A DNA stretch of 9,022 nucleotides from Puniceicoccales bacterium (lineage in GTDB: Bacteria; Verrucomicrobiota; Verrucomicrobiia; Opitutales; JAIRLG01), in assembly GCA_031288595.1 (NCBI GenBank), contig JAITRB010000009.1:1-9022 (forward strand), in the 5' to 3' direction. This document shows positions 1 to 9,022 of this stretch, one piece after another. Each line of letters begins with the position of its first letter. Positions within the stretch are counted from its first letter, which is position 1. The notes beneath the pieces were generated by a model. The model had not been told where the DNA came from, made no database searches, and saw only the letters and a list, made by a program, of their open reading frames with translations. The translations under genes and the position numbers were made by a program.

Positions 1-744
1 GGATTCCTCTTCTTCGATCAGGGCATGTCGACGGCGCGGCGGGCACTGCTGGCTACCTATAAGGCAAACCGGCCGGCGATGCCGGAGGCACTGCGGCAGC
101 AGTTGCCGATTCTGCAGGAGCTCTCGCAACAGATGGGCTATGCGCTTCGGATTCAGGAGGGAACGGAGGCCGATGACCTCATCGCATCGACGCTGGCGCA
201 CCGGGCTTCACCCGAATGCGAGTGCTTCGTCGCGAGCGCGGACAAGGATTTGGCCCAGTGCGTCGCGGAGGGCATCATTCTCCTGCGGCCTTCGTCGCAG
301 CCCCAGTCTCCCTGGTCGTACTTCGATGCGGAGGCGATACGGCGGCACTGGGGAATCGCGCCGGCCCAAATGCCCGATTATCTCGCACTGGTCGGCGATG
401 CATCGGACAATATCCCAGGAGTCCCAGGGGTTGGGCCCAAAACAGCCCAGAGATGGCTCCAGGCATTCGCTTCCATCGAGGGAATCTATCAAAACTTGGA
501 GAAGCTCATCCCGAGCCGTTTCGGTCACATTTTGCCCCAGCAGCGGGAACTCCTGGCCCTCAACCGTCAATTGATCTGTCTCGACCGTCGGCTGCCCGTT
601 CCCGACGAATGTCCGCCGCTGGAGCCCCGTGTCGATGCGCTGATCGCCCTGCTGGACCGACTGGGTCTCCAAACCTTGGTCGCCCAGGCACGCCGGCGCT
701 ATGGATCCGAGGCCCAGCAGGGGCAATTATCGCTCGCCCTCTAG
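1..744 (+). CDS. 5'-3' exonuclease (FEN / DNA Pol I N-terminal domain family), 5'-truncated by the window edge; apparently stand-alone
   Basis: Frame 1 is open from nt 1 (GFLFFDQG precedes the listed Met at 25), so the gene starts upstream of the window. Family-typical motifs: YKANRPAMPEAL, EADDLIAS, and the H3TH motif LVGDASDNIPGVPGVGPKTA. Stop at 742-744 with no polymerase domain following. Confidence 0.85.
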   Translation, partial: GFLFFDQGMSTARRALLATYKANRPAMPEALRQQLPILQELSQQMGYALRIQEGTEADDLIASTLAHRASPECECFVASADKDLAQCVAEGIILLRPSSQPQSPWSYFDAEAIRRHWGIAPAQMPDYLALVGDASDNIPGVPGVGPKTAQRWLQAFASIEGIYQNLEKLIPSRFGHILPQQRELLALNRQLICLDRRLPVPDECPPLEPRVDALIALLDRLGLQTLVAQARRRYGSEAQQGQLSLAL

Positions 745-775
745 GCGATGTTCGGCTTGCTCAGGTCAAGCCTAG

Positions 776-800
776 CCAGGGGAGTCTTTTCCCCTCCGGC
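776..800. repeat. Fragment of the long hairpin of the four-way-junction repeat family
   Basis: ccaggggagtcttttcccctccggc closely matches the reverse complement of the 905-930 hairpin core (ccggaggggaagtctttcccctccgg). It forms its own hairpin, AGGGGA(778-783)/TCCCCT(790-795). Confidence 0.45.
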
Positions 801-850
801 ACCACCGTGAGGGAAGAGGGAATTTCGAGGGCACTTGGGCGCTCGCTGTG

Positions 851-951
851 GCCGCTGTCTTTGGCTCCCTTCAGGAGCGGCCCGCGGAGCGGGCCCCAGC
901 AGCGCCGGAGGGGAAAGACTTCCCCTCCGGCGCTGCTGCAAAGACAGCGGC
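851..951 (-). repeat. Four-way-junction structured repeat, copy 1 (inverted relative to copy at 5629-5737)
   Basis: Perfect 13-bp terminal inverted repeat GCCGCTGTCTTTG (851-863) / CAAAGACAGCGGC (939-951). It encloses three hairpins: 864-878 (5 bp), 879-895 (7 bp, loop GGA) and 897-938 (perfect 19 bp, loop AGAC). The reverse complement aligns along its full length with 5629-5737. Confidence 0.85.
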
Positions 952-1050
952 AAGCCCCAGCGCAGTTCCTAAGCCTAAGCTCCTTCTGGTCCCAGGCGAC
1001 AAGAGCTGGTCTTGACAAACAATCCGAAGGCTTAGGCAGAGAAAAGCGGC

Positions 1051-3702
1051 ATGAGAGAAAGTTCACGAGATAGAGAGCATCGGCTCAACCCAAGGGCCCG
1101 GGTGATCGGGCTCAGCCGGCGGCCAGCCATTGCTAAACTCATCACCTGCAGCTTTGTCCTCATCCTCTCCAGCGCCCAAGCCGAGTGGCCTAGCCCCGTG
1201 CTCCGATACGTGGAGCGGCAGTCTTCGGTGGAGACTGGATTCTGGAGAAGGGCAGGGCTTGCCTCGCCCAGCCAGGCCTGCTTCTCTCCAGCCCTTCAGC
1301 TCTCCTCAGCGGAAAAAGAGATGGAAGAGGCCCTCTGCGACCTCATCCCGCTGAAAGGCCCATGGCCTGCAGCAGCTGTGCAGAACGAGCTCCCGAGAAT
1401 CCTGACATGGCTGGAGTCGCTCGTCTCTAGCCCAGAACAGCTCGATGCCCAGGAAAGGTTCCTCCGCGATTCGCTGCCACTCCTCCGAATCCTCACCCGC
1501 CTGTTCCATTTCGAGGAACGTTCTATTCTGAATGTCCGGCAAGTCGAAAGGGCGAGAATCCTGGCCTCGACCGAGCGCATTCCCAACGATCTCGGGGTTC
1601 TGGATGCCCTTCGGAATCTACTTCCGCTCTGGCTCGCGCACTACCGCGATCAAAGGACTCGATGGAAGGTCCAGATGCCAGTGCTCTCGGAGGCCTTCCA
1701 GCAAGCACTCTGGGCCTCTCATCCCTCCGCCGATGCCCGGGCCTTCATCCCACTAGAGGAGTGGTACATCCGCCTCCACAGCCTGCAGGAAGCCGTAATC
1801 GATCCGCTCGCCACCGCCCAGGGCCACCGCCGATCCCCTCTCCGCAAAACCCATCGCCGGCTAGCCCTGAAGCAAGAGGCAGGCAAGTACCACCAGGTAT
1901 GCCTGGTTCAGGACGAAGGGGGGATGGACTGGGTGCTCAAGGTCTTCCATTTCCAGGAACACGCGGGTGGCTACGTCAGCAGCGGTGTTCTGCCGCAGCT
2001 GTCCCACCTCATCGGGCGCAACGTTTTCAGTTACCGGCTGGGCGAGTGGCTTTGCCCGGGCATGCCTGTCCCGACATGGCCCTGCCTCATACCGGCCAGC
2101 GGCGATGGCAGAACCCTTGCCTTGGGCATACGGATGGCCAGGGCCCGCGGTCTGCCCTTCAGCCACTACTGGAAGCCGAGGGACACAACCCATCCCCAGT
2201 TGGCCCGAATAGAAGTCCACCGCAGGCGGTGCCTGTTCCTTCTGAACCAGATCGCGGGAGAAGGAGCCGAGGGCAACATTTCCCGTGCTTCCTCATCCAG
2301 CAGAGAGCTGCAGGAGCTTTTCATCTCCGACGACGATGTGGTTCAAGAAGGTCTGCGAAAGCGCTGGCAGGGTCTCGGGGGCGATTTGAGGCGCTCGCTC
2401 TTGAAGGACTGGAAGAGCTACGTTACCGAGATGAAGGCCCTGCGGCAGCGGCTCCGGCCGGGAGCGCTCGTCCGCAACCTCATCCGCCTACAGTGGCTGG
2501 ACGCACTGCTCTTCCAGGGCGACCGCCATTACTGTAATTTCTACATCGAGCCAGAGGCCTCCTACAGGCTCCAGCTGATCGACCAGGATCAGTGCCTCGG
2601 GCCCCTTGATCCCCGGGCCTCCTGCGACGTCTTTCCCCAAAAAGACTTCGAGCGGCAGATGAGCGTGCGGACTGAGAGCTACTTCGGCCATGGCGGCTCG
2701 AGCGTCGCCGAATGCTGGGCCCGCCATGGGGGAAAGTCCATCGCCCCCCTGCCCCCGTTCATCGACGCCTCGACGGCCTTCCATTTCAGATGTTGCCGCT
2801 CGGAGAGCCTGGAAGCCCTGGCCGATGGCTGGCTCCTTCCCCTGGAAATCGCCGCGCTCCGGCGGCGCCTGCGGGCCCTGCAGCGATTCCTCACGCAGTT
2901 GCGGCGGCACGGACGGGTATTGCCCGATGACCCAAATGTCTGGGAAAATCCCAAAATCCTCGCCCAACTGGAACGGCCCGATCCTGCTCTGCCCGACCCC
3001 ATTTTTCCTAACCCCATGCGCAAGCGGGATATCGACCGAGCTGAGGATGCCTGTGAGGCCCGGATGCTCACCTGTTACCAGAAGCTCTGTCGAGAACGGG
3101 AGCGAGAGTGGAGGATATTCCTAAACCTCTCGGTCTGCTTTGACGTCCTGCGGAACCTGAAGGTCGGAGCCGGGGCCGATGCTGAGGGGAGGGATAGGGG
3201 GTTGTGGGGCGATGGCCCGGCTGCGGAGACGCGGGCAGGATGCCCGCGGCTCCGCAGACCCCGGCCTTTTTCTCGAAAAAGGCCGACTTTCTCCGAAAGG
3301 GGCCATCGCCCCAAAAATCAAAACCAATCCCCTAAACCCATGCTTGACGCCGCCCTTCAAAGCACTAGCCCTTCCGTACATCCATGCTCAAGACCAAAAA
3401 ATCCATCGCCAAGCGCTTCAAGTTCACAGGCAGGGGCAAGGTGCTGCGCCGCAGCGCTGGGTACCGCCACTTCCTGCGCAACCGGAGCGTCAAGCAGTGC
3501 CGGGCCGCCCATCGGGACCATCCGGTCTCGGCGGGATTCCGGAAGCAGATTCTGCGGGCGGTGGCGGTCGGACTTTAGGATATTTTCTGATCCACCGCGG
3601 GGAAAAGCGACAGGTCGGATCTCACAGCAGGACGAAAGGAGAAGCACATGCCAAGAGCGACCCATGCAGGAGCAACCCATCGGCGCCGAAGAAGGATGCT
3701 GA
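1051..3702 (+). CDS. Large hypothetical protein with an N-terminal Sec/Tat-like signal peptide and a central PI3K/PI4K-like atypical-kinase signature; the last ~500 nt of the ORF are probably not genuine coding sequence
   Basis: 883-codon ORF with high third-position GC up to about nt 3150. N-terminus LSRRPAIAKLITCSFVLILSSAQA|EWP is an RR-containing n-region, a hydrophobic core and an AxA site. Alternative starts are GTG 1102 or ATG 1321; the latter is preceded by GGAAAAAGAG. Motifs: WVLK (K at 1939-1941), WLDALLFQGDRHYCNFYI (2518-2538 core) and LIDQDQ (2578-2589). After ~3160 the translation becomes low-complexity (RPRPFSRKRP...) and overlaps a structured repeat, rpmI and the rplT start. Confidence 0.6.
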   Translation: MRESSRDREHRLNPRARVIGLSRRPAIAKLITCSFVLILSSAQAEWPSPVLRYVERQSSVETGFWRRAGLASPSQACFSPALQLSSAEKEMEEALCDLIPLKGPWPAAAVQNELPRILTWLESLVSSPEQLDAQERFLRDSLPLLRILTRLFHFEERSILNVRQVERARILASTERIPNDLGVLDALRNLLPLWLAHYRDQRTRWKVQMPVLSEAFQQALWASHPSADARAFIPLEEWYIRLHSLQEAVIDPLATAQGHRRSPLRKTHRRLALKQEAGKYHQVCLVQDEGGMDWVLKVFHFQEHAGGYVSSGVLPQLSHLIGRNVFSYRLGEWLCPGMPVPTWPCLIPASGDGRTLALGIRMARARGLPFSHYWKPRDTTHPQLARIEVHRRRCLFLLNQIAGEGAEGNISRASSSSRELQELFISDDDVVQEGLRKRWQGLGGDLRRSLLKDWKSYVTEMKALRQRLRPGALVRNLIRLQWLDALLFQGDRHYCNFYIEPEASYRLQLIDQDQCLGPLDPRASCDVFPQKDFERQMSVRTESYFGHGGSSVAECWARHGGKSIAPLPPFIDASTAFHFRCCRSESLEALADGWLLPLEIAALRRRLRALQRFLTQLRRHGRVLPDDPNVWENPKILAQLERPDPALPDPIFPNPMRKRDIDRAEDACEARMLTCYQKLCREREREWRIFLNLSVCFDVLRNLKVGAGADAEGRDRGLWGDGPAAETRAGCPRLRRPRPFSRKRPTFSERGHRPKNQNQSPKPMLDAALQSTSPSVHPCSRPKNPSPSASSSQAGARCCAAALGTATSCATGASSSAGPPIGTIRSRRDSGSRFCGRWRSDFRIFSDPPRGKATGRISQQDERRSTCQERPMQEQPIGAEEGC
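3206..3312 (+). repeat. Four-way-junction structured element, sequence-diverged member (E3), 71 nt upstream of rpmI
   Basis: Perfect 12-bp outer stem GGGGCGATGGCC (3206-3217) / GGCCATCGCCCC (3301-3312). It encloses hairpin 3221-3257 (16 bp, one A/G mismatch, loop GGA), hairpin 3263-3284 (GGCCTTTTT/AAAAAGGCC, loop CTCG) and hairpin 3287-3299 (CTTTC/GAAAG). The order long-medium-short matches 5629-5737. The 5' flank GATAGGGGG-TTGTGGGGCGATGGC resembles the copy-2 flank GATAGGGGCAGGGTATTTTGTGGGACATGGC. Confidence 0.6.
3384..3578 (+). CDS. rpmI: 50S ribosomal protein L35
   Basis: 64 aa: MLKTKKSIAKRFKFTGRGKVLRRSAGYRHFLRNRS... This is the typical basic L35 sequence (KRFK.TG.GK), placed immediately upstream of rplT. 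An in-frame stop at 3366-3368 fixes ATG 3384 as the start. No Shine-Dalgarno sequence is visible. Confidence 0.9.
   Translation: MLKTKKSIAKRFKFTGRGKVLRRSAGYRHFLRNRSVKQCRAAHRDHPVSAGFRKQILRAVAVGL
3635..3641 (+). promoter_or_regulatory. Shine-Dalgarno sequence for rplT
   Basis: AAAGGAG lies 6 nt upstream of ATG 3648. Confidence 0.7.
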
Positions 3703-4031
3703 AGGCGACCCGTGGCTATTTCGGAAACAAGTCCCGCCTCTTCCGCTATGCTCGAGAGGCCTGGCGGCGGGCCGGTCAGTTCGCCTACCGCGATCGGCGC
3801 AAGCGGAAGACAGAGATGCGCCAGCTATGGATCGTGCGCCTCAACGCGGCCTGCCGGCCCTTTGGCTTGCCCTATTGCCGCTTCATTGCCGGCCTGAAGG
3901 CCGCCCAGATCCAACTGGATCGCAAGTCCCTGAGCGAACTGGCCATCCACGACCCAGAGGCCTTCTCCCAGGTGATCACCCGGGTACGGGAGGTCCTGCC
4001 GGGAATCACTCCCGCGGCTGAGGCCCGGTGA
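3648..4031 (+). CDS. rplT: 50S ribosomal protein L20
   Basis: 127 aa containing KATRGYFGNKSRLFRYAREAWRRAGQFAYRDRRKRKTEMRQLWIVRLNAA, a canonical L20 signature. Strong RBS and conserved position after rpmI. Confidence 0.95.
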   Translation: MPRATHAGATHRRRRRMLKATRGYFGNKSRLFRYAREAWRRAGQFAYRDRRKRKTEMRQLWIVRLNAACRPFGLPYCRFIAGLKAAQIQLDRKSLSELAIHDPEAFSQVITRVREVLPGITPAAEAR

Positions 4032-4174
4032 GATGGGGACGGAGCCAGGCTCAGTCCCAGAGTTCCGCGAGCCATTAGGTTCAAGAGCGGACGGACCGGC
4101 AAGGGCAGGAAAAATCTCCTTCCGTCCGGAGCATATCTCAGTTCTTCTTTCCCGAATCCGAGCAACTCATTGTC

Positions 4175-5521
4175 ATGTCCGATGAAGATGAGCGCCGGAA
4201 GGCCCTGATCGAGCACCTCTTCGCCCAGGCAGAGCGCAACCGGGTGGTCGGACAAGCAGAGGAAAGGGAGGGTCATCCTCGGACCCAGGCGCTCTCCTCC
4301 TTTTCGGAATCGCCGAGCGCATCGTCTTCCCCGGAAGACTTGGAGGAAGAGCTGAGAAGGCGACTTCAGCAGTTGGGCATAGATGAGGGTCTGCGCCAGT
4401 CGCTGGCGGAAGTCATGGCCTCGCTGACACCCGGCTCGCCGCTCCAGGGGATCATCGCCCAGTATTTGAAAGAATATCCCATGGATGAACTCATTTCCCA
4501 GGCCCAGCAGGAGCTAGCCAGCGTCCATAAGCGTTCGGATTGGGAGAGCTGCAAGGCGCGTTTCCTAGGCCCTCAGGGACCGCTACGCGCACTCGTCAAA
4601 AACATCCAGGCCCAGGCACCGGAGCAGCGGCCGGCCTTCGGCCAGAGGATCAATGCGATCAAGACTGCTCTCGAAGAGCTGTTCAGCCGCAAGCGGCAGG
4701 AACTGGAGCGGGAAGCCAGGCAGCGTCAGCTCCCGCCTCCCATCGATATCACGCTCCGCCCACGGTTGGCAGCTAATGGCACCCTCCATCCCCTGACACG
4801 CCTGCGCCGGCGCATCGACGCGATTTTCCAGCGCTTGGGCTATACCCTTACCGAGGGCAGTGAGATCGAAACCGAATGGTTCTGCTTCGACGCTCTGAAC
4901 ACGCCGCCCGAGCATCCGGCCCGGGATGAGCAGGATACCTTCTACCTTCCGCGGGATCTGGAGCTCGGCAACGTCCCTCGCCGGCGGGAGGGTGAGAGGG
5001 GTGAGCGCTACATCCTGCGTTCCCAAACCTCGACAGTGCAGATCCGCACGATGCTGGCGGAAAATCCGCCCCTCCGCATCGTCTCCCCAGGCCGTGTCTT
5101 CCGGCGAGATACGAACGACGCAACCCACAGCGCGAACTTCCATCAGTATGAGGGGCTCTACGTTGACCGAAAGCTCACGGTGGCTGACCTGAAGAACACG
5201 CTCTTCTTCTTCCTCCAGGAGCTTTTGGGAGCCCCTCTGCAGATGCGCCTGCGGCCGAGCTTTTTCCCCTTCACCGAGCCTAGTTTCGAGCTGGATATCT
5301 GCTCTCCCTCGCTGGGCAAGCTCAGCGGACAGTGGGTGGAGATCATCGGTTGCGGCTTGGTCGATCCGGATGTATTTCGGGCCGTGGACTACGATCCGGA
5401 GCAATGGACAGGCTTTGCCTTCGCCCTAGGCTTAGAGCGCGTCGCGATGTTCTTCTACGGCGTCGACGATATCCGGCACTTTTACCGCAACGACTGGCGA
5501 TTCCTTCAACAGTTCGCCTGA
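4175..5521 (+). CDS. pheS: Phenylalanine--tRNA ligase alpha subunit, with an apparent ~100-aa N-terminal extension (alternative canonical-length start at ATG 4481)
   Basis: Class II aaRS motifs: GRVFRRDTNDATHSANFHQYEGL (motif 2 region) and GFAFALGLERVAMF (motif 3). A PheS-typical N-terminal coiled coil begins at MDELISQAQQEL (4481). Codons 4175-4480 keep the same frame and a GC-rich third position. Confidence 0.9.
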   Translation: MSDEDERRKALIEHLFAQAERNRVVGQAEEREGHPRTQALSSFSESPSASSSPEDLEEELRRRLQQLGIDEGLRQSLAEVMASLTPGSPLQGIIAQYLKEYPMDELISQAQQELASVHKRSDWESCKARFLGPQGPLRALVKNIQAQAPEQRPAFGQRINAIKTALEELFSRKRQELEREARQRQLPPPIDITLRPRLAANGTLHPLTRLRRRIDAIFQRLGYTLTEGSEIETEWFCFDALNTPPEHPARDEQDTFYLPRDLELGNVPRRREGERGERYILRSQTSTVQIRTMLAENPPLRIVSPGRVFRRDTNDATHSANFHQYEGLYVDRKLTVADLKNTLFFFLQELLGAPLQMRLRPSFFPFTEPSFELDICSPSLGKLSGQWVEIIGCGLVDPDVFRAVDYDPEQWTGFAFALGLERVAMFFYGVDDIRHFYRNDWRFLQQFA

Positions 5522-5628
5522 AAACTTGCCCTATTTTTCCGCCGGTCGTGCAAAGCCAAAGGTCCGCATCGGACGGACATTGCCGAAGCCAGTTCTGTCA
5601 GATAGGGGCAGGGTATTTTGTGGGACAT

Positions 5629-5737
5629 GGCGCTGTCTTTGCAACGCAGGAGGGGAAAGGGCCCGAAGGCTCCTTTCCCCTCCTGCGTTGCAGGCCCGCC
5701 CCACGGGCCGCTCCCGAAGGGAGCCAAAGACAGCGCC
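5629..5737 (+). repeat. Four-way-junction structured repeat, copy 2
   Basis: Perfect 13-bp terminal inverted repeat GGCGCTGTCTTTG (5629-5641) / CAAAGACAGCGCC (5725-5737). It encloses a long hairpin 5642-5690 (19 bp plus a GCC/GGC extension), a hairpin 5693-5709 (GGCCCG/CGGGCC) and a hairpin 5710-5724 (GCTCCC/GGGAGC). It is homologous to the reverse complement of 851-951. Confidence 0.85.
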
Positions 5738-5901
5738 AACAAGCCTACAGGCCCCAAGCATTCACCCAGCTGCCAAGACCTAGAGCCGTCGCTCCTGATC
5801 ACTCTCACTTCCACCTATCCGGAGCCGATGTTCTCGGAGGGGGTGGCCGTGCAGCGGAATCGCTGTTGACGCAGGGAGAATATTTTGCTCCCTGACAGGG
5901 C

Positions 5902-6351
5902 ATGTATTGGCATCAGTATGGCTGCTGTGCTTTGGCCCTCCTCTGGTCATCGGGACTCGGAGCGGAACGCTTGTATCCGAAGTGGCGGACCCTAGTAATC
6001 CATGACTACCAGTCGCGCCTACCGATCAGCCCGACCCTCAGCGACGAATTGGTCGGGATACTCCGCCAGCTGAAGCCCCGGGGACGAAGTTCGCAGGACT
6101 ACTGGCTCTTCGATGCTTACGGTCATCCGATGATCGCGCTGGATCTCAGCCGATTTCCACTACCCAGGGACGGACTCGGGAGCTTGCTCGGCCGGCGGGT
6201 GCGGCTTCGCGGCGAGCGGATGGAGTCCCTATCCATGTTGAGGGTCGCCTTCATCCAACGGGAAGAGGATGAAATTCCTTCCGTTCCGAACAAGAGCAGA
6301 CCTTTGGGTGCATGCAAGCCTCCTTCTCCCACGTCGCCCTCCGGACATTGA
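5902..6351 (+). CDS. Hypothetical small protein with an N-terminal signal-peptide-like segment
   Basis: 149-aa ORF with a hydrophobic N-terminus CCALALLWSSGLGA|E and mostly G/C third positions. I recognise no family. The 3' end overlaps the next CDS by 40 nt. Confidence 0.45.
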   Translation: MYWHQYGCCALALLWSSGLGAERLYPKWRTLVIHDYQSRLPISPTLSDELVGILRQLKPRGRSSQDYWLFDAYGHPMIALDLSRFPLPRDGLGSLLGRRVRLRGERMESLSMLRVAFIQREEDEIPSVPNKSRPLGACKPPSPTSPSGH

Positions 6352-7364
6352 GCCATGTCCTGCCGCCGGAGATCAAGACCTCGGCAGCACTGGAGGAGGA
6401 ACTAGCCGAAACTTACCGGCGCTTCCATCTCTCGGCGGGGCGCCTGGAGCTGATGAGCGGTATCCGCGAGCGTCGCCTCTGGCCGCCCGGGATGCTCGCT
6501 TCGCAAGCGAGCGGCTGCGCCGCTCAGGCCCTTTTCAAGGGCCATCCCGGGCTGGCCCGGGACGAAATCGACCTCTTGATCCACGCCGCCGTCTGCCGTG
6601 ACCGCCTGGAGCCCGCCACTGCCTCCTACGTCCATAAGCTCCTCTCGCTTTCTCCTCAGGCCCAAGCCTTCGATCTATCCAATGCCTGTCTGGGGGTGCT
6701 CAATGCCCTGTGGCTGGCGGCCAGCCAGATTGAAAGTGGGCAGATCCGATCAGCCCTCATCGTTTCCGGCGAGAACAGCCGACCGCTGCTGGAATCGACG
6801 CTGCGGGAATCGAGGAGCCTCTCCCTCGACCGGCAGCAGTTCAAGCGCCTTTTTGCCAACCTGAGCCTCGGCTCCGGGGCCGTCGCCCTGCTCCTGTCTC
6901 CCTGCTCCGCCGCACCGGAGGCCCCCCGTCTCGTCGCCGCCTCCGCCCTGGCGGACACCGAGGCCTGCCGGCTCTGCGAGGGTGGGGTAGCCGCAGATGC
7001 CTCCTGGCAGATGCTGACTGAATCCGAGGCCCTGCTGCAGGCTGGCATCGACCTGGCCCGACGCAACTGGCACAATTTTCTCCGGCTGACCCGCTGGGAA
7101 CCCAGCACCATCCAGCACTTTCTCACCCACCAGGTAGGCCAACGCCACCGGACCTTGCTCTATGGAGCCCTCGGGCTGGAAATTTCAAAGGATTTCTCGA
7201 CCTTTCCCTTCCTGGGCAATACCGGTTCCTCCGCGCTGCCCATGACTCTCTCCATCGCGTGGGAACAAGGGCGCTTCCATCCCGGAGATCGCGTAGCGCT
7301 TCTCGGCATTGGCAGCGGATTGCATTCCATAATCCTGGGTCTCGAGTTTCCGCAGCTCCCGTAA
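6312..7364 (+). CDS. 3-oxoacyl-ACP synthase III (KAS III / FabH-like, thiolase-fold condensing enzyme) family protein
   Basis: 350 aa. Catalytic-triad contexts typical of KAS III: FDLSNACLG (Cys), FLTHQVG (His) and GNTGSSALPMTL (Asn), plus SGIRERR near the N-terminus. The HQVG/ACLG variants suggest a FabH paralogue rather than housekeeping FabH. Confidence 0.85.
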   Translation: MQASFSHVALRTLSHVLPPEIKTSAALEEELAETYRRFHLSAGRLELMSGIRERRLWPPGMLASQASGCAAQALFKGHPGLARDEIDLLIHAAVCRDRLEPATASYVHKLLSLSPQAQAFDLSNACLGVLNALWLAASQIESGQIRSALIVSGENSRPLLESTLRESRSLSLDRQQFKRLFANLSLGSGAVALLLSPCSAAPEAPRLVAASALADTEACRLCEGGVAADASWQMLTESEALLQAGIDLARRNWHNFLRLTRWEPSTIQHFLTHQVGQRHRTLLYGALGLEISKDFSTFPFLGNTGSSALPMTLSIAWEQGRFHPGDRVALLGIGSGLHSIILGLEFPQLP

Positions 7365-7382
7365 AAGCACCGAAAATTCGGT
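7362..7382 (-). terminator. Weak candidate intrinsic terminator downstream of tRNA-Pro (minus strand)
   Basis: On the minus strand, hairpin ACCGA-ATTT-TCGGT (7369-7382) is followed by GCTTTTAC. The stem is only 5 bp, and the T-tract overlaps the KAS III stop codon. Confidence 0.3.
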
Positions 7383-7412
7383 ATTCCTCCCATCATTTTC
7401 ACAAAAATTTCC

Positions 7413-7489
7413 TGGTCGGGATGACTGGATTCGAACCAGCGACATCTACGTCCCGAACGTAGCGCTCTGCCAGGCTGAGCTACATCCCG
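7413..7489 (-). tRNA. tRNA-Pro (anticodon CGG), CCA encoded
   Basis: Reverse complement: CGGGATGTAGCTCAGCCTGGCAGAGCGCTACGTTCGGGACGTAGATGTCGCTGGTTCGAATCCAGTCATCCCGACCA. Acceptor stem CGGGATG/CATCCCG, anticodon stem CTACG/CGTAG with loop TTCGGGA, T-loop TTCGAAT. Confidence 0.92.
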
Positions 7490-7508
7490 CGCATGGATAT
7501 GAACGGCC

Positions 7509-7594
7509 TGGTGCCCAGGGCGGGACTCGAACCCGCACGTCCTTACGGACAAAGGATTTTAAGTCCTCAGCGTCTACCATTCCGCCACCAGGGC
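7509..7594 (-). tRNA. tRNA-Leu (anticodon UAA), long variable arm, CCA encoded
   Basis: Reverse complement: GCCCTGGTGGCGGAATGGTAGACGCTGAGGACTTAAAATCCTTTGTCCGTAAGGACGTGCGGGTTCGAGTCCCGCCCTGGGCACCA. Anticodon loop CTTAAAA, 15-nt variable arm, T-arm GCGGG-TTCGAGT-CCCGC. The acceptor stem has one U5:U68 mismatch. Confidence 0.9.
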
Positions 7595-8142
7595 AAAGCC
7601 ACTCGGCTCCGCATCCTGCGCTTTTCCCCATCCTGACAAGCCTTTTCGCGGCCATCGCCTGCAAGGGATATCCCATCGATTTTGCGAAACAGCGGCCGAG
7701 GAGATTTCCCTCAGCGGCCTTCAGCGGCTGAGTCCTTGCTCAGAAGCCGTCGATACGGTAAATGCTGGCACGCATGCCGTGATCCACGCATGAAAGTCCT
7801 CATCTTCCATCTATCCGGTGGGCCAAGCGCTCCTCTATCCGGGCATATCCATCGAAAAACAGGGGTTCATCATCAGGCCCCCCAGAGGCAGGTTCGCTGA
7901 TCGCCGAATGTTCCGTGAATCCCGATAGGAGTGCTCTGCTGCCCATCCGGCTCTTTTTTCCTCTCAATCCCTTGCCGATGGGATTCCTCTTTTGCTACCC
8001 CGCAAGCGCAGGCATAGTCCCCATTATACCCCGGGCAGAGTCCAGGCATGAAACCATTTTTGAGAGAATTTGCATATAGGTGAGCTATAGCTGATGGCCT
8101 CCTCTATAGGCGCATCTTCCTCTTCCACAGGCACACTTCCCT

Positions 8143-8571
8143 TCACAGGCCTATCTCTCCCCAATTTTCTTGATACACTCGACTTCCAGCTGAACCACAT
8201 CCAAGACGATGCACTTGTGCCTCATCCGCAGGCTTACAGAAGGCATCCGCCCTCATCAAATCCGCATCAGCTACCCGCTGTTGTTCCGCTACCATCAATG
8301 CTCTTCCCCGGTAGGCAACTGCCTCCGAATAAGGGCGAGACTCAGCTCCCAAACCCAGGGAATGGATGAGAGCGCAGAGGACGGCCTGGGGATAGTCCTC
8401 TCTCGGGCGATTTAAACTATCGGGAGATAGCCTAACCCATTCACAAGAGCCTTCGAATCCTTCTGCTGAGTCTCGGGCGGAAACGGCGAAAGGAAGGGCC
8501 CCTTTGCCGAACCGAGACGCCTCGTCATAGAGAGGGGCCAAGGCCTCGGGCTGCCGGAGGAGAATCGCCAC
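8143..8571 (-). CDS. Hypothetical protein (GTG start)
   Basis: 142-codon ORF with a protein-like composition and GC-rich third positions in its first half. I recognise no family. The antisense ORF 8094-8369 is low-complexity and less plausible. Confidence 0.4.
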   Translation of the reverse strand: MAILLRQPEALAPLYDEASRFGKGALPFAVSARDSAEGFEGSCEWVRLSPDSLNRPREDYPQAVLCALIHSLGLGAESRPYSEAVAYRGRALMVAEQQRVADADLMRADAFCKPADEAQVHRLGCGSAGSRVYQENWGEIGL

Positions 8572-8621
8572 CGGAATGGGATCCTTCAGCGGAGTGCAGG
8601 AAGAGTAGGGACAGGGTCATC

Positions 8622-8849
8622 CTATTCCAAAGGATAGAAGTGGAAGTCCAGCAGGACCAGGCGGGCTGAAAGGTCGGCATCGATCCCATTGCCGGTATTT
8701 TCGGCATTCAGGTCTTCCGGCAGCAGCCGACACCAGGCCGTTTTCGGAAATTCCACACGGCGCCGGTAGCGCTCCAGCATTCGGGCCGCCGCAGCTCTTG
8801 CGCCCAGCTCACGGTCCTTCTGTTCCGCCTCGTAGGGGAGGAGCGACAA
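8622..8849 (-). CDS. Hypothetical small protein (TTG start), or the 5' fragment of a disrupted gene
   Basis: 75-codon ORF ending 50 nt upstream of the 8571 ORF, in a different frame. Its frame is open back to a TAA at 8934-8936, but no ATG/GTG lies upstream of the TTG. Confidence 0.3.
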   Translation of the reverse strand: MSLLPYEAEQKDRELGARAAAARMLERYRRRVEFPKTAWCRLLPEDLNAENTGNGIDADLSARLVLLDFHFYPLE

Positions 8850-9022
8850 AACATGCCTTTTAAACGAACGAACTCCCGGAAGGAAGCGCGCATCCCGGGT
8901 TATCTCGATATTCGGGGCTCCCTTGTTAGGAAATTAGTCCTCGCCATCTGTAAACCGAGTAGGTCTCCCCAATACAAGGATATACCAGCAGCTTACCTTC
9001 CCCAGTTCGAACTGATGGACTC

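Follow-up and report, generated by a model that had tools for sequence, protein, structure and literature searches.

Closed four-way-junction palindromes form an abundant family of interspersed repeats in termite-gut Puniceicoccales

Two elements of approximately 100 bases, located on a stretch of 9,022 nucleotides of Puniceicoccales DNA (contig JAITRB010000009.1; hereafter the window), were found to belong to a very abundant intergenic repeat family of termite-gut Verrucomicrobia. The family is real and abundant, and consists of lineage-specific palindromic interspersed repeats of ~100 nt in termite-gut Puniceicoccales (Verrucomicrobiota). On balance, we favour the explanation that it represents non-autonomous mobile DNA, similar to REP/REPIN, whose mobile form is a folded single strand, and would give this reading a probability of roughly 55%. 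The elements of the window and their parts are as follows (HP, hairpin; CM, covariance model).

775-800, no strand assigned: solo hairpin like HP3 of copy 1, inverted (arms 778-800 and 904-926, 83% complementary)
850-952, plus strand: family-1 element copy 1, orientation A (match to CM R1 of 104.5 bits, E 3e-23; four-way junction on either strand)
851-863, plus strand: copy 1, 5' arm of the closing stem, GCCGCTGTCTTTG, a perfect 13-bp complement of 939-951
864-878, plus strand: copy 1, HP1, GCTCC cttca GGAGC (5 bp, 5-nt loop)
879-895, plus strand: copy 1, HP2, GGCCCGC gga GCGGGCC (7 bp, 3-nt loop)
897-938, plus strand: copy 1, HP3, the hypervariable long arm (19 bp, perfect, 4-nt loop AGAC)
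939-951, plus strand: copy 1, 3' arm of the closing stem, CAAAGACAGCGGC, pairing with 851-863
3205-3313, no strand assigned: family-2 closed four-way-junction element with closing stem TGGGGCGATGGCC/GGCCATCGCCCCA (z -12 on the plus strand, -10.8 on the minus strand)
5628-5738, minus strand: family-1 element copy 2, orientation A on this strand (match to CM R1 of 88.3 bits, E 3e-19)
5629-5641 and 5725-5737, plus-strand coordinates: copy 2, closing stem, GGCGCTGTCTTTG / CAAAGACAGCGCC
about 5642-5690: copy 2, HP3, within 21-nt perfect arms (5640-5660/5672-5692)
5693-5709: copy 2, HP2
5710-5724: copy 2, HP1
6481-6557, no strand assigned: family-3-like closed junction with three short hairpins, in frame within an oleA/fabH-like gene

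In orientation A the order of parts is closing stem, HP1, HP2, HP3 and closing stem, and the CTTTG at the junction edge of the 5' arm of copy 1 is invariant in the family (CTTT throughout). The perfect 13-bp terminal inverted repeat of copy 1 was found to have the coordinates and pairing given to it in the first-pass annotation, and the three internal hairpins of 5, 7 and 19 bp described there were reproduced by folding. The homologue placed at 5629-5737 in the opposite orientation is the same repeat, as judged by its CM match and by a 49-nt inverted match between copies 1 and 2, the latter identified in a repeat search of the window that also recovered the perfect arms (19 and 21 nt) of the long hairpins. 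Two statements required amendment. The 5 bp and 5-nt loop reported for HP1 hold for copy 1, but differ from the family norm of 6 bp and a 3-nt loop. Furthermore, the two listed copies are indeed the only family-1 copies in the window (exactly two by CM search), but two more elements of the same architecture, at 3205-3313 and 6481-6557, had been missed.

When copies 1 and 2 were folded on both strands, the minimum free energy lay between -90 and -97 kcal/mol under RNA parameters and between -58 and -60 kcal/mol under DNA parameters, with almost every base paired. For each strand of these copies z ranged from -11.4 to -13.1, and 0 of 200 shuffled sequences folded as well. A sliding 110-nt fold identified copies 1 and 2 as the two most stable segments of the window, the four most stable segments all being closed four-way junctions. 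The solo hairpin at 775-800, which folds weakly on its own (z -1.2), is possibly what remains of a decayed one. Using our own crude ORF picks as gene calls, the intergenic location previously assigned to both copies was borne out: copy 1 has a 5'-3' exonuclease gene on one side and an 883-aa ORF on the other, and copy 2 is flanked by pheS and a 149-aa ORF. The elements were also seen to create spurious long ORFs in the window (216-1073, and the tail of 1051-3702).

The first-pass annotation had proposed that relatives of the source genome be searched for further copies and that conservation of pairing be examined among them. When one genome per species was scanned for exact matches to the pattern GCTGTCTTTG-N65-95-CAAAGACAGC, 53 loci were returned, approximately 40 of which lie in three MAGs named 'Puniceicoccales bacterium' (Pcl387_bin38, Pcl387_bin136 and Ct408_bin121), Pcl387 being a gut sample of a lower termite. 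Sixteen matches from outside the Puniceicoccales were attributed to chance, as none possessed the internal hairpins, and every exact-pattern copy was found to fold to one common junction form. Copies were collected around exact GCTGTCTTTG...CAAAGACAGC matches with a reach of ~8 kb of surrounding DNA per match, a small part of each genome; a covariance model (R1) was built on 48 copies, and an alignment of 92 copies was fitted to it. At 48 bits or more, this model identified the 92 distinct copies in 247 kb (the window and 37 loci). Subtracting the 48 exact-pattern copies that had been used for the choice of loci leaves 44 in 247 kb, or approximately one per 5-6 kb. The window itself is syntenic with contig JAITKE010000064.1 of Pcl387_bin38 at 82-87% identity.

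Among the 92 copies, element length was found to be 85-125 nt with a GC content of ~65%, the closing stem being 13 bp, HP1 and HP2 ~15 nt each, with 6-7 bp and 3-nt loops, and HP3 26-53 nt (medians or ranges). A four-way junction was the minimum free energy structure of 91 of the 92, with linkers of 0, 0-1, 0-2 and 0 nt. Covariation across the copies was massive. Standard pairs occupy 97.4% of pair cells, double-sided change was found at 37 of 40 pairs, and the covariation score was 0.705, compared to 0.171 when shuffled (0 of 500 reached the score) and 0.10-0.18 with slid partners. All five modelled pairs of HP1 covary family-wide, as do all sixteen modelled pairs of HP3; five of the six pairs of HP2 show occasional double changes, the core of this hairpin (GCCCGC/GCGGGC) being kept in ~87 of the 92 copies. 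The closing stem covaries in copies outside the exact-pattern set (GCTGTC/GACAGC, GCTGGC/GCCAGC, GCCGCC/GGCGGC and ATCGCC/GGCGAT), its outermost 3-4 bp varying and covarying and its inner bases being invariant. Near-invariance is limited to CTTT[G/C] / [G/C]AAAG beside the junction and to the HP2 core, and loop sequences are unconstrained across the family. HP3 is hypervariable between subfamilies, with an arm of 15-22 bp and pairing kept, and members of a subfamily differ in blocks that are perfectly compensated on the opposite arm.

Approximately 99% of pairs are Watson-Crick, and the G:T pairs (~1.2%) occur almost equally on strand A (47) and strand B (48). Of the copies in co-directional intergenic regions, 23 lie along transcription and 19 against it, and placement in co-directional, convergent and divergent regions (42/17/16) is proportional to the abundance of such regions (86/27/25). 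This G:T symmetry, together with the unbiased orientation, argues against a strand-specific RNA, and thereby against the structured ncRNA or 3'-UTR module that had been an option in the first-pass annotation; it favours instead a constraint on both strands of the DNA, or the copying of one arm from the other. One HP3 was found to be inverted relative to five siblings with the orientation of HP1 and HP2 unchanged, and this flipped HP3 is an inversion of a DNA palindrome. A scan of the whole window gave no promoter-like sites, and no terminator-like sites were found at the elements. A terminator reading was rejected, as a T-run precedes the stem and an A-run follows it, there is no T-run 3' of the stem, and the terminator scan was blank at the elements.

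Several observations point to spread between unlinked sites. Copies L014 1476-1568 and L051 6237-6329, on different contigs, are 99% identical, and the flanks of neither match the other locus. Copy L043 2611-2735 is nested within another element (2583-2795), whose HP3 carries it in its apical loop. Copy L033 1205-1304 lies in frame within mutL of Pcl387_bin38 and is the one clearly intragenic family-1 copy; it adds ~34 residues between the ATPase and transducer domains (element at aa 210-243, with HATPase at aa 26-120 and DNA_mis_repair at aa 250-366 to either side). Of two intergenic regions in bin38, one holds two copies and the other a single copy, and their orthologues in bin136 and Ct408 are devoid of the element. 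Clustering is BIME-like, 25 of the 92 copies having a neighbour within 200 nt. The identical unlinked copies, the nesting, the in-frame copy and the differing copy number favour the non-autonomous mobile element that had been suggested as another option.

Many copies are old as well. In bin38, copy 1 has an orthologue at L023 895-997 (88% identity) and copy 2 at L012 3161-3266 (77% identity, five doubly compensated pairs). Comparison of four orthologous element pairs, from species whose genes are ~75-87% identical, showed 139 of 160 base pairs to be unchanged, 10 doubly compensated, 6 converted to G:T and 5 broken; 16 of the 21 changed pairs thus still pair. Unpaired columns differ in 23 of 69 cases, pairs changing ~3x more slowly. 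The structure is retained at orthologous loci, a result that fits a host-level function too, such as the protein-binding cruciform that was the remaining option of the first-pass annotation.

The ends of the family follow GCYGNCTTTG...CAAAGNCRGC. Pairing ends at 13 bp, and the ~5 nt beyond this point are rich in T on the left and in A on the right. Inspection of all copies revealed no direct repeats at their flanks, and target-site duplications (TSDs) are thus apparently absent. Insertion without a TSD is expected of HUH-type elements. Reconstruction of a filled and an empty site was attempted four times (the window against bin38 upstream of pheS, downstream of the exonuclease gene and downstream of copy 2, and bin38 against bin136/Ct408) and gave no clean site, the genomes compared being too divergent for intergenic alignment; the lack of a TSD and the mode of insertion are therefore put forward only tentatively. 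Capture of HP3 from the local target was ruled out, as HP3 cores are common to members of a subfamily at unlinked loci. The proposal that the outer variable stem is a palindromic target was mostly rejected, the outer 3-4 bp being subfamily-specific (CTGC/GCAG in six copies). Despite this rejection, the nested L043 copy does occupy a hairpin loop.

Searches with Rfam 15 (the window at E<=1 and three loci at E<=0.1) gave no real match at the elements, in agreement with the earlier statement that no Rfam-type RNA was recognised in them. The best signal at the elements was sub-threshold miRNA-hairpin noise (27 bits, where the gathering score is 70), and the only real RNA matches in the window, tRNA-Pro (7413-7489) and tRNA-Leu (7509-7594), identified with ARAGORN/Rfam, lie away from them. 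No match to copy 1 was found among plasmid and phage records using blastn ('distant' mode), and a general family pattern gave 0 matches among viral contigs. Twenty-five JGI metagenome loci carry the pattern but gave no CM match (E<=0.001), and were taken as chance. No described family of this kind was found among the literature searched. The family is thus previously undescribed with respect to Rfam 15, phage and plasmid records and this literature. The earlier remark that it was not recognised as any described repeat family stands as regards REP tags (GTAG/CGTC, absent as a fixed tag) and attC core sites (absent), the two features compared directly.

With regard to a partner enzyme, tblastn with approximate IS200 TnpA and E. 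coli RayT queries identified no Y1 transposase in 38 family-bearing sequences (247 kb). Pfam scans of 20 element-adjacent ORFs in the loci identified housekeeping genes only, and no reverse transcriptase was present in these or in the ORFs of the window, in line with what had been noted for the window before. In the loci, a fraction of each genome, no within-genome repeat of at least 300 nt was found, and hence no IS was seen; solo ends are few there.

We infer that a single-stranded intermediate underlies the movement of these elements, the folded strand being recognised in trans by a structure-dependent enzyme; our leading candidate for it would be an HUH Y1 transposase (RAYT/TIRYT/IS200 type). 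The conserved tetranucleotide at the hairpin foot, within CTTTG, would act as the site of recognition or cleavage. Copying or insertion would follow, leaving no TSD and mostly at intergenic spots where a T-rich stretch meets an A-rich one, with the element occasionally landing in the hairpin loop of another or in frame within a gene. Complementarity of the arms would be kept at the DNA level by selection on the foldable intermediate together with correction by intra-palindrome template switching. It counts against this reading that the DNA examined (a small part of each genome) yielded no transposase of any type, and that the genes flanked by elements are housekeeping genes.

An alternative is that the elements are DNA structural sites maintained by the host, in which cruciforms or four-way junctions extruded in supercoiled DNA serve as binding or cleavage sites for a host protein (for example a nucleoid protein, a topoisomerase or a junction-specific enzyme), and copies are kept by host selection and not by transposition. 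Such sites would explain why both strands fold equally with pairs that are almost solely Watson-Crick, why CTTT[G/C] is invariant exactly at the junction, why one topology is common to three sequence families, and why copies persist between species at orthologous intergenic positions with pairs that change slowly and for the most part still pair. However, copy number and occupancy differ between related species, and the nested, clustered and intragenic copies resemble selfish spread; intra-palindrome template switching could preserve pairing without selection, and the binding protein would have to be a postulated one. We consider this explanation unlikely, although a role as host sites is compatible with a mobile origin and the two are not exclusive. 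A similar degree of doubt attaches to a classical MITE, that is, a deletion derivative of an IS with a DDE transposase binding the 13-bp TIRs. Size (~100 nt), TIRs, intergenic location and number all suit a MITE, the T-rich left and A-rich right flanks suggest an AT-rich target, and TTTTGGGGC...GCCCCAAAA ends are common to a subset of family-1 copies and to families 2 and 3. Against it, the flanks of all copies were found by inspection to be devoid of direct repeats, no IS or long within-genome repeat was seen in the loci, and the elements are GC-rich (~65%) and not AT-rich. Moreover, the outer 3-4 bp of the TIRs vary and the inner bases are invariant, which is the opposite of typical transposase ends, and strict conservation of the entire internal fold is not needed for DDE transposition.

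A structured RNA, whether as a multicopy ncRNA gene, as a 3'-UTR or intercistronic stabiliser (exonuclease barrier) or as a retron-like msr/msd, would account for the very stable folds and the overwhelming covariation; the order of closing stem, two short hairpins and a long variable hairpin is reminiscent of retron ncRNAs, and a generic hairpin role would be possible in either orientation. We regard it as quite improbable, given that G:U pairs are rare and equal on both strands, that orientation is unbiased with respect to flanking transcription, that the scans of the window gave neither promoter-like sites nor a terminator-like site at the elements, that Rfam gave no match and the scanned ORFs no reverse transcriptase, and that one copy is translated in frame within mutL. 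Chance inverted repeats or an assembly artefact might be suspected from a source consisting of MAGs and short metagenome contigs, but the likelihood of this is negligible and it is refuted by the data: shuffled sequences never folded as well, the 92 copies are spread across four independent assemblies, and an independent Logan contig of run SRR14710895 covers window positions 2975-7162, copy 2 included, with 1 mismatch in 4188 nt.

Two junction elements of other sequence families lie in the window. The family-2 element at 3205-3313 comprises three hairpins, of which one is long, one medium and one short (CTTTC..GAAAG), and sits 70 nt upstream of rpmI (3384-3578); ten family-2 elements were found in one scan, this one and nine in Puniceicoccales loci. 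The family-3-like element at 6481-6557 is 91% identical to an intergenic copy, L012 3067-3145, and the oleA-like protein that contains it aligns residue for residue with Xanthomonas OleA (3ROW), with no net insertion at the element. T-run-GGGGC...GCCCC-A-run ends are common to intergenic family 3, family 2 and 23 of the 92 family-1 copies, and a GCTCGC nnn GCGAGC hairpin occurs in one family-1 subfamily and in family 3. By virtue of these common ends and recurring short hairpin modules, the three families look like a mosaic superfamily.

It is conceivable, if doubtful, that these genomes carry a system of mobilisation or maintenance which recognises not sequence but topology, in the form of a single-stranded or extruded four-way junction. 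At least three sequence-unrelated families (850-952 and 5628-5738; 3205-3313; 6481-6557) may, with equally little confidence, have converged on the closed three-hairpin junction or been moulded into it. Were topology indeed what is recognised, the length-neutral in-frame family-3 copy in the oleA-like gene would hint at templated 'overwriting' as opposed to simple insertion. The invariant (A/T)TT-[G/C] step at the family-1 crossover could be the nick site of a junction-specific nuclease or of an HUH enzyme. As a matter of speculation, the RuvC consensus (A/T)TT|(G/C) occurs at the junction, on one junction strand only.

Among known systems, the family is most extensively comparable to REP/REPIN (RAYT) and TIRYT repeats, with which it shares a size of ~100 nt, an intergenic and clustered location and a copy number put at hundreds (92 counted here). 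REPINs possess conserved inverted ends and a spacer that is limited only in length and in hairpin formation, with compensatory changes common, and a 'clover' form with IS200-like recognition has been proposed for them (PMC3116915); TIR-flanked Y1 transposases (TIRYT) seed families of TIR repeats (PMC3733652). The closing arms of the present elements similarly surround a variable hairpin with compensatory changes (HP3), and a proposed 'clover' form of single-stranded DNA and long vertical persistence are further likenesses. Opitutus terrae, whose class is shared with the Puniceicoccales, was described by Di Nocera et al. as having a great abundance of REPs, which occasionally lie within genes for DNA repair (PMC3733652), and the in-frame copy in mutL is a parallel here.

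The elements differ from REPs and REPINs in having no fixed GTAG/CGTC tag: in 91 copies GTAG was counted 3 times, CTAC 7, CGTC 14 and GACG 5, at no fixed position, and the hairpin feet are preceded by TTTG/CTTT rather than by GTAG/CGTC. Their ends are not palindromic REPs, nor is the unit a pair of identical REPs; it is an asymmetric (HP1 and HP2 on one side only), linker-free four-way junction, and no RAYT/TIRYT gene has so far been found in the DNA examined. A loose resemblance of the GGGGC ends to the GGGGWSAS motif of TIRYT TIRs was not counted as evidence. BIMEs are likewise mosaics of short GC-rich hairpin modules in intergenic clusters, but form open arrays of alternating REPs, in contrast to the single units closed by a 13-bp stem found here.

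Bacterial MITEs (Correia, ERIC, RUP, Nezha, Chunjie and QMITE) are also small and non-coding with TIRs and long folds (PMC10969869). By description they differ from the present family, which is GC-rich with no apparent TSD, conserved inner TIR bases and no parent IS seen, and in which the entire interior is under pairing constraint. The in-frame location within genes (mutL of bin38 and the oleA-like gene of the window) recalls the Rickettsia palindromic elements, a likeness of behaviour only and not of membership, as these belong to an unrelated lineage and the copies described here are mostly intergenic. Integron attC sites conserve structure over sequence, have inverse ends and a variable terminal structure, and act as single-strand hairpins. 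Conserved structure, variable sequence and inverse ends are features that the family has in common with them; however, it lacks RYYYAAC/GTTRRRY core sites, forms no cassette arrays and is dispersed among housekeeping genes. Retron msr-msd ncRNAs comprise a closing inverted repeat (a1/a2), short hairpins and a long hypervariable hairpin, an order matched here by the closing stem, HP1 and HP2, and HP3. The differences from retrons lie in the many dispersed copies in both orientations, the lack of an adjacent RT and the lack of G:U strand asymmetry.

Few components of bacterial genomes are, to our knowledge, understood as poorly as small structured repeats of the REP, REPIN and BIME kind, and what is known of them comes almost entirely from Proteobacteria. 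We found no description of a dense family in which a four-way junction without linkers, an invariant step at the junction and an arm of free sequence are combined. The covariance model can be used in the hunt for a partner enzyme, and the repeats are likely to fragment the assemblies of Puniceicoccales MAGs. The strand-symmetric compensation observed in the family constitutes a natural data set with which selection on a folded intermediate could be separated from the self-correction of palindromes.

A second closed four-way-junction palindrome was identified at window positions 3205-3313, belonging to a sequence family (family 2) other than that of the ~100-nt intergenic repeats of family 1. 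Its closing stem consists of TGGGGCGATGGCC/GGCCATCGCCCCA, with rpmI situated 70 nt downstream. Nine further elements like it were found in Puniceicoccales loci, examples being those of L012 (from the termite-gut MAG Pcl387_bin38, here bin38) and L041 (a Puniceicoccales MAG locus):

L012 68-187, family-2-like element
L012 6024-6147, family-2-like element
L041 932-1050, family-2-like element

An ORF of 883 aa (window 1051-3702) had no match in Pfam or NCBIfam. As its final 500 nt cross the family-2 element, rpmI and the start of rplT, the 3' end of this ORF is probably not real coding sequence. The two ribosomal protein genes are positioned as follows:

Window 3384-3578, rpmI (L35)
Window 3648-4031, rplT

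Closed-junction elements were also found inside protein-coding genes. The oleA/fabH-like gene (ORF 6312-7364) holds an in-frame three-hairpin closed junction (window 6481-6557) resembling family 3, which shares 91% identity with an intergenic bin38 copy (L012 3067-3145). Despite this element, the encoded protein aligned with X. campestris OleA (3ROW) without net insertion. In bin38, mutL (L033 ORF 577-2622) carries a family-1 copy (L033 1205-1304) that is translated in frame as aa 210-243, with a 21-nt tandem duplication of the element end resulting in the peptide PALAAEG occurring twice.

Upstream of pheS in bin38 (L012 4770-4900), the pheS start (CCATGTCCGATGAAC) is present twice, approximately 100 nt apart, compared to a single occurrence in the window; this bin38 intergenic region also possesses an extra family-1 copy (L012 4951-5054). 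PheS of the window (4175-5521) is 448 aa in length; the ~120 residues preceding its Phe_tRNA-synt_N domain have the look of an extended N-terminus, unless the start codon has been miscalled.

At the MAG locus L043 (2583-2795), two family-1 elements are nested, the inner one occupying the apical loop of the outer one's long hairpin. A solo hairpin at window 775-800, similar to the long hypervariable hairpin of the first family-1 copy (897-938) but inverted, is 83% complementary to 904-926 and may be the relic of a decayed element. Locus L052 (6252-6380) contains CTACTTTAA-type repeats in an AT-rich array, while the junction elements, by contrast, are GC-rich. Finally, an 86-nt closed three-hairpin junction at locus L005 (3509-3594) has different ends (TCCGGCGATCC/GGATCGCCGGA), which suggests that further families of closed-junction elements exist.

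Follow-up and report, generated by a model that had tools for sequence, protein, structure and literature searches.

REP sequences are single imperfect palindromes of 20-40 nt that carry a GTAG or CGTC tag at one end (PMC3733652). GTAG-tagged REPs are reported to be abundant in the verrucomicrobium Opitutus terrae, and the roles proposed for REPs are mRNA 3' stabilisation, termination, supercoiling or protein binding (PMC3733652, PMC2817692). The window analysed here, a stretch of 9,022 nucleotides from a Puniceicoccales-like bacterium of the termite gut, contains junction-shaped elements that resemble REP/BIME repeats: as dispersed intergenic palindromes they mostly follow the 3' ends of genes, can point either way, show strand symmetry and fall into subfamilies that are homogenised within a genome. 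They differ in their length of 76-125 nt, in the three hairpins enclosed by an outer stem and in the missing GTAG/CGTC tag. The element upstream of rpmI, on which we focus, has 107 nt and four helices with neither GTAG nor CGTC at either end, and does not fit the definition of a single tagged REP hairpin.

Another host-associated bacterium offers a second comparison, as the Rickettsia palindromic elements (RPE) reportedly form a repeat family that can sit in frame within genes. Similarly, one junction of the window lies in an OleA-like gene, and the open reading frame upstream reads through junction copies of types A and B. The RPE are nevertheless unrelated in sequence and fold, and the in-gene junction adds no extra length. 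The position of the element also recalls the L20 leader (Rfam RF00558) and the translational operator of E. coli rpmI, which are likewise strongly structured and located upstream of the L35-L20 genes. In L20 operators, the sites that mimic the protein's target need irregular loops. The element departs from these systems in that it does not match the leader model, is probably located upstream of the promoter, is not specific to this operon and contains no irregular helix mimicking H40-H41 of the 23S rRNA.

Bacterial MITEs such as Correia, ERIC and the Coxiella QMITEs are similar to the junction elements in their size of about 100 nt, their terminal inverted repeats and strong fold, as well as in presence/absence polymorphism and in the overlap of gene ends with altered protein C-termini (PMC10969869, PMC5896051, PMC3184786). 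Unlike MITEs, the junction elements have neither a visible target-site duplication nor a known parent IS, and their interior is made up of three autonomous perfect hairpins that change in sequence yet keep their structure. In mitochondrial double-hairpin elements, GC clusters and repetitive hairpin-forming elements, all of them small and mobile, a conserved multi-hairpin structure and not the sequence likewise defines the element, which resides in spacers and sometimes in genes; these elements are organellar, belong to a different host lineage and have two hairpins and no enclosing stem (PMC4478555, PMC2800124). A literature search that included repeat reviews (terms 'junction' and 'cloverleaf') returned no description of junction-shaped bacterial repeats, and the four-way-junction architecture appears to be undescribed.

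Structure of the element upstream of rpmI

The element spans positions 3205-3313 on the forward strand, as defined by folding and by a full-length match to the covariance model of type A described below. A previous sequence-only reading had placed it at 3206-3312, to which we add one base pair at each end of the outer stem. The perfect 12-bp outer stem of that reading is present as described, with GGGGCGATGGCC (3206-3217) paired to GGCCATCGCCCC (3301-3312), and it reaches 14 bp via T3205-A3313 and C3218-G3300, which gives a 5' arm TGGGGCGATGGCCC (3205-3218) and a 3' arm GGGCCATCGCCCCA (3300-3313). Three hairpins are enclosed, with only 0-1 unpaired bases between helices. The long hairpin (3219-3260) has 2+8+8 bp, 18 bp altogether, with a GGA loop, a one-base bulge and one A/G mismatch; the medium hairpin CGGCCTTTTT / AAAAAGGCCG (3262-3285) has 10 bp and a CTCG loop; and the short hairpin CTTTC-TCC-GAAAG (3287-3299) has 5 bp and a TCC loop. 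From the 16-, 9- and 5-bp hairpins proposed earlier, the shortest was recovered unchanged and the longest corresponds to the 8+8 core of the 18-bp hairpin, whereas the 9-bp stem has to be replaced by one of 10 bp. An A-run (3313-3317) is located at the 3' end of the structure. The element runs into AAAAA on the forward strand and into ACAACCCCC on the reverse strand; an A-run (5-8 A) follows every type B copy at all loci.

Folding of 3196-3322 with RNAfold gave a minimum free energy of -87.6 kcal/mol, compared with -53.4 +/- 4.2 kcal/mol for 200 dinucleotide shuffles, none of which was as good (z = -8.25). Relatives are designated here by L numbers. The 5' arm of the outer stem has the same sequence in L002 and L003 and shows a compensatory G:C to A:T change in L005 and L131. 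The long hairpin is a variable module, for which L005 has a wholly different sequence (GTTGGCTCATCC/GGATGAGCCAAC) that still forms a clean hairpin, and other hairpin sequences replace the medium hairpin in L002 and L005. The short hairpin is part of a conserved core and is unchanged in both copies of L003 and in L005. When type B elements from the window's clade and from the L005 clade are aligned with MAFFT, the result misrepresents the structure of the long and medium hairpins, and counts were taken from the outer stem and the short hairpin only. The four-way-junction structure at 3205-3313 is real. Junction elements contain 0-2 G-U pairs among 28-52 pairs each, and the folding energies of their strands lie less than 5 kcal/mol apart; stems of almost pure Watson-Crick pairing and the equal folding of both strands suggest a palindrome that exists at the DNA level.

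A family of junction repeats in termite-gut Puniceicoccales

The junctions sort into three sequence types (A, B and C) that share one architecture, in which an outer stem of 10-14 bp closes three hairpins. Besides the type B element, the window contains two type A elements, namely copy 1 at 851-951 in reverse orientation (covariance model, 108 bits) and copy 2 at 5628-5738 on the forward strand (100 bits), and a type C four-way junction at 6481-6557 on the forward strand, in frame within an OleA/FabH-like coding sequence. The latter segment aligns to OleA without a large insertion, and its nucleotide identity is no higher than that of the adjacent coding sequence. Members of the family are dispersed and extragenic, mostly located after gene 3' ends. 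Loci of the clade hold 31 strict junctions in 81.9 kb (about 3.8 per 10 kb), compared with none in 33 kb of the outgroup Puniceicoccaceae and seven in 648 kb of unrelated GC-rich contigs (0.11 per 10 kb). The architecture is thus about 35-fold enriched in the termite-gut clade. As a background control we used 120 loci matched by a metagenome scan with GCGATGGCCCN{60,90}GGGCCATCGC; among the at least 120 matches listed none was type B, and they are chance matches and unrelated palindromes. Viral contigs scanned for types A and B gave no match.

How the rpmI-upstream element relates to copies 1 and 2 was assessed with a covariance model built from 12 type A copies. The model matched the element over its full length with 24.2 bits on the forward strand (E about 2e-3) and with 9.7 bits on the reverse strand, while the best background score in 534 kb of unrelated and outgroup DNA was 20.7 bits. 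When reverse-complemented, type A copies score 29-38 bits, which indicates that the 24.2-bit signal reflects architecture and not sequence homology. The long-medium-short order noted earlier is indeed that of copy 2, copy 1 having the opposite order, and the element interior is, as had been remarked, unrelated to both copies. Membership in a shared four-way-junction family, as first proposed, is therefore upheld for the architecture and not for common ancestry with copies 1 and 2. The supposed kinship of the 5' flank to that of copy 2 turned out to be weak: the local alignment scores 20 against 13.7 +/- 2.4 for shuffled sequence, 51 of 2000 shuffles reach as good a score (marginal, p about 0.03), and other type A copies lack that flank. 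The window has just two occurrences of GATAGGGG, at 3193 and 5601, both immediately 5' of an element. On sequence grounds, the element can be assigned to a subfamily separate from copies 1 and 2, and its likeness to them would be architectural.

Type B is a multi-copy sequence that adjoins unrelated genes, with private variants common to the copies within one genome. It lies next to tRNA-Leu in L002 and L003, while the tRNA-Leu of the window has no copy, and in the MAG that contains L002 it also follows a pyrG-like gene on the 3' side. GTCGAC..GCCGAC is common to the two type B copies of L002, and GTCTGC..GCAGAC to those of L003. An exact-pattern scan found at least three type B copies in MAG bin38 and one in bin136, numbers that are lower bounds given the fragmentary MAGs. 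No element lies in the rplT-pheS spacer of the window, and L002 and L003 have elements there at differing positions; together with the tRNA-Leu site and the type C site after copy 2, this spacer illustrates that presence varies between relatives, with flanks too diverged for clean empty sites. The contigs L128 and L132 break within elements.

The rpmI-upstream site across relatives

A junction element is present in the spacer between the upstream gene and rpmI in all nine clade lineages, and the outgroups, which are free-living relatives (Cerasicoccus and one other), have no element upstream of rpmI. Six of the nine carry type B: the window, L002 and L003 (clade W), and L005, L131 and L132 (clade Y). 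The remaining three, L004, L130 and L135 (clade X), carry type A in reverse orientation. Protein identities suggest the tree (W,(X,Y)), according to which type B upstream of rpmI would be ancestral. Its core (outer stem, short hairpin and A-run) is identical at about 30 of 32 positions between the window and L005, and the rest of the spacer is unalignable; this contrast looks like sequence-specific selection at the rpmI locus.

The element is followed by rpmI (L35; 3384-3578, forward strand; Pfam PF01632, E = 1.3e-12) and rplT (L20; 3648-4031, forward strand; PF00453, E = 3.3e-39); the ATG of rpmI at 3384 agrees with the distance of 71 nt given previously. Conservation draws attention to a promoter-like motif, TTGACG-N16-TAGCCC (3344-3371, forward strand), between the element and rpmI. 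In eight of eight aligned lineages, CTTGACG is invariant and the spacing CTTGACG-N16/17-TA is fixed in this interval. A strict sigma-70 consensus scan did not call the motif and found no consensus promoter at the element. We regard the motif as a candidate rpmI promoter, and the element appears to lie upstream of the rpmI-rplT promoter, in which case it is probably not an L20-sensing leader of these genes.

On its other side, the element borders a clade-specific gene of about 700 aa, whose open reading frame (1051-3702, forward strand) has no stop before 3702 and reads through the element. The same sequence is present in a Logan contig (L001, run SRR14710895) with one base differing in 4188, a contig that may not be an independent sample. 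The conserved part of the protein stops near 3150, and Pfam and PDB sequence searches with it gave no match. In clade X the stop codon of the upstream gene lies inside the element, which means that ribosomes must open it. An intrinsic terminator scan of 2900-3700 found none, and the run that follows the element consists of A rather than U, so that it is not a canonical terminator.

Competing explanations and significance

The element is most likely a structured repeat of the REP/BIME or MITE kind. We consider it reasonably probable that it is a type B member of a lineage-specific palindromic repeat superfamily whose host role, if any, is generic punctuation, and that it is not an L20 leader. 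The superfamily would consist of strand-symmetric, palindrome-built repeats that form near-perfect four-way junctions in spacers between transcription units of termite-gut Puniceicoccales. At rpmI, the element would precede the promoter, lie at the upstream gene's 3' end or overlap it, and have no effect as an RNA leader on the synthesis of L35 and L20. A role for the host, if there is one, would most likely be a generic, orientation-independent punctuation of the upstream transcription unit; as proposed for REP/BIME, the element might provide a highly stable 3' structure, act as a roadblock or insulator, or offer a site to a junction-binding protein. The palindromes may be kept perfect by DNA-level processes such as copying between copies and intrastrand template switching. 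Less easily accommodated are the so far low copy number of type B, the lack of target-site duplications, the core conserved between the window and L005, the ancestral state suggested for type B at rpmI, the A-run in place of a U-run, and the clade X stop codon within the element.

A purely selfish, MITE-like mobile DNA is possible, if the less favoured account. The outer stem would then represent terminal inverted repeats, to which the 12-14 bp stem of the rpmI-upstream element is equivalent, the subterminal hairpins would be recognised by a transposase or recombinase acting in trans, and the rpmI copy would be functionless in a tolerant spacer. This accords with presence/absence differences among close relatives, with both orientations, with conserved termini around a variable interior, with contigs that break inside elements and with copies homogenised within a genome. 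It is at odds with the lack of a flanking direct repeat at 25 inspected copies, with the lack of an autonomous partner within roughly 80 kb of clade sequence, with only one element between divergent genes, and with an rpmI-upstream site filled in every lineage while other sites are patchy. More speculatively, and in our estimate rather improbably, junction repeats might be a structure-defined class of mobile or convertible DNA that spreads or homogenises via a folded single strand recognised by its shape. The rpmI site would have been held since the clade ancestor, with types replacing each other, as an orientation-independent operon insulator, and such repeats could overlie coding sequence, as in the OleA-like gene.

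Alternatively, the core of an ancestral, locus-specific cis element could bind a protein and act on the rpmI promoter as DNA or on the upstream mRNA at its 3' end, with the extra clade W copies being secondary. The core is near-identical between clades W and Y despite about 68% PheS identity and unalignable spacers, a single type B copy was found in the clade Y MAG, and the second clade W copy is also upstream of a translation-machinery operon, with tRNA-Leu/Pro. We nonetheless judge this reading unlikely, given that clade X has type A of unrelated sequence, reversed, in its place, that the tRNA copy is inverted relative to the downstream gene and that a third copy lies 3' of the pyrG-like gene; the copy numbers invoked are, moreover, lower bounds from fragmentary MAGs.

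The initial proposal of a leader for rpmI-rplT, considered here as an RNA that imitates the binding site on 23S rRNA and lets L20 (or L35) regulate its own synthesis, in the manner of E. coli and Bacillus, could appeal to the strong structure 71 nt upstream of rpmI and to an orthologous site conserved in six lineages. It was not borne out and is now very improbable. For the element, Rfam 15 gave no match to L20_leader or any other family at the gathering threshold, and none to L20_leader or a ribosomal leader at E <= 10 in 3100-3700; on the hairpins it returned microRNA-type noise only. The conserved promoter-like motif is downstream of the element, type B also occurs at tRNA-Leu and pyrG-like loci outside ribosomal-protein operons, the sister clade X has the other type in opposite orientation, and Cerasicoccus and the other outgroup lack the element. 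Its helices are perfect, without internal loops that could mimic the rRNA site of the protein, and folding is equally good on either strand. A small structured RNA gene, tRNA-like or otherwise non-coding, is hardly credible: its cloverleaf-like shape, multiple copies and compensatory changes are outweighed by the absence of an ARAGORN or Rfam match (these tools find only tRNA-Pro and tRNA-Leu, at 7413-7594, and a tRNA or tmRNA identity is rejected), of an own promoter or terminator and of conserved unpaired nucleotides, by almost no G-U pairs and symmetric folding of the strands, and by the overlapping upstream coding sequence, which reads through in the window and stops inside the element in L004, L130 and L135. 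The fallback of the sequence-only reading, a repeat insertion or else a terminator or insulator of the upstream gene, fits the evidence better than the leader.

For annotation, this means that a striking structure beside rpmI-rplT is very probably not a ribosomal-protein leader, and a false riboswitch or leader call is avoided. The family also explains contig breaks in these MAGs, spurious open reading frames and odd protein C-termini at element sites. It is an unusual bacterial repeat, in which sequence-unrelated subfamilies share one architecture and which reaches a very high density in a host-associated lineage, while free-living relatives have none. The rpmI-upstream site has been occupied throughout the history of the clade, and one copy is superimposed on coding sequence. 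Should a structure-specific protein prove to mobilise or bind the repeats, they would provide a tractable system for genetic elements that are defined by the shape of DNA or RNA, not by sequence.

The junction fold and its sequence types

Folding of the window at 3205-3313 yields a near-perfect four-way junction, in which an outer stem (TGGGGCGATGGCCC / GGGCCATCGCCCCA, 3205-3218 / 3300-3313) encloses a long hairpin (3219-3260; 2+8+8 bp with one bulge and one A/G mismatch), a medium hairpin (3262-3285; 10 bp) and a short hairpin (3287-3299; 5 bp), with only 0-1 unpaired bases at the junction. At -87.6 kcal/mol, against -53.4 +/- 4.2 for shuffled sequences (z = -8.25), this fold lies far beyond chance. 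The sequence-only reading had proposed such a structure, and folding confirms it with slightly corrected stem lengths: its 12-bp outer stem is the core of a longer one. The hairpin order does match that of copy 2 (5628-5738), as had been claimed, and is opposite to that of copy 1 (851-951).

A screen for such junctions, which required a perfectly paired outer stem of 9 bp or more, exactly three branches, no more than 8 unpaired bases at the junction and pairing of at least 75%, recovered 31 elements in 81.9 kb of clade loci, none in 33 kb of outgroup Puniceicoccaceae and 7 in 648 kb of unrelated GC-rich contigs. The elements sort into three sequence types. Type A, which includes copies 1 and 2, combines the outer stem GCGCTGTCTTTG with a conserved medium hairpin (GGCCCGC-nnn-GCGGGCC), a conserved short hairpin (GCTCCC-nnn-GGGAGC) and a hypervariable long hairpin; type B is represented by the element at 3205-3313, and type C comprises ~76 nt with three short hairpins.

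That the element and the type A copies form one family, as had been suggested, is supported at the level of architecture, but not by sequence homology. With a covariance model trained on 12 type A copies, the element scores 24.2 bits (E ~2e-3) over its full length on the + strand; the top background score, from 534 kb of outgroup and unrelated DNA, is 20.7 bits. Other type B copies reach 11-23 bits and type C copies 19-25 bits. Since type A copies score 29-38 bits even when reverse-complemented, this signal reflects shared architecture. The proposed kinship of the 5' flank with that of copy 2 is marginal (alignment p ~0.03): within the window, GATAGGGG is found at 3193 and 5601 only, and it is absent from the remaining type A copies. 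We therefore treat type B as a separate subfamily within one architectural superfamily.

Type B is not restricted to the site upstream of rpmI. Second copies adjoin tRNA-Leu/Pro genes in two relatives (L003 7490-7601; L002 ~9532-9645), where their orientation is inverted with respect to the genes downstream; the corresponding site of the window has none. When 185,579 species genomes were scanned for the exact pattern, type B turned up in two MAGs only, namely bin38, with both L002 copies and a partial one that sits at a contig end, 3' of a gene that by eye looks like CTP synthase, and bin136, with one copy (L005). Both L002 copies have one private long-hairpin variant in common and both L003 copies another, which indicates that they were copied or converted within a genome.

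The OleA/FabH-like gene contains, in frame, a type C junction of 76 nt (window 6481-6557), which encodes W-PPGMLASQASGCAAQALFKGHPG. All three sub-clades retain it (L002 7542-7628; L004 14981-15067; L135 3750-3836; L005 8777-8863), and the segment aligns with Xanthomonas OleA (PDB 3ROW) with no large insertion, so that the junction overlies native coding sequence. Near-identical copies are intergenic (L002 6571-6649; L003 5064-5142; L004 16032-16109); the window has no intergenic type C copy at ~5750.

Occupancy of the rpmI-upstream site

The window carries genes for a 5'-3' exonuclease, a clade-specific ~700-aa protein and an OleA/FabH-like thiolase, together with rpmI, rplT, pheS, a small ORF, tRNA-Pro and tRNA-Leu. 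Syntenic loci were compared from sub-clades W (the window, also seen as Logan contig L001; L002; L003), X (L004, L130, L135) and Y (L005, also seen as L006; L131; L132), and from two outgroups, Cerasicoccus arenae (L134) and one further relative (L133). The tree suggested by protein identities is (W,(X,Y)): in PheS, X and Y share 72% identity, and either of them shares 67-68% with W. PheS (window 4175-5521) carries an N-terminal extension of ~100 aa confined to the termite-gut clade (441-448 aa in total; 345-350 aa in Cerasicoccus, Ruficoccus and other Opitutales). The ~700-aa protein has homologues exclusively in termite-gut Puniceicoccales MAGs and metagenomes, and sequence searches of Pfam and PDB gave no match. 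Its motif QGDRHxxNFY ... LIDxDQCLGP (window ~2470-2650, aa ~475-530) may resemble the catalytic and activation loops of PI3/PI4-kinase-like proteins, as in effectors of intracellular bacteria.

A junction element lies between this upstream gene and rpmI in 9/9 clade lineages: type B in W and Y, and type A in reverse orientation in X (degenerate in L130). The outgroups have no element there, and their upstream gene differs (plsY). Between W and Y, the outer stem shows a G:C to A:T double change that keeps pairing, the short hairpin and A-run are almost identical, and the long and medium hairpins are wholly different in sequence, yet still clean hairpins.

Other spacers, unlike this one, are filled only patchily; that between rplT and pheS is empty in the window, whereas L002 and L003 have it occupied, at differing positions. 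L002 (4766-4931) also has a partly duplicated pheS start (CCATGTCCGATGAAC...), situated between the type A element and the true start of the gene; in L003 the homologous fragment is found on the opposite side of that genome's element, a placement that implies independent insertions or local rearrangement.

The upstream gene stops inside the element in clade X and 9 nt 5' of it in L002. In the window its ORF (1051-3702) has no stop until 3702, crossing the element, then rpmI out of frame, and running into the start of rplT; the readthrough stretch is identical in L001. Because relatives stop just before or inside their own element, the element shapes the C-terminus of the upstream protein. Window and L001 differ once in 4188 nt, at 5662 (G/C), which lies in the apical part of the copy-2 long hairpin, and the L001 variant increases copy-2 pairing (-96.5 vs -93.2 kcal/mol).

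The promoter-like motif and the L20-leader question

The last 80-100 nt before rpmI align around an invariant CTTGACG, which in 8/8 lineages is followed at a fixed spacing of 16-17 nt by a TA-initiated hexamer (window 3344-3371, downstream of the element). As the rpmI promoter this motif is putative only, since a strict consensus promoter scan does not call it.

The element is probably not the rpmI leader that the sequence-only reading had considered. Besides the downstream position of the promoter-like motif, L20-leader identity is disfavoured by the presence of elements at unrelated loci and, in clade X, of a different type in opposite orientation. Rfam gave no match to L20_leader or any other family, even at E <= 10. 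Ribosomal-protein operators, among them those for L20 in E. coli and Bacillus, use irregular loops; the helices of the element are fully paired and lack them.

In W, rpmI lacks a Shine-Dalgarno sequence, and its ATG follows a -10-like TAGC(C/T)C after only 7-12 nt (window 3366-3386), so that its mRNA may be leaderless or nearly so; in X and Y a spacer of ~25 nt carries AGGA or GGAGG. Between element and rpmI, L002 (3693-3888) and L003 (2247-2444) have 2-3 tandem units of ~60 nt, and the window one, each resembling a right-arm remnant plus A-run (ATCGCCCCAAAAAAA) followed by a promoter-like box, TTGAC(G/A)CCGCC. This suggests joint duplication of the promoter region and the element's right flank.

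Nature and possible role of the junction elements

The features of the junction elements are DNA-like rather than RNA-like. Across 25 elements, G-U pairs number 0-2 among the 28-52 pairs of each element, and the folds of the two strands differ by less than 5 kcal/mol; loops are mostly 3 nt, and both orientations relative to transcription occur. The 12 aligned type A copies show both-sided, pair-keeping changes in 17/32 consensus pairs. Such covariation is no proof of a selected RNA fold, because intrastrand template switching and inter-copy conversion can yield perfect palindromes with apparently compensatory turnover (quasipalindrome correction).

The element belongs by architecture to a multi-copy family subject to turnover, and it is most likely a REP/BIME- or MITE-like structured repeat. 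We infer that it sits where the upstream transcription unit ends, before the rpmI promoter. This spacer is constantly occupied, by one type or another and in either orientation, which hints at a role in generic punctuation: the element might form a stable 3' structure, act as a roadblock or insulator, or be bound by a junction-binding protein. A minority alternative, in which type B would be a locus-specific protein-binding element, draws on how strongly the type B core is conserved. A simple terminator is argued against by the A-run, in place of a U-run, that follows the element; a simple MITE is argued against by the absence of a target-site duplication and of a known transposase.

GTAG-tagged REPs are reported to be abundant in Opitutus terrae (PMC3733652, PMC2817692); these are single short hairpins, unlike the four-way junction described here, and no description of junction-shaped bacterial repeats was found in the literature searched. 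The family of junction elements is of greater interest than the single element upstream of rpmI.

Follow-up and report, generated by a model that had tools for sequence, protein, structure and literature searches.

How can a hairpin change its sequence, and even its length, while its two arms stay perfectly matched? This question is raised by a repeat that is found twice, in opposite orientations, in the intergenic DNA of a Puniceicoccales bacterium, within a stretch of 9,022 nucleotides (contig JAITRB010000009.1, positions 1 to 9,022, forward strand) that we will call the window. A preliminary description, made from the letters of the window, compared the two copies and reported that their differences are mirrored on both arms of every stem. 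It proposed that the fold is conserved while the sequence drifts, and that this speaks for selection on the fold or for hairpin-templated repair rather than for a neutral duplicated segment. Here we examine how far this description holds once the relatives of the two copies are taken into account, at which level, DNA or RNA, the structure is likely to matter, and which of the known families of dispersed repeats these elements resemble.

Anatomy of the two copies

Both copies have a 13-bp outer stem (GSCGCTGTCTTTG / CAAAGACAGCGSC) that surrounds three hairpins, one long, one medium and one short (Table 1). The medium hairpin can be written for both of them as GGCCCG(C)...(G)CGGGCC and the short one as GCTCC(C)-GAA-(G)GGAGC. 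The helices abut, with only 0-2 unpaired bases at the junction, and the predicted fold is thus a perfect four-way junction. When either strand of the two copies is folded as RNA, the energies lie between -99.6 and -102 kcal/mol (z = -8.5 to -12.3), and when they are folded as DNA they reach about -57.5 kcal/mol (z = -11.4 to -12.4). None of 200 shuffled sequences matches the fold energy of the copies.

Table 1. Coordinates of the elements, of their parts and of related features. Positions are those of the window unless an L number precedes them.
Feature	Position	Strand	Description
Copy 1	851-951	-	Complete family-A element; orientation opposite to copy 2; covariance-model score 89 bits; minus-strand layout GCCGCTGTCTTTG; CAGCAGCGCCGGAGGGGAA...TTCCCCTCCGGCGCTGCTG; G; GGCCCGC-TCC-GCGGGCC; GCTCC-TGAAG-GGAGC; CAAAGACAGCGGC
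Copy 1, outer arms	851-863 and 939-951	+	
Copy 1, short hairpin	864-878	+	
Copy 1, medium hairpin	879-895	+	
Copy 1, long hairpin	897-938	+	
Copy 1, bin38 ortholog	L025 894-998		
Copy 2	5629-5737	+	Complete family-A element; long-medium-short order; predicted four-way junction; layout GGCGCTGTCTTTG; CAACGCAGGAGGGGAAAGG...CCTTTCCCCTCCTGCGTTG; CA; GGCCCG-CCCCA-CGGGCC; GCTCCC-GAA-GGGAGC; CAAAGACAGCGCC
Copy 2, outer stem, 5' arm	5629-5641	+	GGCGCTGTCTTTG; partner 5725-5737 (CAAAGACAGCGCC)
Copy 2, outer stem, 3' arm	5725-5737	+	CAAAGACAGCGCC
Copy 2, long hairpin	5642-5690	+	Hypervariable
Copy 2, medium hairpin	5693-5709	+	GGCCCG-CCCCA-CGGGCC; 7th pair is a C·A mismatch
Copy 2, short hairpin	5710-5724	+	GCTCCC-GAA-GGGAGC; C-GAA-G triloop
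Copy 2, bin38 ortholog	L013 3160-3267		
Third element	3205-3313	+	Family B framework; outer stem TGGGGCGATGGCCC/GGGCCATCGCCCCA; sequence unrelated to copies 1 and 2; same plan as family A
Third element, long hairpin	3219-3260		
Third element, medium hairpin	3262-3285		
Third element, short hairpin	3287-3299		
Third element, bin38 ortholog	L013 6024-6147		
Small junction within FabH-like ORF	6485-6552	+	Four-way junction; outer stem GCCCGGGATG/CATCCCGGGC; three short hairpins
Partial copy of the copy 1 long-hairpin tip	778-800	+	AGGGGAGTCTTTTCCCCTCCGGC; inverted repeat I7; solitary, 50 nt upstream of copy 1
G-quadruplex-like runs, examples	L056 2228-2347; L050 2612-2734; L022 2139-2165; L010 357-497; L044 3034-3058		
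TGAAA...TTTCA motif, examples	L021 6676; L042 2904; L057 1886; L061 31		

The mirrored differences that had been noticed between the two copies are found again in the outer and long stems. The compensatory swap in the outer stem is real (G2C / G-2C, copy 2 versus copy 1), and at the base of the long hairpin copy 2 has CAACGCA/TGCGTTG where copy 1 has CAGCAGCGCC/GGCGCTGCTG, both versions being exactly self-complementary. The difference of 3 nt in the length of this hairpin is likewise present on both arms. Mirroring had been claimed for every stem, however, and the medium and short stems depart from it by one uncompensated loop-closing transition each, namely C·A in copy 2 (medium hairpin) and T·G in copy 1 (short hairpin); these transitions account for what had been read as changed loops. 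Mirroring is therefore the rule, yet it is not absolute. The weak homology that had been seen beyond the inverted repeat is real as well, and it reflects a feature of the whole family: in the 25 nt that adjoin each of about 96 elements, the 5' side is GT-rich (63%) and the 3' side AC-rich (61%) whichever strand is read, as at 5604-5628 and 5738-5762 of the window. Some elements are also framed by TTTT...AAAA.

An assembly artefact was considered and rejected, because an independent Logan assembly, 99.98% identical to the window, contains the same elements, as do three separate metagenome-assembled genomes. The window and the Logan contig L001 (SRR14710895) differ by 1 base in 4188. It sits in the apex of copy 2's long hairpin (5662-5668, GGGCCC versus GGGGCC), where the change turns a bulged tip into a GCC-GAA-GGC tip.

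A superfamily of junction elements in termite-gut Puniceicoccales

The outer-stem pattern GCTGTCTTTG-N60-90-CAAAGACAGC was scanned against a collection of species-representative genomes and returned 60 loci. Three Puniceicoccales metagenome-assembled genomes (isolates Pcl387_bin38, Pcl387_bin136 and Ct408_bin121, Pcl387 being a lower-termite gut sample) account for 47 of them, and the other 13 are scattered chance matches. The junction fold is shared by all 47 Puniceicoccales matches and is absent from the 13 chance matches. A structure-based scan of those loci gave 97 non-redundant elements that are built on several outer-stem frameworks: NNNGCTGTCTTTG (family A, 45 copies), GGSGCGATGGCC (the type of the third window element), and also GCCGCCTTTG, GCTGGCTTTG, GCCGGCTTT, GCTGCCTTTG and ATCGCCTTT. 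The order of the hairpins (long, medium, short) is fixed and the junctions are tight in all of these frameworks.

The 45 family-A copies were used to build a covariance model, which recovers about 127 distinct sites from 333 kb of DNA of the three Puniceicoccales genomes and none from 13 unrelated control loci. These sites are all intergenic, save for one case in a coding region, and in some contigs nearly every spacer contains one to three elements. In the window, the model scores copy 2 at 75.9 bits (E = 4e-16), and it recovers the third element from structure alone (21.9 bits, E = 0.001). The two-copy view from which we started was right in treating copies 1 and 2 as related, but too narrow, as they belong to a superfamily of more than 100 copies on several frameworks, of which one further element stands in the window itself.

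The elements match no Rfam family. A scan of the window against Rfam (E ≤ 1) gave only two tRNAs and weak miRNA-like hairpins, and the matches of the elements to miRNA precursors reach 21-27 bits where the gathering cut-offs are 70 or more. Among viral contigs, the outer-stem pattern had a single chance match, without the junction fold. A metagenome scan with the medium-plus-short hairpin pattern, which is too strict even for the two window copies, gave ten chance matches and no members, so that the lack of members in that collection carries little weight. The family is apparently an undescribed, lineage-restricted superfamily of intergenic repeats of 80-130 nt in a small clade of Puniceicoccales (Verrucomicrobiota) from lower-termite guts.

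Identity between elements never exceeds 95%, and it attains 90% in just 13 pairs, which indicates an old family rather than a recent burst. Members of a subfamily have the same long-hairpin core at unlinked loci, so the long arm is inherited when an element is copied; the possibility that the long hairpin is made anew at each transposition was rejected for this reason.

The persistence of individual copies can be followed in a related genome. The window is syntenic with contig JAITKE010000064 (bin38), with a coding identity of 82-87%, but the remaining intergenic DNA can hardly be aligned. Copy 1, copy 2 and the third element nonetheless each have a bin38 counterpart that belongs to the same subfamily and agrees in location and orientation (Table 1). 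The frameworks of these orthologs are nearly identical, their long hairpins differ by mostly mirrored changes, and the short loop of copy 2 is GAA where that of its ortholog is TTC. Two bin38 elements, L013 4951-5054 (between rplT and pheS) and L025 653-749, have no counterpart in the window, so copies have been gained or lost on that time scale.

The covariance model also matches the window at 6482-6556 (22.6 bits, E = 7e-4), within a FabH-like ORF (6312-7364). The junction found there is small (68 nt) and carries C-TNC-G loops, that is, triloops closed by C-G. It is 91% identical to an intergenic segment of the related genome (L013 3061-3147), and related copies occupy two further spacers; the other loci of this group are L013 2102-2169, L050 4709-4787 and L056 5097-5173. 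The FabH-like segment has a normal length by comparison with FabH of E. coli, and the junction is thus not an insertion there. Either a gene fragment seeded the element family, or an element converted this segment of the FabH gene.

The elements also affect gene calling. A large ORF (1051-3702), which has no Pfam match, is free of stops before the third element and reads through both this element and rpmI to 3702; its ortholog in the related genome ends about 15 nt ahead of the element. Spurious ORFs are created by the elements as well, for example at 761-1066 and 5506-5814 on the minus strand. The 722-aa protein (1051-3216) that is flanked by copy 1 and the third element starts with a signal-like segment, and contains a GDRHxxN...IDQD motif that is reminiscent of the catalytic loop of PI3K/PI4K-type kinases.

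Covariation and mirrored change

The covariation was quantified in the 45 family-A copies, with a MAFFT alignment that was not fitted to the structure and with 35 base pairs specified. Standard pairs occupy 96.0% of the cells, versus 78.0 ± 0.6% with shuffled partners. Two-sided changes are found in 283 cells, versus 82 ± 8 in the shuffles, and none of 500 shuffles reaches the observed value. Pairing drops to 37-48% when the partners are slid by 1-3 columns. Covariation is found in 22 of the 35 pairs, and what had been described from two copies thus extends, with statistical support, to many more. Together with the orthologs that are retained in barely alignable spacers, it supports the view that the fold is conserved while the sequence drifts, and that the copies are not a neutral duplicate.

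The constraint is not the same along the element. Eight pairs of the outer-stem core GCTGTCTT are invariant in 45 of 45 copies and the two pairs that adjoin the junction vary in one copy each, whereas the three outermost pairs are freely variable; the latter still remain complementary, and covary. The medium and short stems exist as a few discrete alleles. One-sided intermediates of the G·U type are nearly absent: the short-hairpin pair 95-107, for instance, is A-U in 30 copies and C-G in 15, with nothing between.

The same is seen when related copies are compared two by two (pairs that are 75% identical or more). Double changes that compensate each other are more numerous than single ones in the long hairpin (114 versus 62), in the short one (101 versus 31) and in the medium one (22 versus 13). 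In 203 of 243 related pairs the two long hairpins are of unequal length, yet their arms are still matched, and blocks of several bases are replaced on both arms at once, such as GAG/CTC versus CCT/AGG. Apart from the loop-closing pairs of copies 1 and 2 mentioned above, the uncompensated changes amount to about 4% of the long-hairpin positions. Template switching during replication has been shown both to create hairpins and to maintain them, and the footprints that it leaves there are several compensatory changes at once, extended stems and loops that are completely inverted (PMC8794818). The elements are like the products of such template-switch (quasipalindrome) mutation in their compensatory blocks, stem extension, mirrored indels and inverted loops (PMC8794818). 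Template switching is a process and not a family, however, and, as judged from these patterns, it would have acted here on a single type of element in its hundreds of copies.

Structure at the level of DNA or of RNA

Covariation of this kind is also what one would expect from an RNA-level cis element, such as a terminator, a barrier to 3' exonucleases that protects the mRNA, an RNase III processing site or a small RNA, in which selection would act on the RNA fold. The RNA folds are very stable, with z down to about -12, all three intergenic elements of the window sit between co-oriented genes, and copies are retained at orthologous sites. REP elements, moreover, act at the RNA level in enterobacteria. 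Yet we consider this explanation unlikely, for reasons that come from the mismatches, from the genomic context and from the loops.

An RNA under selection should keep G·U pairs and lose A·C pairs. The mismatches of the long stem show no such excess, with 28 G·T versus 25 A·C on the element strand, and 13 versus 13 in the sense transcript of the flanking co-oriented genes. The gene context was taken from a heuristic gene caller scored by codon usage, which recovers the known genes of the window. Elements occupy 17 of 31 divergent spacers, 15 of 29 convergent ones and 33 of 100 tandem ones, and divergent, promoter-side spacers are thus at least as occupied as convergent ones. Both orientations relative to transcription are found (24 same, 18 opposite). 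No U-tract is found 3' of the stem, where the AC-rich flanks contain 15% T, and the T-rich side is the 5' side of the element; the elements therefore have neither the U-run nor the orientation towards gene 3' ends that characterize intrinsic terminators. The strand of the GNA loop was also compared with the gene strand, with counts of 38 versus 31 and 55 versus 37, neither of which is convincing.

The loops are of a DNA type. Among the 176 triloops of the medium and short hairpins, 136 (77%) have the form GNA or TNC, against an expectation of 12% from the loop composition, and 171 are closed by C-G. They are thus C-GNA-G triloops and their complements, and not the GNRA or UNCG tetraloops of RNA. 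Both forms of these loops are present in near-equal numbers. The ratio of GNA to TNC triloops is 39:36 for short hairpins, 31:30 for medium hairpins and 18:16 for long hairpins. Individual triplets and their reverse complements behave in the same way, in the short hairpin (GAA 23 and TTC 14; TCC 15 and GGA 12; TTT 11 and AAA 5) as in the medium one (GCA 15 and TGC 11; TCC 13 and GGA 8), and this near-equality is significant in a permutation test (p < 0.0002). Small inversions of hairpin loops are known in chloroplast DNA. The loop types of the medium and short hairpins are correlated within elements (Fisher p = 0.009), which may reflect subfamily descent only. The C-GNA-G hairpin (GCGNAGC, CCGAAGG) is an extraordinarily stable DNA mini-hairpin, which exceeds its RNA counterpart in stability and is found in single-stranded DNA origins (PMC13037366).

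Taken together, the symmetry of the mismatches, the loop flips, the type of the loops, the matched arms, the context, the flanks and the lack of an Rfam match point to a structure at the DNA level, and not at the RNA level. The elements that lie in co-transcribed spacers also fold as RNA, and could have an effect on mRNA stability there.

Two further motifs recur in the elements (Table 1). G-quadruplex-like runs (GGGTGGGTGGGG, complement CCCACCCACCC) are found in enlarged medium-hairpin loops and in element flanks. The motif TGAAA...TTTCA, often as ATGAAAA/TTTTCAT, is found near the tip of otherwise unrelated long hairpins in 15 of the 97 elements, and could be either a shared binding site or the remnant of a common ancestor. 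A role of the long-hairpin arms as guides was considered and rejected, the matches outside the parsed elements being other unparsed hairpins or elements, and not genes.

Mobility and relation to known systems

The elements are high-copy extragenic palindromic repeats with terminal inverted repeats, formed by the perfect 13-bp outer stem, and this description brings to mind several known systems. One could see them as classical MITEs, that is, as deletion derivatives of an insertion sequence that are moved by a DDE transposase acting on the 13-bp terminal repeats, the hairpins being incidental. The perfect terminal repeats with their core of about 10 bp (8 pairs invariant, 2 nearly so) would suit such an origin, as would the size of about 100 bp, the non-coding, multicopy and intergenic nature of the elements, and the presence or absence of individual copies in related genomes. 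The elements are indeed like the bacterial MITEs Correia, ERIC, RPE, BOX and SMAG in being intergenic and non-autonomous, about 100 bp long, with terminal inverted repeats and a predicted structure, and like RPE in their occasional occurrence inside genes. However, target-site duplications of 2-6 nt at or near the ends (offsets -3 to +1) are at or below chance in 96 elements, which argues against DDE-type transposition and fits single-strand or structure-specific mechanisms of the REP/REPIN kind. Unlike MITEs, the family also has no recent identical copies, the 95% ceiling on identity excluding a recent burst. Its interior is not incidental either, since the stems covary strongly, the loops flip, and the order and the tight junctions are fixed across unrelated frameworks. 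In the sampled part of the genomes, no partner insertion sequence (whose ends would be GGSGCTGTCTTTG) was seen. A MITE origin in this classical sense is thus very improbable. A tblastn search for Y1 transposases with IS200/IS605 TnpA and RAYT-like queries, a weak test, had no match in about 425 kb of partial genomes.

The likeness to the REP, BIME and REPIN elements of Enterobacteria and Pseudomonas concerns their high copy number, their extragenic palindromes, their vertical persistence and the folding of single-stranded DNA; REP and REPIN elements also have no target-site duplications, form subfamilies within a genome and are retained for long. REPs are single hairpins of 20-40 bp and REPINs are one long hairpin, whereas the present elements, at about 100 nt, form a four-way junction with three internal hairpins, one of which is a hypervariable arm. 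GTAG REPs occur also in Opitutus terrae, the REP tag being GTAG or CGTC on a single 20-40-bp hairpin (PMC3733652). This GTAG/CGTC tag is absent from the outer stems of the family (GCTGTCTTTG, GCCGCCTTTG, GCGATGGCC and similar).

Integron attC sites, which are folded single-stranded DNA of 57-141 nt, are similarly defined by structure over sequence, with a variable central palindrome between conserved ends. The RYYYAAC/GTTRRRY cores of attC are absent, the element ends being NNNGCTGTCTTTG / CAAAGACAGCNNN, and unlike attC sites the elements do not form same-orientation cassette arrays next to an integrase but lie beside housekeeping genes, in both orientations. Two systems from outside bacterial chromosomes were compared as well. 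The inverted terminal repeats of parvoviruses (AAV) consist of a stem around small palindromes, with inner hairpins that exist in flip and flop forms, and mitochondrial double-hairpin elements, with which GC clusters were compared too, are small and mobile and undergo compensatory changes. The present elements differ from both in that they are internal to the chromosome, instead of forming the ends of a linear replicon, and four-way rather than three-way or two-hairpin, and they show no sign of rolling-hairpin replication. The family resembles REP/REPIN elements and MITEs in its lifestyle, attC sites in being defined by structure, and parvoviral terminal repeats in its flip/flop states. The defining features of these systems, as far as they were tested, are not those of the family.

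Finally, the elements might be immobile DNA-structural sites of the host (a cruciform or priming signal, or a site for a nucleoid or junction protein) that were spread by recombination, as the occurrence of C-GNA-G mini-hairpins, including CCGAAGG, in primase-recognised single-stranded origins (PMC13037366), the symmetry of the structure on both strands, the retention at orthologous sites and the near one element per spacer of some contigs might suggest; we find this highly doubtful, because subfamilies that share long-hairpin sequence across unlinked loci and copies whose presence differs between genomes imply copying to new sites, and no orientation bias linked to replication direction is detectable on these short contigs.

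A proposed DNA-level explanation for the matched arms

The best reading of the family is that of a REP/MITE-like, structure-defined repeat. To explain its evolution we favor, with a probability of roughly 60%, a combination of DNA-level self-templating of the arms with selection for foldability, the elements being spread or retained through a putative recognition protein. They would work and evolve as DNA, either as folded single-stranded DNA or as an extruded cruciform, and not as RNA. Template switching within the hairpin, or hairpin-templated correction, during DNA synthesis would be what mainly keeps the arms complementary: a substitution or an indel in one arm would thereby be transferred to the opposite arm, a loop would occasionally be inverted, and selection would remove the copies that have lost their foldability. 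The invariant core of the outer stem and the conserved medium and short stems would form the probable recognition surface of the putative protein, which may be a host DNA-binding protein, or else a transposase or recombinase that is specific for the structure and spreads the elements. The long arm, for its part, would need only to be a hairpin.

Of the two mechanisms put forward in the preliminary description, it is hairpin-templated repair that gains specific support, from the loop flips, the matched arm lengths, the mirrored blocks and the lack of a G·U excess. The patterns expected from template switching overlap with those expected from ordinary compensatory selection, and the conservation of the frameworks could be due, without any function, to gene conversion among copies.

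A bolder interpretation, which we regard as rather improbable, would make of the elements a structure-specified DNA replicator or cis-signal new to bacteria, in which a module that forms a perfect four-way junction, as single-stranded DNA or as a cruciform, is recognised by its shape and a short core. The recogniser could then be a junction-specific enzyme (RuvC-like/IS110-type or HUH) or a priming protein, and the self-templating of the arms would let the long hairpin drift freely in both sequence and length.

Implications

The intergenic spacers of this clade are largely filled with elements, and this is relevant to genome assembly, to gene calling (given the spurious and read-through ORFs) and to any search for the enzyme behind their spread. 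The family brings a new architecture to the known dispersed repeats of bacteria, that of a perfect four-way junction with DNA mini-hairpin loops. It may also help to answer an old problem, which is how perfect stems stay perfect while their sequence changes. With more than 100 paralogs, to which orthologs are added, and four independent helices in each of them, mirrored substitutions, indels and loop inversions can be counted directly, and, as RNA-level selection is apparently not the driver, template switching becomes testable as a cause of compensatory change. If the replicator or cis-signal interpretation were true, the family would be a natural system of compensatory evolution driven by mutation, and not by selection alone.
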